Shown piece after piece: positions 1 through 64,000 of a stretch of DNA of 64,000 nt. How positions within the stretch are numbered: position 1 is the first letter of the stretch; every line of letters starts with the position of its first letter. This stretch comes from an uncultured Acidobacteriota bacterium (GTDB taxonomy: Bacteria > Acidobacteriota > Thermoanaerobaculia > Gp7-AA8). The stretch spans positions 40,917 to 104,916 of the forward strand of contig CALMZP010000167.1 in the NCBI GenBank assembly GCA_937870635.1, written 5' to 3'. The translations under genes and the position numbers were made by a program. The notes under the pieces are model-generated. The model made no database searches and was not told the DNA's origin. It worked only from the letters and a program-made list of their open reading frames with translations.

Positions 1-185
1 TTCTCGTATCCATGGAGCCCCGCGGCGATCCTGCTGATGCACTCCGATGGCATCGGAACGGGCTGGAGCATCGATCAGTATCCGGGACTGCGGACGCAAT
101 CCCCCGAGGTGATCGCTGCCGTGATCTATCGCGATCATTGCCGCGGGACCGACGACGCCACGATCGTCGTCGCAAAGGGACGGGG

Positions 186-1934
186 ATGACGATCGGGATC
201 TCATCGATCACACTCGCTCACGACCACGATCTGGTTGCCGCCCGTCAGAGAGCGCGTCAGATCGCCACGACCCTCGGTTTCGATGCCCAGGATCAGACCC
301 GGATCGCCACGGTGGTATCGGAGACGGCGCGAAACGTCATCCGTTACGCGAAGTCGGGAAAAATCGAGTTTGGCATCGCACCGGGCGACGTCGCGCTGCT
401 GGTCATCACCGTCACCGATCGCGGACCGGGCATCGCCGATCTCGAAATGATCCTCGCCGGCAAGTACGTGTCGAAGAGCGGGATGGGCATCGGGATCACC
501 GGTGCGCGGCGTCTCATGGACGATTTCCAGATCACTTCGTCGTCGGACAACGGAACGACCGTGCGCATGAGCAAGATCATTCCGCGCCGCGGCGGGATCA
601 GGCCGGACGACATCGAACGGATCAGCCGCGAGCTCGTGAGACAGACGCCGCAAAGTCCGCTGGACGAGCTGGCGGATCAGAATACACACCTCCTGAAGGC
701 CCTGGCCGATCTTCAGGACCGTCAGTCCGAGCTCGAAGGACTGAACCAGGAGCTCGAGGACACGAACCGCGGAGTGCTGGCGCTCTACGCGGAGCTGGAC
801 GAGAAAGCTGTTTCTCTGCGCCGGGCCGACACTCTGAAGACCCGCTTCCTGTCCGACATGGGCCATGAGTTCCGCACGCCCGTCAATTCCATTCTGGCCC
901 TCACGAGATTGCTGGACGAGGCCGACCTCTCCGCGCAGGCGCGCAAACAGGTGTCGCTCATCCGGCGCGCGGCAGAAGACCTCGAATCGCTGCTGAGCGA
1001 TCTCCTCGACCTCGCGAAGATCGAGGCCGGGAAAGTCGATGTTCGGGAAACGGCGTTCGAGGTGAACAATCTGTTCAGTGCGCTCCGGGGCATGCTCCGT
1101 CCGCTGCTGCTGAACCGTTCGGTCGCGCTGATCTTCGAGGATACGGAAGGCTTTCCGCCGATGGTTTCCGACGAAGGGAAGATCTCGCAGATCCTGCGCA
1201 ACTTCATTTCCAATGCCTTGAAGTTCACCGAAGCGGGCGAGATCCGTGTCAGCGCCTCACTTTCGGACGACAGCCGTTTCGTCACCTTTTCGGTCGCCGA
1301 TACCGGGATCGGCATCGCGCCGGAAGATCAGGAGCGGATCTTCGAGGAGTTCACGCAGATCGACGGACCGCTGCAGCGCCGGCAGAAAGGTACCGGCCTC
1401 GGACTGCCCCTCACCAGAAAGCTGGCCGCGCTGCTCGGCGGAACCGTTCGAGTCGAAAGCCTGCCCGGCATCGGCTCGACTTTTTTCGCATCTCTCCCGG
1501 TCCAAGTCGGCGATACCGGTAAGATGGAGGAGATGCCTGAAGGAACACGGCCGGAGTCCGGCCGTTCCAACCGTATCCTCATCATCGATGATGACGAGAC
1601 GGCCAGGTACACCCTCGGCAGCTTCGCTTCCCGGCCGGGCATCGAGCTTTTCGAAGCGGAGAATGGCCTCGACGGGATCGAGGTAGCCCGCCGCGAAAAG
1701 CCGGATCTGATCATGCTCGACCTCATGATGCCGGGCATCGGAGGCCATGAGGTTCTGGAGCGGCTCAAGGACGATCCACAAACCGCATCGATCCCCGTGG
1801 TGATGATCACCTCCCGTTTCATCAATGAAGACGAGCGGCATCAGATCCTGGGCCGCGCCTCCAGGGTCATCTACAAAGGCGATCTGTCGCGGGAGCTCGT
1901 GACCAGCGTGATCGACGAAGCCGTGAAGGGGTAA
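186..1934 (+). CDS. Hybrid sensor histidine kinase / response regulator with an extra N-terminal RsbW/SpoIIAB-like GHKL Ser-kinase (anti-sigma regulatory factor) domain
   Basis: The longest ORF runs 12..1934 but the probable ATG is at 186 (MTIGISS...). The N-terminus has GHKL-like motifs (VSETARNVIRYA, DRGPGIADL, GMGIGITGARRLMDDF). This is followed by a coiled-coil, a HisKA H-box (HEFRTPVNSI), a HATPase_c domain (DTGIGIAPEDQERIFEEF, GTGLGL) and a C-terminal receiver domain (ILIIDDDETARY, DLIMLDLMMPGIGG). Confidence 0.8.
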   Translation: MTIGISSITLAHDHDLVAARQRARQIATTLGFDAQDQTRIATVVSETARNVIRYAKSGKIEFGIAPGDVALLVITVTDRGPGIADLEMILAGKYVSKSGMGIGITGARRLMDDFQITSSSDNGTTVRMSKIIPRRGGIRPDDIERISRELVRQTPQSPLDELADQNTHLLKALADLQDRQSELEGLNQELEDTNRGVLALYAELDEKAVSLRRADTLKTRFLSDMGHEFRTPVNSILALTRLLDEADLSAQARKQVSLIRRAAEDLESLLSDLLDLAKIEAGKVDVRETAFEVNNLFSALRGMLRPLLLNRSVALIFEDTEGFPPMVSDEGKISQILRNFISNALKFTEAGEIRVSASLSDDSRFVTFSVADTGIGIAPEDQERIFEEFTQIDGPLQRRQKGTGLGLPLTRKLAALLGGTVRVESLPGIGSTFFASLPVQVGDTGKMEEMPEGTRPESGRSNRILIIDDDETARYTLGSFASRPGIELFEAENGLDGIEVARREKPDLIMLDLMMPGIGGHEVLERLKDDPQTASIPVVMITSRFINEDERHQILGRASRVIYKGDLSRELVTSVIDEAVKG

Positions 1935-1938
1935 CGGT

Positions 1939-2003
1939 AATTTTGGATTTTGGATTTTAGATTTTGGATTGCGTCTCGAATCCAAAATCGCAAATCCAAG
2001 AAT
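1939..2003. terminator. Imperfect palindrome of tandem heptamers (ATTTTGG)n / (CCAAAAT)n between convergent stop codons; probable bidirectional terminator
   Basis: Left arm is aattttggattttggattttagattttggatt and right arm is aatccaaaatcgcaaatccaagaat. It lies between the TAA stop at 1932-1934 and the minus-strand stop at 2006-2008. Confidence 0.5.
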
Positions 2004-2005
2004 AT

Positions 2006-2416
2006 TCAGGCGCTTTTCAGCTCCACTTCCACCGCGCGCAGCAGCCCGTCCAGGTCCACCGGTTTCCGATAGACCGCGCGCGCGAGGCCTCCGTACCGCT
2101 GCTCGATCGTTTCGCTCGGCAGGTCGTCAGCCGGCGCGCCGGTCACGACGATGATCGCCGGCGGGTCTCCCTGAAAGTTCAGCGACGGATCTGAGATCAT
2201 CGCCCGCAGAGAGTCGAGAAAATCGGCGCCGCTCATCTTCGGCATCATCATGTCGAGGATCACGACTTGAAAGCGGCGTGTGAGGATGTGATGGAGCGCG
2301 TCGACACCGTCCCGCGCGCCCTCGACGCATACCCGGCCGCGATCGCCGAGGTGCTCGATGAGGGCTTTCCGGATCGCTTCGTCGTCCTCGACCACAAGAA
2401 CCTGGCTTCGGGCCAT
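2006..2416 (-). CDS. Single-domain response regulator (CheY-like receiver)
   Basis: MARSQVLVVEDDEAIRKAL ... FQVVILDMMMPKMSGADFL; ATG start (cat) at 2414-2416. Confidence 0.8.
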   Translation of the reverse strand: MARSQVLVVEDDEAIRKALIEHLGDRGRVCVEGARDGVDALHHILTRRFQVVILDMMMPKMSGADFLDSLRAMISDPSLNFQGDPPAIIVVTGAPADDLPSETIEQRYGGLARAVYRKPVDLDGLLRAVEVELKSA

Positions 2417-2448
2417 CTGCTCCGTTCGTCGAGCACGAAATCGGCCAG

Positions 2449-2973
2449 CTACCAGCCCTTCTCTTTTCGAAGCGAAGTGATGTGGGCGACGTGATGGCGG
2501 CCGTGCCACGCGTACATCGCGATGAGCCAATCCACCGTGACCGCGCCGTGCTCAGGGTGCCGGAACGTGCGCTCGAACGCCGCAGCGTCGAGTGATCGGA
2601 GCAGGCGGACCCAACGGTCGTGAACGGACTCGAGGAGCATCAGTGACGTTTCGATCGGGGTATCGCGGCTGTCGGCGAGATCGGCCCACGCTGACTGGTC
2701 GTACGGCTTGATCGTCGGCTCTCGCTCAGTCAGAGCGAGTTTGAGGCGGGTGTATCCATTGAGGTGGCTGTCCGGCACGTGATGAACCACCTGCCGGACC
2801 GTCCAGCCACCTTCCCGATACGGAGTATTCAGCTGCGGCTCGCTGAGTCCCCGCACCGCGTCGCGCATCCTCGCCGGGGCGGCTGCGATCTGTTCGATCA
2901 TCGCGAGCCGCTCGTCTGGATTCAGCTTCGAGCGGCTCTCAAATTTCCCGACGGGGTAGCGCAGGTCTGTCAT
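2449..2973 (-). CDS. DinB_2 / YfiT-like metal-dependent hydrolase family protein
   Basis: MTDLRYPVGKF ... VVHHVPDSHLNGYTRL ... AWHGRHHVAHI, with His motifs typical of the DinB/YfiT fold. ATG at 2973. Confidence 0.65.
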   Translation of the reverse strand: MTDLRYPVGKFESRSKLNPDERLAMIEQIAAAPARMRDAVRGLSEPQLNTPYREGGWTVRQVVHHVPDSHLNGYTRLKLALTEREPTIKPYDQSAWADLADSRDTPIETSLMLLESVHDRWVRLLRSLDAAAFERTFRHPEHGAVTVDWLIAMYAWHGRHHVAHITSLRKEKGW

Positions 2974-2981
2974 TTCGGACC

Positions 2982-3851
2982 CTACGGTTTGACCAGGCCC
3001 TGGTAGGTATCGGGGCGGCGGTCGCGAAAGAATTGCCAGGTGTTTCGAACTTCGCGAATCTTGTCGAGATCGAGCTCTGCCGTGACCAGCGCATCCTTGT
3101 CGCGTGCGGCCATCGCCTCGAACTGACCTCGCGGGTCGCAGAAGTAGCTCTGCCCGTAGAACTCGCCGATGTTCCACGGAGCTTCATATCCGACACGGTT
3201 GATCGCGCCGACGAAGTATCCGTTCGCAACCGCGTGCGCCGGCTGTTCGAGCTTCCACAGATATTCGGACAGCCCCGCAACGGTGGCCGATGGGTTGAAT
3301 ACGATCTCAGCCCCATTGAGGCCGAGCTCGCGCGCACCTTCCGGGAAGTGGCGGTCATAACAGATGTACACGCCGACCCGGGCGTAGCGCGTGTTGAATA
3401 CCGGGTAGCCCAGGTTACCCGGGCGGAAGTAATACTTTTCCCAGAACCCCGGCGCAACGTGGGGGATGTGATTCTTCCGGTATTTGCCGAGGTAGGTGCC
3501 GTCGGCGTCGATGACGGCCGCGGTGTTGTAGTAGACGCCGGTCGCCTCCTCTTCATAGAGGGGAACGACGATGACCATGCTGTAGCGCTTCGCATAGTCC
3601 TGCATGAGTTTCGTCGTCGGCCCATCGGGGATGCGCTCGACGGATTCGTACCAGCGCGGATTCTGTTCCGCACAGAAGTAGGGGCCGGTGAAGATCTCCT
3701 GCATGCAGAGGAGCTGGACGCCGGCCCTACCGGCCTCGTCAACGTACTTCAGCGTGCGCTCGATCTGAGCCTCACGGATTTTCTCGAGTGGCTCGTCGAC
3801 GCTCGCGGCGAGCGAGGTCTGAATGAGGCCGGCTTTCACGATTCGGGACAT
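2982..3851 (-). CDS. Beta-ureidopropionase / N-carbamoyl-beta-alanine amidohydrolase (carbon-nitrogen hydrolase superfamily)
   Basis: Nitrilase-superfamily fold with the catalytic Cys in VGVYICYDRHFPE, which resembles the ICYGRHHP motif of beta-ureidopropionases. Genomic context is the pyrimidine catabolic gene set. Confidence 0.8.
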   Translation of the reverse strand: MSRIVKAGLIQTSLAASVDEPLEKIREAQIERTLKYVDEAGRAGVQLLCMQEIFTGPYFCAEQNPRWYESVERIPDGPTTKLMQDYAKRYSMVIVVPLYEEEATGVYYNTAAVIDADGTYLGKYRKNHIPHVAPGFWEKYYFRPGNLGYPVFNTRYARVGVYICYDRHFPEGARELGLNGAEIVFNPSATVAGLSEYLWKLEQPAHAVANGYFVGAINRVGYEAPWNIGEFYGQSYFCDPRGQFEAMAARDKDALVTAELDLDKIREVRNTWQFFRDRRPDTYQGLVKP

Positions 3852-3991
3852 GGATTCTCCTTGGATGGGATGGGGGGACATTATCTGTCAAGTGCTGTCA
3901 TCTCGGAGTGCGGCAGCAAGCCGCACTCCATGACGCAAGTATTTGTATCTGTAACCTAACTTCCTACGACGCCGCTCGTAGTTACTCAGGA

Positions 3992-5011
3992 ATGACATTG
4001 CCAGGGTCGGTCCCGGCCGGGACTCGGGTCGGCCGTTACGAAATCGTGTCGCTCCTCGGACGCGGCGGTATGGGCGAGGTCTACAGCGCCACCGATTCGA
4101 ATCTCGGCCGGCAGGTCGCGCTGAAGATTCTTCCCAGCCACCGCACCTCCGATCTCGATCGCGTGGCGCGCTTCGTCCGGGAAGCACGAGCCTCCTCGGC
4201 GCTCAACCATCCTTCGATCGTCGCCGTTCACGACGCCGGATCCGAGGGAGATGTGCACTACCTGGCGATGGAGCTGATCGACGGCGAACCGTTGAGCATC
4301 TGGATGAAGAAGTCGCGTGGTCTGTCGCGAATCATCGAGCTGATGGCGCAGGTCGCCGAAGGCCTCGCTCGCGCGCACGCTCATGGAATCGTTCATCGCG
4401 ATCTCAAGCCGGACAACTCATCCATCTCGATTCGCCGCTGGACGAGATTCCCGAAAAGGTCGGCGGATTATCCGGCCTCGCCAGACGACTTCGAATGGAT
4501 CTCACTGGTGACCGCAAATCACGGGGTCACGACGGGCACGACGAGCGGCGAACGAGCGGCCGCGTACGGCGCGGCGATCCGCACGCAGCTCGGCGCAAAG
4601 AACGGGTTCCCGGTGTTCAGTCCATACAATCCGGACTGGGCGCCGAAGTATCATACGAACTTCCTATCCGCGTACGCGGTACTCGGCACCTATGTCAATC
4701 TCCTTTACGAGAACGTCGATTATCCGCTCGAGCAGACGGGCTGGGTGTTCGCGCACGAGATGGGCCACGTTTTCTGGGCGTGTGACGAGTATCAGGCCCA
4801 GTGCCAGCGGTTCATGGATCCGCCATGTTCGAACTGCTATGGCACCTTCAGCGGCGATCCTGAAGCCGCCGAGAACGGGCCCGGTCCGCGAGAGGCCTCC
4901 ATGAACTGGAATTGTGAATTGTGCACGCCGAACGGACCGGATGCATGCTTGATGCATGCAACCACGTCAAGCAACTGGAGCAACCGTAGTACGTGCATAC
5001 CCGGCGAATGA
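3992..5011 (+). pseudogene. Chimeric ORF made of a Ser/Thr protein kinase N-lobe (truncated immediately after HRDLKPDN) fused in-frame to a lower-GC Cys-rich segment with an HEXXH zinc-metalloprotease motif (HEMGH)
   Basis: The kinase subdomains are present (GRGGMGEVY, VALK, HRDLKPDN) but the DFG/APE half is missing. From about 4435 the GC content drops and the sequence reads FAHEMGHVFWACDEYQAQCQ... The kinase C-terminal remnants appear separately at 5765-6092. Confidence 0.55.
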
Positions 5012-5039
5012 TCGGATGGCCGGAATAGTGGAGGAGCAA

Positions 5040-5759
5040 ATGCGAACCACTCTTGCCCTCCTCGCCGTACTCATCGCCGTCCCGCTCTTCGGACAGGGTG
5101 TTCCTCCGAGCGAGCGAATCCTGGTGCCAATCTTTGCCCAGCCAGGTCCCGGTGCATTCGGCTCCTTCTGGCAATCGGAACTCTGGGACCACAACGATAC
5201 CGATGAGCCAGTCCAGACTGGCTTAGGTCCAGTCTTACCGCCGAAGACCACGATCGGACCGCTGGTCGGGGACCGGGCCGTCGGCACGCCAGGGTTAGTC
5301 ATGTTCACGCGTCGAGAACACGAGGCGCACCTCCATTTCAGTGTCCGGATTCGGGATTTATCACGCCAGGCGCAGACATGGGGTACAGAGATTCCGGTGG
5401 TACGCGAGTCAGAGTTCTTTACCGGCAGAATGCAGCTCCTCGCCGTCCCCACAGACGGCCGTTTTCGTACGATGCTCCGCGTTTACGAGTTCCTCGGATT
5501 TGGCCTGTCGCCGGGGGCGGTGCGGGTCCGCTTCTACAGGACCGGCGTCTCGCCAGACGTCCTTCTGCACGAGCAGACAGTCTCACTGGCAGGCACGGGC
5601 GTCCTCGCATACGCGCAGCTCGCCTCATTGCCGCCTGAGGTATCTGATGCAGCACCAGTTCGCATCGAGATCGAGCCGCTCAAAGAGATGTGGTTCTGGG
5701 CGTTCGTCAGTATCACCAACAACCAAACCCAGCACGTCACGATCATCACGCCCCAGTAG
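5040..5759 (+). CDS. Secreted hypothetical protein (signal peptide MRTTLALLAVLIAVPLFGQG)
   Basis: Good RBS (ggaggag) followed by an ATG at 5040. The GC content is lower than in the flanks. No recognisable domain. Confidence 0.55.
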   Translation: MRTTLALLAVLIAVPLFGQGVPPSERILVPIFAQPGPGAFGSFWQSELWDHNDTDEPVQTGLGPVLPPKTTIGPLVGDRAVGTPGLVMFTRREHEAHLHFSVRIRDLSRQAQTWGTEIPVVRESEFFTGRMQLLAVPTDGRFRTMLRVYEFLGFGLSPGAVRVRFYRTGVSPDVLLHEQTVSLAGTGVLAYAQLASLPPEVSDAAPVRIEIEPLKEMWFWAFVSITNNQTQHVTIITPQ

Positions 5760-5764
5760 AGCCG

Positions 5765-6092
5765 CCGTCAGGCTTCGGCCCTCACAGCCCGCAGGAGAAG
5801 TCAGCGCGGATGGGGTTCTCGCCCGACCGTAACTATCTCTACTACTCGTCTGCTCTCCGCAGCGAGCCGAACATCTTCCACGTCTTCCAGATGCCGCTGC
5901 TCGGTGGCAGGCCTCGCCGGGTCGCGACCGACACCGAGTCGTGGTTCTCGTTGTCGCCCGACGGAGCGTCGATCGTGTTTGCGTGCCAGCGGTGTGATCT
6001 TTTCGTACGACGTCTCCAGCGACGGGCGAACGCTCGTGATGGCGCGCGGCGAGCCAACCAGCGACGCGGTGCTGATCAGCAACTGGCGCTAG
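5765..6092 (+). pseudogene. Frameshifted remnant of the TolB/PD40 beta-propeller C-terminus of the disrupted Ser/Thr kinase
   Basis: Two frames translate to PD40-like blades: FSPDRNYLYYSS...SLSPDGASIVFA (frame 2) and GVIFSYDVSSDGRTLVMARGEPTSDAVLISNWR (frame 3). There is no start codon, and the fragment shares the reading frame of the 3992 kinase N-lobe. Confidence 0.5.
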
Positions 6093-6448
6093 GTTGCGGT
6101 TTTCGTCGCCGGGAGATCGCGTGAAACGCGCAGCAGCATCAGCGTCTTGCCGATCGTGAACTCGTCCCCGGTGCGAAGTTCCACGGGCGACGTGATGCGG
6201 ACCGTGCCCAGGTAAGAGCCGTTCTTGCTGCCGAGATCTTCGAGGGTGACGCGGTCGCCGTCGACGATGATCCGCGCATGATGGCGTGATACTTCGGGAG
6301 CGTTGATGCAGATGGTGTCGTTCGGATCGCGGCCGATCGGGTTCACGCCCTGGCGGAGAAAGATCCCCTCGCGCCCGACGATCACCACGAACTGCGCGGT
6401 GACGTCGGCCACGCCCGTGGCGTCGAAGGCGTAGCCGAATCGGTGCAC
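6089..6448 (-). CDS. FHA (forkhead-associated) domain protein
   Basis: IGRDPNDTICINAPEVSRHHARIIVDGDRVTLEDLGSKNGSYL, a canonical FHA core. Confidence 0.7.
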   Translation of the reverse strand: MHRFGYAFDATGVADVTAQFVVIVGREGIFLRQGVNPIGRDPNDTICINAPEVSRHHARIIVDGDRVTLEDLGSKNGSYLGTVRITSPVELRTGDEFTIGKTLMLLRVSRDLPATKTAT

Positions 6449-6711
6449 GGTGCGGATGATGGCGTGATCCTCGTCGCCCAGGGCCTGTCGAATCTCGGAG
6501 ACGAGATTGTGGAGGTTGCCCTGCTCGACGATGGTATCGGGCCAGAGCAGTTCACCGTCATCCTCTCGGCGCTTCCAGGCCTTCGGCCGGCGATCACCAG
6601 GAGGCGAAACGCCTCGCCCTTCCTGTTGTCGTCGTCACACCGTCGGCCGTGATCGCAGCGATGCCGGACGGCACGGCTCGCACGATGATCGCAGGACCGC
6701 ACTGGTGGCGC

Positions 6712-8097
<1,386 letters not shown>

Positions 8098-8115
8098 GCT
8101 CACTCTCCGTAAGCG

Positions 8116-9084
8116 GTGACTATAACGCCGGTTCTGTCAGACAATGCGCCGCGCATGTCCGTGATCCTTCCCGAATATCACCCGGTGGGCCAGCTGCCCG
8201 CGCAGGACATCCTCGCCCTCGTGACGTTCGGCGGTCCGGTGATCCGTACGGACGTGCTCAGCTTCAACGTGCCGATCCCCCAGATCGGAGACCCCGTCGC
8301 GGAGGTGTGGCGGACGAAGGGCAAAGTCCTGCGTGAGACGCGTGGCGGAATCGAGATTGCGCGTACGGATGACGTCCTGTTCGGTACGGTCCGGGCCACG
8401 GGCCGCTCCGATGAAGCCACATTCGACATTTACGACTCGCTGGTCGAGGTTTGCCGCGGATCGGGCTACCCGAATCTCTGGCGGATGTGGAATCACGTCG
8501 GCGGAATCAACGAGGATGAAGAATGCCTCGAGCGCTACAAGCGGTTCTCATCCGGCCGTCATGAGGCGCTGACCGCTCATGGATATTCGAAAGACCGTTT
8601 TCCGGCAGCGAGCGCCGTAGGTATGAGCGAGCCGGGACTGCTCGTGTACTTCATCGCCGGACGCCAGGAGGGCGTGCAGGCGGAGAATCCCCGCCAGGTC
8701 AGCGCATACGACTATCCGCCGCAATACGGGCCGCGAAGTCCGTCGTTCTCGCGCGCGACCGTCGTCCACGGCGGCCTGATTTTCGTTTCCGGCACGGCGA
8801 GCGTCGTCGGCCATGAGACGAAGCACAGCGGCGATGCGGCCCGCCAGCTGGAGGAGACGATCGAAAATCTCGACGTCACCCTCTCCTCGGCGGCTGCGCG
8901 TGTGGGGCGCACTGCGTCGGCGCGCGACCTCACGACCACGAAGATCTATCTCCGTGCAGGGGTCGACCATCGCGAGCTCGAGCCGCGCCTTCGAGAGGTC
9001 TTCCGGTCGAGGATGGTCCTCCAGTCGGACATCTGCCGCCGCGAGCTCCTCCTGGAGATCGAGGGCGTCGCCGCGATCGCCTAG
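8116..9084 (+). CDS. Hypothetical protein with a C-terminal RidA/YjgF-like domain; possibly FkbO/Hyg5-type chorismatase family
   Basis: The C-terminal ATVVHGGLIFVSGTASVVGHETKHSGDAARQLEETIENL resembles RidA. A roughly 320-aa length with an N-terminal extension is typical of FkbO/Hyg5 chorismatases. Start is uncertain: GTG at 8116 or ATG at 8155. Confidence 0.45.
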   Translation: MTITPVLSDNAPRMSVILPEYHPVGQLPAQDILALVTFGGPVIRTDVLSFNVPIPQIGDPVAEVWRTKGKVLRETRGGIEIARTDDVLFGTVRATGRSDEATFDIYDSLVEVCRGSGYPNLWRMWNHVGGINEDEECLERYKRFSSGRHEALTAHGYSKDRFPAASAVGMSEPGLLVYFIAGRQEGVQAENPRQVSAYDYPPQYGPRSPSFSRATVVHGGLIFVSGTASVVGHETKHSGDAARQLEETIENLDVTLSSAAARVGRTASARDLTTTKIYLRAGVDHRELEPRLREVFRSRMVLQSDICRRELLLEIEGVAAIA

Positions 9085-9437
9085 CGATCCCGCTGCGGGC
9101 GGTTGCGCGCCGCGATCTGGCCCGCCGCGGTGAGTGAAAGAGAGAGAGGTTGCCCTGCTTTCAGCGGCTGAAACGCTCTCCATTCACGATCCTGCCCCTG
9201 CCATCGGTAGGTCAGGACGAGATGCTCGCTGGGCGGGACCGACAGCGCGCGCGATTCGCCGTTGCGCAGCGTCCCGATCTGCACCGGTCCGCCAGCCGTC
9301 GCGAGAACCGCGTTCTCCATCGGCGCTCCCGACTGGTTCATCAGTGTGACCCGCGCGGGAATCCTTCCGGCGTCCCACGTGACGTAAAGCAGGCCGGCTA
9401 CGCCGGCCGCGAGGAACCACAGCGCCTTCTTTGGCAA
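9081..9437 (-). CDS. Small membrane-anchored hypothetical protein (probable TTG start)
   Basis: High GC3 codon bias. N-terminal hydrophobic helix PKKALWFLAAGVAGLLYV followed by a soluble domain. It fills the 355-bp gap between convergent genes. Confidence 0.4.
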   Translation of the reverse strand: MPKKALWFLAAGVAGLLYVTWDAGRIPARVTLMNQSGAPMENAVLATAGGPVQIGTLRNGESRALSVPPSEHLVLTYRWQGQDREWRAFQPLKAGQPLSLSLTAAGQIAARNRPQRDR

Positions 9438-9439
9438 GG

Positions 9440-10744
9440 TCAGACCGTTGCGAACGCGGCGTCGAGAGCCGAGACCAGCTCGTCGATGTCCGCCTTCGAC
9501 GCGATGAGCGGAGGACCAAGCCGGATCACATTGCCGAACAGACCACCCTTGCCGATGAGCACACCACGCCGGCGTGTCTCCTCGAACACCTTGAGCACGG
9601 CCTTCGGATGGGGTTCCTTCGTCTTGCGGTCCACGACGCACTCGATCGCCTGCATGAGACCCATGCCGCGCACGTCCCCGATCACGGGGTATTTTTCCTT
9701 CAGAAGCTCGAGCCGCTCGCGAAGATAGCCGCCGACCACCGCGGCGTTGCGCGGAAGCTCGTGCTCTTCCATATAGCGGATCGTGGCCACGGCCGCGGCG
9801 GAGGTCACGGGATTGCCGCCGAACGTTGAGAAGGTGAGCATGGGAAACGCCTTCGAGATCTCATCGGTCGTGATCGTCGCGCCGATGGGGGAGCCGTTGG
9901 CCATTCCCTTCGCGAACGTCATGACGTCGGGCTCGACGTCCCAGTGCTCGATTCCGCACCACTTGTCGCCCGTCCGTCCCCATCCGGTCTGCACCTCATC
10001 CGCGATGAAGATCCCGCCGTAGCGACTGATGATGTCCTTGACCAGGCCGAAGTACTCCTTCGGGGGGACGATGAAGCCGCCGACTCCGAGGATCGGCTCC
10101 GCGATGAAGCCCGCAATCTTGCCGCTCGTCGTCGTCTGAATCACCTCTTCGACGTCCTGCGCGCATTTGACGCCGCAGTCGGGATACGACTGGCCGAACG
10201 GGCAGCGGTAACAGTACGGCGCGATGGCGTGATGGATGCCGGGGACCGCCGTGCCGCCGAGGCGCCAGGTCGAGTGTCCTGCGGCGCTCATGGCGAGCAT
10301 CGTGCGGCCGTGATACGCGTGGCGCAGCGCGATGATCTCCTGGCGCCCGGTGTAGAGCCGCGCCAGAAGGATGGCTGTCTCGTCAGCTTCCGATCCGCTG
10401 TTCGTGAAGAACGTCCGGCTCAGATCGCCGGGTGTCACTTCGGCGACCTTCGCGGCGAGCTCCGCCGCCGGCTTGTTGATGTAGAGGGTCGACGTGTGGG
10501 TGACCTTGTCGACCTGCTCGTGAATGGCGCGGTTGACCGCCGGGTTGGCGTGTCCGATCGATACGGTGAGGACCCCGCCGAAGCAATCGAGGTAACGATT
10601 GCCCTGCTCGTCCCACACGTGCATCCCTTCGCCGCGCTCGATGACGAGCGGCGTCTCGTAGTACGTCGCCGCGGCCGGCCAGGCGTGCCGCTTGTACTGC
10701 GCGGTCACGTCCGATTTCGTTTTCGGGTCGAGTACGTCGGTCAT
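9440..10744 (-). CDS. Class-III (omega) aminotransferase, probable beta-alanine:pyruvate transaminase
   Basis: PLP fold-type I class III motifs (FIAEPILGVGGFIVPP, DEVQTGWGRTG, MTFAKGMANG with the PLP lysine). ATG at 10744 with a ggag RBS. Confidence 0.85.
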   Translation of the reverse strand: MTDVLDPKTKSDVTAQYKRHAWPAAATYYETPLVIERGEGMHVWDEQGNRYLDCFGGVLTVSIGHANPAVNRAIHEQVDKVTHTSTLYINKPAAELAAKVAEVTPGDLSRTFFTNSGSEADETAILLARLYTGRQEIIALRHAYHGRTMLAMSAAGHSTWRLGGTAVPGIHHAIAPYCYRCPFGQSYPDCGVKCAQDVEEVIQTTTSGKIAGFIAEPILGVGGFIVPPKEYFGLVKDIISRYGGIFIADEVQTGWGRTGDKWCGIEHWDVEPDVMTFAKGMANGSPIGATITTDEISKAFPMLTFSTFGGNPVTSAAAVATIRYMEEHELPRNAAVVGGYLRERLELLKEKYPVIGDVRGMGLMQAIECVVDRKTKEPHPKAVLKVFEETRRRGVLIGKGGLFGNVIRLGPPLIASKADIDELVSALDAAFATV

Positions 10745-10762
10745 GATTTCTCCAATTTCGCC

Positions 10763-11908
10763 TCAGCGACGCTCGGTCGAAGCGAGCGGAGCCTCGGGCT
10801 TCGCGTATCCCTCGTGCTCTTCTTCGTAGCCGCCATGGTATCCGGCCTGGTCGGGACGCTTGATCTGCGAGTGCGGGACGATGCGCTCCCGGCGCAATCC
10901 GCGGAAGTCGGCCAGGCTCTTCCATCCGCGTGAAGCGTTCTTCTCGAGGAATGCCGTCATGCCCGCGAGCAGCTCCCTGATCACGTTCGGACCGACCGCG
11001 TGGTCGAGCATGGCCGCGGTGCAGACCTGCGCGGTGCCACAGCCGAGGAGGAAGTAGCTGAGAGCGTGATCGAACGTCGAGATGCCGCCGATGCCCGAGA
11101 ACTCCTTGTCGGGGAAGGCTTTCGTCAGCTGCGCCATCTTCGCCAGCGACAGCGGCAGGATGGCCGGGCCTCCCAGCCCGCCGGGCGATACCTGTCCTTC
11201 GACATTCATTTCGAACTCGAGGGTCTCAGGATCGATGAGAGGCAGCGACGGAAAGGTGTTCGTCGACGAAACGGCATCGGCGCCGCCGCGGAAACATGCT
11301 TCCGCCTCGACGACGATATTGGCCGTGGCCGGAGTCAGCTTGACCCACACCGGAATCCGGGCCACTTCCTTGACGGCCTGCGTCACGACCGAGCAGAGGA
11401 CCTTGTCCTTGCCGACGTTCGAGCCCATGTCTACGCGGTCCATGTGGGGACAAGAGAAATTGAGCTCGACCGCGTCGCAGCCCTCGTCCTGCATGGCCTT
11501 CGTCAGGAGCTGCCAGTTATGCAGTTCCTTGTCGTTTCCCGAGCCGGCCATGATCGATGCGACGAGGACCTTGTTCGGGTAAGCCTTCTTGATCTTCGCA
11601 AGTTTGCCGATCCACCAGTCCAGCGGTTTGTCCGAGATCAGCTCCCAGTTCCACGACGCCATGAGAGTGGTGTCGGGGCGGCGGTTCATCGACAGACGTG
11701 TCTGGCCGTTGTCCGCGCGAAGGAACTTGGTCTTCGGACCTTTCACGTTGGTGACGGGGTGAAGGCCGATGGTCTTGCAGACCACACCGCCCCAGCCCGC
11801 GTCGAACGCCCGCATGATGTTCGCGTCCGACTCCGTGGGCGGCGCCGAAGCGAGCAGAAACGGATTGTCGAATCGAATCCCTGTGAACACCGTCGACAAA
11901 TCGGCCAT
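10763..11908 (-). CDS. Dihydropyrimidine dehydrogenase PydA/PreA-like subunit (DHOD-like TIM-barrel domain only)
   Basis: FMN/dihydroorotate-dehydrogenase-like barrel (GIGGISTFDHALSYFLLGCGTAQVCTA; SCPHMDRVDMGS). It lacks a C-terminal 2x[4Fe-4S] ferredoxin domain. ATG at 11908 with a ggagga RBS. Confidence 0.75.
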   Translation of the reverse strand: MADLSTVFTGIRFDNPFLLASAPPTESDANIMRAFDAGWGGVVCKTIGLHPVTNVKGPKTKFLRADNGQTRLSMNRRPDTTLMASWNWELISDKPLDWWIGKLAKIKKAYPNKVLVASIMAGSGNDKELHNWQLLTKAMQDEGCDAVELNFSCPHMDRVDMGSNVGKDKVLCSVVTQAVKEVARIPVWVKLTPATANIVVEAEACFRGGADAVSSTNTFPSLPLIDPETLEFEMNVEGQVSPGGLGGPAILPLSLAKMAQLTKAFPDKEFSGIGGISTFDHALSYFLLGCGTAQVCTAAMLDHAVGPNVIRELLAGMTAFLEKNASRGWKSLADFRGLRRERIVPHSQIKRPDQAGYHGGYEEEHEGYAKPEAPLASTERR

Positions 11909-12074
11909 CGGAAGTCCTCCGTCAGTGGGAAACAATGACTATACCGCTGATCACCCGGGGGACGGGAATGGTGAATGCTGAGTGGTGAGTGTTGAATGGT
12001 GAACCCAGGGGATGAAAGCGTTCCGCTTCACCACTGACCATTCACCATTCCACATTCACCATTCCCGTCTCTTC

Positions 12075-13565
12075 TTAGCTCTCCGCGGGACTGGCTTGCC
12101 GGTTAACCCCCATCATCAGCAGGTACACCACAAAGCTGAGCCCGAACGTCACAAACCAGGCGTGTGTATAGAGGTGGTCGAAGAGGGTCGGTTCGGCAAC
12201 GACGCCGCCTGGCGTCACCGCGGCACGCAGGAAACCGGGGACGACCGGCGCCACGGAGGCGACGAGCGCGATCACCGCTTTCCAGTTCGTGCCGTTGCTG
12301 TAGGTGTATTCGCCTTTGAGCTCGAAGAGGTCGCGGAGGTTCAGCTTCTGCCGGCGTACGACCCAGTAGTCAGCGATGAGGATGCCGCCCAGCGCGCCCA
12401 TCAGGCTCGAGTATCCGATGAGCCACGTGAAGATGTACGCAGCCGCGTCGGAGTAGAGCTTCCACGGCATCATGGCAATGCCGATGACGGCGGTAATCAG
12501 GCCGCCAGTCACATACGAGATGCGCCGGGGGCTGAGATTGGAGAAGTCGTTGGCCGGCGAAACGACGTTCGCAGCCATGTTCGTCGTGATCTGTGCCGCG
12601 AGAACGACGAGCGCACCGAAGATGATCACGATTGGCGAACCGATCATCGTGATGAGCTCCACCGGGTCCCACACGGCGCGGCCGAAGACGAGAATGGTGG
12701 CGCTGGTCACGGCGACACCGATGAACGCGAACAGGGTCATCGTGGTGGGAAGGCCGAGCGCCTGGCCGAGCATTTGTGAGCGCTGGTTCTTTGCGTAGCG
12801 CGTGAAGTCGGGGATGTTCAACGACAGCGTCGCCCAGTAGCCGACGTTCGCGGTCAGCGCGGCGGGAAAGAGCGCCCAGAAATCCGTATCTCTGCCGGCC
12901 TGGAGGCGGGAAGACTCGGCGAGGATCCGGCCAAGGCCGCCGCCGCTTCGGATCGCCCAGAAGAGCAGCGCCAGCCCGCCCAGCAGAAGAAGGGGCGCGG
13001 CCCAGCTCTCGAGCATTTTGATCCCTTCGGTGCCGCGCAGGATGATCACGACCTGAATCGCCCAGAAGATCATGAAGGACACCGCGGTCGCGTACGGCAT
13101 TGCCGCCCAGCCTGGCCACATGGCCGTGAGAAGCGCGTTGAGGGCAATGCCCCCGATCCAGGTCTGAATGCCGAACCATCCGCAGGCCACGATCGCGCGA
13201 AGCACCGCCGGCACGTTCGCACCGCGCACGCCGAAGCTGGCGCGGCAGAGCACGGGAAACGAGATGCCGTACTTCGTCCCCGCGTGAGCATTGAGCACCA
13301 TTGGTACGAGCACGATGATGTTGCCGAGGAGGATGGTGATGAGGGCCTGGGACCAGCTCATGCCCTGGGACATCAGCCCTGAGGCCAGCGTGTACGTCGT
13401 GATGACGACCGACATCCCGATCCACAGCGCGGCGATGTTGTACGTCGTCCAGGTGCGGCGCGCCGCCGGTGTCGGCGCCAGGTCGGGATTCCAGAGCGGG
13501 CTGTGCGAGACGTCCGCATCCAGCTCCACGAAGTCGCGTTGCGGCGGGGCCGGGCTCGTCGTCAT
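12075..13565 (-). CDS. NCS1 family nucleobase:cation symporter (uracil/cytosine/allantoin permease-like)
   Basis: 12-TM NCS1 topology and conserved segments (e.g. GISFPVLCRASFG, IQTWIGGIAL). ATG at 13565 with a ggagga RBS. Confidence 0.9.
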   Translation of the reverse strand: MTTSPAPPQRDFVELDADVSHSPLWNPDLAPTPAARRTWTTYNIAALWIGMSVVITTYTLASGLMSQGMSWSQALITILLGNIIVLVPMVLNAHAGTKYGISFPVLCRASFGVRGANVPAVLRAIVACGWFGIQTWIGGIALNALLTAMWPGWAAMPYATAVSFMIFWAIQVVIILRGTEGIKMLESWAAPLLLLGGLALLFWAIRSGGGLGRILAESSRLQAGRDTDFWALFPAALTANVGYWATLSLNIPDFTRYAKNQRSQMLGQALGLPTTMTLFAFIGVAVTSATILVFGRAVWDPVELITMIGSPIVIIFGALVVLAAQITTNMAANVVSPANDFSNLSPRRISYVTGGLITAVIGIAMMPWKLYSDAAAYIFTWLIGYSSLMGALGGILIADYWVVRRQKLNLRDLFELKGEYTYSNGTNWKAVIALVASVAPVVPGFLRAAVTPGGVVAEPTLFDHLYTHAWFVTFGLSFVVYLLMMGVNRQASPAES

Positions 13566-13607
13566 TCATGTCCTCCGTTTGGGCGATTTCCTGGATTGTA
13601 AGGGCGA

Positions 13608-13689
13608 TTTGGACCTTGGACCTTGGACCTTGGACCTTGGGAGAACTCAGGCATCATCCAGGGTCCAAGGTCCAAGGTCCAAGGTCCAA
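13608..13689. repeat. Perfect palindrome of tandem heptamers (GGACCTT)x4 ... (AAGGTCC)x4 filling the divergent intergenic region; its right arm ends on the ATG of the downstream gene
   Basis: tttggaccttggaccttggaccttggaccttgggagaactcaggcatcatccagggtccaaggtccaaggtccaaggtccaATG. Confidence 0.8.
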
Positions 13690-14174
13690 TGACCGCGCGA
13701 GCGCTCCGTGGCGACCCCCAGCGGCCCGTTTTCGAGACCCGGTTCGATCTCGATCGGCATGACTTCGGAGTGAGCGGCGGCTCGGTGAGCCGCCATGGCA
13801 TCAGCGACAGGGTGAACGTCCATCTTCGTTTAGAGGGTGTGATCGTGTTTGCGTATCACACCGATCGTACCGGGGTTTACAACCGGCCTGGCGTTCGTGA
13901 CTGGCGCTTGAAGGGATGGGCGAAGACCGATGAGCAGGGGCGGTTCGAGTTCCGCGCGATCCGCCCCGGGTCGTATCCCGGCCTGCGGCCGCCTCCGGCC
14001 CACATTCACGTCACGATCGACGGCCCCGGCCTTCCGCGACGCTGGACCGAAGAGATCGAGTTCGCCGACGACCCGCTCCTGGCCGACAAGGCTCACGCGC
14101 TCCCGGTGACGACGCGCAATGGAGTGCAGCACGTGAACTACACGATTCGGGTGAAGGAGACGGGAAAGTGTTGA
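13689..14174 (+). CDS. Intradiol ring-cleavage dioxygenase-like (Dioxygenase_C family) small protein
   Basis: RPGSYPGLRPPPAHIHVTIDGPG ... EEIEFADDP, matching the Y/H iron-ligand region of intradiol dioxygenases. The longest ORF begins at 13623 inside the repeat, so the ATG at 13689 is preferred. Confidence 0.55.
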   Translation: MTARALRGDPQRPVFETRFDLDRHDFGVSGGSVSRHGISDRVNVHLRLEGVIVFAYHTDRTGVYNRPGVRDWRLKGWAKTDEQGRFEFRAIRPGSYPGLRPPPAHIHVTIDGPGLPRRWTEEIEFADDPLLADKAHALPVTTRNGVQHVNYTIRVKETGKC

Positions 14175-14208
14175 GGGTGACGCGGTGCTGCACGCTCTTG
14201 CGCAGCGG

Positions 14209-14240
14209 AGTGGAGCGCGGGCGACCTCGCCCGCGGGCTG
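14209..14240. repeat. Single degenerate copy of the REP-like palindrome (gtggagcgcgggcgacctcgcccgcgg)
   Basis: Matches the GTGGAGCGCGGGCGA..TCGCCCGCG family that recurs at 25297, 29977, 45615, 53800, 60604 and 62498. Confidence 0.6.
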
Positions 14241-14327
14241 CAACAGGGCTGCTCGAGTGATGCAAGGGCCGACGCGGGCGGGGTTGCCCGCGCTCCACCG
14301 GCTTACTATGCTGCAGCACTCTGACGG

Positions 14328-15809
14328 TCAGCTCATCCAGTTCGTACCGGCTTCGCGGTTCCACTTGGTCGTCATCTTCTTCGGCTTCGTCCAGAAGTCG
14401 ATCGAGCTGCGGCCGGTGATGTCGCCGGCGCCGAACTTCGATTCGTTCCAGCCGCCGAAGCCGAAGGGCTCGCGCGGAACGGGGACGCCGACGTTCACGC
14501 CCACCATGCCGGCGCTGGCCGTCTCCATGACGTGGCGTGCGATGCCGCCGCTCTCCGTGAAGACGCTCGCGGCGTTGCCATAGCGCGACTTCGACTGCAC
14601 TTCGAGCGCTTCGTCGATGTTCTTCGCGCGGATGATGACCATCACCGGGCCGAAGACCTCTTCCTGCGCGATCCGCATGTCCGGGGTGACGTGATCGATC
14701 AGCGTCGGCCCGATGTAATAACCGTTCTCACGGCCCGGCACGACGTAGTTCCGGCCGTCGACGAGGATTTTCGCGCCGGCACGTTCCGCTTCGCCGATGT
14801 ACTTTTCGATCCGCTGCTTCGCTTCACGCGAGATGACCGGGCCGATGTGCGTTCCCGGCACCATTCCCCGGATCACCTCGACCATGCGTTCGATGATGTG
14901 ATCGCTCTTGCCGACGGCCATCATCACCGACGCGGCCATGCAGCGCTGGCCGGCACAGCCTGACATCGAAGCCACGACGTTCGACGATGTCATCTCCGGC
15001 TCGGCATCGGGCATGACGAAGAGATGATTCTTCGCCCCGCCGAGTGCCAGGACCCGCTTCAGGCTGGCCGTGCCGCGGCGATAGACGATCTTGGCCACGC
15101 GCGTGGAGCCGACGAACGTGATCGCTTCGATGTCGGGGTGATCGCAGATCGCTTCGACGGTCTGCTGCCCGCCATTGACGATGTTGAACACGCCGTCCGG
15201 CAGCCCCGCTTCGCGGAGCAGCTCGGCGATGCGCACGGCACTGAGCGGCACCAGCTCGCTCGGCTTGAGGATCATGCAGTTGCCGAGAGCGAGGGCATTG
15301 GGAAGGGTCCAGTTGGGGACCATGTTGGGAAAATTGAACGGAGTGATCGAGGCCACCACACCCACCGGGAACCTTTCCACACGGCACTCCACCCCCCGGC
15401 TCACTTCGAGGATCTCTCCCGCGGTGAGCTGCGGGAGAGAACAGGCGAACTCGGTGAGCTCGGCGGACTTGAGCACTTCCGCGCGCGCTTCGCTGTCGAT
15501 CTTCCCGTTTTCTTCGGTGACGAGCGCCGCGAGCTCGTCGATGTTCTTCTCGAGGAGTGTCTTGTAGCGGAAGAAAACCTGGACCCGCTCTTTGATGGGA
15601 GTCGCTGCCCAGGCAGGGAAGGCCTTCTTCGCAGCGGCAGCGGCCTTGTCCACTTCACTCTCGGTCGAGAGCGGAACGCGGGAGATCACGCTACCGTCTG
15701 CCGGATTCGTGACGTCGAGGTGCTCGCCTGCGGGATCGCTGAAGCTGCCGCCGATGAAATTCAGTGCAGCGGGGTATCGGATGGGTGCGGTTCGTTCGAC
15801 GACGCTCAT
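14328..15809 (-). CDS. mmsA: Methylmalonate-semialdehyde / malonate-semialdehyde dehydrogenase (CoA-acylating)
   Basis: Aldehyde dehydrogenase fold with the catalytic Cys in MSGCAGQRCMAASV and full-length MmsA-like sequence. ATG at 15809 with a gaggag RBS; the upstream ORF extension to 16190 is non-coding. Confidence 0.9.
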   Translation of the reverse strand: MSVVERTAPIRYPAALNFIGGSFSDPAGEHLDVTNPADGSVISRVPLSTESEVDKAAAAAKKAFPAWAATPIKERVQVFFRYKTLLEKNIDELAALVTEENGKIDSEARAEVLKSAELTEFACSLPQLTAGEILEVSRGVECRVERFPVGVVASITPFNFPNMVPNWTLPNALALGNCMILKPSELVPLSAVRIAELLREAGLPDGVFNIVNGGQQTVEAICDHPDIEAITFVGSTRVAKIVYRRGTASLKRVLALGGAKNHLFVMPDAEPEMTSSNVVASMSGCAGQRCMAASVMMAVGKSDHIIERMVEVIRGMVPGTHIGPVISREAKQRIEKYIGEAERAGAKILVDGRNYVVPGRENGYYIGPTLIDHVTPDMRIAQEEVFGPVMVIIRAKNIDEALEVQSKSRYGNAASVFTESGGIARHVMETASAGMVGVNVGVPVPREPFGFGGWNESKFGAGDITGRSSIDFWTKPKKMTTKWNREAGTNWMS

Positions 15810-16338
15810 GCTGTCTCCTCGTATGTGGACGGGAAATGTACGCTTCTGGCCGCAGGAATCAAGCTGGTGGCTGCAAAGGAACGGTTCGGTTTCTGCACGA
15901 ACGCGGCCGGATGCGCGACACATGCGTCGGGCGCTGCGGTTGATCAGAAACCCGAGCCTCTGTCTCGAAACACAATGCTTTCCGATCTGTTCGTCGTGAT
16001 CGGACCGCGCTGGTGCTGGTCCTGTTTGGTTGGGCACCAGATGCTTCCCGCTAGGGCATTTCGGGTACTGGACCTGGGCAGGATTGATACTTGTGCATTT
16101 GGTGGCGCAAGGAATTCTCGCAAGAATTCCAGCGAGCGAGACGCGTCTCGGCGAGGTAGAAGACCATGCACTGATCGGATGAGAGCTCAATCCCTCAGCG
16201 AACGAGTGTGTTCACTTGACCCGCTCCCTACCAACAAGCGATAGACAACAGGATTGACTGCATTCCGCAGCTTGATCGCCGGCATTACTAACTGCTCGGT
16301 CGAAGTCAGAGAGCACCAAGTCGTAGCCATCATGGTAT

Positions 16339-16857
16339 GTGGCGAATCGCCTGAGCATCGTCTATCACGCCCGTAACTCCGTTCGCACCGACATTTTTCT
16401 ATCTTCCGCGAGCTGCACAATCGGTAACCCGGCAAATTGTGCTTGGCAGTTTCCAGCCAAGATCAACGACAACGCCATCAATGGGCAACCAGTGGTGGGC
16501 GTTGACACGAATACCGACCAATTCATGCCTGGCATTGATTACACGAGTTCAGGCAACCTGATCGTCACCTTTTATGACCGCCGCGAAGATGCGAACAACA
16601 TCTCTTACCACGAATACTTTGCTCATGTATCGGCGATCGGAGGTTACATCGAGCCCAACCGGCGTGCGTGCCCGACGTGTCCCGCAAGCGATCCGGGCAC
16701 GCTTGTATTGCCAGGTGCGGCGCGCGATCGATTCATCGGCGACTACCAGGATGTGTGGACTGATTCGTATCCAGAAGGCGAGCGAGCTATCAGCGCATGG
16801 GTGGAAGTGATGAGCGGAGGCCGATCGGACATCAACTGGTCGAGACTTGGGTATTGA
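16339..16857 (+). CDS. Hypothetical protein in a lower-GC island; possibly the C-terminal fragment of a larger beta-propeller/BNR-like protein
   Basis: GTG start. Lower GC than the flanks. Ends ...FIGDYQDVWTDSYPEG...INWSRLGY. No N-terminal signal or domain. Confidence 0.35.
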   Translation: MANRLSIVYHARNSVRTDIFLSSASCTIGNPANCAWQFPAKINDNAINGQPVVGVDTNTDQFMPGIDYTSSGNLIVTFYDRREDANNISYHEYFAHVSAIGGYIEPNRRACPTCPASDPGTLVLPGAARDRFIGDYQDVWTDSYPEGERAISAWVEVMSGGRSDINWSRLGY

Positions 16858-16870
16858 GAGGAAGTTGACG

Positions 16871-17581
16871 ATGCAAGTACGTATCGCTCTCTTTTGCTGC
16901 ATCATTTTCTCGAATGCGTTCGCTCTCAGCGCCGGGGAGGTCTATATTATTCGCGGAGACGCGCGCGGACGACCTGACGTAGCTCCGTCCCGGTTACTGT
17001 GGACTGTGGAAACGCTGGTGATGAATCCCGGCCAGGCCGATTCCGAGATTCGTCTCCTGGAGATTTCTAATGGGGGAGTTCTCCGGGAACCCGCCACTGT
17101 TCCGATCCCGGCCGAACGCACGATTACGCTCAATCTCGCCGAGTTCATCCGGCCGCTGGATCCGTTGTGGGTAATCCGAGCGGACATTCCTGACCATCTG
17201 ATTGTTGCGGGTTTCCTGCGGGTCGGTGTCTCGGTGGACGTTCCGGTTCCCATCGACCACCCTACTGCGTTTGGAAAGGCTCGCATGCCCGTCATCCGAG
17301 CGTTAGTCCCTCCGGGCCAAAGGCAGATCCATTTGGGGACTGACCTTGGGAGCCGTCCAGCACGGCTGAACGTCGGCATCTTCAATGGCGAAACAACTCC
17401 GGCCTTCGCGCACATTGAAGTGCGGAGCCATTGCGACGATCGGGTTCTTCAGAGCCGCACTGTGAATGTGCCGGGAAATACTCTGCTGCAGTTCCCCAAC
17501 TTTATGGCATCGACGGAGATCTGTGGACTTCCCCGCGATTGTCTCCGAGGGTGTATACGTAGTGGTAACGATGGACCGTAG
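16871..17581 (+). CDS. Secreted hypothetical protein (signal peptide MQVRIALFCCIIFSNAFALSA)
   Basis: gagagg RBS followed by an ATG at 16871. Lies in the lower-GC island. Confidence 0.5.
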   Translation: MQVRIALFCCIIFSNAFALSAGEVYIIRGDARGRPDVAPSRLLWTVETLVMNPGQADSEIRLLEISNGGVLREPATVPIPAERTITLNLAEFIRPLDPLWVIRADIPDHLIVAGFLRVGVSVDVPVPIDHPTAFGKARMPVIRALVPPGQRQIHLGTDLGSRPARLNVGIFNGETTPAFAHIEVRSHCDDRVLQSRTVNVPGNTLLQFPNFMASTEICGLPRDCLRGCIRSGNDGP

Positions 17582-17678
17582 CGGTTTTTCGTTTGTGTCG
17601 ATCTTGTCACAGCGAGATCCACCGGGGGTCACGTTTGACGTCGCCCCATAAGTAGAGCTGCTACGCTGCGCTGGTCCA

Positions 17679-19613
17679 CTAGTCAGCAGCGAGGGTTGTG
17701 TCTGTCGCCGGTTGCCAGTCGCTCCGTTTGCCGAAGAGCATCACACCGGCGATGATCACGATCGTGCCGACGGCAAGCGAGAGCCACGGGCTCAGTCCGT
17801 ACGCCGTGGGAATGTCACCGACGATCATGCCCAGGACGCCGATGGCCAGAGCGTAGGGGAGCTGCGTTCGGACGTGCGCGATGTGATCGGAGCCTGCTCC
17901 CATGCTCGAGAGAATCGTGGTGTCGGAAATGGGAGAACAGTGATCGCCCCACACGCTGCCCGCGAGCACCGATGAGATGGTCCCCAGCATCAGGATGTGA
18001 TGCAGCTCCGTCCCATTCGGATGTCCCGCCGCCACGGAGAGCCGGTGCGCGATCGGGATGACCAGCGGCATGAGGATGGCCATCGTGCCCCACGACGTAC
18101 CGGTGGCGAACGAGATCGCCGCCGCGGCGATGAACACCAGCACAGGAAGGAAATGCGGTGAGATCACTCCCTCGGCGATTCCGACCACGAAGTCGGCCGT
18201 GTGCAATTCGATCGTGATGCGGCCGATGCCCCAGGCGAGCACGAGGACGATGATCGCCAGGAGCATCGACTTGAAGCCTTCGACAAGGGCTTCCATCGCT
18301 TCCTTCATCGTGAGGAGGCGCTGCGCAAGCGGCAGGAACAGCGCGACGAGCACCGCCGCCAGGCTGGCCCACAGCAGGCTGTCGATGCTCGACGCATTGG
18401 AGAAGACTTCGCGCAGCCATGCGCCCGTCGCCGGATAGTCGGCGCGGTTCAGCCCGGCGGCTCCGGAGACATACATGCCCCAGAGGGCGACGGCAACGAC
18501 GGTGGCAATCGGAATGAGCGCGTTGAAAGCGCGGTGTGGAATGTTGCCGGGCGCGGTGAGTGCGACGGCGTTGTAATCCGCCAGCGGTGTATCGCCCGGC
18601 GCGACGACCGCGCCCGTCTGACTGGCGCGAAGCTCGGCTTTGAGCATCGGTCCGAAATCGCGGCACGTCGCGGCGATCGTGAATCCAAGGACGAGCGCGA
18701 GAATCGGATAGAAGCGGAACGGGATCGTCTCGAGGAATGTCAGGTAGGGGTTCATCGTGATGCCGAGCTGCGTGAAGGCGGCGGCGATCAGGCCCACCTC
18801 GAATCCGATCCAGGTGGAGATCGGGAAGACGCTGGCGACCGGTGCCGCCGTGGAATCAACGATGTACGAAAGCTTCTCGCGGCTGATGCGCAGCCGGTCG
18901 GTGATCGGGCGCATGGTGGAGCCGACGATCAGCGTATTGGCGTAATCATCGAAAAAGATGATGACGCCCATGATCCAGGCGGTGAGCTGACCGCGACGCG
19001 GTGTCGTGGCGTAGTTGCGCACGCGTTCGACGATTCCCATCGTTCCGCCGCTCTTGCTGATCAGGCCGATCATGCCGCCGAGGAGCATGGAGAAGAGGAC
19101 GATCTTGGCGTGGTCGGAGTCGGCCAGCGCCGGTGCGACGATGCTGTCGATCGATCGTGCGAACGCCGTGATGGGGTTCCAGTTGTAGAGGATGAGCGCG
19201 CCGGAGAAGATGCCCAGGGTCAGGGAGACGAGGACTTCGCGAAGGATCAGGGCCAGCACGATCGCCACGACTGGCGGAATGATCGAGAGCCAGCCCGGGA
19301 TCGCCCGGATGGTCGTCTCCGCGGTTACGGCTCCGGCGCGAACCCGCACCGTTTGGCGGTTTCCCGTCGGCTTGATGGTATCGATCACGATCGTCTGCTC
19401 GCCGTGCGCCAGCTTGATCTGCTGCACGGGGCGGCCGTCGATCAGGAGTGTCGCCGGCGCACCGGGCGCGAAACCGTCGGCCGTGAGCTTGACGTGGAAC
19501 CGGCCGCCTCGCAGCGCGACTCCGGAATGCTCGACCTTGAGAGCGGGCGCCTGGGCGGCGAGCGGCGACGAAACTGCGAAGAGCAGAGTGAGGGCGCAAA
19601 GAAGCTTCTTCAT
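17679..19613 (-). CDS. NhaC-family Na+/H+ antiporter with an N-terminal extracytoplasmic domain of about 100 aa
   Basis: Signal peptide followed by a beta-rich domain, then an NhaC core (e.g. FFDDYANTLIVGSTMRP, GTSWGTMAILMP). ATG at 19613. Confidence 0.85.
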   Translation of the reverse strand: MKKLLCALTLLFAVSSPLAAQAPALKVEHSGVALRGGRFHVKLTADGFAPGAPATLLIDGRPVQQIKLAHGEQTIVIDTIKPTGNRQTVRVRAGAVTAETTIRAIPGWLSIIPPVVAIVLALILREVLVSLTLGIFSGALILYNWNPITAFARSIDSIVAPALADSDHAKIVLFSMLLGGMIGLISKSGGTMGIVERVRNYATTPRRGQLTAWIMGVIIFFDDYANTLIVGSTMRPITDRLRISREKLSYIVDSTAAPVASVFPISTWIGFEVGLIAAAFTQLGITMNPYLTFLETIPFRFYPILALVLGFTIAATCRDFGPMLKAELRASQTGAVVAPGDTPLADYNAVALTAPGNIPHRAFNALIPIATVVAVALWGMYVSGAAGLNRADYPATGAWLREVFSNASSIDSLLWASLAAVLVALFLPLAQRLLTMKEAMEALVEGFKSMLLAIIVLVLAWGIGRITIELHTADFVVGIAEGVISPHFLPVLVFIAAAAISFATGTSWGTMAILMPLVIPIAHRLSVAAGHPNGTELHHILMLGTISSVLAGSVWGDHCSPISDTTILSSMGAGSDHIAHVRTQLPYALAIGVLGMIVGDIPTAYGLSPWLSLAVGTIVIIAGVMLFGKRSDWQPATDTTLAAD

Positions 19614-20103
19614 GAGTCGGACGCGCGCGACTCTAACACGCTAACGCCCGGCGCATGTTCTCAGGTGTGGTGCGGATGGGATAGAGGTACACGTGGTCGC
19701 GCCGATGATTCGTACGCAGGCCGATGAGGTCGCGTTCGTCGCCGATGACGTTCATCAGCACCGAGATCGTATGTGCGCGTCTCGTAGCGGTATGCCTGCG
19801 CTGCCATCCGTCCTGATCCGGGGCCGCCGCGAGACCGACGCGTGCGGTGGATGCCATCGAGGGACAAGGAAGGATCGCAGTCACGTGTGACGCCGGCGGC
19901 CTGACGGGGCGCGATTCAGGCCCTGGCATCGCCGAGGAGATCAGGGACGAACTCTTCACCGCGCTTTTTTGACGCGAAAAGACGGCCCCGGCCTGGATCT
20001 GACGATTGATCAGGAAATCCTTACGAATCATGGATTTGCGTATGCGTTGGAGAATCATCCCGGCGGCGGGGCGCAGTTTCGGATCACATGGTGACGTCCC
20101 GGG

Positions 20104-20117
20104 GTGACACCCGTCAC
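20104..20117. promoter_or_regulatory. GTGAC-N4-GTCAC palindrome upstream of the Crp/Fnr gene (candidate autoregulatory operator)
   Basis: ggGTGACacccGTCACa, centred about 83 bp upstream of the ATG at 20194. The same 5-4-5 palindrome occurs twice upstream of PFOR. Confidence 0.35.
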
Positions 20118-20193
20118 ACGGACCGGTGACGCGGCTCCATATCGCGTGGAGATGACCACCTCTAGATTATGTGACGACAGATCGGAGGCAGTT

Positions 20194-20913
20194 ATGCCGT
20201 CGCCCTATAACCTCGAAGTCGAATACAACTGCAGCGAGTGCCGCGTCCGTGCGGAGAGACTCTTCTGCAACATGACCGTGCCGACAGTTGGCGCACTCGA
20301 TACGGTGAAGTTCACCGGTCTCTACCCCAAGGGGTCCCTGCTGTTCGTCGAGGGCGAAGAACCGCGTGGCGTCTTCATTCTCTGCAGTGGCCGGGCGAAG
20401 CTCACGACGTCGTCGACCGAAGGGAAGACGCTGATCGTGAAGATCGCCGAACCCGGGGAAGTGCTCGGGGCCAGTGCGACGATCCTGAACAAGCCGTACG
20501 AGGTTTCCGCTGAAACGATCGAACCGTCGCAGCTCAACTTCATCAAGCGAGAAGACTTCATGAAGTTCCTCGGCGGTCACCCTGAAGCATGCATGCACAC
20601 CGCCCAGCAGCTCAGTGAGAAGTATCACTCCGCTCAGCGCGAGATCCGATCTCTCGGCCTCTCTCAGACGACTTCCGAGAAGCTGGCGCGGCTGCTGCTC
20701 GACTGGTCGGTCAAGAGCGGCGAGACGACCACCAAGGGCGTGCGCATCAAGGTCCTGCTCACGCACGAGGAGATCGCACAGATGATCGGGACGACGCGTG
20801 AGACGGTGACGCGACTGCTCAGCGACTTCAAGCGCCGCAAGATGATCGACGTGAAAGGCTCCAGTCTTTTCATCACCAACAAGTCCGGCCTGGAAAACAT
20901 GGTTTCCGTCTGA
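20194..20913 (+). CDS. Crp/Fnr-family transcriptional regulator with an FNR-like N-terminal Cys cluster
   Basis: cNMP-binding fold plus a C-terminal HTH (TRETVTRLLSDFKRRKMI). N-terminal Cys arrangement is CSEC-x9-C, with a further Cys near residue 130, as in O2-sensing FNR. ggagg RBS followed by an ATG at 20194. Confidence 0.85.
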   Translation: MPSPYNLEVEYNCSECRVRAERLFCNMTVPTVGALDTVKFTGLYPKGSLLFVEGEEPRGVFILCSGRAKLTTSSTEGKTLIVKIAEPGEVLGASATILNKPYEVSAETIEPSQLNFIKREDFMKFLGGHPEACMHTAQQLSEKYHSAQREIRSLGLSQTTSEKLARLLLDWSVKSGETTTKGVRIKVLLTHEEIAQMIGTTRETVTRLLSDFKRRKMIDVKGSSLFITNKSGLENMVSV

Positions 20914-21057
20914 GGACCATGTCACTTCCTCACGTTTGCGTGTGCGAACAGTCACCGAGGATGCGAGGTGTGCCCGCTAACGTCATTCAGTAACAAATCA
21001 TTTCTGGCGAGGTGCGATGTGACTGCGCAGACAGGTGCGGGTACGTTTCAGAATGCG

Positions 21058-21450
21058 ATGCCTTTTGTGGCAGATGTGCTTGGACCGCTCGAGAGGCCTT
21101 CGAAGATCGGCGCTGGCGATGTCCTCTTCCGCGAAGGCGAAGATCCCCGCGGTGTCTACTTTGTCCATGATGGCCGGTTCGACCTGGTGTTCTCGTCGCG
21201 CGGCGGGGATGCGAAACCCCTTCGCACCGCCGACACCGGACAGATCCTCGGCTTGAGCTGCATCGTGTCCAACCGTCCTCATGACTGCTCCGCGACGGCC
21301 AAGTCGGAAGCCACGGTCGGCTTCATTCCGAAAGACGAGTTTCAGAAGGTTCTGGACGCGAACCCGCAGCTCTGGATGACCGTCCTGCAGATGATCAGCA
21401 GCGATATCGGCGCCTGCTGGGACTGCATGCGCAGCCTGGGAAAATGTTGA
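21058..21450 (+). CDS. Stand-alone cyclic-nucleotide-binding-domain protein (no DNA-binding domain)
   Basis: GDVLFREGEDPRGVYFVHDGRF ... TADTGQILG, a cNMP-binding beta-roll. Start uncertain (GTG at 20968 or ATG at 21058). Confidence 0.55.
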   Translation: MPFVADVLGPLERPSKIGAGDVLFREGEDPRGVYFVHDGRFDLVFSSRGGDAKPLRTADTGQILGLSCIVSNRPHDCSATAKSEATVGFIPKDEFQKVLDANPQLWMTVLQMISSDIGACWDCMRSLGKC

Positions 21451-21652
21451 GCCACCCGGCCGGCCGCCCGTGACGCCACCGCCCGGGCCGCCGTGACGCC
21501 TTCCCTTCGCCCACCCGTGACGCCGGCCGCCCGCCGCCCGTGGACGGGGGCGGTTCTGCTTTACGGGCGGTGGGGTGGCGGCGTCACGGGCAGGCGGGCG
21601 AAAGGCATCACGGTGGGAAGTGCGGGCGGCGTCCCGGGGCGGCGAGGGCAGG

Positions 21653-21688
21653 GTGACGAATGTCACGCGCCGGCATGACGCCGGTCAT
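21653..21688. promoter_or_regulatory. Two adjacent nTGAC-N4-GTCAn palindromes 47-82 bp upstream of PFOR (candidate Crp/Fnr-family operator sites)
   Basis: GTGACgaatGTCAC (21653-21666) and ATGACgccgGTCAT (21675-21688), with centres 22 bp apart. They are preceded (21468-21590) by three direct and one inverted copy of CCGTGACGCC at 22-24 bp spacing. Confidence 0.4.
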
Positions 21689-21734
21689 GAGGCGATGTTT
21701 GCGCCGGATTTAACTTGCCGATGGAGGCTGTCCC

Positions 21735-25286
<3,552 letters not shown>

Positions 25287-25296
25287 TGGGTGCTCA

Positions 25297-25376
25297 GTGG
25301 AGCCGCGGGCGATCTCGCCCGCGGTTCTTTCTTATCCGACGAGGGGACCTGCGGGCGGGATCGCCCGCGGCTCCAC
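25297..25376. repeat. Paired REP-like palindromes (the composite is itself palindromic) between convergent genes
   Basis: gtggagccgcgggcgatctcgcccgcgg ... cctgcgggcgggatcgcccgcggctccac. Confidence 0.8.
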
Positions 25377-25385
25377 TTTGTCCGA

Positions 25386-26387
25386 CTACGACGTTGCCGT
25401 GGTCAGCTTCTCCGCCGGCTGAGGCCGCAGCGCTTCCGTGAGCCCCTGCAGCCTTTTTCTCGCCTCGGTCTGCTCCTCCAGGGTGCCGCCGAGGAGGCGC
25501 TGGATCTCCAGGAGCTCGTGGATGACGTCAGGCGTGGCGTCGCCCATTGTGACGCTGCCTTTGGTCTGATCGGCAGCCACCGCGGCCTTGCGTGCCTCGA
25601 CCGCCCGCTGAAGCTCGGCGGCACGCGCTTCCATCTCGCCGGGAATGCCCAGGATCGCTTCATCGGTGATGGTCTTGAGTGCGCCGCGCTGGATGTCATC
25701 CGCTTTCGCGATCTCCCGAAGCTGAAGGAGCCGCTTGACGGCCGGATAGTACGGGCTCGACGGATCGTCTACGAGCTTCGCCTCGAGGAGTACCACTTCG
25801 GCCACGGCCTGCTTGTTTCCGCTCTCCACTCCGACTTCGGCGGTGGCGCGGACGCTCTTGCCGATCTCCGGCAGCGCGATGCCGTGCGTGTCACCAGGAT
25901 TGACCCAAACGTTCACTGGCAGCTCGTGCTTCGTGACCGTACCGCTGAATGCGGTCGATTCGAGGAAGATGTTCCGAACGAACACGCGGTTGTTCGCGGA
26001 GACGAAATTCCGCTTGCGCGGCGACACGACGAGAACGCGATAGGCGTTCGGTGCCGTGACAGTGATCAGCTGCAGCTCTTTCTCGGTCTGAACCTTCTGA
26101 ACGGCTTTCTCGTCCGATACGCGGCCGCCTTCCTCGCGCTGGAGCGCCGCCCAGCGATACGTGCCGTCATCGCGCTTCTCACGCATGCTCTCGATGTTCT
26201 CGTCGACGATCGCCAGGATGACCTGACGGTTGTCGCGGAGGTCTTTGGCGACGGCGGCGACGCGGGTCAGCGCGTGGAGATCGGCGCCGAGGGCGGTGAC
26301 TTTCTCGTCGCGGGGAAGGGGAGCTTCGGCGGCCAGAGGGATCGAGAGAACAGACAACAGCAGCGCTGCGGGAGCGAGCTTACGCAT
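25386..26387 (-). CDS. Secreted hypothetical protein (signal peptide, coiled-coil-rich C-terminus)
   Basis: MRKLAPAALLLSVLSIPLAAEA; ATG at 26387. Confidence 0.55.
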   Translation of the reverse strand: MRKLAPAALLLSVLSIPLAAEAPLPRDEKVTALGADLHALTRVAAVAKDLRDNRQVILAIVDENIESMREKRDDGTYRWAALQREEGGRVSDEKAVQKVQTEKELQLITVTAPNAYRVLVVSPRKRNFVSANNRVFVRNIFLESTAFSGTVTKHELPVNVWVNPGDTHGIALPEIGKSVRATAEVGVESGNKQAVAEVVLLEAKLVDDPSSPYYPAVKRLLQLREIAKADDIQRGALKTITDEAILGIPGEMEARAAELQRAVEARKAAVAADQTKGSVTMGDATPDVIHELLEIQRLLGGTLEEQTEARKRLQGLTEALRPQPAEKLTTATS

Positions 26388-26443
26388 GGTGATTCAACTC
26401 CTCTTTTTCAATACCGTGGACCGGGCGGGAGGATATCAGAGCG

Positions 26444-26533
26444 GGGGCCTGGACCCTGGACCCTGGGAGTGACGCGTTGCGAGTCTCACGTGGGAGCTGT
26501 CACTCGTCTCCCAGGGTCCAGGGTCCAGGGCCC
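26444..26533. repeat. Heptamer-based palindrome (GGACCCT)x2-3 ... (AGGGTCC)x3 with an imperfect central segment
   Basis: gggggcctggaccctggaccctgggagtgacg ... gtcactcgtctcccagggtccagggtccagggccc, immediately 3' of the nitroreductase stop. Confidence 0.7.
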
Positions 26534-26538
26534 AATGG

Positions 26539-27567
26539 CTACTTGACCACGGACTCCACGGGCCGCCGGGGCATCGGTTTGGGCACCGGACGGCCGTAGC
26601 CGATGCGCATCAGCAGCTGCGGGGGCTTGCTCGAGCGGAGCATGGACCACAGCTCCTTCCGCATCTCCTCGATCCCGATGGGTTGGTTGAGAAACGAGTA
26701 ATCGATCCCGTGAAGCGTCAGCAGCAGGAGAAGACATTCCAGGGTTTCGCCGGCGCGAAGGAGGGAGATGGCGTCGTCGTCGGCCGTCACCGCGATGAGG
26801 CCTGCCGCCTGCTCGGCGAGCTCGTGGTCGTGAGCGGCATGGCTGGACGCGACGTCGAACCGTCTGATCATCCATGGAGCGAGTGCCGAGAGCGGGCCGG
26901 GAATCCCGAACGCATCGGCAGACATCCCGTCGAGTGCCGAGCTTTCGTTCGGGCGGATCCAGTCCGCCAGCTCGTGGCGGAACGATTCCTGGCTCATGAG
27001 AACGCGATCGGCCGCAGCGACGAGGTCCGCCACGTGCCTGCGGTCATGAGGCACGACAAAAACCATCGTGGCGGCGTGTTCTTCCATGAAGTCGACGACC
27101 GCGGCGAGCGCGCTCTCGTCGATTGCTTTTTCCTGGAAGGGCTGCCGATTGGTATGACGGCGGGTGATGGCCGCGAAAAGCCGGCTGAGCGACGTGTCGG
27201 GCGCGCAAGTCTCACGAAGGGCAACCAGTGCGATCGGTACGCTCTCCTCGCGCGGCGTGCGATAGAGCACCGTCGTCCCGTAGCCGAAATGCGCAGCGGC
27301 GACGCGAAGATTCGCGACGGCGGCTCCGAGGCTCATCAGAAGCTCGCGGTCGTTGGGGTCGGCGATGGGCAGGCGGCGCTCGAAGTCGGCGAAGACCTCG
27401 ATGCCGTCGGGAGTGAGCCGGAACGACCAGGGCTGTGTGTTGTGACCGGACGGAGCGAGGACGGCGTAACGCAGGAGAAAACGCAGCTGTTCATCGCGGC
27501 TCTCGATTTCGTAGTAATCAGCCTCGTCGATCTGCCAGGGCGTCTTCCGCGGATTGAACTCTTCCAT
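26539..27567 (-). CDS. Acg-type (tandem-domain) nitroreductase family protein
   Basis: LAPSGHNTQPWSF nitroreductase signature. The 342-aa two-lobed architecture resembles the mycobacterial Acg family. Confidence 0.75.
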   Translation of the reverse strand: MEEFNPRKTPWQIDEADYYEIESRDEQLRFLLRYAVLAPSGHNTQPWSFRLTPDGIEVFADFERRLPIADPNDRELLMSLGAAVANLRVAAAHFGYGTTVLYRTPREESVPIALVALRETCAPDTSLSRLFAAITRRHTNRQPFQEKAIDESALAAVVDFMEEHAATMVFVVPHDRRHVADLVAAADRVLMSQESFRHELADWIRPNESSALDGMSADAFGIPGPLSALAPWMIRRFDVASSHAAHDHELAEQAAGLIAVTADDDAISLLRAGETLECLLLLLTLHGIDYSFLNQPIGIEEMRKELWSMLRSSKPPQLLMRIGYGRPVPKPMPRRPVESVVK

Positions 27568-27571
27568 CGTT

Positions 27572-28687
27572 TCACCTCACGGCGTGGTTGAGAATCGGCG
27601 CGGCGGCGGCGAACTGTCCCGGTTCGTAACTGCAGAGCGGGTCTGCGGCGAACAGGTCGCCGGTCGTCGCGTAGGCACGTGCGCGGGAGCCGCCACAGAT
27701 ACGCCTGAACTCGCACTGGCCGCATTTTCCCTTGAGCCGGCTGTCGTCACTGATCTGCAGGAACAGATCGGACGACCGGTAAATCGTCGAGAGAGGTTGA
27801 TACCGGACATTTCCCGCAGTGAGCGGGAGGAACGGGCTGATGCTCACTTCGCCGGAATGTGAGATGAAGACGATCTCGCTGCGATCCGTCGTGGCGCGTG
27901 AGATGGCCTGCTGCTCGAGCGAGGCGTCATCCGCATCAGCCGATTCGAAGTAACGGTCGATCGTGCGGCGGCGTTCGTCGAGTCCCTTCTGCAGGACGAA
28001 GCGGCGGTAGTGCGGCGCCTCGATCGTGCGGATCGCGACCCGCGACCTCGAGCCGATCCCGAAGAGGCGTTCGAACACCGCCTCGGCCTCCGCTGAGCTC
28101 AGTGAGTCGTTTCTGTTCATCTCGCGCGTCGGGACCGCGAAGTAGACGTTCCAGCGCTGAACGGAGAGGCCGGCCAGCAGCTGGGCGATCGTCTCGAGGT
28201 CGTTGACGTTGTGGCGCGTCACGAGCGTGTTGACGTCGAGCGCCATCTCGTACGTTCGCGCCCACCGGATCGCGAGGAGGCTCTGAGTGAAATGGCCGGG
28301 GACGCCGCGCGCCGCATCGTGACGATCAGGGGAGGAGGAGTCGATGCTGATCGCGAGGCGCGAAAGGCCGTGGCGGCGGAGCTTGCCGATGGCGTTGCCC
28401 GTGAGGAGCTGCGTGACGCTGAGGGCCAGCGTCGGCTGCAGGTTCCTCCGGACGGCGTAGTCGACGAGCTGATAGACGTCCGCCCGTTCGAGCGGATCGC
28501 CGCCGGTGATCAGCAGCTCTTCGGGATGCAATGCGGCGATCTGGTCGATCGTCTTGTACGCCTCGTACGTCGAGAGCTCGACAAGACTCCGCTTCTGCTG
28601 CGCTCCGACGGTGCAGTGCAGGCAGGCCAGTTTGCATGCACGCGTCAGCTCCCACATCACGATCCGCGCCTGGTTGTAATGACCCAT
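27572..28687 (-). CDS. Radical SAM / SPASM-domain enzyme
   Basis: CKLACLHC (CxxxCxxC) near the N-terminus, a GGDPL SAM-binding motif, and a C-terminal SPASM Cys cluster (CGQCEFRRICGG...PLC). ATG at 28687; the alternative GTG at 28756 would add 23 aa including a CC pair. Confidence 0.85.
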   Translation of the reverse strand: MGHYNQARIVMWELTRACKLACLHCTVGAQQKRSLVELSTYEAYKTIDQIAALHPEELLITGGDPLERADVYQLVDYAVRRNLQPTLALSVTQLLTGNAIGKLRRHGLSRLAISIDSSSPDRHDAARGVPGHFTQSLLAIRWARTYEMALDVNTLVTRHNVNDLETIAQLLAGLSVQRWNVYFAVPTREMNRNDSLSSAEAEAVFERLFGIGSRSRVAIRTIEAPHYRRFVLQKGLDERRRTIDRYFESADADDASLEQQAISRATTDRSEIVFISHSGEVSISPFLPLTAGNVRYQPLSTIYRSSDLFLQISDDSRLKGKCGQCEFRRICGGSRARAYATTGDLFAADPLCSYEPGQFAAAAPILNHAVR

Positions 28688-28774
28688 CGGTACCTCAGTC
28701 GTTGTGTTTGTTCGATGACAACACGACACCGAGTCGCCCCCGATGACCGCCCGCACACGGCCTTGTGACGATGG

Positions 28775-29518
28775 TTACGTCGTGAGAAACGGGCAGGAGC
28801 GCGGGATGCCCGATGGGTGAGGATGGTCATGGTGGCAGGCATCGGGCGCTTCCCCGAGAAGGCAGGGGCCGGGCACTCCATCGATCCACACCACGTCTCC
28901 AACCGTCTGCATCGTGCCCGCGGCGAGCAGTTCGACGATCCGGCGGAGCATCGGTCCCCACGCATCGCGGATCATCCACGCGCGATGGACATCGGCGTAG
29001 GCGGCCACGAGGGCAGCATCTCCGCGCCGCTGCGCGTCCGCGGCCGCGGGGGGAACGCGATACGGAGCACTCAGAAGGAACAGCGGCCCTTCCTCTACGT
29101 TTTCCGTGACGACGAATGCAGAGCAGCGGGTCTGGTCGAGACCGTCGAAGAGGGCCGTCCGGACGGGGTGCAGGCCCTTGTACCGGCGCTGTCCGTTTTC
29201 ATCGAGCAGGGTAAGGTCGCCGTCGTGCAGGGCGATGATCCTTCCGGGAAAGGCTTCGACCATCGGAACGGTGAGAATCCATGGGTAGCCCGCCAGCAGC
29301 ACGAAATCGGCGCCGGCGGTCTGGAGTGAATCGGCGAGCTCACGATCGAAGACGCGGCGATTGTTGAGATTGCGCGGCGGACACCGCGCGCCTCCGTCGA
29401 TCGTGGCCACGATGTCGTACACGACCTCGTATCGATGGTCGTTGGTGAGGGCGTCGACGCCGGGTGCTCCCTGCGATGTCAGGATCGCGACGCGGAGCGG
29501 CGATGAATCGAGACGCAT
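28775..29518 (-). CDS. Formyltransferase-fold (PurN/Fmt N-domain-like) protein, divergent active site
   Basis: RVAILTSQGAPGVDAL ... ADFVLLAGYPWIL ... ALHDGDLTLLDENGQRRYKGLHP ... CSAFVVTENVEEGPLF aligns to PurN (DLIVLAGYMRIL / NIHPSLLPKYPGLH / TSVHFVTDELDGGP). The catalytic N/H/D region has substitutions. Confidence 0.6.
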   Translation of the reverse strand: MRLDSSPLRVAILTSQGAPGVDALTNDHRYEVVYDIVATIDGGARCPPRNLNNRRVFDRELADSLQTAGADFVLLAGYPWILTVPMVEAFPGRIIALHDGDLTLLDENGQRRYKGLHPVRTALFDGLDQTRCSAFVVTENVEEGPLFLLSAPYRVPPAAADAQRRGDAALVAAYADVHRAWMIRDAWGPMLRRIVELLAAGTMQTVGDVVWIDGVPGPCLLGEAPDACHHDHPHPSGIPRSCPFLTT

Positions 29519-29522
29519 GGTT

Positions 29523-29825
29523 TCAGACCAGCACGGGCTCGTCTTCGGCGACTTCGATGAGGCCGTCCATCTCGGCCATGACATCGCGGGCGATGGGATC
29601 CTCACCCGCCTCCGTCAGAAGGACTTCATACAGCGCCAGCGTGTCAGCGACATCCTCGACGCCGATGATGCGCACGGCAAATCCGGCGTGGTCGATGATG
29701 TAGTCGCCCACCGCCGGCTGGCTGTCGAGGTGATCGAGGCGGACGGGCCGCCGGGTTCCCCAGAAGTCGACAGTGGCCGTCTTGCCTTCAATCTCGAGAA
29801 TCTGTCCGGGCACACCCAGGCACAT
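29523..29825 (-). CDS. HypC/HupF/HybG-family small protein
   Basis: N-terminal MCLGVP (essential Cys2 motif) and a central GDYIIDHAGFAV (HypC His51 region). 100 aa. ggaggt RBS followed by an ATG at 29825. Its stop lies 4 nt from the next start. Confidence 0.7.
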   Translation of the reverse strand: MCLGVPGQILEIEGKTATVDFWGTRRPVRLDHLDSQPAVGDYIIDHAGFAVRIIGVEDVADTLALYEVLLTEAGEDPIARDVMAEMDGLIEVAEDEPVLV

Positions 29826-29976
29826 GAGAAACCTCCGTGTCGTGAGAGTAGGTGGGGTGGGTCAACGGCCGGATGACCAGTCGTACGTCGCCATGTGTCG
29901 TCTGTCACATGAGCGAGCAGAACGTGGAGCACGGGCGACCCGCGCCCGCGCCCTTTTGACAACGAGAGACATGAAC

Positions 29977-30052
29977 GGCGCGGGCGAGGTCGCCCGCGCT
30001 CCACTGGATCGCGCGTCAGGCCCCATGGTGGCGGGATCGCCCGCGGCTCCAC
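29977..30052. repeat. Paired (partly degenerate) REP-like palindromes in the intergenic gap inside the radical-SAM / HypC locus
   Basis: ggcgcgggcgaggtcgcccgcgctccac ... ggcgggatcgcccgcggctccac. Confidence 0.7.
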
Positions 30053-30107
30053 ACCAAGGCGAGCCGGGGACGGAAGGTCGAAGGTCGAATCGCCCCGAAG
30101 CCAGCCT

Positions 30108-31334
30108 TCAGGCGGCCGGGATCTTCTTCCAGGCGATGTAAGGACGGGCCAGTTGGCGCAGCGTCCAGTTCTTGAGGTGGTACGCCTTCGTGGCAAAGGA
30201 CGGCTCGACGAGCCCCGCCGTTTCTTCGGGCTGTACGACGAGCGAGACCTCGATGGGGAGCACTCCGACCGGGAGACCTGCGCGGCGGCAGCTCTCATGA
30301 AGGTACGCGAAGACTTCGCGCATCGCGTCGGGATCGGGAGAAGGTACGTTCTCCATCTCGCTGCCGATCGTGGGCCGGAAGATGCAGACGGTCGGAAAGG
30401 CGCCGGCGTTGACGATGCGGTCGATGCCGCGCTTCGTGGCCTCGATGGGCTCGATGCCGGCGATGATCTCGCCCGAAACGCGGCCGCGCCCGAGCTTTTT
30501 CGCGGTGTACTCCATGGCTTCGAAGAACGCGCTCTGTCCGACGGTTTGGGCCTTTCCGGGACAGAGCCGCGCGAACGTCTCGGGATCCTCGAACTCATAG
30601 CAGAACGAGAAGTGATCCGTGCCGGCGTCGATCAGCGCGTCGTACTCGTTGAAGTTGCGGCGGGGAACGGGCACCGCCTGCACGCCGATGAAGCCGCCGA
30701 CGTATTTGCGCACCGCCCGAACGTACGGCTCGCACATTCGCAGCCCGTGCATCGATTCGCGGTCGTTCTGGTCCTCGTAGTGGTAGCCGGTGTTGAAGTG
30801 CGTGAAGATCGCGCCCGACTCGTCACGCGCCGCGCGCGCCACCTCGATCACGTCCTCGACGCGCTTGCGTGACTCTTCGGCGGTGCCGACGTTCTTTCCC
30901 GTCGTGCAAAACTTGCAGGCCAGGTTCAGTTTCGATGACCAGTACAGGCACCGCGCCGATACGTAGATGCCGAGGTAGTTGCCCTGCAGGACGCCGATAC
31001 GGCTCATGGGCGTGTCGGACGAGGTCATGCGCGAGTACCACGCCGGTTCGGCGGGGATGGTGACCTCGTAAAGGAGGCCTGTGCGCGTGTCGACGACTCC
31101 GTACCGGTCGTCGCCCTGCTGCAGAAGGAACGGCGAATCGGCCGCGAATTTTTCCACGACCGGGACGTTCGCCCAGATGTTCTTGGGACGCGAAGGAATG
31201 ACGATCTCCAGCCCTGAGCCGAGTCCGGCGCGTGTACGGGTGATCCGGCGGCCGATTTCTCCGGCGTGGCAGCTGGGGTCGATCCTCATTCCACGGCAGA
31301 ACAGCTCGATCTCGAGTTCAACCGGTTTGAACAT
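30108..31334 (-). CDS. Radical-SAM-like TIM-barrel protein with a noncanonical Cys motif (C-x10-C-x2-C) and an N-terminal extra domain of about 110 aa
   Basis: SARCLYWSSKLNLACKFCTTGKN, followed by barrel-like segments (NFNEYDALIDAGTDHF, GEIIAGIEPIEATKRGIDRIVNAG). ATG at 31334. Family assignment is uncertain. Confidence 0.45.
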   Translation of the reverse strand: MFKPVELEIELFCRGMRIDPSCHAGEIGRRITRTRAGLGSGLEIVIPSRPKNIWANVPVVEKFAADSPFLLQQGDDRYGVVDTRTGLLYEVTIPAEPAWYSRMTSSDTPMSRIGVLQGNYLGIYVSARCLYWSSKLNLACKFCTTGKNVGTAEESRKRVEDVIEVARAARDESGAIFTHFNTGYHYEDQNDRESMHGLRMCEPYVRAVRKYVGGFIGVQAVPVPRRNFNEYDALIDAGTDHFSFCYEFEDPETFARLCPGKAQTVGQSAFFEAMEYTAKKLGRGRVSGEIIAGIEPIEATKRGIDRIVNAGAFPTVCIFRPTIGSEMENVPSPDPDAMREVFAYLHESCRRAGLPVGVLPIEVSLVVQPEETAGLVEPSFATKAYHLKNWTLRQLARPYIAWKKIPAA

Positions 31335-31476
31335 GCGCTGAGTGAACCTCACCGCTGCACACGAGCAAGTGACGGAAGGAAGAGTGACGTGTGACGATCG
31401 TCACACGCCCGTGTGAGACCGTGTACCGCCGCGGGAGAGCTCCGAATCCATGATCCATTCACCGACGGAGGACATC

Positions 31477-31866
31477 ATGGGAAAAACGATCGAGACGTTG
31501 AACCGGAACGAGCTTATCTCCCGACTGCGTCGTGAGTTGATGCAGGGTACGGACGAAGAAAACTCGGTATGTAAGGTAGCCGCCGAGCGCGGCGTGTTCT
31601 GCAAAGGGTTCACGCGTTACACCGACGAAGAGTTCCGCAAACGCTACGACTGGATCGTGGCCAAGAACCCGGTCATGACCCGCGAGGACCTGGAGCGGAT
31701 CGCCAATGACTGGCAGCTCGGGCAGCAGGAAGTCCACGAGCTGCCCACGGCGTGCGACGTCCAGCAGAAGGTCTACGACACGTGCCGCGGATGGAACGAC
31801 TTCACCAATGAACAGCTCGCGAAGTTTTACTTCCAGCTCACGGGCGACGAGATAGCAATCCTATAG
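31477..31866 (+). CDS. Small hypothetical protein with four Cys residues
   Basis: Perfect GGAGG RBS 6 nt before the ATG at 31477. 129 aa. Divergent from the radical-SAM-like gene. Its stop lies 5 nt before the next start. Confidence 0.55.
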   Translation: MGKTIETLNRNELISRLRRELMQGTDEENSVCKVAAERGVFCKGFTRYTDEEFRKRYDWIVAKNPVMTREDLERIANDWQLGQQEVHELPTACDVQQKVYDTCRGWNDFTNEQLAKFYFQLTGDEIAIL

Positions 31867-31871
31867 ACTTC

Positions 31872-34553
31872 ATGACCATCACGATCTACCCAGCTCAATT
31901 CGAATCCGACGTAGTCCTCCGCAACGGTCGCACCCTCCGCATCAGGCCCGTCCGGCCCGATGACGGCGGAGCGCTCCTAGCGCTTTACCGTGGCCTCTCG
32001 ACGGACAGCCTCTACATGCGCTTCTTCGACACGCGCAGCGCGGACGCCGCCCTGCGCGATGCGCCGGCCGACGTCGACTACTCCGCGGATTTCGGCGTCG
32101 TGGGAGAGATGGTCGGCGGCATCGTCGGCATCGCTCACTACTTCCGTTCGGCACGGCATCAGAACTGCGCCGAAGTGGCGTTCGCAATCGCCGACAAGGC
32201 GCACGGCGGGGGCATCGGCACGCATCTGCTGCAGAAGCTCGCCGACATCGGACGCACGAAGGGCATCGAGGAGTTTCGCGCCGAGGTGCTGCCGGAAAAC
32301 ACGAAGATGCTCGATGTTTTCCTGTCATCCGGATTCGACGTCCGCAGCAGGTCGGCGGAGGGGACGGTGCACGTCTCGTTCGCGATCGCGCCGACGGAGG
32401 AGTATCAGGACCGTGCGGCGGAACGTTCGCGGAAAGCCGCGTATGCGTCCATGCGGTCGATCTTCTCGCCGCAGACGATCGCCGTCGTCGGCGCAAGCCG
32501 CCGGCGCGGGCAGCTCGGCACGGAGATCCTGCAGAACCTGAAGACCACCGGTTTCCGGGGCAGCCTATTCGCCGTCAACCCGAAAGCGACGGAGATCGAC
32601 GGCGTGCCATCCTATCCCACCGTCGATGCCATACCAGGCAACGTCGATCTGGCCATCATCGCCGTGCCGTCCGACGCCGTCGAATCGGTGATCGACGACT
32701 GTGTGACGAAGGGCGTTCCGGCAGCGGTCGTCATCACCGCCGGATTCGGAGAGACCGGCGAGGCCGGAAGGGCAGCCGAACGGCGTCTCCTCGACAAGGT
32801 GCGCGCCTCGGGGATGCGCATGGTCGGCCCGAACTGCATGGGCGTGATCAACAGCGATCCCGCGGTGAACATGCACGCGACGTTCTCATCGATCTTCCCG
32901 CCGCGCGGAAATGTGGCAATGTCAAGCCAGAGCGGGGCGCTGGGGCTCGCCATTCTCGACTACGCGCGCAATCTCAACATCGGGTTTTCGACGTTCATCT
33001 CCGTCGGAAACAAGGCCGACGTCTCCGGCAACGACCTCATCCAGTACTGGGCGGAAGACCCGAACACCGAGGTGATGCTCCTCTATCTCGAGAGCTTCGG
33101 CAATCCGCGCAAGTTCGGCGAGATCGCGCGCCGTGTCGGCCGGAAGAAGCCGATCGTCGCGGTGAAGGCCGGCCGCTCTGCAGCGGGCGCGCGCGCCGCG
33201 TCGTCGCATACCGGTGCGCTGGCCACGAGCGACGCCATCGTCACGAACCTGTTCAAGCAGGCGGGGGTCATCCGCACCGAAACGCTCGAGGAGCTCTTCG
33301 ACGTCGCCGCGCTGCTGGCGAATCAGCCGTTGCCGGCCGGGCGGCGCATCGCGATCGTGACGAACGCCGGAGGCCCGGGCATCCTCGCCGCCGACGCATG
33401 TGAATCGAGCGGCCTGCAGCTTGCCACGATTTGCGAGGAGACGACTGCGAAGCTCCGCGAGTTTCTGCCGGCAGCCGCGAGCGTCGGCAATCCGATCGAC
33501 ATGATCGCCAGCGCGACGGCCGATCAGTACCGCCGCAGCATCGAGCTCGTTCTCGCCGATCCGGGTGTCGACTCGGTCATCATCATCTACATCCCGGTTC
33601 TACCGACGGACGCCCAGGCGGTGGCGGAAGTGATCCGGGAGACCGCCGGAGTCGCCGGAGGCAAGACCCTCATCGCCACATTCATGAGCGCACAGGGCTC
33701 GCCGACCGCCCTCAAGCCCGTCCCCTCGTTCCCCTTTCCTGAACGCGCGGTGGCCGCGCTCGCGCGATCCACGGCGTACGCCGAATGGCGCCGCCGCCCC
33801 GCGGGCAAAGTCGTCAAGTATCCCGACTTCGACCGCGCCGCGATGCGCGCCATCGTCGAGAAGCGCCTCGCGTCCGGCGGCGGCTGGCTCGAGGCGACCG
33901 ACGTCAACGCGCTCTTCGGCGCCGCCAGCATCAAAGTGGCTTCGGTCGAATCGGTGTCCACGGTCTACGAAGCCGTGAATGCCGCCATGCGCATGGGCTT
34001 TCCCGTCGTTCTGAAGGCTCAGGGGTCGGAGCTTCTCCACAAATCCGATGTCGGGGCAGTCAAGCTCGGGATTCAGGACGAACGCGAAATGCGCGAGGCC
34101 TACCTCGAGATGGCCGGCCGCCTCGGAACCAAAATGCAGTCGGCGATCATCCAGCAGATGATCGCCGGCGGCGTCGAGATGATGGCCGGCGCGACGGACG
34201 ATCCCACCTTCGGTCACATCGTCGTTCTCGGCGCGGGCGGGACGCTCGTCGAACTGCTCGGCGACGTCGCCTTCCGCATCCATCCGATGACTGACGTCGA
34301 CGCGGACGACATGTTGCGCGAGATCCGCGTCTCGCGCCTGCTGCAGGGCTACCGCGGATCGAAGCCATGCGATGTCGCCGCCGTGCGCGAAGCGTTGCTG
34401 CGGCTCTCGGCGATGCTGGACGTCTGTCCCGAGATTCGGGAGCTGGACATCAATCCGATCAAGGCGCTGGAACAGGGCGCGATCGTCGTCGACGCCCGCG
34501 TGCGCATCGAACCGATCGCGGCAAGACCGCCGAGCCGTCGAATCTCATATTGA
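31872..34553 (+). CDS. Bifunctional GNAT acetyltransferase / ADP-forming acyl-CoA (acetate-CoA) ligase family protein
   Basis: N-terminal GNAT domain (IRPVRPDDGGALLALY), then a CoA-binding domain and the succinyl-CoA-synthetase-like alpha/beta and ATP-grasp domains. 893 aa. Confidence 0.85.
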   Translation: MTITIYPAQFESDVVLRNGRTLRIRPVRPDDGGALLALYRGLSTDSLYMRFFDTRSADAALRDAPADVDYSADFGVVGEMVGGIVGIAHYFRSARHQNCAEVAFAIADKAHGGGIGTHLLQKLADIGRTKGIEEFRAEVLPENTKMLDVFLSSGFDVRSRSAEGTVHVSFAIAPTEEYQDRAAERSRKAAYASMRSIFSPQTIAVVGASRRRGQLGTEILQNLKTTGFRGSLFAVNPKATEIDGVPSYPTVDAIPGNVDLAIIAVPSDAVESVIDDCVTKGVPAAVVITAGFGETGEAGRAAERRLLDKVRASGMRMVGPNCMGVINSDPAVNMHATFSSIFPPRGNVAMSSQSGALGLAILDYARNLNIGFSTFISVGNKADVSGNDLIQYWAEDPNTEVMLLYLESFGNPRKFGEIARRVGRKKPIVAVKAGRSAAGARAASSHTGALATSDAIVTNLFKQAGVIRTETLEELFDVAALLANQPLPAGRRIAIVTNAGGPGILAADACESSGLQLATICEETTAKLREFLPAAASVGNPIDMIASATADQYRRSIELVLADPGVDSVIIIYIPVLPTDAQAVAEVIRETAGVAGGKTLIATFMSAQGSPTALKPVPSFPFPERAVAALARSTAYAEWRRRPAGKVVKYPDFDRAAMRAIVEKRLASGGGWLEATDVNALFGAASIKVASVESVSTVYEAVNAAMRMGFPVVLKAQGSELLHKSDVGAVKLGIQDEREMREAYLEMAGRLGTKMQSAIIQQMIAGGVEMMAGATDDPTFGHIVVLGAGGTLVELLGDVAFRIHPMTDVDADDMLREIRVSRLLQGYRGSKPCDVAAVREALLRLSAMLDVCPEIRELDINPIKALEQGAIVVDARVRIEPIAARPPSRRISY

Positions 34554-34617
34554 TTTTAGATTTTGGATTTTGGATTTTGGATTCGAGCAAAATCCAAAAT
34601 CCAAAATCAAAAATATG
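34546..34617. terminator. Near-perfect palindrome of TTTTGGA heptamers between convergent stops
   Basis: catattgattttagattttggattttggattttggattcgagcaaaatccaaaatccaaaatcaaaaatatg. Confidence 0.6.
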
Positions 34618-34619
34618 TA

Positions 34620-35213
34620 TCACGCCATCTCGAGCCCTGACACCTCGTCGCGCAGGGAGGGCGAGATCCACAGGTACGGGCCGACCCACCGGAAGCCTGC
34701 TCGCTCGAAGCGGCGGCGATACCAGGCTGCGGGGCGTCGATTGAGGCCGTGCAGATCGCCGACGATGTTGTCTTCTTCGGTCAGTACTTCCAGGTAGGCC
34801 ACGCCGCCGGTGAGACGCGCGAGCTCGCCGATGCCCTGGCTGATCTCGCGTTGTGTCAGGTAATGCAGCACGTCCGAGCAGACGACGAGATCGTAGGGAC
34901 CCTTCAACCGCAGGTCGCCGAGCGTTGCAAAGCTGCCCTTCCGCAGATTGCGAGTCGATCCGAATGCCTCGATGGCGTAGTCGCTCGGCTCGATTCCGAG
35001 GTAGGAGACTTTCCGGCGCGCGGGGCGGAGGTGGGTGAGCCAGGCGCCCTCGCCGGCGCCGACGTCGAGGACCGTCTCGATCGGCCGGCGCAGAAAATAT
35101 TCTGCCGTCGCGACGGCAAGCATGATCTTCCTGCGTACTTCGCCGTGCGTGTGGACCCTGTTGCGGCCGCGATACCAGCGGTCGAAATATTCGCGGTCGT
35201 ACTCTTTCGTCAT
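34620..35213 (-). CDS. Class I SAM-dependent methyltransferase
   Basis: VLDVGAGEG motif I and a DLVVCSDVLHY motif. ATG at 35213. Confidence 0.75.
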   Translation of the reverse strand: MTKEYDREYFDRWYRGRNRVHTHGEVRRKIMLAVATAEYFLRRPIETVLDVGAGEGAWLTHLRPARRKVSYLGIEPSDYAIEAFGSTRNLRKGSFATLGDLRLKGPYDLVVCSDVLHYLTQREISQGIGELARLTGGVAYLEVLTEEDNIVGDLHGLNRRPAAWYRRRFERAGFRWVGPYLWISPSLRDEVSGLEMA

Positions 35214-35821
35214 TCGGGGACGATTCTCTCGTCTTCTTTGTCCGCGCCGATGCCCAGCCTTCGCAGGAACCGGACGGTGCGCGGGAGCTTCGGTTCGGCT
35301 TTGTGGAGGATCTTCTCGGTGAACTTTGCCTTCGGGAAGAGGACAAGGACGCCGAGAAGGATGAAGATCCATCCCTGGAGGATCGGGATGAACCCGCCAA
35401 TGACGCCGAGGATCAGGAAAACGATACCGAGGGTGATGCGGATGACGACCATACCGGCGTGCATTTTACGGGCAGGGTCTCCCGCGTGGCGCCGGAGAAT
35501 CATCGCGCCGATGAGCGACATCACGCCGAGATGGACGAATGTGTTGGCGCCGAAATACACGAAGTTGATGTCTGCCGTGCGGTTCCCGCGATGCTCGTCC
35601 TGCCAGCGGAAATGGAATGGCTTCGGAAAGCCGCGGCTCCGCAGGGTACCGGTGCCCGACGTCCGCTGTCTTTCATGGATCGCCGAGCCGGCGCTCGTGA
35701 TCATCGCCAGAAGGAAGATGGCCAAGAGGCGGCCAGGAGTCACGCCGCCGCGATAGGTCATCACAACGAGCGCAAGCGCCAGGAGACCGCCACCGATCAG
35801 CAGCGCGTGCAGAGCAGCCAT
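35210..35821 (-). CDS. Hypothetical integral membrane protein (4 TM)
   Basis: Hydrophobic segments; 4-nt overlap with the downstream methyltransferase start. ATG at 35821. Confidence 0.55.
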   Translation of the reverse strand: MAALHALLIGGGLLALALVVMTYRGGVTPGRLLAIFLLAMITSAGSAIHERQRTSGTGTLRSRGFPKPFHFRWQDEHRGNRTADINFVYFGANTFVHLGVMSLIGAMILRRHAGDPARKMHAGMVVIRITLGIVFLILGVIGGFIPILQGWIFILLGVLVLFPKAKFTEKILHKAEPKLPRTVRFLRRLGIGADKEDERIVPE

Positions 35822-35877
35822 TCCTTAGCAAGGTGCAGGCCTCCGTCAGCCCAATCCACTTATGGTGAAATCCACGC

Positions 35878-36871
35878 TATGCGACGAGCGACCTCTCTCT
35901 TTCTCCTCCTCATCACGATGGCCGTCCATGCGGATGACCCCAAAATCGCCTCGCTGGGCGATTTTCGTCTCGAGAATGGAGAGACGATCCGCGACTGCCG
36001 GATCGGGTATCGCACGGCCGGTGTTCTCAACGCGGACCGGTCGAACGTGGTCGTCGTTCTGACCTGGTTCGGCGGCAATTCGGCCGGACTGGCCTCTTCG
36101 ATCGGTCCCGGAAAGCTGTTCGACACGAACCATTGGTTCGTCGTCACCATCGATGCGCTCGGCAACGGCGTCTCCTCTTCACCGTCCAACAGCACAACGC
36201 GGCCGGACGCGCGCTTCCCGAAGTTCACGATGCGCGACATGGTGCGAACACAGCACGCGCTTCTCACTCGCGAGCTGAAACTGCCGCAGGTGCATGGCGT
36301 AGCAGGGCTCTCGATGGGGGGCACGCAGGCGCTGCAATGGGCGTTCAGCTATCCCCGCTACATGAAGAAGGTCGTGTCGATCACCGGTACTCCGCGACAG
36401 ATGTCGCACGACCTGATCCTGTGGAAGACGCAGCTCGAGCTTCTGGAGTCGTTCAGCGGATCGAAAGCTCACCTGCGCGAAGTCATGGAAGGAGTGGCCG
36501 GCATCAACATGCTCGAGCTTTGGACCCCGTCGTGGATGGCGAAGAACGTCAAGCCCGCGGAGGTCGACGAAAGGATGGCCACCCATCGGGCATCGCTGGC
36601 GGACCGCAACGCGTTCGATTACATGTCGCAGCTTCGCGCGATGATCGGGCACGACGTCGGCCCGTTCGACGAGGCGGCAAAGGCTCTGCGGGCTGAGCTG
36701 CTGATGATCGTGGCTCTTCAGGACGAGATGGTCAACCCTGGACCTTCCCGGGAACTGGCCCGTGCGACGGGTGCGCGCATTGCTACGCTCAGCAGCGATT
36801 GCGGCCATCTGGCGCCGGGCTGCGAGGCCGAGGTCGTGGCTCGGGAGGTCGCCCGGTTTCTCGCTCCGTGA
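35878..36871 (+). CDS. Alpha/beta-hydrolase, homoserine O-acetyltransferase (MetX)-like, with a signal peptide
   Basis: GLSMGGTQALQ nucleophile elbow; MRRATSLFLLLITMAVHA signal. Confidence 0.7.
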
Positions 36872-36919
36872 GCCGCCGCGGCAAACACGGGCACGACTCG
36901 TGCGTCGCGCACGGACGCC

Positions 36920-37291
36920 ATGTCTGAGTATCCCGTGCTGATCGTGGAAGATGATGTGGTCGTCGTGAACGGACTTCGCGACGCCCTTGGGGACAAGGAA
37001 GTGGTCACCGAAGTGGCCCGGGACTCGGCCACCGCGATCGAGCTTCTCAAGACACACAAATTCTGCGGTCTGGTGCTCGACCTCGTGCTCGACGGCGGCT
37101 CCGGCTTCGACGTTCTCCGCTACCTCAACCGGAATCGCGTTGATCTTCCGGCGGTCGTCATCTCGTCTAGGCTGCCAGACTACGTGCGGGAGCTCCTCGT
37201 CGAAGATCAGGTGAAGCTCATCCTGGCGAAGCCGGTCGACATGCGGTTGCTCGCCACGATCGTACGCGGGCTGTGCGGGCTGCCGGCCTGA
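36920..37291 (+). CDS. Stand-alone receiver-domain response regulator
   Basis: VLIVEDDVVVVNGL ... GLVLDLVLDGGSGFDVL. Confidence 0.7.
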   Translation: MSEYPVLIVEDDVVVVNGLRDALGDKEVVTEVARDSATAIELLKTHKFCGLVLDLVLDGGSGFDVLRYLNRNRVDLPAVVISSRLPDYVRELLVEDQVKLILAKPVDMRLLATIVRGLCGLPA

Positions 37292-37403
37292 GGCTCATAG
37301 AGGAGTGCGGCAGCTTGCTTCAGCGGTTCCTGGCACCAGCCGGGCTTCCCGCTTCAGAGAGACCCAGAGAGATCCTCCCTGTGAATCTCTGTGGTCGCTT
37401 GTC

Positions 37404-39737
37404 TCAGCCCTCGCGCTTCTTCTCGTCCGCCCGAACCTGCCGGCGGAACTGCCGCCAGCGCGGGTCGTCGTGAAGGTTCTCGAGGTCGTCATCGTCGTCG
37501 AGGTAGTCGCTGAGCTTGAACCCGGCATTACGAGATTTCTGCAGCCACTCGAATGCGAGATCGTTCCTTCCGGCGCGTGCGTAGGCACACGCCGTGTTGT
37601 ATGTGGAAGCGCCGACGCGATAACCGAGCTTTAGAGCCTTCTGGAATGACTGCGCGCTCGCATCGTTCTCGCCGGCCTGCAGCTGTGCGTAACCGAGGTT
37701 GAACCAGGTACGGCCGATCTCGGGATAGCGGACCGTCATCTCTTCGTAATGCGTGAGCATGTCCTTCCAGGCAGCCTCCTCGCCGCCGAAGAACAACCAC
37801 GCTTTGCCATTGCCCCACGTCGTGGTCTGCAGCTTGAGGTCGTTCGCCATCTGGATCAGCCTGTCCAGCTTCACTTCGTTGCGGACGTTGCGCAGGTCAG
37901 GATCGTTCTTCAGCTTCTCGACGTCATCGAAGCCGTTCTGCACCGCGCGGTCGAGGTATTGCGCTGCCGTTTTCGCATCGCCCTTGAGAGACAGAGCGCA
38001 CGCCATGTTGTAGAGCGCGGAGGAAGTCTTTCCGTCGAGGTTGACCGCGTTCTGGAACGCGACGAGGCTCTCGTCGAGCTTCCGGAGACGCAGGAGGTCC
38101 ACACCAACGGAGTACCAGTCGCCGCCGTCGTAGCTGCCGGCGCGGAGCGCGTCGAAGCGGTCGAGGGTCTCCTCGATGCGGCGGTCCTGCTTGCGCGCGG
38201 CGGGCCCGTCCAACGAAGCGACGAGCTGCTTGAAACGGGGAGAGGTACGGATCGGATCGAAATCAGAATCTTTGGCGATGTGGTTGTAGTCGTCCCAGCC
38301 GGACGCGATGGCATCCTGCAGCCAGGCCACGGCGTTCTGCTCGTCTTCCATGAGCGCGTAACCGCAGGCGATGTTGTACTTCGAGGCCGCCACGCGGTGA
38401 CCGAGCGCAATGGACTGTTTGAATGCTTCGATCGCCTCGGCGTGGCGGTCGGAGCGATGCAGCTCATATGCGTGACCGTACCAGTCGGCGCCGTCGGTCG
38501 GCTCCGAATTCCGTTTGTGCTTGAGCTTCTCGAGCCCGGCCAGCAACATCTCGGGTGTCGCAATCACCTTCGCAGCGACCGACGGGCCGATTTCGACGAT
38601 GCCCTCGCGCTCTTTCGATTCCTGTTTCGTCGGCTCCCGCGGCGTGGCGCCGAGCCGGAGGGATGCAAGGGGAACGACGATCATCAGCGCTGCTGCTGCA
38701 TAGGTCGAAAGCGTGCGCATCGAGAAGCCTCCGCGGCGTGTGCGAGGTTGCAGAATGGAGAGAAGACGGCCCTCGAGCTGCGAGCGCCGCGTCATCGCGA
38801 GCGTGACCGATCGGAACGGGTCGGTGTGCGGCAGAGCTCTCGCGATCGACAGAAGATGTTCGGCGTAGTCGGAAGGTTTCGCACCCGATTCGAGCACGAG
38901 ATCATCACAGGCGCGCTCGCATTCGCTTCGCGAGATCCGCTCGAGCGCCCACATCAGCGGATGGAACCAGAAGACGGCAACGGCGGCGCGCGTCAGGAGC
39001 AGGGTCAGGCTGTCCCAGCGCTTCACGTGAGCGAGCTCGTGAAGAATGACGACCCGCAGTCGTTCGGTGGTCCACTCCGCCGATGCGGATGGGAGAAGGA
39101 GCATCGGCTCCCGGATCCCCCAGACCACGGGGACCGAGATCTCCGCCGATCTCAGCAAATGCACCTCGGCGTCGAGCTTGAGGTGGTCGCACGCGCTGTC
39201 GAGCTCGCGCAGCGCCTCGTCGTCGGTGATTCTCGAGGCGCGGTGCACCACTCTGGACACGCCGGCGATCCCGAATCCCATGCGGATGAGAAACACGATG
39301 GAGACTGCCGCGACCATGAGGACCAGCAGACCCTGCCAGCTGTTCCTCACCATCTCCAGGCCTTTTGACATCGCGGTGAGACGCTCCTGCGGAACGACAC
39401 CCGTCGCTCGCGCCACGGTCATTGCTGCTTCGAGCGCGGTCGGCGCCTCATCGTCCTCGCCGGTCGTTCCGATCGAACGGACGGTGTTCGCAGAGCGCTC
39501 TGGAAAAAGCGGTACGTTCCAGGCCGGAACCAGCACCATCAGGAGCGGAAGGATGAGGACCGCCGTGATCGCTGCGGTCAGCGCCACATGCCTCGCCGCA
39601 GCGGATGCATTGGCGAGAGCGGCGACGACCAGGCGGGCGATGACGAGGACGACAGTGGCTTTCACGATCAGCAGGATGAATGCGCCGATGGCGCCGAGGG
39701 ACTGGAGTCGTGCAGCGAATTCGATGAGGGGGGTCAT
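37404..39737 (-). CDS. BlaR1/MecR1-like M56 peptidase membrane sensor with a large C-terminal TPR-repeat domain
   Basis: Four TM helices plus an HEXXH in VVILHELAHVKRWD (M56). The C-terminal 400 aa are TPR-like repeats rather than a penicillin-binding domain. Confidence 0.85.
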   Translation of the reverse strand: MTPLIEFAARLQSLGAIGAFILLIVKATVVLVIARLVVAALANASAAARHVALTAAITAVLILPLLMVLVPAWNVPLFPERSANTVRSIGTTGEDDEAPTALEAAMTVARATGVVPQERLTAMSKGLEMVRNSWQGLLVLMVAAVSIVFLIRMGFGIAGVSRVVHRASRITDDEALRELDSACDHLKLDAEVHLLRSAEISVPVVWGIREPMLLLPSASAEWTTERLRVVILHELAHVKRWDSLTLLLTRAAVAVFWFHPLMWALERISRSECERACDDLVLESGAKPSDYAEHLLSIARALPHTDPFRSVTLAMTRRSQLEGRLLSILQPRTRRGGFSMRTLSTYAAAALMIVVPLASLRLGATPREPTKQESKEREGIVEIGPSVAAKVIATPEMLLAGLEKLKHKRNSEPTDGADWYGHAYELHRSDRHAEAIEAFKQSIALGHRVAASKYNIACGYALMEDEQNAVAWLQDAIASGWDDYNHIAKDSDFDPIRTSPRFKQLVASLDGPAARKQDRRIEETLDRFDALRAGSYDGGDWYSVGVDLLRLRKLDESLVAFQNAVNLDGKTSSALYNMACALSLKGDAKTAAQYLDRAVQNGFDDVEKLKNDPDLRNVRNEVKLDRLIQMANDLKLQTTTWGNGKAWLFFGGEEAAWKDMLTHYEEMTVRYPEIGRTWFNLGYAQLQAGENDASAQSFQKALKLGYRVGASTYNTACAYARAGRNDLAFEWLQKSRNAGFKLSDYLDDDDDLENLHDDPRWRQFRRQVRADEKKREG

Positions 39738-39740
39738 GGG

Positions 39741-40124
39741 TCAGCGTCCTTCTTTGCGGGCTTGTTCGATGAGGCTGGAAAGGCGGTCCAGATCGTCGGG
39801 AGTCATCTGATCTTTCGACTGCTCGAGCAGCGTCGCCACGACGCTCGCGGCAGAGCCTTCGAAAAAGGTCGTCAGCAGGTGGGCCAGCGCCGAAATGCGC
39901 GCTTTCTCGCGGTTCACGGTGGGGGTGTATACGTAACGGACGCCGTCATGTTGATGGCGAAGGTGACCTTTTTGTTCGAGGACCCGGAGCGTGGCACGGA
40001 CCGCCGAGTAGCTGGGAGGGTCGGCCATGGCTTCCAGGACGTCGGCAGCGGTGGCTGTGCCCCGCCGGAAGATGATGTTCATCATTTCGCGCTCCCGGCG
40101 GCTGAGTCCCTCGGAACGGGTCAT
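39741..40124 (-). CDS. BlaI/MecI/CopY-family transcriptional repressor
   Basis: Winged-helix N-terminus (SRREREMMNIIFRRGTATAADVLEAM). Lies immediately upstream of the M56 sensor. Confidence 0.85.
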   Translation of the reverse strand: MTRSEGLSRREREMMNIIFRRGTATAADVLEAMADPPSYSAVRATLRVLEQKGHLRHQHDGVRYVYTPTVNREKARISALAHLLTTFFEGSAASVVATLLEQSKDQMTPDDLDRLSSLIEQARKEGR

Positions 40125-40295
40125 GGGAAACCTCGCGGACTGCTGAATTTTTAGCAAGTGCTGGAAATTTAGCGGCCACCGGGCGTTCTGTCAAGGCCCC
40201 GGGAGCCACAAAGGTGTTTCGAAGAAGGCCGAAGGTCGAAGGTCGAATCAGGGTCCTGTACGATGCGCCCCGATTTTGCAGTCCGAGGAGACGTC

Positions 40296-41270
40296 ATGCC
40301 TGGTCCGATCACGGAATTCATTCAGCATCACTATCGCCATTTCAACGCGGCCGCGCTTCGGGCGGCTGCCGACGACTACATCAAGCATCTGGACCGCCAC
40401 GGAAAGATGCTCGTCACGCTGGCCGGCGCGATGTCGACCGCGGAGCTGGGCTTGTCGCTTGCCGAGATGATCCGGCAGGGGAAGGTCCACGCCATCAGCT
40501 GCACGGGCGCGAACCTCGAGGAAGACATTTTCAATCTGGTGGCCCACGACTGCTACGAGCGGGTGCCTCACTACCGTTATCTGAGCGCTCTCGACGAGAA
40601 GGCTCTTCTCGACCGGCACATGAACCGCGTCACCGATACGTGCATCCCCGAAGGTGAAGCGATGCGACGCATCGAGAAGGCGGTCCTGCGTCACTGGATG
40701 GAGAAGGACAAGCAGGGAAAGAGACTGTTCCCGCACGAGTTCATGTACGAGATCATCCGCGACGGCTCGATCAAGGAGTTCTACCAGATCGATCCGAAAA
40801 ACAGCTGGATGGTTGCGGCCGCGGAGAAGAACCTTCCGATGTTCGTTCCCGGCTGGGAAGACTCGACCCTCGGCAACATGTATTCGGGCCACTGCATCTC
40901 CGGCGACGTCAAGAACGTGCACACGGTGAGGACGGGGATCGAGTACATGATCGAGCTCGCCGAGTGGTACACGAAGATCTCCAGCTCGTCATCGATCGGC
41001 TTCTTTCAGATCGGCGGCGGTATCGCCGGAGACTTCCCCATCTGCGTCGTACCGATGCTGCACCAGGACCTGCAGCGGACGAATGTTCCGCTGTGGGGCT
41101 ACTTCTGCCAGATCAGCGATTCGACAACGAGTTTCGGATCGTACTCAGGTGCCGTGCCGAACGAGAAGATCACGTGGGGCAAGCTCGGCGTCGACACGCC
41201 GAGTCACGTGATCGAGTCGGATGCCTCGATCGTCGCGCCCCTCGTGTTCGCGTACGTCATGGGATGGTGA
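40296..41270 (+). CDS. Deoxyhypusine synthase-like family protein
   Basis: ISCTGANLEEDIF and GGGIAGDFPI motifs of the DHS-like NAD-binding fold. gaggag RBS followed by an ATG at 40296. Confidence 0.75.
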   Translation: MPGPITEFIQHHYRHFNAAALRAAADDYIKHLDRHGKMLVTLAGAMSTAELGLSLAEMIRQGKVHAISCTGANLEEDIFNLVAHDCYERVPHYRYLSALDEKALLDRHMNRVTDTCIPEGEAMRRIEKAVLRHWMEKDKQGKRLFPHEFMYEIIRDGSIKEFYQIDPKNSWMVAAAEKNLPMFVPGWEDSTLGNMYSGHCISGDVKNVHTVRTGIEYMIELAEWYTKISSSSSIGFFQIGGGIAGDFPICVVPMLHQDLQRTNVPLWGYFCQISDSTTSFGSYSGAVPNEKITWGKLGVDTPSHVIESDASIVAPLVFAYVMGW

Positions 41271-41273
41271 GAC

Positions 41274-41373
41274 GATTTTGGATTTTGGATTTTGGATTTT
41301 GGATTTTGGTTTCACGTCAATCCCCGTGAGGATGTCAAATCCAAAATCCAAAATCTAAAATCTAAAATCTGAA
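41274..41373. terminator. Palindrome of (GATTTTG)x5 ... (CAAAATC/CTAAAAT)x5 between convergent genes; overlaps the last codons of the minus-strand gene
   Basis: gattttggattttggattttggattttggattttggtttcacgtcaatccccgtgaggatgtcaaatccaaaatccaaaatctaaaatctaaaatctgaa. Confidence 0.6.
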
Positions 41374-42147
41374 TCCCGCCGCCGCCAGCGCCGCTGTCAT
41401 CGCACCGAATGCGATCTCGCGCCAGCCGATGGTCTTCGCGGCGAGCGGCTCGTGGGTGAGGCCCCACGCTGCGCGGGCGAAGAGAACGATCATCGCCACG
41501 GTGGCGGCGACGGGCGCAAACGCGGCGACGGCACCCACCGCGGCGGCGTGAAGGGCCAGCGGCGCCATGGGCGAAGTCTCTTTCCCGCGCGAGCGCGTGA
41601 TGAGGATGCGCACGTAGACGATCGTCGGAATCAGCCGGGCCACGACCACTCCTGCGATCGCGAACGAGGGCACGATGCGCATGCCGCCGGCGATCGCGAT
41701 CGCTGCGGCGCTGCTCGTCATCGCCGTTGCGCCGCAGAGCTCCGCGAAGAGCGAGCGGCTCCTGTTGCTCGCGTCGTAGAGAATCTGGGTGATCGCCAGC
41801 GGGGCCACGAGCCCGAGCGGGATGAGGATGGCGGGACTCTCGAGAAACACCGCGGCAGTGAGCGTCACCGCCGCGGCTCCGCCGTATGCGGCGGCAAACT
41901 TCCAGCACCACGCCGTCCGCGGGTAGCGCTTGTGCCGCAAGACGTCCTGCAACGCGAACTTCAAGGGCTGCCGCACGAGAAACCCGAACACGAACCCAAG
42001 GGCGACCAGTATGCCCGTCATTGATGGCGCAACGAGAAGGCTGAGGAGGATCGGCTCGAACAGGAAACCCCAGCCGCCGTGCTCGGTCGGCAATGCGATC
42101 GGCCGAAGCGATGGCACAGGCCGCGAGGCGAGCGGGACGGTGGTCAA
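41362..42147 (-). CDS. YwiC-like hypothetical membrane protein
   Basis: EHGGWGFLFEPILLSL motif and multiple TM helices. Apparent TTG start at 42147, 3 nt after the RIC stop. Confidence 0.5.
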   Translation of the reverse strand: MTTVPLASRPVPSLRPIALPTEHGGWGFLFEPILLSLLVAPSMTGILVALGFVFGFLVRQPLKFALQDVLRHKRYPRTAWCWKFAAAYGGAAAVTLTAAVFLESPAILIPLGLVAPLAITQILYDASNRSRSLFAELCGATAMTSSAAAIAIAGGMRIVPSFAIAGVVVARLIPTIVYVRILITRSRGKETSPMAPLALHAAAVGAVAAFAPVAATVAMIVLFARAAWGLTHEPLAAKTIGWREIAFGAMTAALAAAGFRF

Positions 42148-42851
42148 ATGCCCGTCCTCACCCCGAGGAGCCGCGGCTGCCCGAGCCTGATCACCGATGG
42201 AAACAACACCTCATTCTCGAGTTGGAAATGCTCGCGCAGGTCGGTCTCGAGATCCCTCAGCCGCTCGTAAAGAGCCCGGTAACTGAGGCAGGCGTCGCCG
42301 GGCAACGCGTATCCGGCGGTGATCTGCCGCAGCGTGACGAGAATCTCGCCGGGTCTTTCATGCTCGACGATCATCGATTGAACGCCGCTCGTCGACGCGG
42401 GCTCGGCGCCCTTTTCCATCGCCTCGATCTGCGGGAACACGATCTCTTCCTCGCGCCTCATGTGCATGAGAAGCTCGGTCGCGAGCTCGAATACGAGCCG
42501 ATGCACTTCGACGAGTTCAGTGTGCACGCCGCCATGCCTGACCAGGACTTTGTCGGCGAGAAGGCTGATGGTTTCCAGGCTCTGGCGCGTGTAGGCATGG
42601 TGCGTATCGACGATGTAACGCTGCAGATCGGCCAGTGGCTTCTGATCCCACCCACCGGTCGACTGCGAGCGGGGATCGCCGATCTCCCGGACCAGTTCGG
42701 CTACGGGCACCCCGGCCGCGAGGCAGGCCTCGGCGACGGAACGGTTGTGATGACAGCAGTAATCGATCTGCCACCGTTCCATCACGGCGATGGCGCGCGG
42801 GAACTCCAGCGCCAGCTCACCAATGGTTTTCGCGTTCACGTCGATGGTCAT
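42144..42851 (-). CDS. Iron-sulfur cluster repair di-iron protein (RIC/YtfE/ScdA family)
   Basis: N-terminal ScdA_N domain (TIGELALEFPRAIAVMERWQIDYCCHH) plus hemerythrin-like His/Glu motifs. The larger ORF 42144..44087 is mostly antisense to the porin gene. Confidence 0.85.
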   Translation of the reverse strand: MTIDVNAKTIGELALEFPRAIAVMERWQIDYCCHHNRSVAEACLAAGVPVAELVREIGDPRSQSTGGWDQKPLADLQRYIVDTHHAYTRQSLETISLLADKVLVRHGGVHTELVEVHRLVFELATELLMHMRREEEIVFPQIEAMEKGAEPASTSGVQSMIVEHERPGEILVTLRQITAGYALPGDACLSYRALYERLRDLETDLREHFQLENEVLFPSVIRLGQPRLLGVRTGI

Positions 42852-42959
42852 GGCAGTTTCGTTCTCATGCTCATCCTGCGGCCCGCTCGAACCAACGACC
42901 ATGATTTTCGTCATAGGACGGGCCCGAAAGCTGCGTTTATATCTCTGCAGGAGATCCTC

Positions 42960-44351
42960 ATGCGCCGTGCCGTGATCGTTGTGTTCCTCCTGCTGTTCGT
43001 CTCTCTCTCCGCCGCTGGAGACCCGGTGAAATTCAGCGGGAGCGTTCGTCTGCGGGCCGAGAACTGGGATTGGTTCGAAACCCCCGGACACGACGATTCC
43101 TACCTTTTTTTCGGAAGCCTGATCCGGGTATCCGCGGCGCAGCAGCGCGGACATTTCGACTGGCAGGCCGAGGTCGCGCAGCCGGCGCTCTTCGCGCTGC
43201 CGGACCGCGCCATCGCCCCCGGCGATCCAGGTCAGCTCGGCTTTGGCGGGACCTATTTCGCCGCGAACGGCGGCGACGAGAACGCAGCATCGATCTTCGT
43301 CAAGCAGGCCGCGGTTCGATTCAAATGGGCAAACCACTCCATCCGCGCCGGCCGATTTGAATTCATCGACGGCACTGAGGTCGCGCCGAAGAATCCGGTT
43401 CTTGCGGCCGTCAAGTCCGGCAGGGTCAGTCACCGTCTTCTCGGCAACTTCGGCTTCAGTCATGTCGGCCGGAGTTTCGATGGTCTGCAGTACGTGCATT
43501 CGAGACCCTCGATCAACTTCACGGCCCTCGCTGTGCGGCCTACGGTGGGCGCCTTCGATCTCAGCGGCATGGAGGAGATCGAGGACGTCAGCCTTCTCTA
43601 CGGATCGGTCACGCACTCCGCCGCGAACAGCGACGCTCGCCTCTTCGTCATCGGATACAAAGACGAACGAGCTGTCGTGAAAACCGACAACCGCCCGCAG
43701 GCCGTTCGCGCCGCGGACCGCGGCGCAGTCGACATCCTGACGATCGGCGGCCATTACCTCGCCGCATCCGGGCCTTTCAACCTCCTCGCGTGGGCTGCTT
43801 TCCAGAGCGGTGAGTGGGGAGCTCTCGACCACTCCGCGACGGCGCTCGATTTCGAGGCCGGATACAACGTCGATGGTCCGATGAATACTTCGATTCGTGG
43901 CGGTGTGTTCCGGTCGAGCGGCGACGACAGTCCGGGCGACGGCGATCACGGAACGTTTTTCCAGATCCTGCCGACGCCTCGGGTTTATGCGCGCTTCCCG
44001 TTTTACAACGCGATGAACAGCACCGACCTGTTTGTCGCCGCGGCAATGAAGCCTACGCCCAGGCTGAGTCTCGCCTCGGAGATCCATCGTCTCCGTCTGA
44101 GCGAGAGCTCCGACCTCTGGTACAGCGGTGGAGGCGCGTTCCAGGAACAGACTTTCGGGTTTGCCGGACGGCCATCCGGCGGCAACAGCGACCTCGCCCT
44201 CGTCGCCGATCTCAACGTCGATTACGCCTTCACGCCGAAAACCACGTTCACGCTCTACTTCGCAGCTGCCAGAGGGAACGACGTCATCGATGCGATTTAC
44301 GGAGGCCGGAGCGCGACGATGGCCTACTTCGAGGTGTTGCGGCGATTCTGA
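42960..44351 (+). CDS. Outer-membrane beta-barrel protein (alginate-export/porin-like) with a signal peptide
   Basis: MRRAVIVVFLLLFVSLSAAG signal, alternating amphipathic strands, and a C-terminal aromatic residue (…VLRRF). The upstream part of the long ORF (42093..) is antisense to the RIC gene. Confidence 0.6.
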   Translation: MRRAVIVVFLLLFVSLSAAGDPVKFSGSVRLRAENWDWFETPGHDDSYLFFGSLIRVSAAQQRGHFDWQAEVAQPALFALPDRAIAPGDPGQLGFGGTYFAANGGDENAASIFVKQAAVRFKWANHSIRAGRFEFIDGTEVAPKNPVLAAVKSGRVSHRLLGNFGFSHVGRSFDGLQYVHSRPSINFTALAVRPTVGAFDLSGMEEIEDVSLLYGSVTHSAANSDARLFVIGYKDERAVVKTDNRPQAVRAADRGAVDILTIGGHYLAASGPFNLLAWAAFQSGEWGALDHSATALDFEAGYNVDGPMNTSIRGGVFRSSGDDSPGDGDHGTFFQILPTPRVYARFPFYNAMNSTDLFVAAAMKPTPRLSLASEIHRLRLSESSDLWYSGGGAFQEQTFGFAGRPSGGNSDLALVADLNVDYAFTPKTTFTLYFAAARGNDVIDAIYGGRSATMAYFEVLRRF

Positions 44352-44368
44352 TCGGCGACAATGCCCCG

Positions 44369-45052
44369 ATGCCGATCGAAGTTCCGATTCCCTTCAGCTC
44401 GATTCCTCTCCTGGCAGCGCTGCGGAAGGAGGACCGCGAGCTGCTTGCCCCGCTCTGTCGGCTTCGCGGTCATGAGAAGGGCGATGCAATCTTTCACGAG
44501 GGCGATCCTGCCGACCGTATCTACTTCGTACACGTCGGCCGCGTGAAGATCATGAAATCGGCCGGAGGCCGCGACGTCATCCTGGAGATCCTCGGCCCCG
44601 GGGAGCCGGTGGGCGCGGTGGCCGTCTTCGAGCGCCGGCCGTTCCCGGCGAGCGCGATCACCCTGGAGCCCTCGTCGATTCTGTCGATCCCGGAGCGGGA
44701 GTTCTTCACGCTGCTCGAGTCGCGTCCCGAGATGATGAGACTCGTGCTGGCCGGGCTCACTTATCGCCTGATGATGGTCAACAAGCGTCTCGCTGACATG
44801 ACGGGTTCAGCCGAGTACCGCACAGCGCGGCTTTTCCTGACATTGTCCGACCGCGTCGGTTTGACGGTCGGGGGGGGCGTCCGGATCCCGCTGCCGCTCT
44901 CGCGACAGGAGATCGCGGATCTCATCGGAACCACGCTGGAGACGGCCATCCGGCTCATGAGCCGTTGGCAGAAGGACGATGTGGTGAGGACCGAGAAGGA
45001 CGGCTTTTTCGTTCCCGACATCGGTCATCTGCGCGAGCTGACCGTCGAGTAA
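44369..45052 (+). CDS. Crp/Fnr-family transcriptional regulator
   Basis: cNMP-binding fold plus a C-terminal HTH (RQEIADLIGTTLETAIRLMSRW). Confidence 0.85.
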   Translation: MPIEVPIPFSSIPLLAALRKEDRELLAPLCRLRGHEKGDAIFHEGDPADRIYFVHVGRVKIMKSAGGRDVILEILGPGEPVGAVAVFERRPFPASAITLEPSSILSIPEREFFTLLESRPEMMRLVLAGLTYRLMMVNKRLADMTGSAEYRTARLFLTLSDRVGLTVGGGVRIPLPLSRQEIADLIGTTLETAIRLMSRWQKDDVVRTEKDGFFVPDIGHLRELTVE

Positions 45053-45112
45053 TACTGCCCGTCGTGACTCGTATCACTTACCCCGCCTTGCCTGAGCGCG
45101 CACTGTCTGCAC

Positions 45113-45589
45113 ATGCCGGCAACAGTCGGACACGAACCGTTCCTCGCCATCGCCGCCGCCTTTGAATCGCTCGGGAAAGTCGTTGCGCTCCTGGATGACG
45201 ATTTCAGGATCGTATGTGCGTCCCCGGCTTTGCGTGGACTGTTCTCGACGCCGGAGCCCGAAGGCCGTTTTCTCAGTGACTTCCTCAACGCTCCCGAAGC
45301 GCTGAAGTCACTTTTCGAGCGACGGCGCTGTGAGGGCGAAGTGAAAACGCGCGACGGCCGCACGCTTGTGACATGCGGCGGGCTCCTGGCCGACCGCTCG
45401 TTCTTCCCCGAAGCGCGTTACGTGATCGCCTTCGACCTCGGCGAAGGTGCGGCGATCTCGCCCTCGGAAGAAGCGGAGCGGATCATCCGCGCACTCGAAT
45501 CGAACCGGTGGCGGCGCAGCGCGGCCGCGCGGTCGCTCGGCATGAGCCGGGCCACGCTGTGGCGCCGGATGCGCGAATTCGGGATCTGA
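45113..45589 (+). CDS. Small regulator with a Fis-type HTH C-terminus (possible PAS-like N-terminus)
   Basis: C-terminal AARSLGMSRATLWRRMREFGI, matching the Fis/NtrC-type HTH_8. Confidence 0.55.
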   Translation: MPATVGHEPFLAIAAAFESLGKVVALLDDDFRIVCASPALRGLFSTPEPEGRFLSDFLNAPEALKSLFERRRCEGEVKTRDGRTLVTCGGLLADRSFFPEARYVIAFDLGEGAAISPSEEAERIIRALESNRWRRSAAARSLGMSRATLWRRMREFGI

Positions 45590-45614
45590 AGAGGCGAAGC
45601 GCATCAAAGAGGTC

Positions 45615-45698
45615 GTTGGAGCCGCGGGCGATCTCGCCCGCGGTTTTTTGTTACGACGAGAAAAGCGAAACCCGCGGGCGGATCGCCCGCGGCTCCAC
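45615..45698. repeat. Paired REP-like palindromes
   Basis: gttggagccgcgggcgatctcgcccgcgg ... cccgcgggcggatcgcccgcggctccac. Confidence 0.8.
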
Positions 45699-45702
45699 CT
45701 GT

Positions 45703-46173
45703 CTATCGTCTGACCGTCACCTCGATCGTCGCGCTGGTGGGGGTTCCGCTGTCGTCCACCGCGTCGACGCGCAACTTGGCCGACACGCTGCTGAATAGCC
45801 GGTCGTCCGGCACCGACTTGCGCGGCGCGAACTTGTAACGCAGCTCTCCGTTCGCCGGTAGCGAAGTGCTGTATCCAAGGCTGCGGATTTTGGCGGCGTC
45901 GTAGCTCTCATCGGCGATGCGGATGCCGCCCAGCGCAAAAACTTCGGCAGAAACCCGCGAGATCTCGACCGGTCGTCCTCCCGTTTCCCGGATGACCACC
46001 TCGAAAGGAAAGTCGTAAGTCTCGCCGCTGACCTTGTAGGCGACGATCGGATTCGGCACGAGCTGAATTGCGATCGCGCCGTGGCCCGGCCGGGCCACGG
46101 CGCCTGATCCGCCGCCGCCGCTGGCGCAGAACGTGGAAAGCAGAAGAAGCGGAATCAGGGCGAGGCGCTTCAT
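45703..46173 (-). CDS. Hypothetical lipoprotein
   Basis: LLLSTFCASGGGGSG lipobox-like signal. Overlaps the sodC stop by 4 nt. Confidence 0.55.
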   Translation of the reverse strand: MKRLALIPLLLLSTFCASGGGGSGAVARPGHGAIAIQLVPNPIVAYKVSGETYDFPFEVVIRETGGRPVEISRVSAEVFALGGIRIADESYDAAKIRSLGYSTSLPANGELRYKFAPRKSVPDDRLFSSVSAKLRVDAVDDSGTPTSATIEVTVRR

Positions 46174-46694
46174 CTCGGTCCCATCTCTTGCAGCGAAACG
46201 ACACCGCAGGCGATTCGGCCGCCGGCGTTGCCCGTCGGCTGCGTCACCAGATCGTCGGGGTTCGCGTGCAGGATGATCGCCTTGCCGATGGCGGAGTTCT
46301 GTCCCGGCGAGACGGTGATCGACCGGGTGATGAAGCTCGTGTGCACTTCACCGTTCGCGCCGGCCGTCACGTTGCCGAAATCTCCGGCGTGATGCGAGGC
46401 GGCGTCAGGCGATGAATGCGGCATGCTGGTCGGGTTGAAATGCCCCCCGGCGGCATTGCCGTTGTCGGCGCAATTCCCGAATTCGTGGACATGGAAGCCA
46501 TGCACCCCGGGCGGGACGCCCGTCAGGTCCACCTTCACTTCAACGCCTCCATCTTTGAGCTCCTGCAGATGGACCGTTCCTTGAGCGGTCGAGCTCCCCA
46601 TGGGTGCCAGCGCCGTCATGGCAGCGGGGCGGCGGGCCGTGGCGCACCCTCCAAGAACCAGAAGCGGGATCGCAATCAGAATGACTTTTTTCAT
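46170..46694 (-). CDS. sodC: Cu/Zn superoxide dismutase
   Basis: GFHVHEFGNC, GGHFNP, HAGDFGN and ILHANPDD metal-ligand motifs. Perfect ggaggag RBS. Confidence 0.9.
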   Translation of the reverse strand: MKKVILIAIPLLVLGGCATARRPAAMTALAPMGSSTAQGTVHLQELKDGGVEVKVDLTGVPPGVHGFHVHEFGNCADNGNAAGGHFNPTSMPHSSPDAASHHAGDFGNVTAGANGEVHTSFITRSITVSPGQNSAIGKAIILHANPDDLVTQPTGNAGGRIACGVVSLQEMGPR

Positions 46695-46881
46695 TTCTCC
46701 TCCAAACCTCTCTTTTTGCCCTGCGAAGATTATTCCGGGTGACACCGATCACGCATGCCTGTGGGGTTTCCTCACGCCGCCCGCCGTGCGGAAACGCCAC
46801 ACTGACCGCGTGATAAAAAAGTTCGCTCCCTGGCTGTTTGCCGTCGCGTTCCTGTTCTGGATCGGCACGACGATCGCCTGA

Positions 46882-48309
46882 TCACTGGGTCCACGCGGCG
46901 ATTCGCCGCCCCGCCGCCCCGATCCACCCGCCGCTGAGCCGCTGGTAATGGATCGCTGCTGCTCTCTGCACGGCGTCCGCCAGCGACGGGTAAGGCGCGA
47001 TGACCTGCGCCAGCTCGCCAATTCGGACTCCTTTCTCACGCGCGAGCACCAGCTCCGCGATCAGCGCCGATGCCGACGTCGCGACGATGTGCGCACCGAG
47101 GAGTCTGCCTTTGCGATCGCACAGCAGCTTCACGAAGCCGGCGGTCGTACGGTCGACGATCGCTCGATCGACATCGGAGAGATCGACCTCGTACACACTC
47201 ACATCGCTGCCGTGCGTTTGGCGTGCTTCGCTTTCCGTCAATCCGAGATGAGCAACCTCCGGATCCGTGTAGAACGCCCAGGGGATGTTCGAGTAATCGA
47301 CTGGCGACCGGCCCGGGAAGAGCATGTTCCGTACGACCTTCACCGCTTCGTATGCGGCAACGTGCGTGAAACGAAGTCCGCCGTGCACATCGCCGATTGC
47401 CCAGATGCGGGGAGCCGATGTCTGCAGATATCGATCGACTTCGATGAACGAACCTCGCGTTCGGACGCCTGCTGTTTCGAGCCCGAGATCTTCGATGTTT
47501 CCGCGGCGGCCCGAGGCGATGAAGATCTCGTCGGCCAGGACTTGATCGGTGGCGCCGGACGTATGCTCGATCTCCGCTGCCCGGCCGCTTCCTTCGCGAC
47601 GCACCGACACGACTTTCCATCCTGTCCGCACGTCGATGCCTTCCGCGGACAACACCGAGCCGATTCTCTCGACGACCGATGAATCTTCGGTACCGAGGAT
47701 CGATGACGCCATCTCGACGACTGTGACCTTCGAACCGAATCGTCGAAAGATCTGCGCGAACTCGATGCCGATCGCGCCGCCGCCGACGATGAGAATCGAC
47801 GAAGGAAATTCGTCCCGTTCCAGAAAGGATGCGTGATCCAGATACCCGCTCTCAGCGAGTCCGGGAACGGCAGGCACGGCGGTGCGCGAGCCCGTCGCGA
47901 TCACGATGTCTTTCGCGGTCAGGCGGCGATCACCGCAAATGACTTCGGCGGGCCCGATGAAGCGCGCATTCCCCTCGATGATGTCGACCCCGAGGTCCCG
48001 GAAGCGTTGGGGATCGTCGTGAACTGCAGTGGCGCGGCGTGCCTCCCGCATCGACTCCATGACGGCGCGTGGCGAAATCTGAGGGTCTACGGCCGGCAGT
48101 CCCCATCGCTCCGCGGTGCGCATCTGGTGCGCCAGCCGGGCCGAGGCGACGAGAGCCTTGGTCGGCACGCAGCCTGTCCAGAGGCAGTCGCCGCCGAGGG
48201 CCGCCTTTTCGATGATAGCCACACGACGTCCCAGGCGTGCGCAGCCCGATGCGGTCACCAGGCCCGCCGTGCCTCCGCCGATGACGAGGACGTCGAATGA
48301 TTCAGACAT
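46882..48309 (-). CDS. Pyridine nucleotide-disulfide oxidoreductase (class I; dihydrolipoamide-dehydrogenase / mercuric-reductase-like)
   Basis: FAD motif VLVIGGGTAGL, redox-active disulfide GGDCLWTGCVPTK, an NAD motif and a C-terminal dimerisation domain. Confidence 0.8.
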   Translation of the reverse strand: MSESFDVLVIGGGTAGLVTASGCARLGRRVAIIEKAALGGDCLWTGCVPTKALVASARLAHQMRTAERWGLPAVDPQISPRAVMESMREARRATAVHDDPQRFRDLGVDIIEGNARFIGPAEVICGDRRLTAKDIVIATGSRTAVPAVPGLAESGYLDHASFLERDEFPSSILIVGGGAIGIEFAQIFRRFGSKVTVVEMASSILGTEDSSVVERIGSVLSAEGIDVRTGWKVVSVRREGSGRAAEIEHTSGATDQVLADEIFIASGRRGNIEDLGLETAGVRTRGSFIEVDRYLQTSAPRIWAIGDVHGGLRFTHVAAYEAVKVVRNMLFPGRSPVDYSNIPWAFYTDPEVAHLGLTESEARQTHGSDVSVYEVDLSDVDRAIVDRTTAGFVKLLCDRKGRLLGAHIVATSASALIAELVLAREKGVRIGELAQVIAPYPSLADAVQRAAAIHYQRLSGGWIGAAGRRIAAWTQ

Positions 48310-48691
48310 AAACGGTGACCTTCCGCTCGCGGGGCCCATCGAGCTCGATGAAGTAAACGCCCTGCCAGGTTCCCAGAACGAGACTTCCGTTCCGATAGGG
48401 CCACGACAGGGAGGTCCCGATCATCATGGAAAGAAGGTGCGAATCCGAGTTTCCTTCTCCATGGCGGAAGGAGACGGCCGGGATCATGGCCCGCAGGGCT
48501 TTGACGAGGTCGGCGGGTACGTCCGGATCGGCATTCTCGTTGACCGAGATCGCACAGGTCGTGTGCGGGGTGACCACGGTGCAGATGCCGTCGCCGTCCG
48601 TCAGGCCGCGCAGCGCCTTCTGGATCGGCTCGGTGACGAGGAGGATCTGCTCCCGCTCCCGGGTCCGGACGGTGAACGTCTGCTCTTTCAT
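48302..48691 (-). CDS. YjbQ/UPF0047 family protein
   Basis: Full-length match to the conserved YjbQ fold (…TCAISVNENADPDV…GTWQGVYFIELDGPRER…). Confidence 0.75.
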   Translation of the reverse strand: MKEQTFTVRTREREQILLVTEPIQKALRGLTDGDGICTVVTPHTTCAISVNENADPDVPADLVKALRAMIPAVSFRHGEGNSDSHLLSMMIGTSLSWPYRNGSLVLGTWQGVYFIELDGPRERKVTVYV

Positions 48692-48739
48692 GTTCCGAGC
48701 ATATAATTTCGGACACCGCAAAACGGGTCCAGGGTCCTT

Positions 48740-50305
48740 ATGCCTTTCTACTGCATTCATTGCCGGTCGGAGATTGAGCCGGCCTACAAAGCGTGTCCGC
48801 ATTGCGGCGAGCCGATCACCGATTTTCTACGCCGTTATCTCGAGACGCCTGTGGACGGGAAGTACCAGATCCTCTCCCGTCTGGGCGTAGGCGGGATGGG
48901 TGAGGTCTACAAGGTCGTTCACGTCGACCTCAACGCGATCCGTGTGATCAAGCTGATGCGGAGCGCGATTGCGGACGACCCCGGCGCGCACGAGCGGTTC
49001 CTGCGCGAGGCCCGCCTCGCCACACGGATCTCCCACCCGAACGTCGGCACGCTCTACGACTTCTCGACGCTCGAAGACGGCTCGAGGTACATGGTGTGGG
49101 AGTTCATCGAGGGGATCAACATCCACGAGCTCATCGAGGAGCGCGGGCCGTTGTCGCCGCGTTACGCCGCGAAACTGGCGATCCAGGCCCTGCAGGGACT
49201 CGAGGCGGTGCATCGCGCCGGCATCGTTCATCGCGACGTCAGTCCCGAGAACCTCATGATCACGCACGACTCCAGCGGCGAAGAGCGCGTGAAGATCATC
49301 GACCTCGGCATCGCCAAACAGTGGAGCGAAGAAACCGACGAGAAGACAAAGACAGGGATGTTCGTCGGCAAGTGGAAGTACTGCTCGCCCGAGCATCTCG
49401 GAATCCTCCCCGAGGGCGAGCGGATCGACGGCCGCGCCGATATCTATTCGTTCGGGATCGTGCTGTACGAGATGCTGACCGGCACGACACCCTTCCAGGC
49501 GACGACACCGCACGGCTATCTGATGCTGCATGCGTCTGAGAGGCCGCGGCCGCTCCGCCAGGTCAATCCGAGCGTCACGTCGTCGCCGGAGCTCGAGGGC
49601 GTCATCCTTCGCGCGCTGGAGAAGAACCGCGCGAACCGGTTTGCGTCGGCGCGCGATTTTGCGCAGGCGCTCGAGACCCTGCTGCCCATCCTCAGCGACA
49701 CACCGGGCGAACCGGTCCCGATGCCGCTCGGAACCGAGCCGACCGACGGCGCCACGAATGTCGTACGAGTCGATGGCGATGCAGCGACCGTCGTGACGAT
49801 CGGACATTCCGAACCGACGGTGCAGACGTCGCTGGGCGAGACGCCGCCGACCATCGAGATTCGAAATCAGCCGTGGCGGAGATATCTGCCTCACATCGCA
49901 GCGGCTGCCGGCGTGGTGATCGTCCTCGTTCTCCTCGTCTCGATGTGGAGTCGCGAGGAACCGCAGACCCTTCAGGCCGCCGTTCCGCCGCGCGCTGCCA
50001 GAGCATCCGTCCTCGTTCCTGCTGCAACGGGCCGCGTGGGGATCAATGCATTTCCCTGGGCGACGGTGCTCGAGGTGCGCAACGTCGCGACTGGCGAGAC
50101 CGTAGCGATCGAAGCGGGGCTGGTGACGCCCGCGCCGATCGAGCTTGCTCCCGGCAGGTACGAGATTACGCTCTCCAATCCCTCGTTCCGTGACCCGGTC
50201 AAAGAGGTAGTGGAGGTGACGGCCGGACACGATGAGCTGATCAACGTTCATTTCACCGATCCGGCGACCGCATCCCTTCCGTCGCTGCTCCGAGGTGGAC
50301 GATGA
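48740..50305 (+). CDS. Ser/Thr protein kinase with an N-terminal zinc-ribbon and a C-terminal TM plus extracytoplasmic domain
   Basis: CIHC-x11-CPHC ribbon; kinase subdomains GVGGMGEVY, HRDVSPEN, DLGIAK; a TM helix near residue 395. Confidence 0.85.
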   Translation: MPFYCIHCRSEIEPAYKACPHCGEPITDFLRRYLETPVDGKYQILSRLGVGGMGEVYKVVHVDLNAIRVIKLMRSAIADDPGAHERFLREARLATRISHPNVGTLYDFSTLEDGSRYMVWEFIEGINIHELIEERGPLSPRYAAKLAIQALQGLEAVHRAGIVHRDVSPENLMITHDSSGEERVKIIDLGIAKQWSEETDEKTKTGMFVGKWKYCSPEHLGILPEGERIDGRADIYSFGIVLYEMLTGTTPFQATTPHGYLMLHASERPRPLRQVNPSVTSSPELEGVILRALEKNRANRFASARDFAQALETLLPILSDTPGEPVPMPLGTEPTDGATNVVRVDGDAATVVTIGHSEPTVQTSLGETPPTIEIRNQPWRRYLPHIAAAAGVVIVLVLLVSMWSREEPQTLQAAVPPRAARASVLVPAATGRVGINAFPWATVLEVRNVATGETVAIEAGLVTPAPIELAPGRYEITLSNPSFRDPVKEVVEVTAGHDELINVHFTDPATASLPSLLRGGR

Positions 50306-51471
50306 ACAGGTTGACCCTCACGGCCGTTCTCTTGATCGCGTTTCCTCTCGCCGCGGCGGAGCGCTGGTGGGAGTCCTACAACCGCGGCGTCAAAGCCGTG
50401 AATGCGAAGCAGTACGAGGTGGCCGTGCAGGCGCTCGCAGCGGCGATCGCCGCTGCGCCAGCGGAGAGCAGCGCCGCGCGCGTGCGGAATGCCGCGATCG
50501 TCTACGTGCCGCACTACTGGCTCGGCGTGGCGAAGTTCAACCTCGGCGATGTCGATGGCGCAGTCCGCGCCTGGCGTACCTCGGAAGAGCAGGGAGCGAT
50601 CGCCAAAACCGAGTTTTATCCAAAGCTCCGCGAGTGGGTTTCCCGCGCGCAGGCGGAGAAGAAACGCGATGCCGCCGACGCAGCGTCCTCGTCGAAGAAA
50701 GCAGCCGACAAAGCCGTCAGTGCGGCGATGGTTGCACAGGTTGCGGCGCTGTCCGCGGGCGCTGACCGTACGGATACCTATCGCGCAGGCGAAGCGAAGC
50801 TCCGTGAAGCGATGACGCAGTTCCGCGCCGCCGGAACCGACGTGACCGTGTTCGAGCGTGTCGCGCAGACGGCCGGCCGGGCGCGCGAATTGTTCACGAA
50901 GGCCGCGGATGATGCGAAGAAGCTGAAAGCGACGCGCCAGCAGCAGATCGCAGCGAAGCAGGCCGCGCCGCCGCCCGTGGTTGCCCTGAAACCGACGCAG
51001 CCCCAACCCGAGCCTGAACCCGAGCCTGAACCCCAGCCGGTGCCCGTGTCTGCGCCTGTGGCAACGGCCACGGCCGCCGAGGCACCAGCGGAAACCGTGG
51101 CCGTGGCTGAAACGGCACCTGTCCCGGTGGTCGGGAAGGCCGCCGCTGCGCCGACGGCCGAGATCTCCAAAGCGGCTCTGCGCTCCCAGCTGGAATCGGC
51201 CTACCGGTTCTACGCGAGCGGGAACTTCGAGGCGTCGGAGAGGGCGCTGACGTCGATCCTGAACGCGACGCGCTCCGGGGAGGCTTACCTGCTCCGAGGA
51301 TGCGCGCGATACACCCGCGCGATCCTCTCGCGGCAGCCTGATCCCGGCCTGGCAACCGCGAGCAGCGACTTCAAAGCCGCGCTCAAGGTGAACCGCAGCC
51401 TGAGACTCGACAAGCGGACGTTCTCACCAAAGCTCGTGGAGTTTTTCGAGAGCGTGCGGAAATCGGGGTGA
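50302..51471 (+). CDS. Secreted hypothetical protein with low-complexity PEPEPEP/Ala-rich and TPR-like regions
   Basis: Signal peptide. Translationally coupled to the kinase (ATGA overlap). Confidence 0.5.
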   Translation: MNRLTLTAVLLIAFPLAAAERWWESYNRGVKAVNAKQYEVAVQALAAAIAAAPAESSAARVRNAAIVYVPHYWLGVAKFNLGDVDGAVRAWRTSEEQGAIAKTEFYPKLREWVSRAQAEKKRDAADAASSSKKAADKAVSAAMVAQVAALSAGADRTDTYRAGEAKLREAMTQFRAAGTDVTVFERVAQTAGRARELFTKAADDAKKLKATRQQQIAAKQAAPPPVVALKPTQPQPEPEPEPEPQPVPVSAPVATATAAEAPAETVAVAETAPVPVVGKAAAAPTAEISKAALRSQLESAYRFYASGNFEASERALTSILNATRSGEAYLLRGCARYTRAILSRQPDPGLATASSDFKAALKVNRSLRLDKRTFSPKLVEFFESVRKSG

Positions 51472-51483
51472 GGGAGACGACCC

Positions 51484-51580
51484 TTCACCGCGGAGACGCG
51501 GAGTACGCAGAGGGACGCGGAGATTTTCAGAACGTCCTTTGCCGTCCCCCTGCGCTCTCTGCGTCTCCGCGGTGAACGTG
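51484..51580. terminator. Inverted repeat between convergent genes
   Basis: ttcaccgcggagacgc[ggagtac]gcagagggacgc ... gcgctctctgcgtctccgcggtgaacg. Confidence 0.5.
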
Positions 51581-51585
51581 TGGGG

Positions 51586-52044
51586 TCAGTCCGCTGTGCG
51601 CAGCTCGACGCCGTTGGCCACGAACGAGACTTCGCGCGCGGTGCCGTCTTCGTTGCGCGTGAGCTTCGCCCCTTCCTCTGAAAGGTGATCCGCTTCCTTC
51701 TTCGAAAGAGTCTTGATGGTCGTCACGCCCTCGGCGCGGGCAACCATGCCTTTCGAGTCGAGCGGGATGAAGAATCCGTAATCCTTGAACGTGACGCGGA
51801 CGCCCGGTTTGCCGGCTTCCGGCACGAGCTCCATCCAGCAACCCTTGCGGGTGCAGGCCTGGCTGATCACGCCGTCGACGACGACGGCAGTCTTCGCATA
51901 CGTCTCGGGCGACTCGAGCACCGTTGCGAGCGGAACCACCTTCGCGTCGGGCATGATTGCTGCGCCGCGCTTGATGACTTCCTCGCCGGCGAGCGCTGCC
52001 ATCGCGATCAGGAGCATCGCCGTCATTGCTGCAATTCGTTTCAT
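51586..52044 (-). CDS. DUF4920-like secreted protein
   Basis: Signal peptide and a CTRKGCWMEL motif. GGAGG RBS. Confidence 0.55.
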   Translation of the reverse strand: MKRIAAMTAMLLIAMAALAGEEVIKRGAAIMPDAKVVPLATVLESPETYAKTAVVVDGVISQACTRKGCWMELVPEAGKPGVRVTFKDYGFFIPLDSKGMVARAEGVTTIKTLSKKEADHLSEEGAKLTRNEDGTAREVSFVANGVELRTAD

Positions 52045-52102
52045 GTTCGAGCCTCCGTTGGCCTGGTGAATATACCGGATCACGGCAATATAGACTCCAC
52101 CC

Positions 52103-53674
52103 ATGCTTCCGAAAACACTGCTGGCCATTCTCATTCTTGCGGCATCCGTGGCGAACGCTGCGGACTATGACGTGATCATCAGGAACGGGCGGATCATCGA
52201 TGGAACGGGCGCGCCGTGGTATCGAGGCGAGATTGCCATCAAGGGCGATTCGATTGCGGCGATGGGGCGCAGGATCGAAGGGACCGCTGCGCGCGAGATC
52301 GATGCGAAGGATCGTGTCATTGCCCCTGGATTCATCGATCTGCACACGCACGCGCGGCGGGGAATCTTCGAGGTGCCCGGCGCGGACAACTACATCCGGC
52401 AGGGCGTGACGACGATCTTCGAAGGTCCGGACGGCGGCTCACCGATTCCGATCGGCGAATTTCTCGACAAAATCGCCGCGGCAAAACCAGCTCCGAACTT
52501 TGCGACGTTCGTCGGCCAGGGAACCGTCCGCAACAGTGTCATCGGCTCGATCGACCGGAAGGCGACGCCCGACGAGCTCGCACGCATGAAGGAAATCGTG
52601 CGCCAGGCCATGCTCGACGGAGCCTGGGGGATGAGCACCGGCCTCTACTACGTGCCGGGCAGTTTCACGCCGACCGAGGAAGTGGTCGAGCTGGCGAAGG
52701 TGGCGGGGGCACTCGGTGGAATTCACATCTCCCACATGCGCGATGAGACGGCGAAAGTCCGCGACAGCGTCCGGGAGACGATCCGCATCGGCGAGGAAGG
52801 AAATCTCCCAACCCAGGTCACCCACAACAAGGTCCTCGGACAGCCGAACTGGGGCGCGAGCGTCGACACGCTGAAGCTCATCGACGACGCCCGCGCGCGT
52901 GGCGTCGATGTCACGAGCGACCAGTATCCGTACACGGCGTCGAGCACGTCCGTCACCGCTGCGCTGATGCCGGCGTGGTCGCTCGAAGGCGGCCGAAAGG
53001 AGATGCTGCAACGCCTCCAGGATCCCGCGGCGCGCCGGAAGATCATCAACGTGATGGTCGACAGGATCCGGAACGAGCGCGGGGGCGGCGATCCGAAGAA
53101 CATCCAGATCTCTTCGACCGACTTCGACCCTTCGCTCGCCGGAAAGAACCTGGCCGAGATCACGCGCGCGGCAGGGAAGGAGCCGACACCCGAGAACGCC
53201 GCGGCCATGGCGCTGCAGCTGATCGAGAAGGGAAGCGTTGGCGGCATCTTTCACGCGATGGCCGAGGCAGACGTGGAGCGCATCCTCCGTCACCCGGCGA
53301 CGATGATTGCTTCCGACGGGGAAGTGCCGGTCTTCGGCAAGTCGTCACCGCATCCGCGATCGTACGGGACGTTTGCCCGCGTTCTGGGCCGCTACGTGCG
53401 CGAGAAGAAGGTGATCACGCTGGAAGAAGCAGTGCGGAAGATGTCGTCAATGCCCGCCCGCCGGGTCGGCATTCGCGATCGAGGGATGCTGCAGCCCGGC
53501 TTCAAGGCCGACGTCGTGGTGTTCGATCCCGCGACGGTGATGGATCGCGCGACATTCGAGAAACCGCATCAGTACGCGGAGGGTTTCTCGCACGTGCTGG
53601 TCAACGGCGTGCTCGTGATCGATGACGGAAAGGCCACAGGGGAGCGGCCGGGGGCGGTGCTGCGGAGGAAGTAG
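52103..53674 (+). CDS. N-acyl-D-amino-acid deacylase (D-aminoacylase) family amidohydrolase, secreted
   Basis: Signal peptide plus the GFIDLHTH metal motif and full-length D-aminoacylase-like sequence. Confidence 0.85.
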   Translation: MLPKTLLAILILAASVANAADYDVIIRNGRIIDGTGAPWYRGEIAIKGDSIAAMGRRIEGTAAREIDAKDRVIAPGFIDLHTHARRGIFEVPGADNYIRQGVTTIFEGPDGGSPIPIGEFLDKIAAAKPAPNFATFVGQGTVRNSVIGSIDRKATPDELARMKEIVRQAMLDGAWGMSTGLYYVPGSFTPTEEVVELAKVAGALGGIHISHMRDETAKVRDSVRETIRIGEEGNLPTQVTHNKVLGQPNWGASVDTLKLIDDARARGVDVTSDQYPYTASSTSVTAALMPAWSLEGGRKEMLQRLQDPAARRKIINVMVDRIRNERGGGDPKNIQISSTDFDPSLAGKNLAEITRAAGKEPTPENAAAMALQLIEKGSVGGIFHAMAEADVERILRHPATMIASDGEVPVFGKSSPHPRSYGTFARVLGRYVREKKVITLEEAVRKMSSMPARRVGIRDRGMLQPGFKADVVVFDPATVMDRATFEKPHQYAEGFSHVLVNGVLVIDDGKATGERPGAVLRRK

Positions 53675-53697
53675 GGGTGGAGTGCGGCAGCAATAGC

Positions 53698-53800
53698 CTG
53701 TCATCCGGAGCGTGAGCGAGGGACCGGGGGGTTGGGTGGCACGAAGCACGATGTTTCGCGCCACCCGCCCCCCAGGTCCCTCGCTACGCTCGGGATGACA
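53698..53800. repeat. Long near-perfect hairpin (about 43-bp arms, 20-nt loop) 3' of both convergent genes
   Basis: cctgtcatccggagcgtgagcgagggaccggggggttgggtggc / loop acgaagcacgatgtttcgcg / ccacccgccccccaggtccctcgctacgctcgggatgacag. Confidence 0.8.
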
Positions 53801-53831
53801 GTGGAGCGCGGGCGACGTCGCCCGCGCTCCA
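53800..53831. repeat. Perfect 32-bp REP-like palindrome GTGGAGCGCGGGCGAC|GTCGCCCGCGCTCCAC
   Basis: This is the exact self-complementary sequence and serves as the archetype of the family. Confidence 0.9.
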
Positions 53832-53843
53832 CCCGTTCATCGT

Positions 53844-56315
<2,472 letters not shown>

Positions 56316-56410
56316 TTTTCCTCCGAGCTGGGATGAGAGTTTTTTGTTCGAGTGCCGCATCCGGAGCAGGCCAGAGGCTGGGCTCACGCAAAAGGCCGGC
56401 GGATTCTAGC

Positions 56411-56526
56411 AGAGAGGGAGGGTCACGTCTGCACTTGGCACTTTCTCCACGAACGGTAGATCGGCGAAGTCGTGGGGAATCTACCGCTCGTGGAGAAAGT
56501 GCCAAGTGCAGACGTGACCCTCCTCC
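56411..56526. repeat. Long near-perfect hairpin (about 45-bp arms, 20-nt loop) in the divergent promoter region between the two PPase genes
   Basis: gagggagggtcacgtctgcacttggcactttctccacgaacggtagat / cggcgaagtcgtggggaatc / taccgctcgtggagaaagtgccaagtgcagacgtgaccctcctccc (one mismatch). Confidence 0.85.
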
Positions 56527-56566
56527 CAGTATCATGCGCGGCCAACCACCCCTGAGGAGACGACCG

Positions 56567-58636
56567 ATGTCGAACTCGATCTATCTGATTCCGCTGGCCG
56601 GGGTCCTCGCCCTGATCTTTGCCCTGGTCAGGAGTTCCTGGATCAGCAGGCAGGACGCCGGGACGCCCGAGATGAAAGTCATCGCCGGCCACATCCGCGA
56701 AGGGGCGATGGCATTCCTCACCCGCGAATATCGCGTCCTGGCGGTATTCGTCGTCGTGGTCTCGGTCCTCCTCGCCTGGGCGAACGCCGCGCGCGCCGAA
56801 AGCTCCTGGCTGATCGGCGTCTCCGTGGCCACCGGCGCGTTCTGCTCGGCCCTGGCCGGCTGGTTCGGAATGAGCGTGGCGACGCATGCAAACGTGCGCA
56901 CGGCGGCAGCCGCGCGGACCAGCATGAACGGCGCGCTGCGCCTCGCATTCGCCGGCGGCGCCGTGATGGGCTTTGCCGTCGTCGGCCTCGGACTACTCGG
57001 ACTGTCGCTTCTGTACATCCTCTACGAGCGCTTGTTCGCCTCCGCCGATCCGCAGGCGACGATGATCCGCAACATCAACGTGCTCTCCGGCTTCTCGTTC
57101 GGGGCGAGCTCCATCGCGCTCTTCGCGAGAGTCGGCGGCGGCATTTACACGAAGGCGGCCGACGTCGGCGCTGACCTCGTCGGCAAGCTCGAGGCGGGAA
57201 TCCCCGAAGACGATCCACGCAACCCGGCCGTCATCGCAGACAACGTCGGCGACAACGTCGGCGACGTCGCCGGCATGGGCGCCGATCTCTTCGAGTCCTA
57301 CGTCGGCTCCATCGTCGGCACCCTCGTCCTCGGCATGGTGGCGACGCAGGTTGGCGGTTCCAGCTATACACCGATGCTCGTGCTCTTTCCGCTCGTGCTC
57401 GCGGCGGTCGGCATCGTGCTCTCGCTCGTGGGTACGACTCTGGTCCGGATGAAAGAGGACGGTGATCCCGGCCGGGCGCTGCAGGCGGGCCCGATCGTCG
57501 CCGCCGTTCTGACTCTCATCGCCATCTGGTTCATCGCGCAGCGCATGCTGCCGGGGACCTACCTGCTCGAAGGGAGAGAGTTCAACGCCACGGGCGTCTT
57601 TTTCGCTACCGTCGCCGGACTCGTCGCCGGCGTCCTGATCGGACTGATCACCGAGTACTACACGTCCGAGGCGCGTGGTCCGGCGCGCGGGATCGCGCGG
57701 GACTCGCTGACGGGCGCGGCGACGAACATCATCAGCGGGCTGGCGGTAGGCATGAGGTCGACCGCGCTTCCGATCGTCGTCCTCGTCGTGGCGATCATCG
57801 TCTCGTATCGCCAGGCGGGCCTGTACGGGATCGCGATCGCCGCGCTGGGCATGTTGCTCACCACGGGAATCCAGCTCGCGGTCGATGCCTACGGCCCGAT
57901 CGCAGACAACGCCGGCGGCATCGCGGAGATGAGCCATCTCGGCAAGGAAGTGCGGGCACGGACGGACAAGCTCGACGCCGTCGGTAACACGACCGCCGCG
58001 ATCGGGAAAGGGTTCGCGATCGGGTCAGCGGCACTCACTGCGCTGGCGCTCTTCGCGGCCTTCAAGGCGACCGTCGGTCTGAAAGTGATCGACCTCAGCG
58101 ACCCCGATGTCATGGGAGGCCTCTTCCTTGGCGGCATGATGCCGTTCCTCTTCTCGGCGATGTCCATGAAGGCGGTGGGACGCGCGGCGTTCAAGATGAT
58201 CGAAGAGGTACGCCGCCAGTTCAAGGAAATACCCGGACTGATGGAGGGGACAGGGAAGGCCGACTACGCGCGTTGCGTCGACATCTCCACGCAGGCCGCG
58301 ATCAAGGAGATGGTCATCCCGGGATTGCTCGCCGTCGTCGCTCCGGTCGTGGTTGGCCTGTACAGCGTTCCTGCGCTCGGCGGTCTGCTGGCGGGCGTCA
58401 CTGTGACGGGCGTGCTGATGGCGATCTTCATGGCCAACGCCGGCGGCGCCTGGGACAACGCGAAGAAGCACATCGAGGCGGGAGCGCACGGCGGGAAGGG
58501 CTCCGATGCTCATCGTGCCGCGGTGGTCGGTGACACGGTCGGCGATCCGTTCAAGGACACATCCGGACCGAGCCTGAACATCCTCATCAAGCTGATGTCG
58601 GTGGTGGCGCTGATCGTGGCGCCGCTGCTGATTTAG
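56567..58636 (+). CDS. hppA: Membrane-bound pyrophosphatase, K+-dependent subfamily (Ala in [10 protein letters not shown])
   Basis: [24 protein letters not shown] and [21 protein letters not shown] motifs. GGAGA RBS followed by an ATG at 56567. Confidence 0.9.
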
Positions 58637-58639
58637 CTC

Positions 58640-58800
58640 CAGTTTTATCCTGAAGAGATCCCAGTTCATCCTGAGGAGCTCGAGTTTATCCTGAGGAGCG
58701 AAGCGACGAAGGATCTCCCGGTGCACCGGCAGCGCCTGAAGATTGAGCGCTGCAAGTGCACCGGAGATCCTTCGCTTCGCTCAGGATAAACTTCCGAAAC
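58640..58800. terminator. Composite element: three direct 14-mers (TT[T/C]ATCCTGA[A/G]GAG), a GC-rich hairpin, then one inverted 14-mer
   Basis: ttttatcctgaagag / ttcatcctgaggag / tttatcctgaggag ... gcgaagcgacgaaggatctcccggtgcac...gtgcaccggagatccttcgcttcgc tcaggataaa. Confidence 0.5.
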
Positions 58801-58802
58801 CA

Positions 58803-59447
58803 CTACTCCGACGGATTCGCGTCTTCTCTCGCCTTGATGCTGATCTCCACACGGCGATTCAGCTGGCGACCTTCGGCGGTCTCGTTCGTCGACTTCGGCT
58901 GCGACTCGCCGAATCCGCGCGCAACGATGTGGCGGCTGGCGACACCCTGGTCGACGAGGTAGTCGCGGACCGAGTTCGCGCGGCGTTTGGACAGGTCGAG
59001 GTTGAAGTCGGCCGAACCGACGGAGTCGGTGTGGCCGTCGACCTCAATGTAGTTGATGTCCGAATAGCGGCCGAACGTGGTCGCGAGCTCACGAAGAGTG
59101 GCTCTCGACTCGGAACGAAGAGCGGATGAGTTGAAGTCGAAGAGAATGTCGCTGGTGAGGCGGACTTCGATCTCGCCTTCGGAAGGACGGCTGACTTCGA
59201 CGCCCTCGATCTGACGGAGCTCTTTCTCCTGCTGATCCATGCGCCGTCCGATGGCCGCGCCGATGGCGCCGCCGATGACAGCTCCCGCCACTGCGCCGGT
59301 ACGGTTGTTACCTGACTGGTTGCCGATGACCGCGCCGGCCGCGGCACCTGCGCCGGCGCCGACTGCCGCACCGGTCTGTGTCTTCGTGGCGCATGAGACC
59401 GCCAGAAGGCTCAACACTGCTATGACGACTACGAGTTTGCGAAACAT
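58803..59447 (-). CDS. OmpA-family lipoprotein with an N-terminal Gly-zipper segment
   Basis: LAVSC lipobox, then GAAVGAGAGAAAGAVIG, then the OmpA_C domain (FDFNSSALRSESRATL...NRRVEI). Confidence 0.8.
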   Translation of the reverse strand: MFRKLVVVIAVLSLLAVSCATKTQTGAAVGAGAGAAAGAVIGNQSGNNRTGAVAGAVIGGAIGAAIGRRMDQQEKELRQIEGVEVSRPSEGEIEVRLTSDILFDFNSSALRSESRATLRELATTFGRYSDINYIEVDGHTDSVGSADFNLDLSKRRANSVRDYLVDQGVASRHIVARGFGESQPKSTNETAEGRQLNRRVEISIKAREDANPSE

Positions 59448-59531
59448 GTACTCCTCCATCGTTCTGAAAAACAAAAGGGCGCTCCCGTGGGAGCGCCCTT
59501 CGTCTAATTCACGAACGATACCCGTTGCGGC

Positions 59532-60182
59532 TCAGGCTGCGTTCGCGCGGACGTTGATCTCGACCCGGCGGTTCAGCTGGCGGCCGCTGGCGCTGGCGTT
59601 CGACGCCCGGGGCTGCGATTCGCCGTAGCCGATCGCGTCGATGCGCGAGCCGCGAACGCCGAGGTTCTGCAGGTAGCGCTCAACCGAGGCGGCGCGACGT
59701 TCCGACAGGCGCTGGTTGTACGAGGCCGATCCGGTCGAGTCCGCATGCCCCTCGACCACAATCGTGGTGTCCGGGTAGTTCTGGAACACTTCCGCCATCT
59801 CCCGCAGCGCGGAGCGCGACGCCGACCGGAGAGCAGTGGAGTTGTAGTCAAAGAGCACTTCGTTGCGGACGGTGACCTTCAGCTCATCTTCGTCGACGCG
59901 CGTGACGTCGAGGCCTTCGATCTGCCGGAGCTCGCGCTCCTGCTTGTCCATCATCGCTCCGACGATGGCGCCGGTGGCCACACCGACGACGCCGCCGATT
60001 GCCGCGCCGCGCTTGGCGTTGCCACTCCCTCGGTTGTTGCCGAGGACGCCGCCGACGATCGCGCCGGCCACACCGCCGATGACGGCGCCCTTTCGGGTCT
60101 TGTCCCGCTCGGTGGCCACATCGGCGAAGGCAGGGGTGACTGCCAGGAGAGCGATCAACAGTGTTGCGAAGAGCTTGTTCAT
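59532..60182 (-). CDS. OmpA-family protein with a Gly-zipper (paralog of the previous gene)
   Basis: Same architecture; OmpA_C motifs FDYNSTALRS...NRRVEI. Confidence 0.8.
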   Translation of the reverse strand: MNKLFATLLIALLAVTPAFADVATERDKTRKGAVIGGVAGAIVGGVLGNNRGSGNAKRGAAIGGVVGVATGAIVGAMMDKQERELRQIEGLDVTRVDEDELKVTVRNEVLFDYNSTALRSASRSALREMAEVFQNYPDTTIVVEGHADSTGSASYNQRLSERRAASVERYLQNLGVRGSRIDAIGYGESQPRASNASASGRQLNRRVEINVRANAA

Positions 60183-60303
60183 GGTTTCCTCCGTTTGAAC
60201 CTGCCTCCACTATCGCAACCGGAATGCCACTGTCACAATAACTATGGACAGAAGGCCCGGGCTGGGAGCCGGCTGGGCGGGCGAGAGGTGTACCATTCGC
60301 GCC

Positions 60304-61467
60304 ATGGCGGCCGGTGTACCACTGATTGATGTCATCCATAAGTTACTGGAATCAAGCGACTTGACGTTCCATGACTTCATGGAGATGGCGCTCTATCACC
60401 CCGAACACGGGTACTACGCCCGGGCCGAAAACCCGGTCGGGAAGGAGGGTGATTACGTCACTTCGCCCAGTCTTTCGCCCCTCTTTTCGGATACGCTGAG
60501 CCTGCTGGTTACCGAATTTGCGAGCCGTGGCGGCGACGAGGTGTCCACGGTTGTGGACATTGGCTGCGGGGATGGCTCGCTCATCCATTCTTTATATGAC
60601 GCGGTTGGAGCGCGGGCGATCTCGCCCGCGACCGAGATGGCGGGCGAGATCGCCCGCCCTCCACGTTTCTACGGGGTCGACCGCTCTCTGAGTCGGGTCA
60701 AGAGAGGGGATGGCGTCCAATTTGCCGGAAGCCTGGCCGAGGTTCCGCGGGAGGGTCAGCATCTCCTGATCGCGAACGAGCTCTTTGACGCTCTTCCGGT
60801 CCATCGCCTGGTCCAGCGTGGCGAGCATCTTCACGAACTGTGGGTGACGGAGCGCAATGGCGAGCTCGACTGGAGCGAGCATGAGGCCCCTGCGGCATTC
60901 GAAGACTATTTCGCGGCGAGAGACATCGAACTGGCCGACGGCCAGTTCGTCGACGTCTCGCTCGAGTGGGAATCGCAATTCGAGGAGATGTGCGGTTTCT
61001 TACGTCGGGGCGTGATTGTCGTCTTTGATTACGGATACCCTGAAAAGAGACTCTTCGACCCGCGGGTTCGGCGCTTCGGCACTTCAGCGTCTTATCGACA
61101 GCAGCGCGTCTCTCGAGATCTTCTGGTCGATCCTGGCCTTCAGGACCTGACAGCACACATCAATTTCACGGATCTGATCCGCGCGGGCGAAAGGAAGGGG
61201 TTACGGACAGTCTTCTTCGATCGGCAGGCGAAGTTCCTTCTCGCCCTGGGCGGCGCGGAGCACGATCTGCTGCGGCCGATCGACCAGGGCATGGATCAGA
61301 GGAAGATCGCCTCGCTCGAAGGCGGACTGGCCTTTCTGCAGCAGCGCGAGGATGCGAAGCGGCTTCTGCTGCCGGACGGGATTGGAGAGGACATCCGGGT
61401 CCTCGTGCAGATCAAAGACCTCGACGATTCGGGGTGGTCTTTTCAAAGACCGCTCTTCAATCGTTGA
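60304..61467 (+). CDS. MidA / NDUFAF7-like SAM-dependent methyltransferase (DUF185) encoded immediately upstream of nuoA
   Basis: FHDFMEMALYHPEHGYY, DFVTSPxLSPLF-like and IANELFDALPVHR motifs. Contains an in-frame REP-derived insertion (AVGARAISPATEMAGEIARPP). Confidence 0.8.
   Translation: MAAGVPLIDVIHKLLESSDLTFHDFMEMALYHPEHGYYARAENPVGKEGDYVTSPSLSPLFSDTLSLLVTEFASRGGDEVSTVVDIGCGDGSLIHSLYDAVGARAISPATEMAGEIARPPRFYGVDRSLSRVKRGDGVQFAGSLAEVPREGQHLLIANELFDALPVHRLVQRGEHLHELWVTERNGELDWSEHEAPAAFEDYFAARDIELADGQFVDVSLEWESQFEEMCGFLRRGVIVVFDYGYPEKRLFDPRVRRFGTSASYRQQRVSRDLLVDPGLQDLTAHINFTDLIRAGERKGLRTVFFDRQAKFLLALGGAEHDLLRPIDQGMDQRKIASLEGGLAFLQQREDAKRLLLPDGIGEDIRVLVQIKDLDDSGWSFQRPLFNR
60604..60664. repeat. 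Paired REP-like palindromes located inside the MidA coding sequence, in-frame
   Basis: gttggagcgcgggcgatctcgcccgcg ... ggcgggcgagatcgcccgccctccac. Confidence 0.8.
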
Positions 61468-61525
61468 CTCCTGAGACGTCACGTTTACAATTACGGGCGG
61501 TCTCGACGATTCACAGCGAGTAAAG

Positions 61526-61885
61526 ATGGCGAACTACTCAGTATTGCTGGTGGCTGCGCTTGTTGTGCTCTCCGTTCCGATTCTCACCCTTTTCATCATC
61601 GTGCCCCTCGTGAGCGCGTATCGAGCGAACAAGGTGAAACTCGAACCGTACGAGTGCGGCGTACCGGCCACGTCTCTTGCCTTCGACCACCGCTTCTCGG
61701 TGCGTTACTTCCTGATCGCTGTACTCTTCATCATCTTCGACGTCGAGACGGTCTTTCTCTTCCCGTGGGCGATCCGGTTCAAACAGCTCGGCTGGTTCGG
61801 GGCTGTCGAGATGGCAATCTTTCTTGCGATTCTCCTGATCGGTTACTTCTACGCGTGGAAGAGGAAGGTTCTTTCATGGGTCTGA
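61526..61885 (+). CDS. nuoA: NADH-quinone oxidoreductase subunit A
   Basis: 3-TM subunit of about 120 aa with a conserved YECG motif (EPYECGVP). Confidence 0.9.
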
Positions 61886-62937
61886 TCGAGAATCGCTTCG
61901 ACTCGAACGTCCTCACCACCTCCGTCGACAAGATTTTCAACTGGGCCCGCAAGTCATCGCTCTGGCCGATGCAGTTCGGCCTCGCCTGCTGCGCGATCGA
62001 GATGATGGCCGTCCTCGATCCGCGTCACGACATGGCTCGGTTCGGCGCGGAGGTCTTCCGCGCCACGCCGCGCCAGGCGGATCTCATGATCGTCTCCGGC
62101 ACGGTCACGGAGAAGATGGCGCCGATCGTCCGCCGGCTGTGGGATCAGATGCCCGAGCCGAAATGGGTGATCGCCATGGGTTCGTGCGCGACTTGCGGCG
62201 GCCCTTACGATACCTACGCCGTCACGCAGGGCGTCGACCGCCTGATCCCTGTCGATGTCTATATCCCCGGTTGCCCGCCGCGCCCCGAGGCTCTCATCTG
62301 GGGGCTGATGGAGCTGCAGAAGAAGATCGAGAAGATGCACATCCTCCGCAAAGGAGGAGAGGCGTACGACTTCGCGCGCGCCGCGGTGCGCGATTCGCTC
62401 CGGCCGCAGCACGAAGGTCCCGCCCTTCGCGCCGAGCAGGCCGCCGCGCAGCTCAAGCCCGCACCGGTATCGGGCGTGAAAAGAGAGGCGAAGCCGAGTG
62501 GGGCGCGGGCGACCCCGCCAGCGCTTTCCGCTCCGGCCCCAACAACCGCGGGCGAGGTCGCCCGCGCTCCACAGGATGCTGCCACTTCCACGGCTGTCCT
62601 GGAAGCCGATGTGCAGCAGGCGGCGGCGCCGGAAGTCGTGCCGGGCGACACGACCGATGGTGCCTCTCCCGCTGTCCCTTTTCACAAGGAAGATCTCACC
62701 CTGCCCGAGCGCATGCAGATGGCCGAGCAGATGGGCGGCAAGTTCGAGACGAAGCTCTTCGCGGCGATGGCGCAGACCGATTGCGGTGCCTGCGGCTGGG
62801 ACTGCGAAGGGTACGCGAACGCCCTCGCTACGGGCGAGACGAAAGACATCTCTCTCTGCGTCCCCGGCGAAGCAGAGACGCTCGATGAGCTGAAGAAGCT
62901 GATGGAACAGGCAGGGAAGGAGTACGAAGGGGCCTGA
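61876..62937 (+). CDS. nuoB: NADH-quinone oxidoreductase subunit B (N2 cluster motifs CCAIEM...GSCATCGG...PGCPP) with a C-terminal extension of about 170 aa: an Ala/Pro-rich linker plus a Cys-rich putative Fe-S domain
   Basis: Canonical NuoB core up to about residue 185. The tail then runs ...[10 protein letters not shown]...[54 protein letters not shown] at 61876 overlaps the nuoA stop. Confidence 0.85.
62498..62572. repeat. Paired (left copy degenerate) REP-like palindromes inside the nuoB linker, in-frame
   Basis: gtggggcgcgggcgaccccgccagcgct ... aaccgcgggcgaggtcgcccgcgctccac, encoding [25 protein letters not shown]. Confidence 0.7.
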
Positions 62938-63926
62938 TGTCAGAGACCACCCCCCCTCCAGCCGCGCCGGCCGCGGCACCCGCCGGCCGCACGGCAAGCG
63001 ACATCAAGCGCGACCCGCTTGTTCTCGTCGCCGTATCGCGCGACTGGGAGGCCGTCACCGACGCGAAGGAGTTCGCGAACGAGATCACTCTCATCGTCGA
63101 TCGCGCTCGCATCGTCTCCGTCTGCCGTGCCTTCAAGGACGAGGGGTTCAGCTATCTCGTCGATCTGTCCGGCGTCGATTACTCGAAGTACCCCGGACAT
63201 GCCGGCCCGCGGTTCGGCGTGGTCTACACCCTCTATTCATTCAACGCCAACAAGCGCGTCAGGCTCCGCACCTTCACCGACGAGAACACCCCCATCCCGT
63301 CCGTGACGGACGTCTGGAAGACCGCGAACTGGCACGAGCGCGAGACCTTCGACATGCTGGGCATCCAGTTCGAAGGTCATCCGAATCTCGAGCGGATCCT
63401 CATGTGGGAAGGCTTCAACGGGCATCCGCTCCGTAAAGACTTTCCGATCCGCGGCATCGACACCGGCGCGCGCATCTATCCCGAGGTCTTCCCGCCCGGC
63501 GGAGGACCGAAACCGGGATCGACGGGCAAGGACGCGAAGGACGTCAATATCTTCCAGGGCGAATGGAACACCTACGGCACCTGGCCTGCCGCGCAGATCG
63601 CCGGACAGCGCGCCGCCGCGAAGACGCAACAGCCCGCAGCGCCGGAGCTCGCCGCGGTTGTCGCGGAAACGGCGAAGCCGACCCAGGAAGCGCCGTGGCA
63701 CAACCCCGATCTTCAGCTGCCCGAGCGGATGAAGATGGCCGAAAAGGGGAGCCTCAAAGACAAGCTCTTCGCGGCGATGGCCCAGACCGACTGCACCGCC
63801 TGCGGCTGGGACTGCGAAGGCTACGCAAACGCGATCGCCACCGGCGAAACCAAAGATCTGACGCTCTGCGTACCGGGCGAACAGGAAACGGAGGACATGC
63901 TGAAGAAGCTGATGTCTGCGGGCTGA
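62937..63926 (+). CDS. nuoC: NADH-quinone oxidoreductase subunit C (30 kDa) with a C-terminal extension of about 130 aa ending in the same Cys-rich putative Fe-S domain
   Basis: NuoC core (…WHERETFDMLGIQFEGHPNLERIL…). The tail runs ...LPERMKMAEK...[55 protein letters not shown] overlap with the nuoB stop. Confidence 0.85.
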   Translation: MSETTPPPAAPAAAPAGRTASDIKRDPLVLVAVSRDWEAVTDAKEFANEITLIVDRARIVSVCRAFKDEGFSYLVDLSGVDYSKYPGHAGPRFGVVYTLYSFNANKRVRLRTFTDENTPIPSVTDVWKTANWHERETFDMLGIQFEGHPNLERILMWEGFNGHPLRKDFPIRGIDTGARIYPEVFPPGGGPKPGSTGKDAKDVNIFQGEWNTYGTWPAAQIAGQRAAAKTQQPAAPELAAVVAETAKPTQEAPWHNPDLQLPERMKMAEKGSLKDKLFAAMAQTDCTACGWDCEGYANAIATGETKDLTLCVPGEQETEDMLKKLMSAG

Positions 63927-63990
63927 CGGTTAACGGTTAACGGTTAACGGTCGAAGGCGACCGTTGAACGCTGACCGGTGATCGTTCATG
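63927..63990. terminator. Heptamer-repeat hairpin (ACGGTTA)x3 ... imperfect complement, 3' of nuoC
   Basis: gacggttaacggttaacggttaacggtcgaaggcgaccgttgaacgctgaccggtgatcgttcatg. Confidence 0.45.
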
Positions 63991-64000
63991 TTTGACGTCC

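What the first reader, a model, noticed from the sequence alone, without database searches (positions are those of the whole stretch)
26539..31866. Uncharacterised maturation-type operon: noncanonical rSAM-like, HypC-like, formyltransferase-like, rSAM/SPASM, Acg nitroreductase
Seen in sequence. Five co-directional, tightly spaced genes on the minus strand:
- a 408-aa TIM-barrel protein with an unusual C-x10-C-x2-C motif and an N-terminal extra domain;
- after a 280-bp gap containing REP elements, a 100-aa protein with the HypC signature MCLGVP...GDYIIDHAGF;
- 4 nt later, a PurN/Fmt-fold protein with an altered catalytic region;
- a canonical radical SAM enzyme with a SPASM auxiliary-cluster domain;
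- 5 nt later, a tandem-domain Acg-type nitroreductase.
A divergently transcribed 129-aa four-Cys protein with a perfect RBS sits upstream.

Established knowledge:
- HypC proteins are Fe(CN)2CO-cofactor chaperones for [NiFe] hydrogenase and normally sit with hypDEF and structural genes, none of which are in this window.
- A formyltransferase-fold domain makes the CO ligand in HypX.
- rSAM enzymes with auxiliary clusters (HydG) make CO/CN synthons.

Inference: the combination of an orphan HypC-like protein, an Fmt-like protein and two rSAM enzymes suggests an undescribed metallocofactor-assembly or peptide/cofactor-maturation pathway, not a known RiPP cluster (PQQ, mycofactocin and similar).
Basis: partly seen in the sequence, partly recalled or inferred. 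Interest (0 to 1): 0.75.

Follow-up and report, generated by a model that had tools for sequence, protein, structure and literature searches.

The report
Orphan HypC–radical SAM anoxia gene cluster
In an uncultured Thermoanaerobaculia (Acidobacteriota) genome, a hydrogenase-type HypC chaperone sits far from any hydrogenase gene. It is locked to a decayed formyltransferase-like protein and a heme-synthase-like radical SAM enzyme, inside an oxygen-regulated fermentation island. This is an uncharacterised but conserved cofactor-handling module, not the single five-gene operon first proposed.

Summary

**Organisation.** Comparison with about 140 related loci shows two units, not one five-gene operon.
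- **Unit 1** is a triad: HypC-like, then a PurN-derived protein with a Cys tail, then an AhbD-like radical SAM enzyme. An Acg nitroreductase often follows.
  - In a metagenome sample anchored on the PurN-like gene, HypC lies upstream in 41/42 loci and the radical SAM enzyme downstream in 39/40.
- **Unit 2** is the variant radical SAM enzyme (Cx10CxxC), which is far more widespread.
  - It occurs in at least 568 GTDB species genomes and usually lacks the triad (HypC in 12/59 testable species).
  - In more distant relatives it sits next to Crp-family regulators and hemerythrin genes.

**Regulation.** Both units carry CRP-type TGTGA-N6-TCACA sites. They lie in an island with a Crp/Fnr regulator, pyruvate:ferredoxin oxidoreductase and an ADP-forming acetyl-CoA synthetase.

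**The formyltransferase-like protein.** It lacks the catalytic triad, and 14 loci keep only its C-terminal half. A HypX-like role in making CO is therefore not supported.

**Function.** Unknown. My best guess (about 0.4) is a module induced by anoxia that matures an iron cofactor, probably an iron tetrapyrrole.

**Open point.** Whether this HypC is truly orphan genome-wide could not be tested.

Interest is moderate.

The parts
20103..20118 (.). CRP-type palindrome (GGTGACACCCGTCACA, 1 mismatch) upstream of the Crp/Fnr regulator gene; probably an autoregulatory site
20104..20913 (+). Crp/Fnr-family regulator (likely start near 20194). It has an N-terminal C-x2-C-x8-C motif and an RETVTR recognition helix, the CRP type that reads TGTGA
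20968..21450 (+). Stand-alone cNMP-binding-domain protein, syntenic with the regulator in related loci
21735..25286 (+). Pyruvate:ferredoxin oxidoreductase (1183 aa), convergent with the Acg end of the triad. It is a conserved border of the island
26443..26535 (.). Long near-perfect hairpin just downstream of the Acg stop; probably the end of the transcription unit or a repeat element
26539..27567 (-). Acg-family FMN-binding oxidoreductase (342 aa). It starts 4 nt after the radical SAM stop. It is present after the radical SAM gene in 14/24 testable related loci
27572..28687 (-). AhbD/NirJ-clade radical SAM enzyme (371 aa) with CX3CX2C plus C-terminal CX2CX5CX20C. TIGR04053 scores 369 bits (cutoff 395) and AhbD scores 271 bits (cutoff 500)
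28775..29518 (-). PurN-derived protein (247 aa) with degenerate catalytic residues, a 27-residue N-terminal deletion and an invariant C-terminal tail, WIDGVPGPC-x8-C-x13-CP
29523..29825 (-). HypC/HybG/HupF-family protein (100 aa) with Cys2 and the conserved His retained
29894..29909 (.). CRP-type palindrome (TGTGTCGTCTGTCACA, 1 mismatch) about 76 nt upstream of the HypC ATG
29924..30045 (.). REP-like palindromic repeats (GCGGGCGA-NN-TCGCCCGC family) in the gap between the variant radical SAM gene and HypC
30108..31334 (-). Variant radical SAM enzyme (408 aa; Cx10CxxC; extra N-terminal beta-rich domain; GEIIAGIEP SAM motif). A separate unit, more widespread than the triad
31390..31405 (.). Perfect CRP-type palindrome TGTGACGATCGTCACA in the 142-nt divergent promoter region shared by the variant radical SAM gene and the 129-aa gene/ACD operon
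31477..31866 (+). 129-aa protein with four invariant Cys (C-x9-C ... C-x9-C) and no family assignment. Its stop lies 5 nt before the next gene
31872..34553 (+). Fusion of a GNAT domain with an ADP-forming acetyl-CoA synthetase (893 aa), co-transcribed with the 129-aa gene

Best explanation
**Organisation (shown).** The locus is two co-regulated transcription units inside an anoxia-response island of a Thermoanaerobaculia clade. The gene order is Crp/Fnr regulator, cNMP-binding protein, PFOR, [Acg], AhbD-like radical SAM, PurN-like protein, HypC-like protein, variant radical SAM, then the divergent 129-aa Cys protein and GNAT-ACD.

**Regulation (inferred).** A CRP-type regulator that may carry an Fe-S cluster switches the units on through TGTGA-N6-TCACA sites when oxygen is absent.

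**Unit 1, the conserved triad (mechanism inferred).** I propose it matures or remodels an iron-bound cofactor.
- The HypC-like chaperone holds the iron-containing substrate through Cys2 and His.
- The PurN-derived protein has lost formyl-transfer chemistry. It serves as HypC's translationally coupled scaffold partner through its invariant three-Cys tail, in a role analogous to HypD.
- The AhbD/NirJ-clade radical SAM enzyme performs oxidative radical chemistry on the bound cofactor. An iron tetrapyrrole is the most likely substrate class.
- Where present, the lidded FMN protein Acg takes the electron released through the auxiliary cluster.

**Unit 2.** The variant radical SAM gene, Cx10CxxC, belongs to the same regulon as the triad. 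It is an independent enzyme of unknown substrate.
For: **Synteny of the triad**
- In 51 metagenome loci anchored on the PurN-like gene, HypC is upstream in 41/42, the radical SAM enzyme is downstream in 39/40, and Acg follows in 14/24.
- The genes inserted between HypC and the variant radical SAM gene vary (CBS, DUF6335, USP, a protease). The triad order still persists.

**Translational coupling**
- HypC to PurN-like gaps are 0-6 nt (window 4; L090 0; L001 2; L088 5; L092 6).
- Radical SAM to Acg spacing runs from a 4-nt overlap to a 13-nt gap.

**HypC ligands kept**
- MCLG-PG and DH-G are conserved in the window protein and its 120 best-scoring homologues and align to 2z1c.

**PurN-like protein**
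- The three-Cys tail is invariant while the catalytic residues are not.
- Truncated forms keep the tail.

**Radical SAM enzyme**
- Its best full-length matches are TIGR04053, AhbD, NirJ2, NirJ1 and NirJ.
- It has the AhbD motif CX2CX5CX20C, which every AhbD in the sequence set compared in PMC10452713 carries.
- For AhbD, an electron must be passed through the auxiliary cluster to an external acceptor (PMC10452713).

**Acg**
- Acg is an FMN protein induced by hypoxia that does not use NAD(P)H. Its native function is unknown (PMC11841060).

**Regulation**
- The window has three CRP-type sites.
- The site is present upstream of the variant radical SAM gene in 25/79 related loci, against about 1.7 expected. 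It is present upstream of HypC in 4/15, against about 0.3 expected.
- The regulator has an RETVTR recognition helix and N-terminal Cys residues.

**Independence of the variant radical SAM gene**.
Against: - No biochemical, expression or structural-complex data exist. The mechanism rests on family resemblance and gene order.
- All triad loci come from one clade (variant radical SAM 66-84% identical), so part of the synteny may be inheritance rather than selection.
- In the sample anchored on the variant radical SAM gene, five loci have HypC followed directly by the radical SAM gene with no detectable PurN-like gene (L009, L023, L039, L041, L063).
- Acg is absent from about 40% of testable loci, so neither accessory protein is obligatory.
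- The radical SAM enzyme scores below the AhbD and TIGR04053 cutoffs.
- Non-soil Acidobacteriota classes are reported to be rich in [NiFe] hydrogenases (PMC11245096). An ordinary hydrogenase role for this HypC therefore cannot be excluded.
Confidence: 0.4

Rival explanations
1. The HypC-like protein is an ordinary [NiFe]-hydrogenase maturation chaperone, an isoenzyme-specific paralogue like HybG. It happens to be encoded away from hypDEF and is switched on with PFOR so that reduced ferredoxin can be disposed of as H2. Its neighbours are unrelated members of the same regulon.
For: - It passes the HypC family models and keeps Cys2 and His.
- Its C-terminal helix resembles that of E. coli HypC (my recollection of that sequence).
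- PFOR is adjacent.
- Non-soil Acidobacteriota classes are reported to carry many [NiFe] group 1, 3 and 4 hydrogenases (PMC11245096).
Against: - No hyp or hydrogenase gene lies in the 64-kb window or within 10 kb in the four annotated related loci L001, L088, L090 and L092.
- Coupling to the PurN-like and radical SAM genes at 0-6 nt in about 40 loci is hard to explain for unrelated genes.
- This HypC subfamily was seen only in this island.
Confidence: 0.2
2. There is no common pathway. The genes are independent anoxia and stress-response genes, resembling a DosR-type dormancy set (Acg, USP, CBS, PFOR, ACD). They stay adjacent through shared regulation and recent common ancestry.
For: - Related loci carry USP, CBS, GAF-HisKA_3 kinase and REC-GerE regulator genes next to the island.
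- The island's composition is mosaic.
- All examples come from one clade.
- Acg is DosR-regulated in mycobacteria.
Against: - The order and near-zero spacing of HypC, PurN-like and radical SAM genes are kept in 39-41 of 40-42 loci, despite rearrangements around them and erosion of the PurN-like N-terminal half.
Confidence: 0.25
3. A RiPP-like or protein-derived-cofactor pathway. The HypC-like protein, whose acidic tail often ends in x-L-V, would be the precursor or the peptide-binding partner of the radical SAM maturase. Acg would act as a SagB/MftD-like dehydrogenase.
For: - The tail commonly ends in EEVLV or EPVLV.
- The pairing of a radical SAM auxiliary-cluster enzyme with a flavoprotein recalls mycofactocin and PQQ logic.
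Against: - The tail is variable and is missing in several homologues.
- The radical SAM enzyme is closest to the enzymes that act on tetrapyrroles (AhbD and NirJ). PqqE (109 bits, cutoff 381) and MftC (105 bits, cutoff 265) score far lower.
- It lacks the AuxI cysteines.
- No credible small ORF lies in the gaps.
Confidence: 0.08

Closest known systems
HypC-HypD scaffold of [NiFe]-hydrogenase maturation (HypC/HybG/HupF family)
   Same: - The protein is a true HypC-family member with Cys2 and the conserved His.
- It is translationally coupled to a Rossmann-type protein with conserved Cys residues, as hypC is to hypD.
   Different: - No hypD, hypE, hypF or hydrogenase genes lie nearby.
- The partner derives from PurN, not HypD.
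- A radical SAM enzyme and an Acg flavoprotein follow.
AhbD (radical SAM heme synthase) and NirJ (heme d1) clade; TIGR04053 family
   Same: - Full-length HMM similarity.
- CX3CX2C plus the C-terminal CX2CX5CX20C auxiliary-cluster motif.
- The AuxI cysteines are absent, as in AhbD from non-methanogenic archaea.
   Different: - Scores fall below every family cutoff (TIGR04053 369 vs 395; AhbD 271 vs 500).
- No ahbABC or nir genes are nearby.
- It is paired with a HypC-like protein.
HypX (aerobic CO-ligand synthase: formyltransferase domain plus crotonase-like domain)
   Same: It has a formyltransferase-fold domain encoded next to a HypC-family gene.
   Different: - The catalytic Asn, His and Asp are not conserved.
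- The N-terminal half is dispensable.
- There is no crotonase-like domain.
- Sequence matches in the PDB were PurN and PurU only.
NF045502 'variant_rSAM', with the MSMEG_0568 (Nit1C cluster) radical SAM family as sister group
   Same: - The 408-aa enzyme passes NF045502.
   Different: - It is not an MSMEG_0568 member (109 bits vs cutoff 303.7).
- It has no Nit1C neighbours.
- Its function is unknown.
Mycobacterial DosR dormancy regulon (Acg/Rv2032, Rv3131, USPs, the CBS protein Hrp1)
   Same: - It has an Acg-family protein.
- In related loci, USP, CBS and DosS/DosR-like two-component genes cluster with it.
- Control appears to be anoxia-linked.
   Different: - The regulator here is a Crp/Fnr protein with CRP-type sites.
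- The organism is an acidobacterium.
- Acg is coupled to a radical SAM gene.

Membership tests
HypC/HybG/HupF | Matches the family profile above its curated cutoff | tested here: met
   PF01455 73.3 bits (cutoff 28.5); TIGR00074 63.8 bits (cutoff 48)
HypC/HybG/HupF | N-terminal Met-Cys2 and the conserved His (His51 in E. coli) | tested here: met
   MCLGVPG and DHAGF align to 2z1c. Both motifs are conserved in the window protein and its 120 best-scoring homologues
HypC/HybG/HupF | Encoded with hypD/E/F or hydrogenase structural genes | tested here: not met
   None among the main ORFs of the 64-kb window, nor within 10 kb in L001, L088, L090 or L092. The rest of the genome could not be examined
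HypC/HybG/HupF | Binds the Fe(CN)2CO moiety together with HypD and delivers it to the hydrogenase large subunit | not testable with these tools
   Needs biochemistry or FTIR
Radical SAM superfamily (408-aa enzyme) | Three-Cys motif for the [4Fe-4S] cluster (canonically CX3CX2C) | tested here: inconclusive
   The canonical spacing is absent. A variant, C135-x10-C146-x2-C149, is at least 90% conserved in 62 diverse homologues
Radical SAM superfamily (408-aa enzyme) | Partial or full TIM-barrel radical SAM fold | tested here: met
Radical SAM superfamily (408-aa enzyme) | Family profile match | tested here: met
   NF045502 186.6 bits (cutoff 125). Pfam PF04055 does not hit the window protein but is recorded for the distant homologues P0131 and P0175
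MSMEG_0568 (Nit1C) radical SAM family | TIGR04043 score above cutoff | tested here: not met
   109 bits vs cutoff 303.7
PurN/Fmt formyltransferases | Catalytic Asn106/His108/Asp144 (E. coli PurN numbering) and an intact N-terminal domain | tested here: not met
   - The window protein has Ala, His and Glu at these positions.
- The His is Gln in L006 and missing in L016, and the Asp position varies.
- 14 loci keep only residues 119-247.
- TIGR00639 scores 46.8 bits vs cutoff 150
HypX | Formyltransferase domain fused to a crotonase-like (enoyl-CoA hydratase) domain | tested here: not met
   - No second domain: the C-terminus is the end of the PurN fold plus a 30-residue Cys tail.
- Sequence matches in the PDB are PurN and PurU only
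AhbD heme b synthase | TIGR04545 above cutoff; CX3CX2C and CX2CX5CX20-38C motifs | tested here: inconclusive
   Both motifs are present, but the score is 271 bits vs cutoff 500
TIGR04053 radical SAM/SPASM family | Score above cutoff | tested here: not met
   369.1 bits vs cutoff 395; a near miss, aligned over the full length
SPASM-domain radical SAM enzymes | Seven to eight C-terminal Cys that bind two auxiliary clusters | tested here: not met
   Only four C-terminal Cys. PF13186 scores 19.2 bits vs cutoff 21.5. This is the Twitch-like, AhbD type
Acg family FMN oxidoreductases | NF047509 above cutoff; tandem nitroreductase fold like MsAcg | tested here: met
   302.6 bits (cutoff 199). PDB 2ymv matches at 5.3e-18 over residues 32-340
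PQQ / mycofactocin RiPP-cofactor clusters | PqqE or MftC equivalog plus a precursor peptide gene | tested here: not met
   PqqE 109 bits vs 381; MftC 105 bits vs 265. No credible small ORF in the gaps

The most novel reading that the evidence does not exclude
A HypC-family chaperone has been recruited, without HypD, HypE or HypF, into a pathway that does not serve a hydrogenase. With a scaffold protein derived from PurN (Cys tail) and an AhbD-like radical SAM enzyme, it would build or remodel an iron cofactor used only under anoxia. That cofactor could be an iron tetrapyrrole or an organometallic iron centre. Acg-family flavoproteins would act as the electron acceptor. This would give the first biochemical role to the Acg family of the mycobacterial dormancy regulon.
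Probability: 0.25. Interest if true: 0.8.

Novelty: new variant of a known kind. Interest (0 to 1): 0.5.

Why it matters
HypC proteins are known only as Fe(CN)2CO carriers for [NiFe] hydrogenases. A conserved HypC paralogue working with an AhbD-like radical SAM enzyme would widen the known uses of this chaperone fold and could point to an unknown anaerobic cofactor.

The link between this radical SAM enzyme and Acg offers a testable idea for Acg-family proteins: that they accept electrons from auxiliary-cluster radical SAM enzymes. Their native function in Mycobacterium tuberculosis dormancy is still unknown.

The analysis also defines a CRP-type anoxia regulon and a widespread Cx10CxxC radical SAM family in Thermoanaerobaculia, an abundant class with few cultured representatives. 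That family is mislabelled in JGI annotations as a dicarboxylate transporter.

Tried and rejected
- **Single five-gene operon:** rejected on synteny and on the separate CRP-type site in the 282-nt gap.
- **HypX-like CO synthesis by the Fmt-like protein:** rejected.
- **Riboswitch or other known RNA in the gaps:** only sub-threshold hairpin hits.
- **Sigma-70 promoter scan:** nothing found.
- **Precursor-peptide ORF in the gaps:** nothing credible.
- **Sequence search of solved structures with the variant radical SAM enzyme:** no hit at E up to 1.
- **Structure of the 129-aa Cys protein:** The single-sequence model had pLDDT 49.7 and was unusable.
- **afdb50 fold library:** unavailable.
- **Genome-contig scan with the 19-sequence alignment:** no usable conserved stretch; redone with 8 sequences.
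- **Literature searches:** HypC + radical SAM + formyltransferase, TIGR04053, HypC + AhbD and MSMEG_0568 found no description of such a cluster.
- **Nit1C papers:** they concern only the sister radical SAM family.
- **Homologue searches for HypC and the radical SAM enzyme:** the listed top hits carried only Thermoanaerobaculia or unnamed metagenome labels, so no cross-phylum context was obtained.

Full report
**1. What is in the sequence**

The window has about 63% G+C. The best protein matches are named Thermoanaerobaculia or Acidobacteriota MAGs.

The minus strand between 26539 and 31352 carries five genes:

| Gene | Coordinates | Size | Key evidence |
|---|---|---|---|
| Variant radical SAM | 30108-31352 (likely ATG 31334) | 408 aa | No Pfam hit; passes NF045502 'variant_rSAM' (186.6 bits vs 125). 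Fails the MSMEG_0568/Nit1C sister family (109 vs 303.7) |
| HypC-like | 29523-29825 | 100 aa | PF01455 73 bits; TIGR00074 63.8 vs 48 |
| PurN-like | 28775-29518 | 247 aa | Starts 4 nt after the HypC stop. Formyl_trans_N matched only over profile positions 56-150 of 181 |
| AhbD-like radical SAM | 27572-28687 | 371 aa | Lies 87 nt further on. TIGR04053 369 vs 395; AhbD 271; NirJ2 174 |
| Acg-family FMN oxidoreductase | 26539-27567 | 342 aa | Starts 4 nt further on. NF047509 302.6 vs 199; PDB 2ymv 5e-18 |

- The 282-nt gap between the variant radical SAM gene and HypC holds REP-like palindromes (GCGGGCGA-NN-TCGCCCGC). The window has 11 copies against 0.27 expected.
- The divergent gene, 31477-31866, encodes 129 aa. 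It has a GGAGG ribosome-binding site and four invariant Cys.
- It is followed after 5 nt by a GNAT/ADP-forming acetyl-CoA synthetase fusion.
- No hyp or hydrogenase gene was found among the main ORFs of the window.

**2. The individual proteins**

*HypC-like.*
- Cys2 and the His of DHAGF align with the HypC structure from Thermococcus (2z1c, E 7.6e-12).
- Both motifs are conserved in the window protein and its 120 best-scoring homologues.
- The conserved helix after the OB-fold resembles the C-terminal helix of E. coli HypC (my recollection of that sequence).
- The acidic tail varies and often ends in x-L-V.

*PurN-like.*
- Against E. coli PurN, Asn106 is Ala, His108 is kept and Asp144 is Glu. 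The SLLP loop is replaced by an insertion.
- Across nine orthologues the His is not invariant (Gln in L006, absent in L016), and the Asp position varies.
- A tail, WIDGVPGPC-x8-C-x13-CP, is invariant.
- The stretch before the tail is the normal end of the PurN fold (the comparison with PurN is from memory).
- The window copy has also lost about 27 residues of the N-terminal subdomain.

*AhbD-like enzyme.*
- It has CX3CX2C plus exactly CX2CX5CX20C and no other Cys.
- According to PMC10452713, all 39 AhbD sequences compared there share these two motifs. The extra AuxI cysteines are present only in a subset.

*Variant radical SAM.*
- C135-x10-C146-x2-C149 and GEIIAG-EP are conserved down to 25% identity.
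- It is a real radical SAM enzyme with an extra N-terminal beta-rich domain. No specific functional assignment follows from this.

**3. Conservation of the neighbourhood**

*Sample anchored on the variant radical SAM gene.*
- At least 568 GTDB species genomes encode a relative. The 80 best are all Thermoanaerobaculia or Acidobacteriota at 68-84% identity.
- Results for loci with at least 5 kb downstream:

| Variant radical SAM identity | Loci | HypC | AhbD-like | Acg | PurN-like |
|---|---|---|---|---|---|
| At least 74% | 20 | 9 | 13 | 9 | 7 |
| Below 74% | 39 | 3 | 1 | 1 | 0 |

- In the below-74% group a Crp-family gene lies within 3.5 kb in 27/47 loci. Other recurrent neighbours are a hemerythrin-like gene, a small HTH gene and a membrane protein.
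- More distant homologues tell the same story:
  - one lies divergent from hemerythrin plus Crp (45% identity);
  - one lies near rubrerythrin, AhpC and hemerythrin (53%);
  - one lies in a UbiA / radical SAM / beta-eliminating-lyase operon (40%);
  - one lies beside ThiF (30%).
- None has HypC nearby.

*Sample anchored on the PurN-like gene (51 metagenome loci).*

| Feature | Count |
|---|---|
| HypC immediately upstream | 41/42 |
| AhbD-like enzyme downstream | 39/40 |
| Acg after it | 14/24 |
| ~75-aa Cys/His-rich protein on the opposite strand between them | 19/39 |
| Variant radical SAM gene within about 8 kb upstream | 21/22 |

- Fourteen loci keep only the C-terminal half (residues 119-247) of the PurN-like protein.
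- Gaps between HypC and the PurN-like gene are 0-6 nt in five annotated loci.

*Conclusions.*
- The conserved unit is the triad HypC, PurN-tail protein and AhbD-like enzyme.
- In this sample the triad was found almost only inside one island, bounded by PFOR with Crp/cNMP genes on one side. The variant radical SAM gene, the 129-aa gene and the ACD gene bound it on the other.
- The variant radical SAM gene is an older, broader and independent element.

**4. Regulation**

- A perfect TGTGACGATCGTCACA lies in the 142-nt divergent promoter region between the variant radical SAM gene and the 129-aa gene.
- One-mismatch copies lie about 76 nt upstream of HypC and just upstream of the Crp/Fnr gene.
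- Across related loci, sites with at most 1 mismatch occur upstream of the variant radical SAM gene in 25/79 loci, against about 1.7 expected, mostly near -50. They occur upstream of HypC in 4/15 loci, against about 0.3 expected.
- The local regulator has the CRP-type RETVTR recognition helix and an N-terminal C-x2-C-x8-C motif. An FNR-like oxygen-sensing cluster is an inference from that motif.
- PFOR plus an ADP-forming acetyl-CoA synthetase is a classical anaerobic route from pyruvate to acetate with ATP (established knowledge).
- Related loci add USP, CBS, and GAF-HisKA_3/REC-GerE genes, which recalls the content of the mycobacterial DosR regulon.

**5. Interpretation**

*Shown:*
- two units;
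- a conserved triad;
- a CRP-type regulon;
- loss of the formyltransferase catalytic apparatus;
- AhbD-type cluster motifs.

*Inferred:*
- the triad handles an iron-bound cofactor;
- the HypC-like protein carries it;
- the PurN-tail protein acts as a Cys-donating partner, analogous to HypD;
- the AhbD/NirJ-clade enzyme does the radical chemistry;
- Acg is the electron sink.

Acg is an FMN protein that does not use NAD(P)H and has no known native function (PMC11841060). For AhbD, an electron must leave through the auxiliary cluster to an external acceptor (PMC10452713).

I put about 0.4 on this reading. The main rivals are:
- an ordinary hydrogenase HypC encoded away from its operon (0.2). Non-soil Acidobacteriota classes are reported to be rich in [NiFe] hydrogenases (PMC11245096);
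- co-regulated but functionally unrelated stress genes (0.25);
- a RiPP-like pathway (0.08).

**6. Comparison with known systems, and novelty**

- No literature describing this combination was found.
- It is not a hyp operon, not HypX, not the Ahb or Nir pathways, not PQQ or mycofactocin, and not Nit1C (see the membership tests).
- The individual families are known. NF045502, TIGR04053 and Acg are all of unknown function.
- The combination appears undescribed and restricted to one clade, so I class it as a new variant of a known kind: a radical-SAM-assisted cofactor maturation cluster.
- Interest is moderate (0.5). The HypC recruitment and the Acg link would be notable if proven, but the present evidence is purely comparative. 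The key test, whether the genome has hyp and hydrogenase genes elsewhere, could not be run.

Noticed in passing
window 14217, 14274, 25305, 25351, 29980, 45624, 53808, 60612, 60640, 62505, 62548: A REP-like family of palindromes, GCGGGCGA-NN-TCGCCCGC, often in pairs. The window has 11 copies against 0.27 expected by chance.
   Followed up: partly
L001:13563-13799(-), L004:13984-14214(-), L088:9655-9870(-) and 19 of 39 metagenome loci; absent from the window: A conserved ~75-aa Cys/His-rich protein (HYPSEDYPC-C ... C-x2-C-H ... C-C). It lies on the opposite strand between the PurN-like and AhbD-like genes in related loci and has no family assignment. It may be another metal-binding component of the module.
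   Followed up: partly
window 31477-31866 (+): The 129-aa four-Cys protein is co-transcribed with the GNAT/ADP-forming acetyl-CoA synthetase (5-nt gap). It is adjacent to the variant radical SAM gene in 19/23 close loci but only 6/48 distant ones. It has no Pfam or NCBIfam family, and its single-sequence structure model was unusable.
   Followed up: partly
window 20104-20913 (+) and 20968-21450 (+): A Crp/Fnr regulator with an N-terminal C-x2-C-x8-C motif and a CRP-type recognition helix, followed by a stand-alone cNMP-binding protein. A CRP-type site sits at its own 5' end.
   Followed up: partly
proteins P0007, P0010, P0013 and others: Many JGI records annotate orthologues of the variant radical SAM enzyme as 'sodium-dependent dicarboxylate transporter 2/3/5'. 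This looks like a propagated misannotation.
   Followed up: no
L094:3811-7369: A 40%-identical homologue of the variant radical SAM enzyme overlaps a UbiA prenyltransferase gene upstream and a beta-eliminating lyase gene downstream. SCO1 and a cytochrome b/Fe-S fusion lie nearby. This hints that at least one branch of the family acts in quinone or heme-type cofactor chemistry.
   Followed up: no
L001:3997-6033, L090:646-2810, L092:2228-4318; L092:8991-9872; L001:11725-12168: Related islands carry a GAF-HisKA_3 kinase with a REC-GerE regulator (DosS/DosR-like), tandem USP, CBS and DUF6335 genes. Together with Acg this resembles the gene content of the mycobacterial dormancy regulon.
   Followed up: partly
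window 53844-56387 (-) and 56333-58636 (+): Two large ORFs, oriented divergently, both match the membrane H+-pyrophosphatase family strongly (615 and 927 bits). They look like adjacent paralogues.
   Followed up: no
window 25386-26387 (-): A 333-aa ORF with a signal-peptide-like N-terminus lies between Acg and PFOR. It has no family and no counterpart in any related locus, so it may be a lineage-specific insertion.
   Followed up: no
window 28775-29518 (-): The window's PurN-like protein lacks about 27 residues that its orthologues have in the N-terminal subdomain. This fits progressive erosion of that half of the protein.
   Followed up: yes

Follow-up and report, generated by a model that had tools for sequence, protein, structure and literature searches.

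A MidA-family methyltransferase gene next to nuoA in an uncultured acidobacterium and its probable role in the complex I Q-module

The gene directly upstream of nuoA in a Thermoanaerobaculia-like acidobacterium encodes a MidA/DUF185 (PF02636) SAM-dependent methyltransferase, as confirmed by its sequence, its conserved residues and its predicted fold. It is probably a catalytically competent MidA that is tied to the Q-module of complex I and methylates an arginine of NuoD, and it would be expressed from a promoter of its own, separate from that of the nuo genes. The analysis shows that the protein belongs to this family and has its fold and conserved residues, that the linkage to nuo genes exists and recurs, and that promoter footprints are present; the substrate, the chemistry and the transcript structure set out below are inferred. 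The stretch of DNA analyzed, here called the window, is 64,000 nucleotides long, and the features discussed are listed in Table 1.

Table 1. Positions of midA, the first nuo genes and the associated promoter-like elements in the window
Feature	Position	Strand	Description
Sigma-54-type promoter-like element	60215..60230	-	TGGCAT-N5-TTGCG; appears to serve the divergent ompA-like gene (59532-60182)
Putative midA -10 box	60291..60296	+	TACCAT, 7 nt 5' of the ATG
midA	60304..61467	+	MidA/DUF185/COG1565-family SAM-dependent methyltransferase, 387 amino acids
Putative sigma-70-type nuo promoter	61464..61491	+	-35 TTGACT, 16-nt spacer, -10 TACAAT
nuoA (complex I subunit A / ND3)	61526..61885	+	PF00507, E 3e-33
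nuoB (PSST homologue, carrier of cluster N2)	61876..62937	+	PF01058, PF04060, TIGR01957
nuoC	62937..63926	+	PF00329, PF04060; C-terminal PF04060-like tail similar to that of NuoB

The MidA protein and its gene neighborhood

The longest open reading frame containing midA extends from 60244 to 61467 on the plus strand. A start at 60244 is disfavored by the alignment of homologues, in which Met aligns with residue 1 of the shorter frame in at least 90% of the sequences, and by the position of a conserved -10-like motif, TGTA[C/G/A][C/G]AT, which is present in 64/73 loci 6-8 nt 5' of an ATG or GTG; in 62 of 64 relatives that codon is the one for residue 1, and the originally chosen start at 60304 is retained. 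The product has 3002 homologues at E ≤ 1e-3, of which the closest that is not identical reaches 1e-213, and midA is therefore a genuine gene as opposed to a chance reading frame. It matches the Pfam family PF02636 (Methyltransf_28) with an E value of 3.4e-30 and a score of 105.7 bits (cut-off 23.3). The highest-scoring segment spans profile positions 76-245 of 249, the N-terminal part being split off because of a clade-specific insertion in these MidA proteins. No NCBIfam model matched the product, and the sequence matches in PDB are 4f3n, 1zkd and 5ztz. Compared with 136 diverse family representatives, the window MidA keeps all four family-invariant columns (E159, D242, G244 and D281) and 29 of the 31 nearly invariant ones, with conservative exchanges at the remaining two (E85D and V286I). 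Motif I reads GCGDG, within VVDIGCGDG, and the acidic residues that follow beta1 and beta2 in class I SAM methyltransferases are also kept, as are the further motifs NELFDALPVH, DYG and D281-x-T.

The AF2 model of the protein (pLDDT 85.6, pTM 0.88) predicts a methyltransferase core with the family-specific auxiliary domain, matching the solved MidA structures over the full length. The top six Foldseek matches in PDB are all MidA-family structures (4g67, 5zu0, 5ztz, 4f3n and two chains of 1zkd), with E values of 1e-21 to 1e-24, TM scores of 0.70-0.77 and 385-415 aligned columns. The next match has an E value of 5.6e-7, which leaves generic methyltransferases about 16 orders of magnitude behind. 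The window MidA is divergent and fast-evolving, as seen in the median identity of 58% among relatives compared with 89-95% for NuoA and NuoB, and it occupies a long separate branch in a MidA tree. It matches the β-proteobacterial (Burkholderia) COG1565 protein with an E value of 1e-25, compared with 4.5e-23 for that of Rhodopseudomonas palustris. The match to Dictyostelium MidA (E 1.9e-11) covers the N-terminal half only and is weaker than that to the Burkholderia protein.

As originally described, midA lies 58 bp 5' of nuoA on the same strand, the gap running exactly from 61468 to 61525. NuoA is 84-92% identical in relatives. The nuoB gene overlaps nuoA by 10 nt and its product has an extended C-terminal tail that terminates in a PF04060-like Cys motif and is common to the relatives. 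The nuoD gene of the source genome, encoding the presumed substrate of MidA, is located beyond the window end; in relatives nuoD then comes after nuoC and its product contains YLHRGTEKL. The complex I of this lineage is of the 11-subunit nuoABCDHI... type without nuoEFG. On the other side of midA, the sigma-54-type element of the ompA-like gene, read on the plus strand as GCAA[C/T]-N5/6-TGCCA, is conserved in 67/72 loci and delimits the midA unit on its upstream side. A search of 59400-62000 with Rfam gave nothing credible.

Linkage of midA to complex I genes

The original prediction took the adjacency to nuoA as a sign of an assembly role and proposed to look for the same gene order in related genomes. 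That order is conserved: of 64 Thermoanaerobaculia-like relatives with room downstream, 62 have nuoA on the strand of midA and no more than 1 kb away. By itself this count is uninformative, because the unrelated upstream gene ompA is held beside midA equally often (62/63 relatives vs 62/64 for nuoA); synteny within the clade is therefore insufficient as evidence. The retention of ompA would fit an inherited gene order that has no functional meaning, MidA acting on an unrelated target such as another protein, a small molecule or a nucleic acid. Consistent with such an order, one relative keeps the ompA-midA pair with a radical-SAM gene and a GGDEF gene in place of nuo, most MidA genes elsewhere are away from nuo (about 57/80 in a GTDB sample are without any nuo gene within 7 kb), and a DNA-related or nucleic-acid role has been proposed for the MidA of Wolbachia (PMC12455994).

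The wider survey of linkage comprised this 80-locus GTDB sample, scanned with a consensus-first alignment of nine sequences. In Nitrospirota, midA is found directly 5' of nuoA-B-C-D in 10 loci. The nuo operon in Nitrospira is of the 14-subunit type; in one locus it runs on through nuoCD-E-F-G, and is for that reason of a different operon type from the window. In a member of Chloroflexia, nuoABCDH starts about 0.8 kb 3' of midA, and another Acidobacteriota genome shows the order nuoB-Fer4-nuoB-midA. The cyanobacterial partner is ndhH, the NuoD homologue, which lies no more than 7 kb from midA on the same strand in 10/28 loci and is its immediate neighbor in 4/28; in cyanobacteria and Nostocales this linkage tolerates intervening genes. 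The nuo- or ndhH-linked lineages fall in separate clades of the MidA tree, and altogether at least four separate MidA clades and phyla have midA beside Q-module genes of complex I (nuoA-D, nuoB or ndhH). A fifth linked lineage is Actinomarinales, where NDUFAF7 comes after an 11-subunit nuo operon (bioRxiv 10.1101/2021.02.01.429150, preprint). Literature searches turned up no publication that connects NDUFAF7 to the NDH-1 of cyanobacteria.

This recurrence in unrelated phyla supports a complex I role and is stronger evidence for it than synteny among close relatives. The step from linkage to function made in the original prediction is thus supported, although not mainly by the close-relative synteny. 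An inherited order without functional meaning is quite unlikely, since linkage to the Q-module recurs in four or more distinct MidA clades with different partner genes and operon types, and by a rough estimate a single gene such as ndhH would fall within 7 kb by chance with a probability of about 0.2-0.7% per genome. The eukaryotic orthologue, moreover, has exactly the complex I function (PMC3829151).

Promoters of midA and the nuo genes

That midA and nuo are co-transcribed was implied by the original prediction, which saw no terminator in the 58-bp gap. The observation on the gap is borne out; no terminator was found in it, and no conserved terminator is present between midA and nuoA. A terminator candidate at 61418-61435 was rejected as being at chance frequency in the scan (3 found vs 2.3 expected). 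A stable hairpin at the 3' end of midA (61431-61456, z = -3.15) was rejected as a conserved terminator, as it is window-specific and has no U-tract. The shared strand, the short spacer and the lack of a terminator before nuoA are all as expected for a single transcription unit, but a putative internal promoter precedes nuoA. Its -35 box (61464-61469) contains the midA stop codon TGA (61465-61467), its -10 box is located at 61486-61491, and together they make 10/12 matches to the consensus. The pattern TTGAC[T/A]-16-TA[C/G]AAT is found in 68/69 loci 15-43 nt 5' of the nuoA ATG, with hexamers that are 90-100% conserved and flanks that are poorly conserved. Its distance to the midA stop codon varies from overlapping to about +795 nt. 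The operon reading is weakened because this near-consensus promoter keeps its distance to nuoA and not to midA.

The -10 box of midA is positioned only 6-8 nt before the start codon and no Shine-Dalgarno sequence was found ahead of midA, which together suggest that the midA mRNA is leaderless. Hence midA and nuoA appear to have separate promoters, these assignments resting on motif conservation only. Read-through from midA into nuo is possible because no conserved terminator intervenes. The co-transcription originally implied is doubtful, since the original prediction named independent transcription of midA as counting against it and each gene appears to have a conserved promoter of its own; no conserved terminator, however, separates the two.

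If midA were the true first nuo cistron, a single promoter 5' of midA would serve all of the genes and the enzyme would be made in stoichiometric amounts with complex I. The close same-strand spacing, the terminator-free gap and a 3'-end hairpin that is specific to the window would make such read-through plausible. We nevertheless consider this arrangement unlikely, as the -35/-10 pair tracks nuoA, a midA gene that looks leaderless and is without a Shine-Dalgarno sequence points to expression at another, probably lower, level, and the cyanobacterial linkage persists across intervening genes. In the arrangement we favor, midA is probably more than just a leading nuo cistron. A weak, leaderless promoter would serve midA alone, while transcription of nuoA-N would start from the strong, conserved promoter of sigma-70 type, the one with the midA stop codon in its -35 box. 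A caution for genome annotation is that tight same-strand spacing does not place midA within the nuo operon.

Proposed role and comparison with known systems

In mitochondria, NDUFAF7/MidA acts as an assembly factor of complex I and as a protein arginine methyltransferase. MidA reportedly binds NDUFS2 and then releases it once it is methylated. The window MidA most likely works in the way established for its mitochondrial counterpart. As a catalytically competent SAM-dependent methyltransferase serving the neighboring Q-module, it would bind newly made NuoD and methylate the arginine of the HRGxE motif, next to the Fe-S cluster N2 held by NuoB. Methylation would precede the docking of NuoD onto NuoB, and MidA, present in catalytic amounts, would be a maturation or assembly factor.

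The target arginine, in the motif YLHRGxEK, is present in 45/45 linked NuoD/NdhH sequences. Its presence is a weak test of a substrate role because the HRGxE arginine is nearly universal and is also found in E. coli, where it is unmethylated. Complex I from bovine, yeast and Paracoccus sources carries this residue in dimethylated form and that from E. coli does not (PMC3750175, PMC8042128), and the enzyme responsible in human cells is NDUFAF7 (PMC3829151). Bioinformatic and structural evidence for the methylation of NDUFS2 by α-proteobacterial NDUFAF7 homologues is attributed in a review to Shahul Hameed et al. 2018 (PMC9006661). According to one paper, the function of prokaryotic MidA has been deduced in silico only (PMC12455994). 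The complex I role of bacterial MidA is already proposed and is not a new idea. The original prediction presented the linkage as useful evidence for bacterial MidA function, and the linkage does recur; the idea itself was already in the literature and the dimethylarginine of Paracoccus was known.

MidA could also serve complex I in another way, by modifying NuoB or the lineage-specific Cys-motif tails of NuoB and NuoC, or mainly as a non-catalytic chaperone of NuoD. The unusual tails of the window clade and the Acidobacteriota locus in which midA comes after nuoB copies, not nuoD, would be in line with the former, and a chaperone-like step is already part of the known mechanism, as described above. 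Such a role is very improbable, however, as the SAM-binding and family-invariant residues are all kept, which argues for catalysis, as Nitrospira, Chloroflexia and cyanobacteria show the linkage but lack the tails, and as the cyanobacterial partner is the NuoD homologue itself.

With NuoD methylation as the preferred role, the linkage in Acidobacteriota, Nitrospirota, Chloroflexota and Cyanobacteriota, together with Actinomarinales (preprint), provides independent genomic support for a function in complex I. This would widen the role of MidA past α-proteobacteria and mitochondria to NuoEFG-less complexes and possibly to photosynthetic NDH-1. We tentatively suggest, at somewhat below even odds, that MidA-dependent arginine methylation of NuoD-type subunits is an ancient, pan-bacterial feature of the Q-module and not a proteobacterial or mitochondrial speciality. 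If so, it would cover the 11-subunit complexes without NuoEFG of Thermoanaerobaculia, Chloroflexia and Actinomarinales as well as the photosynthetic NDH-1 of cyanobacteria, a so far unreported dimethylarginine next to cluster N2 would be predicted in NdhH, and a leaderless transcript that abuts the nuo promoter would supply the enzyme of the window lineage. Separating the role of the N2-proximal dimethylarginine from that of the arginine itself is a stated future goal (Hameedi et al. 2021), and the linkage flags genetically tractable organisms, Anabaena/Nostoc and other cyanobacteria, in which the two may be separable.

The window MidA has PF02636 and the SAM-binding and family-invariant residues in common with human NDUFAF7 and MidA of Dictyostelium discoideum. 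The full-length fold is also similar to that of Dictyostelium MidA (5zu0/5ztz; Foldseek E about 5e-23, TM about 0.7), and both are tied to the NuoD/NDUFS2-containing module, the HRGxE arginine being present in the cognate NuoD of the relatives. In contrast to the mitochondrial systems, the window gene is bacterial and located beside complex I genes, its partner is an 11-subunit complex without NuoEFG and its activity is predicted; the structural alignment gives an identity of only about 21%, and the sequence match is limited to the N-terminal half. Among bacteria, Nqo4 of Paracoccus denitrificans complex I carries the HRGxE arginine in symmetrically dimethylated form (PMC3750175). Compared with α-proteobacterial MidA, the window protein belongs to a divergent branch from a Thermoanaerobaculia-like member of Acidobacteriota, and the evidence here is gene linkage. 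In Ca. Actinomarinales the cluster reads heliorhodopsin - nuoABCDHIJKLMN - NDUFAF7 - htpX - pspE, and its authors regard NDUFAF7 as an accessory assembly factor (bioRxiv 10.1101/2021.02.01.429150). As in the window, a PF02636 gene is part of a same-strand block with an 11-subunit, NuoEFG-less operon, but the phyla differ and the gene is located at the 3' end after nuoN, whereas the window midA precedes nuoA with a conserved promoter in between. The closest solved relatives by sequence and fold are the structural-genomics COG1565/DUF185 proteins of Burkholderia thailandensis (4f3n/4g67) and R. palustris (1zkd), which are about 22-23% identical to the window MidA in the structural alignment and from which the window clade differs by its own insertion around residues 105-112.

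Family assignment and locus layout

The protein encoded upstream of nuoA (387 amino acids) matches PF02636 (Methyltransf_28, MidA/DUF185) with an E-value of 3.4e-30 and a score of 105.7 bits (cut-off 23.3). Its sequence also matches the solved COG1565/DUF185 proteins 4f3n (1e-25) and 1zkd (4.5e-23), and Dictyostelium MidA (5ztz, 1.9e-11) in the N-terminal half only. Comparison with 136 diverse representatives, obtained by searching 1.84 billion cluster representatives, showed that all four invariant columns (E159, D242, G244, and D281) and 29 of 31 nearly invariant columns are kept, including GYY, GDxxT, the GxGxG SAM motif, NELFDALPVH, and DYG; the two departures, E85D and V286I, are both conservative. 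The top six PDB matches of the AlphaFold2 model (pLDDT 85.6, pTM 0.88) are all MidA-family structures (4g67, 5zu0, 5ztz, 4f3n, and both chains of 1zkd), aligned over their full length with E-values of 1e-21 to 1e-24 and TM-scores of 0.70–0.77, and the seventh is a generic methyltransferase (E 5.6e-7). Sequence matches, retained residues, and predicted fold together place the protein in the MidA family. Its sequence marks it as a divergent member, with a long branch in the MidA tree and a clade-specific insertion at about residues 105–112; the best-matching named homologues come from MAGs of Thermoanaerobaculia and other Acidobacteriota. Within the conserved block, midA evolves far faster than the other genes compared, median identity among the relatives being 58% for MidA, 69% for OmpA, 74% for NuoC, 89% for NuoA, and 95% for the NuoB core.

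The original prediction of a MidA-family gene 58 bp before nuoA on the same strand is borne out by the coordinates and the Pfam matches, the gap being exactly 58 bp. A midA start at 60304 agrees both with the point at which homologues begin and with the spacing of a conserved promoter-like box from that codon. The two OmpA-family genes upstream are tandem paralogues with glycine-zipper N-terminal regions and are separated by a strong terminator-like hairpin; the sigma-54-type motif upstream of the ompA-like gene is kept in 67 of 72 related loci. An H+-pyrophosphatase gene lies farther upstream, beyond this pair.

Features of the midA-nuo region in window positions
Feature	Position	Strand	Remark
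OmpA-like gene	58803-59474	-	divergent from midA
Terminator-like hairpin	59501-59474	-	between the OmpA-like genes
OmpA-like gene	59532-60182	-	divergent from midA
Sigma-54-type promoter-like element	60215-60230	-	TGGCAT-N5-TTGCG
Putative midA -10 box	60291-60296	+	TACCAT; conserved as TGTA[C/G/A][C/G]AT
midA ORF	60244 or 60304 to 61467	+	ORF; PF02636 match
Hairpin in last codons of midA	61431-61456		11 bp, stable
Putative nuo promoter	61464-61491	+	TTGACT-16 nt-TACAAT; 10/12 consensus positions
Moderately conserved stretch	61492-61505		just after nuoA -10 box
nuoA	starts 61526	+	PF00507
nuoB	61876-62937	+	overlaps nuoA by 10 nt
NuoB tail	62340-62937		
nuoC	62937-63926	+	directly after nuoB
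NuoC tail	63460-63926		

Gene order and promoters among close relatives

A metagenome scan yielded 80 loci whose MidA is 49–62% identical to the window protein. The midA-nuo synteny proposed for checking in related genomes is kept in 62 of the 64 loci that extend 300 bp or more beyond midA, where nuoA lies less than 1 kb downstream on the same strand and is followed by nuoB and nuoC. The clear exception is a relative (L055) in which ompA-midA is kept and leads into a radical-SAM gene of convergent orientation and a GGDEF gene; another (L052), with 516 bp of sequence beyond midA, shows no nuoA there. The window itself ends before nuoD. Because nuoD is directly followed by nuoH (and nuoI) in all 24 relatives reaching far enough (e.g. 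L021, 9324-12330), gene order assigns the clade's midA-linked nuo operon to the 11-subunit type lacking nuoEFG. The NuoB and NuoC tails consist of long Ala/Pro-rich linkers and a terminal domain of ~60 amino acids. For this domain there are matches to PF04060 ("putative Fe-S cluster") and to the N-termini of both RnfB and sulfite reductase alpha (PRK06214). One or both subunits carry the tail in 37 relatives' loci, and no locus sampled from another phylum has it. Where nuoEFG are missing, as in this operon, the tails could contribute to an alternative electron-input module. The unrelated divergent ompA is equally conserved beside midA (62 of 63 loci), and since it is kept just as often as nuoA, synteny within the clade cannot tell functional coupling from inherited gene order.

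The midA stop codon falls inside the -35 hexamer of the putative nuo promoter. The motif TTGAC[T/A]-16-TA[C/G]AAT occurs in 68 of 69 loci, always 15–43 nt upstream of the nuoA ATG and at distances from the midA stop that range from overlapping to ~795 nt. Both hexamers are 90–100% conserved and their flanks poorly so; judged by this conservation, the motif is the phylogenetic footprint of a predicted promoter belonging to nuoA. The stretch just after the -10 box (consensus taCcGCGGTcTc, with a CCGCGG palindrome, 55–85% conserved) could be a transcription start region or an operator. The putative midA box is kept in 64 of 73 loci, 6–8 nt before an ATG/GTG that is residue 1 in 62 of the 64, and no Shine-Dalgarno sequence precedes the midA start, a layout typical of leaderless mRNAs.

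No conserved terminator was found between midA and nuoA in the window or its relatives, and no Rfam element in 59400-62000. A terminator-like site inside midA was rejected, as the scan finds such sites at chance frequency. The hairpin in the last midA codons (GGGUGGUCUUU-UCAA-AAGACCGCUC; z-score of -3.15 for the 131-nt region containing it) was likewise rejected as a conserved terminator, being specific to the window and having no U-run after it. The midA-nuoA spacers of 130–200 bp in eight relatives (L014, L020, L031, L036, L046, L051, L061, and L079) are expanded with short tandem repeats such as TTCATTCTGCGTTCTGCATTC; those of L037 and L047 reach 547 and 848 bp, and the 3' end of midA in L025 contains a long palindrome that is almost perfect.

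The promoter footprints speak against a simple midA-nuo operon. Most likely is a two-promoter architecture with possible read-through, in which a low-level transcript would supply the MidA enzyme and a strong separate promoter would drive the nuo structural operon. Independent transcription of midA, which the original prediction had named as counting against its reading, is thus supported by separate conserved promoters, but not by a conserved terminator. Separate promoters do not weaken the functional link between midA and complex I, because this link rests on recurrence in other lineages.

Linkage in other lineages

A GTDB scan (one genome per species, consensus-first alignment) gave 80 loci from many phyla, in which nuo neighbours were sought by tblastn with NuoA, B, C, D, and H as queries. 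In 10 Nitrospirota loci (L090, L092, L093, L095, L102, L104, L125, L127, L137, and L146) midA directly precedes nuoA-B-C-D in the same orientation; the L102 operon continues as nuoCD(fused)-E-F-G and is of the 14-subunit type, unlike that of the window. In a Chloroflexia locus (L157) nuoABCDH starts ~0.8 kb downstream of midA. An Acidobacteriota MAG (L156, 5366-8146) has two nuoB copies flanking a 2x[4Fe-4S] ferredoxin-like gene, with midA after the second copy; nuoA, C, and D were not found in this 15-kb locus, making it a detached nuoB/midA cluster. Of the 28 cyanobacterial loci, 10 (L103, L105, L107, L109, L128, L129, L134, L136, L139, and L142) have ndhH, the gene for the NuoD homologue of photosynthetic NDH-1, in the same orientation as midA and no more than 7 kb away. 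The two genes are adjacent in four of these (L109, L128, L129, and L134), and in L105 (Nostocales) a single GAF-domain gene intervenes.

Since the MidA tree, itself in broad agreement with taxonomy, places the linked lineages in separate clades, and since their partner genes and operon types differ, the association looks ancient or repeatedly re-created, and not like a single block that has spread. By tblastn, no nuo gene lay within 7 kb of midA in about 57 of the 80 loci, among them those of Terriglobia, Acidiferrales, Thermodesulfobacteriota, Dehalococcoidia, and Methanoperedens; the linkage is common without being obligatory. The motif YLHRGxEK, with the Arg that is methylated in mitochondria, is present in all 45 linked NuoD/NdhH sequences, a weak test of a methylation role because this Arg is nearly universal.

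Relation to known complex I methylation

The HRGxE Arg is symmetrically dimethylated in complex I of bovine, human, Pichia, Yarrowia, and Paracoccus denitrificans origin; it is not dimethylated in E. coli, and the corresponding residue in Thermus is Thr (PMC3750175, PMC8042128). NDUFAF7 is the enzyme responsible in human cells (PMC3829151). One review, with Shahul Hameed et al. 2018 as its source, describes bioinformatic and structural evidence for NDUFS2 methylation by the alpha-proteobacterial homologues of NDUFAF7 (PMC9006661), and according to a 2025 paper the function of prokaryotic MidA has been deduced solely in silico (PMC12455994). The literature searched contained one explicit bacterial nuo-NDUFAF7 cluster, that of Ca. 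Actinomarinales, where NDUFAF7 follows an 11-subunit nuo operon (preprint, bioRxiv 10.1101/2021.02.01.429150), and no link of NDUFAF7 to cyanobacterial NDH-1 or report of a methylated NdhH Arg.

The original suggestion that linkage to nuoA reflects a role in complex I assembly is reasonable and is strengthened by the wider comparison, but as a hypothesis it had already been published. The proposed mechanism, in which MidA would methylate NuoD, is somewhat favoured, its substrate and chemistry both being deduced. The window MidA is a further member of a known enzyme family in its expected functional context. What goes beyond published work is the evidence for separate midA and nuo promoters and the breadth of linkage across several phyla, including complexes lacking NuoEFG and cyanobacterial ndhH, which implies that the association of MidA with complex I is not confined to proteobacteria.

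Follow-up and report, generated by a model that had tools for sequence, protein, structure and literature searches.

The question of what feeds electrons to the 11-subunit form of complex I, which lacks the N-module, has stood open for over ten years. In enzymes of this type (NUO11), the electron donor is unknown or is ferredoxin (PMC3144371, PMC11238625). The nuo operon that begins near the end of the window (the whole 64-kb stretch of soil acidobacterial DNA analysed here) bears on this question. Its NuoB and NuoC share one layout, in which a normal core is followed by an Ala/Pro/Glu-rich linker and then by a C-terminal module of ~80 aa with four invariant cysteines. The enzyme seems to come with a candidate input device of its own. 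What are these tails, and what might they do? The features of the locus are as follows.

60244..61467, + strand: PF02636 (NDUFAF7/MidA-type) methyltransferase gene, the upstream neighbour (PF02636, E = 4e-30)
61526..61885, + strand: nuoA, 119 aa, which opens the operon (PF00507 Oxidored_q4, E = 3e-33)
61876..62355, + strand: nuoB core, aa 1-160 (PF01058 at residues 38-147, E = 1e-29)
62356..62676, + strand: NuoB post-core segment (aa 161-200) and Ala/Pro/Glu-rich, putatively flexible linker (aa 201-267)
62677..62937, + strand: NuoB tail, a lead-in helix and the four-Cys domain, ending in AGKEYEGA, then the stop codon
62937..63461, + strand: nuoC core, aa 1-175 (PF00329 at residues 53-173, E = 1.5e-45; TIGR01961)
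63462..63692, + strand: NuoC lineage-specific extension EVFPPGGGPKPGSTGKD...GEWNTYGTWPAAQI (conserved), then Ala/Pro-rich linker to aa 252
63693..63926, + strand: NuoC tail, the lead-in helix PWHNPDLQLPERMKMAE and the four-Cys domain, then the stop codon
63988..64000, + strand: start of nuoD, running off the window; two assemblies (L001 and L002) extend the same DNA, and the ORF reads MFDVHEMEVNFGPQHPSTHG..., the NuoD N-terminus

NuoB and NuoC end in a four-cysteine module

The nuoB gene is one unbroken ORF that starts with the ATG at 61876, ends with the stop codon at 62935-62937 and encodes 353 aa; nuoC (62937-63926) encodes 329 aa. NuoB has an Oxidored_q6 core in which the N2 ligand motifs CC..E, GSC..CGG and PGCPP are intact. 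The NCBIfam NuoB models cover residues 6-156, and the subfamily models score above their cut-offs. NuoC has a Complex1_30kDa core, scores 145 bits against TIGR01961 (cut-off 122) and is encoded between nuoB and nuoD. Since the core models end at ~155-160 in NuoB and at 173-175 in NuoC, the extensions amount to ~190 and ~150 aa, respectively, which is somewhat longer than the 130-170 aa of the initial annotation. The codons of Cys303, 306, 310 and 328 of NuoB lie inside 62782-62859 and those of Cys286, 289, 293 and 311 of NuoC inside 63792-63869. Both the domain matches described below and the single ORFs bear out the claim that the two subunits end in a four-Cys module.

The identical 329-aa NuoC, with the NuoB tail before it and nuoD after it, is present in the two independent SRA assemblies L001 and L002. 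Related genomes, too, have core and tail in one stop-free ORF, in 77 NuoB and 45 NuoC genes. With the same protein in both assemblies and single ORFs in dozens of genomes, we reject an artefact of assembly or frameshift.

Profile matches relate the tails to the N-terminal domain of RnfB

The NuoB tail matches Pfam PF04060 ('FeS') at residues 300-330 with 25.1 bits, above the gathering score of 23, and the NuoC tail matches it at residues 283-313 with 21.7 bits, just below that score. Precomputed PF04060 matches are present in many NuoC orthologues, and the other architectures with the module all pass the threshold or carry such a match. Both tails are also matched by TIGR01944 rnfB (NuoB E = 2e-8, NuoC E = 4e-9) and by the N-terminal region of NF004859 (NuoB E = 4e-25, NuoC E = 4e-30). 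Against the PDB, the broad profile A4 found RnfB (8ahx_B, E = 9.9e-6; 7zc6_B, E = 1.5e-5) with the four Cys in register; the narrow profile A2 found no RnfB, which was recovered only with the broadened profile. A Foldseek search of the PDB with the tail gave no match, and the fold searches gave no confirmation of a ferredoxin-like fold. AlphaFold2 predicted five helices for the isolated NuoB tail (pLDDT 89.6). Collectively, the profile matches show that the tails are homologous to the PF04060/RnfB N-terminal [4Fe-4S] domain, and we infer that they bind a cluster of this kind. The resemblance that the initial annotation had seen by eye was thus recovered by HMMs, although the NuoC match falls just short of the gathering score.

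The cysteine spacing is C-x2-C-x3-C-x17-C in both tails, which corrects the x16 first reported for the last interval. All four Cys are kept in 146/146 domain copies examined, confirming the expected conservation in orthologues, and Cys286, 289, 293 and 311 are invariant among 53 NuoC sequences. The two tails share 66% identity over 102 aa (BLASTP, E = 2e-37), far beyond chance, with 44 of 52 residues identical in the Cys core; they are alike, but 'nearly identical' was a little generous. Both are acidic, with a median net charge of -9 in B-type (NuoB) and -5 in C-type (NuoC) tails. Ferredoxins are typically acidic. A tail-only search of an index of 5.8 billion proteins returned short fragments only, which named the class and showed no architectures.

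The FdI domain of RnfB (PF04060; 7ZC6, 8AHX, 9ERI) resembles the tails in Pfam family and four-Cys register. It is a small helical domain, described as 'highly mobile', that lies between two flexible solvent-exposed linkers, is a proposed shuttle and has a fold in common with the N-terminal domain of CFeSP (PMC9588780). In RnfB, however, the domain belongs to Rnf and is N-terminal, after a membrane anchor, whereas in NuoB and NuoC it forms the C-terminus, behind low-complexity linkers of ~100 and ~55 aa. The spacing in RnfB is C-x2-C-x4-C-x16-C, with one extra residue between Cys2 and Cys3, and the tails have an additional conserved lead-in helix, P[FW]H..L.L.ERM.[ML]AE. TIGR01944 aligned to the tails with its FdI-like part only, positions 29-92 of 190 (33.8 and 36.3 bits against a cut-off of 68.7), and the genomic context is nuo, not rnf, which places neither protein in the RnfB family.

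The N-terminal domain of the CFeSP large subunit (CfsA/AcsC) carries a low-potential [4Fe-4S] cluster on a flexible linker and receives electrons from an external donor. It belongs to the same Pfam family, but its host is an unrelated corrinoid TIM barrel and its role is cobalt reactivation. No CFeSP chain was found in the PDB profile searches, so its relation to the tails is indirect. The closest relatives of the tails, lead-in helix included, are the FeS-FAD-NAD(P)H proteins of NF004859/PRK06214 ('sulfite reductase subunit alpha'), a family for which we know of no characterised function. They share the C-x2-C-x3-C-x17-C spacing and the Ala/Pro-rich linkers. In these proteins the module is near-neutral in charge, whereas the tails are acidic, and it lies on the N-terminal side of an FNR-type reductase with FAD_binding_1 and NAD_binding_1 domains. 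NF004859 aligned to the tails at positions 33-146 of 539 only (88 and 105 bits against at least 432), and NuoB and NuoC have no FAD/NAD domain.

Conserved domains follow variable linkers

Mean pairwise identity of the NuoB core is 95% (76 genomes), and across genomes the post-core segment retains 82% and the tail, whose length is fixed, 78%. The linker, in contrast, has an identity of only 38% and ranges from 36 to 67 aa. The whole NuoB spacer (post-core segment and linker) measures 86-120 aa in relatives, with a median of 107, and is composed of 25% A, 14% P and 9% E. The NuoC linker has a median of 56 aa (range 53-149), and NuoC columns 176-217 are invariant in alignment A3. AlphaFold2 modelled the NuoC core confidently and gave residues 152-249 a pLDDT below 50. 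This full-length model gave no docking of the tail onto the core; its confidence was low in the linker and over much of the C-terminal half. The linkers are thus predicted to be disordered, and the conserved domain on a fast-evolving, length-variable linker looks like the pattern of a tethered carrier.

The similarity of the two tails had been taken to mean that a duplication or gene conversion happened recently. Across genomes, tails of the B type (DCGACG...ETLD...AGKEYEGA) and of the C type (DCTACG...ETE[SD]M) stay distinct. The window's tails match their orthologues in the related locus L003 at 48/52 and 46/52 residues, against 44/52 for the paralogue, and the synonymous-codon identity of paralogue pairs is equally high within a genome (0.66 and 0.61) and between genomes (0.64 and 0.65). 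On these comparisons and the tail tree we reject a recent duplication or conversion, which is unsupported because the B- and C-type tails are separate orthologous classes. In a small group (L052, L071, L073, L076, L077 and P0195) NuoC has B-like tails; a second duplication may account for them, or they may be ancestral, and a neighbour-joining tree of 70 aa lacks the resolution to choose between the two.

Related operons contain no N-module genes

A survey of related genomes, as the initial annotation had proposed, found the NuoB fusion in 80 species-level Thermoanaerobaculia/Acidobacteriota MAGs, about half of which also have the NuoC fusion. The organisms with the fusion are all represented by uncultured MAGs. 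Since these loci were gathered by way of the NuoB tail, its presence in all of them is true by construction. The NuoC tail is absent from 39 loci and present once in 45, which suggests that the NuoC copy is dispensable.

The related operons read nuoA-B-C-D-H-I-J-K-L-M-N. No nuoEFG genes lie between nuoD and nuoH; wherever a related locus extends as far as nuoH, that gene comes directly after nuoD, a situation at which the initial annotation had guessed. The window stops at nuoD and the NUO11 order was therefore read in relatives, among them L003, whose NuoC is 79% identical and whose upstream gene order is the same. On this evidence from relatives, the complex I here would be an 11-subunit enzyme (nuoABCDHIJKLMN) whose operon has no NADH-oxidising N-module. 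The absence applies to the operons ±10 kb and to the 64-kb window; nuoEFG genes in a cluster of their own, or a second operon of the 14-subunit type, may lie elsewhere in the genome. Cultured Acidobacteriota mostly have a complete complex I (PMC12361115). Complete contigs are available, such as CAVWUH010000002.1 (5.08 Mb).

Partner genes were looked for next to the operon and none was found. In tblastn searches, the FNR module and the two unknown N-domains gave no hit in the window or within ±10 kb of the 80 related operons, and no FNR-type gene was present among the window's scanned large ORFs. The nuo operon adjoins ATP synthase and H+-PPase genes. In most of the 80 related loci, too, nuoA is preceded by the PF02636 methyltransferase gene; we treat it as context, and as a putative member of the system at most. 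The window also encodes a PFOR of 1183 aa (21714-25283), a plausible source of reductant for the tails.

The fusion appears to be new to the searchable literature, as had been supposed. Searches there, which also covered PF04060 and Thermoanaerobaculia complex I and were mostly without subscription journals, yielded no published description, an absence that is not proof. Other NUO11 enzymes (cyanobacterial/plastid NDH-1 and those of Desulfitobacterium, Chlorobi and Bacteroides) have the gene set nuoABCDHIJKLMN in common with the operon described here, but none is reported with a redox domain fused to NuoB, NuoC or NuoI. NDH-1 uses soluble ferredoxin and the extra subunits NdhS/V/O, whereas the other NUO11 enzymes have no known dedicated partner. 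The NuoC extension of Bacillaceae is N-terminal and unrelated.

The module recurs on other proteins

The fusion to NuoB and NuoC is real but these are not its only hosts. At least 120 clusters with a Myxococcales or Deltaproteobacteria label have the module on NuoI, where it occurs in one or two copies, and the N-module is absent from one such operon (L085). A NuoB in L087 bears three modules in tandem, whereas the other NuoB proteins carry one. In 4/4 loci a small FeS protein is encoded directly after nuoN. The module is also fused to an FNR module, in one case next to genes for a NIR_SIR hemoprotein and a molybdopterin enzyme; there it would play ferredoxin between the FNR and a ferredoxin-type reductase. 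The genomic context of another FeS-FNR protein, P0220, was uninformative.

Variation in copy number is reminiscent of swinging-arm domains, as a matter of analogy. E2 lipoyl domains occur in one to three tandem copies. Like the tails, the E2 lipoyl and NqrF [2Fe-2S] carriers are small conserved domains on flexible Ala/Pro-rich linkers, but they are unrelated in sequence and carry another cofactor. The mobile Fd domain of NqrF has been cited as a parallel to RnfB (PMC9588780).

A possible built-in electron carrier for complex I

Since the operon lacks the NADH-oxidising module and the tails carry four Cys, the domains are probably built-in ferredoxin-like shuttles. On balance, and with some reserve, we favour the view that they are mobile tethered [4Fe-4S] carriers of the RnfB-FdI/CFeSP type that pass electrons between cytoplasmic redox enzymes and the clusters of NuoI and NuoB. 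Each acidic ~80-aa domain would swing on its disordered Ala/Pro/Glu-rich linker and take one electron from a cytoplasmic low-potential donor, for which ferredoxin-reducing enzymes (such as the window's PFOR), an FNR-type reductase or a hydrogenase are candidates. It would then dock at the Q-module's exposed top, a position normally taken by the N-module, and the electron would pass through the NuoI clusters (N6a/N6b) to N2 in NuoB and on to quinone. In Thermus, NuoC's C-terminal loop reaches the N-module subunit NuoG (PMC3144371), so a C-terminal tail would emerge at the place where the N-module docks. The net effect would be a built-in ferredoxin and a self-contained low-potential-donor:quinone oxidoreductase, which might also run in reverse.

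The length of the linker is compatible with a permanently docked domain too. The tails might thus be fixed relay clusters on the peripheral arm that lengthen the intramolecular wire by an additional entry cluster, much like the off-pathway or terminal clusters of other complex I relatives, with the linkers as mere connectors. Homology and conserved Cys fit such a relay as well as they fit a mobile carrier, the operon without an N-module agrees with it, and both the lead-in helix (PFH/PWH..L.L.ERM.MAE) and the post-core segment with its 82% identity could dock. We nevertheless consider it unlikely given linkers that are long, predicted to be disordered, only 38% identical and 36-67 aa in length, the tandem triplication on one NuoB, the attachment to different subunits across lineages, the dispensable NuoC copy and the mobility of the homologous RnfB domain. 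The direction of electron flow might also be the opposite, with quinol oxidised at the expense of proton-motive force and the tails feeding enzymes that depend on ferredoxin, for instance assimilatory reductases or a PFOR operating in the reductive direction. The architecture would be identical and sequence fixes no direction, which is undecidable in silico; the domain's relatives have low potential, Rnf is reversible, the FeS-FNR relatives deliver electrons to reductases, and the adjoining ATP synthase and H+-PPase genes can supply proton-motive force. However, no reductive pathway is linked to the operon, and the evidence on the physiologically studied 11-subunit enzyme favours quinol formation from cytoplasmic donors (PMC11238625), which makes an output role improbable.

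A role outside catalysis seems quite unlikely. The Cys domain would then be a redox or O2 sensor gating activity, an Fe-S donor or assembly aid for N2/N6a/N6b, or a Zn-binding module for structure or interaction. The oxygen lability to be expected of an exposed [4Fe-4S] domain would fit a sensor, Zn can be bound by four-Cys motifs, and both the lack of fold-search confirmation and the assembly-type methyltransferase as conserved upstream neighbour would agree with such a role. It is opposed by the specific homology to domains whose redox-active [4Fe-4S] clusters lie in electron paths and by the nearest relatives, which are fused to an FNR module in a purely electron-transfer setting; tandem multiplication would also be awkward for a sensor or assembly aid. 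The tail has its closest relatives in the modules at the N-terminus of FeS-FAD-NAD(P)H proteins (NF004859), a 'Rosetta-stone' hint that its natural partner is an FNR module. The tails could accordingly be docking adaptors for a separately encoded NAD(P)H-oxidising module of FNR or NuoEF/HoxEFU type, so that the enzyme would have remained an NAD(P)H dehydrogenase. With no FNR-type gene among the window's scanned large ORFs or within ±10 kb of the 80 related operons, we regard this as very improbable, and it would be a special case of the tethered carrier with one particular donor rather than a true alternative.

More tentatively, and with some doubt, complex I without an N-module may several times have taken up tethered-ferredoxin modules as its device for electron entry. 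These swinging [4Fe-4S] domains would number one to three on NuoB, one on NuoC and one or two on NuoI, or would reside on a twelfth subunit encoded after nuoN. The enzymes would then be self-contained low-potential-donor:quinone oxidoreductases, with NuoEFG and soluble ferredoxin needless. If so, this would be the first genetically defined answer to the donor question of 11-subunit complex I, and it would apply to several large uncultured lineages.

The swinging-arm principle is known for lipoyl, biotinyl and acyl carriers and has been proposed for RnfB and NqrF. If the tail domains are shuttles, it would extend to respiratory complex I, of which they would define a new functional class, and they would offer a clonable object for testing low-potential entry into the Q-module. 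The current annotations of tail fragments would then be corrected as well. These fragments are at present annotated as 'sulfite reductase flavoprotein' or '(Fe-S)-binding protein'.

NuoB and NuoC end in a four-cysteine FeS module

The beginning of a nuo operon lies at the end of the window:

61526-61885, nuoA
61876-62937, nuoB (353 aa)
62937-63926, nuoC (329 aa)
from 63988, nuoD (first codons only)

Both NuoB and NuoC have a normal core, followed by a linker and a C-terminal module (the tail) that was compared with the Pfam family PF04060 'FeS' (gathering score 23):

NuoB residues 38-147, core, Pfam Oxidored_q6
NuoB residues 300-330, tail, PF04060, 25.1 bits
NuoC residues 53-173, core, Pfam Complex1_30kDa
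NuoC residues 283-313, tail, PF04060, 21.7 bits

The tails also matched the N-terminal part of the NCBIfam model NF004859 'sulfite reductase subunit alpha' (model positions 33-146 of 539; E = 4e-25 and 4e-30) and the FdI region of RnfB models at E around 1e-8. When aligned with each other, the NuoB and NuoC tails were 66% identical over 102 residues (E = 2e-37), with 44 of 52 residues identical in the cysteine core. These results confirm the four-cysteine modules that the initial annotation had described on the two subunits, with minor corrections. The four-cysteine pattern stands, and its spacing is C-x2-C-x3-C-x17-C, one residue off the x16 reported for the last interval. An identical NuoC was found in two independent short-read assemblies of the locus (L001 and L002), each with the NuoB tail before NuoC and the NuoD N-terminus after it.

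The fusion is conserved in Thermoanaerobaculia

Full-length NuoC, used as a query, retrieved more than 100 clusters of 314-336 aa at 72-93% identity, many of them with precomputed PF04060 and PF00329 matches and with Thermoanaerobaculia or Acidobacteriota names. A scan for the tail pattern in one genome per GTDB species gave 317 stretches, the best 80 of which were all from Thermoanaerobaculia/Acidobacteriota MAGs, mostly from soil. The fusion thus recurs across related genomes, a survey that had been proposed with the initial annotation. The 80 loci were picked via the NuoB tail and so all contain it by construction; a tail HMM detected a single copy in 77 NuoB ORFs and in 45 NuoC ORFs, and 39 loci carried the tail on NuoB only. 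Where NuoC lacks the tail, its C-terminus is nevertheless a stretch rich in Ala, Pro and Lys that finishes in an acidic tip. The tails share the near-invariant motif AMAQTDCxACGxDCEGYAxAxxxGExxDxxLCxPGExET, and all four cysteines were complete in 146 of 146 domain copies, other architectures included.

NuoB regions in 76 genomes (residues, mean pairwise identity, length)
Core: 30-160, 95%, nearly fixed length
Post-core segment: 161-200, 82%, 20-41 aa
Linker: 201-267, 38%, 36-67 aa
Tail: 268-345, 78%, 76-78 aa

The whole NuoB core-to-tail spacer spans 86-120 aa and is rich in Ala (25%), Pro (14%) and Glu (9%); the NuoC linker has a median length of 56 aa. AlphaFold2 predicted a confident five-helix fold for the NuoB tail alone (pLDDT 89.6), and in the full-length NuoC model the core was confident and residues 152-249 had pLDDT below 50. 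Over about 70 residues, the net charge has a median of -9 in B tails and -5 in C tails, which makes the tails strongly acidic. A narrow tail profile found no relative in the PDB, whereas the broad profile built from all architectures (A4) recovered the N-terminal domains of RnfB from Azotobacter (8ahx_B, E = 9.9e-6) and Clostridium tetanomorphum (7zc6_B, E = 1.5e-5), with all four cysteines aligned in both. The putative membership of the tails in PF04060 is therefore based on sequence and cysteine register, not on fold.

The two tails form distinct sequence classes

The initial annotation had attributed the likeness of the two tails to recent duplication or gene conversion, and the sequence comparisons fail to support this. 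Across genomes, each of the two classes keeps residues of its own (DCGACG, ETLD and, at the C-terminus, AGKE[FY]EGA in B tails; DCTACG and ETE[SD]M in C tails). L003 is a relative whose NuoC is 79% identical, and the tails in the window match its orthologous tails at 48/52 and 46/52, more closely than they match one another (44/52). At conserved residues, paralogue pairs used the same codon in a fraction of 0.61-0.66, within or between genomes alike, compared to 0.62-0.71 for orthologues and 0.51 predicted from codon usage alone. Finally, a neighbour-joining tree placed the main C-tail group apart from the B tails, with B-like C tails in a few genomes. The similarity of B and C tails reflects purifying selection acting on the two copies.

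In relatives, the operon encodes an 11-subunit complex I

In L003, which shares the genes upstream, the order is nuoA, nuoB-FeS, nuoC-FeS, nuoD, H, I, J, K, L, M, N, and then come ATP synthase genes. Mapping by tblastn revealed the same order across the 80 loci, with nuoD leading directly to nuoH wherever the locus reached nuoH, so that nuoEFG, whose presence the initial annotation had left to be examined, are missing from this position in the relatives. In the relatives, the operon therefore has the 11-subunit form without the N-module. This absence holds for the operon; nuoEFG may lie elsewhere in the genome, and most cultured Acidobacteriota have a complete complex I according to a survey (PMC12361115). 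Reviews describe the electron donor of the 11-subunit enzyme as unknown (PMC3144371, PMC11238625).

The same module occurs on other parts of complex I

Searched with a profile of the module, 1.84 billion representative proteins yielded just 889 matches with E no higher than 1e-3, and architectures were taken from the best 150. These included NuoB-FeS, NuoC-FeS and about 70 FeS-FNR proteins, in which the module is joined to an FAD/NAD(P)H reductase. Further complex I-associated forms were as follows:

L085 4448-5638, NuoI-FeS (P0238), two C-terminal PF04060 domains
L088 1742-2500; L091 297-1040; L092 304-1062; L093 10001-10783, ~250-aa FeS protein
L087 1-891 (JGI Ga0633516_0395212), end of a triple-FeS ORF, open to the contig start

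The operon around P0238 reads nuoA-B-C-D-H-I-J-K-L, without nuoEFG, and a second NuoI-FeS (P0207, in L086) is followed by nuoH-J-K-L. Homologues of P0238 (P0348-P0466) make up at least 120 clusters, with proteins about 400 aa long; among the matches listed, the named clusters were labelled Myxococcales or Deltaproteobacteria MAGs. The ~250-aa protein consists of an N-domain without a Pfam match, an acidic linker and the FeS domain. Its gene lies directly 3' of nuoN in all four loci, and it may be a twelfth subunit. In the L087 ORF, Ala/Pro linkers separate three FeS domains in tandem. The ORF lies directly upstream of a nuoC in which a tail likewise begins, and most likely encodes a three-tailed NuoB.

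The module also occurs in a Thermoanaerobaculia cluster of 61 members (P0194; e.g. HMF08508.1, HKD10659.1), 225-aa proteins annotated '(Fe-S)-binding protein' with a Cys-rich N-domain; no gene of this type was found within 10 kb of the nuo operons. One 120-aa ENA protein (P0004) has a NuoD N-terminus (MFDVHEMEVNFGPQHPSTHGVLRV...) in frame with a C-type tail; most likely it is an assembly chimera that formed over the tail repeat.

At one FeS-FNR locus (L090 1-4002, Logan SRR25565216_292876), the C-terminus of a molybdopterin-binding enzyme and a NIR_SIR hemoprotein gene precede the FeS-FAD-NAD(P)H protein P0235. This single locus suggests that the module serves as a ferredoxin between the FNR and a ferredoxin-type nitrite/sulfite reductase, and that in the PRK06214-type 'sulfite reductase alpha subunit' it replaces the flavodoxin domain of CysJ. 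A short motif at FeS-FNR N-termini, APF[DNS]AEQR.WL (P0221, P0230), recurs in the linker of one NuoI-FeS fusion (P0210 residues ~203-227), with a weaker look-alike in the conserved NuoB post-core segment.

The tails as candidate tethered electron shuttles

Both ingredients of the fusion, the 11-subunit complex I and the mobile PF04060 Fe-S domain, are already known, and the fusions are present in databases under generic names. In the searchable literature, we found no paper on a PF04060 domain on NuoB, NuoC or NuoI, nor one treating such a fusion as the missing complex I donor. The homologous FdI domain of Rnf is described as highly mobile, as lying between two flexible solvent-exposed linkers and as a proposed electron shuttle; the corrinoid Fe-S protein carries its [4Fe-4S] cluster in the same fold (PMC9588780). 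We lean slightly towards a reading in which the tails are tethered [4Fe-4S] shuttles between cytoplasmic donors and the NuoI-to-N2-to-quinone chain; here we infer the direction of flow, the partners, where the tails dock and that they bind a cluster. Tails on disordered linkers would swing between a cytoplasmic donor and the Q-module, and electrons would pass from the donor to the tail, NuoI, N2 and quinone. A fixed relay, a sensor or an assembly aid fits less well than such a swinging arm, given a conserved domain on a variable linker, its acidity, attachment to whichever Q-module subunit is available, and a copy number that varies (0-1 on NuoC, 1-3 on NuoB, 1-2 on NuoI). In Thermus, NuoC's C-terminal loop extends to the N-module subunit NuoG (PMC3144371), so a C-terminal tail would exit at the usual seat of the N-module, beside NuoI. 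The window encodes an enzyme that could supply the tethered domains with low-potential electrons:

21714-25283, +, single-chain pyruvate:ferredoxin/flavodoxin oxidoreductase (PFOR), ~1183 aa; POR_N, PFOR_II, POR, EKR, 2x[4Fe-4S], TPP_enzyme_C

Its presence suggests that the organism generates low-potential electrons that need an outlet.

Neighbouring genes and the nuoC-nuoD spacer

60244-61467, +, PF02636 Methyltransf_28 protein, directly upstream of nuoA
53847-56405 (-) and 56333-58636 (+), two H+-translocating pyrophosphatase genes, divergent, head to head
31812-34550, +, large GNAT acetyltransferase with CoA-binding, Succ_CoA_lig and ATP-grasp domains
63926-63990, nuoC-nuoD spacer, 61 nt, heptamer ACGGTTA in 3.7 copies

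A gene of PF02636, the family of NDUFAF7/MidA, directly precedes nuoA in most of the 80 related loci. NDUFAF7 is an arginine methyltransferase that targets the NuoD homologue in mitochondrial complex I assembly. The NDUFAF7-like gene and the nuo operon form a conserved bacterial pairing. The nuoC-nuoD spacer folds into a long hairpin (-34 kcal/mol, z = -5.6 relative to shuffles), which could act within the operon as an element for mRNA processing or stability. The corresponding gap in L003 is only 7 nt, indicating that the element is lineage-specific. The pyrophosphatase pair lies a few kb upstream of the nuo operon, and related loci have one or two matches at the equivalent place. The product of 31812-34550 has the architecture of a Pat-like protein acetyltransferase/ADP-forming acyl-CoA synthetase.
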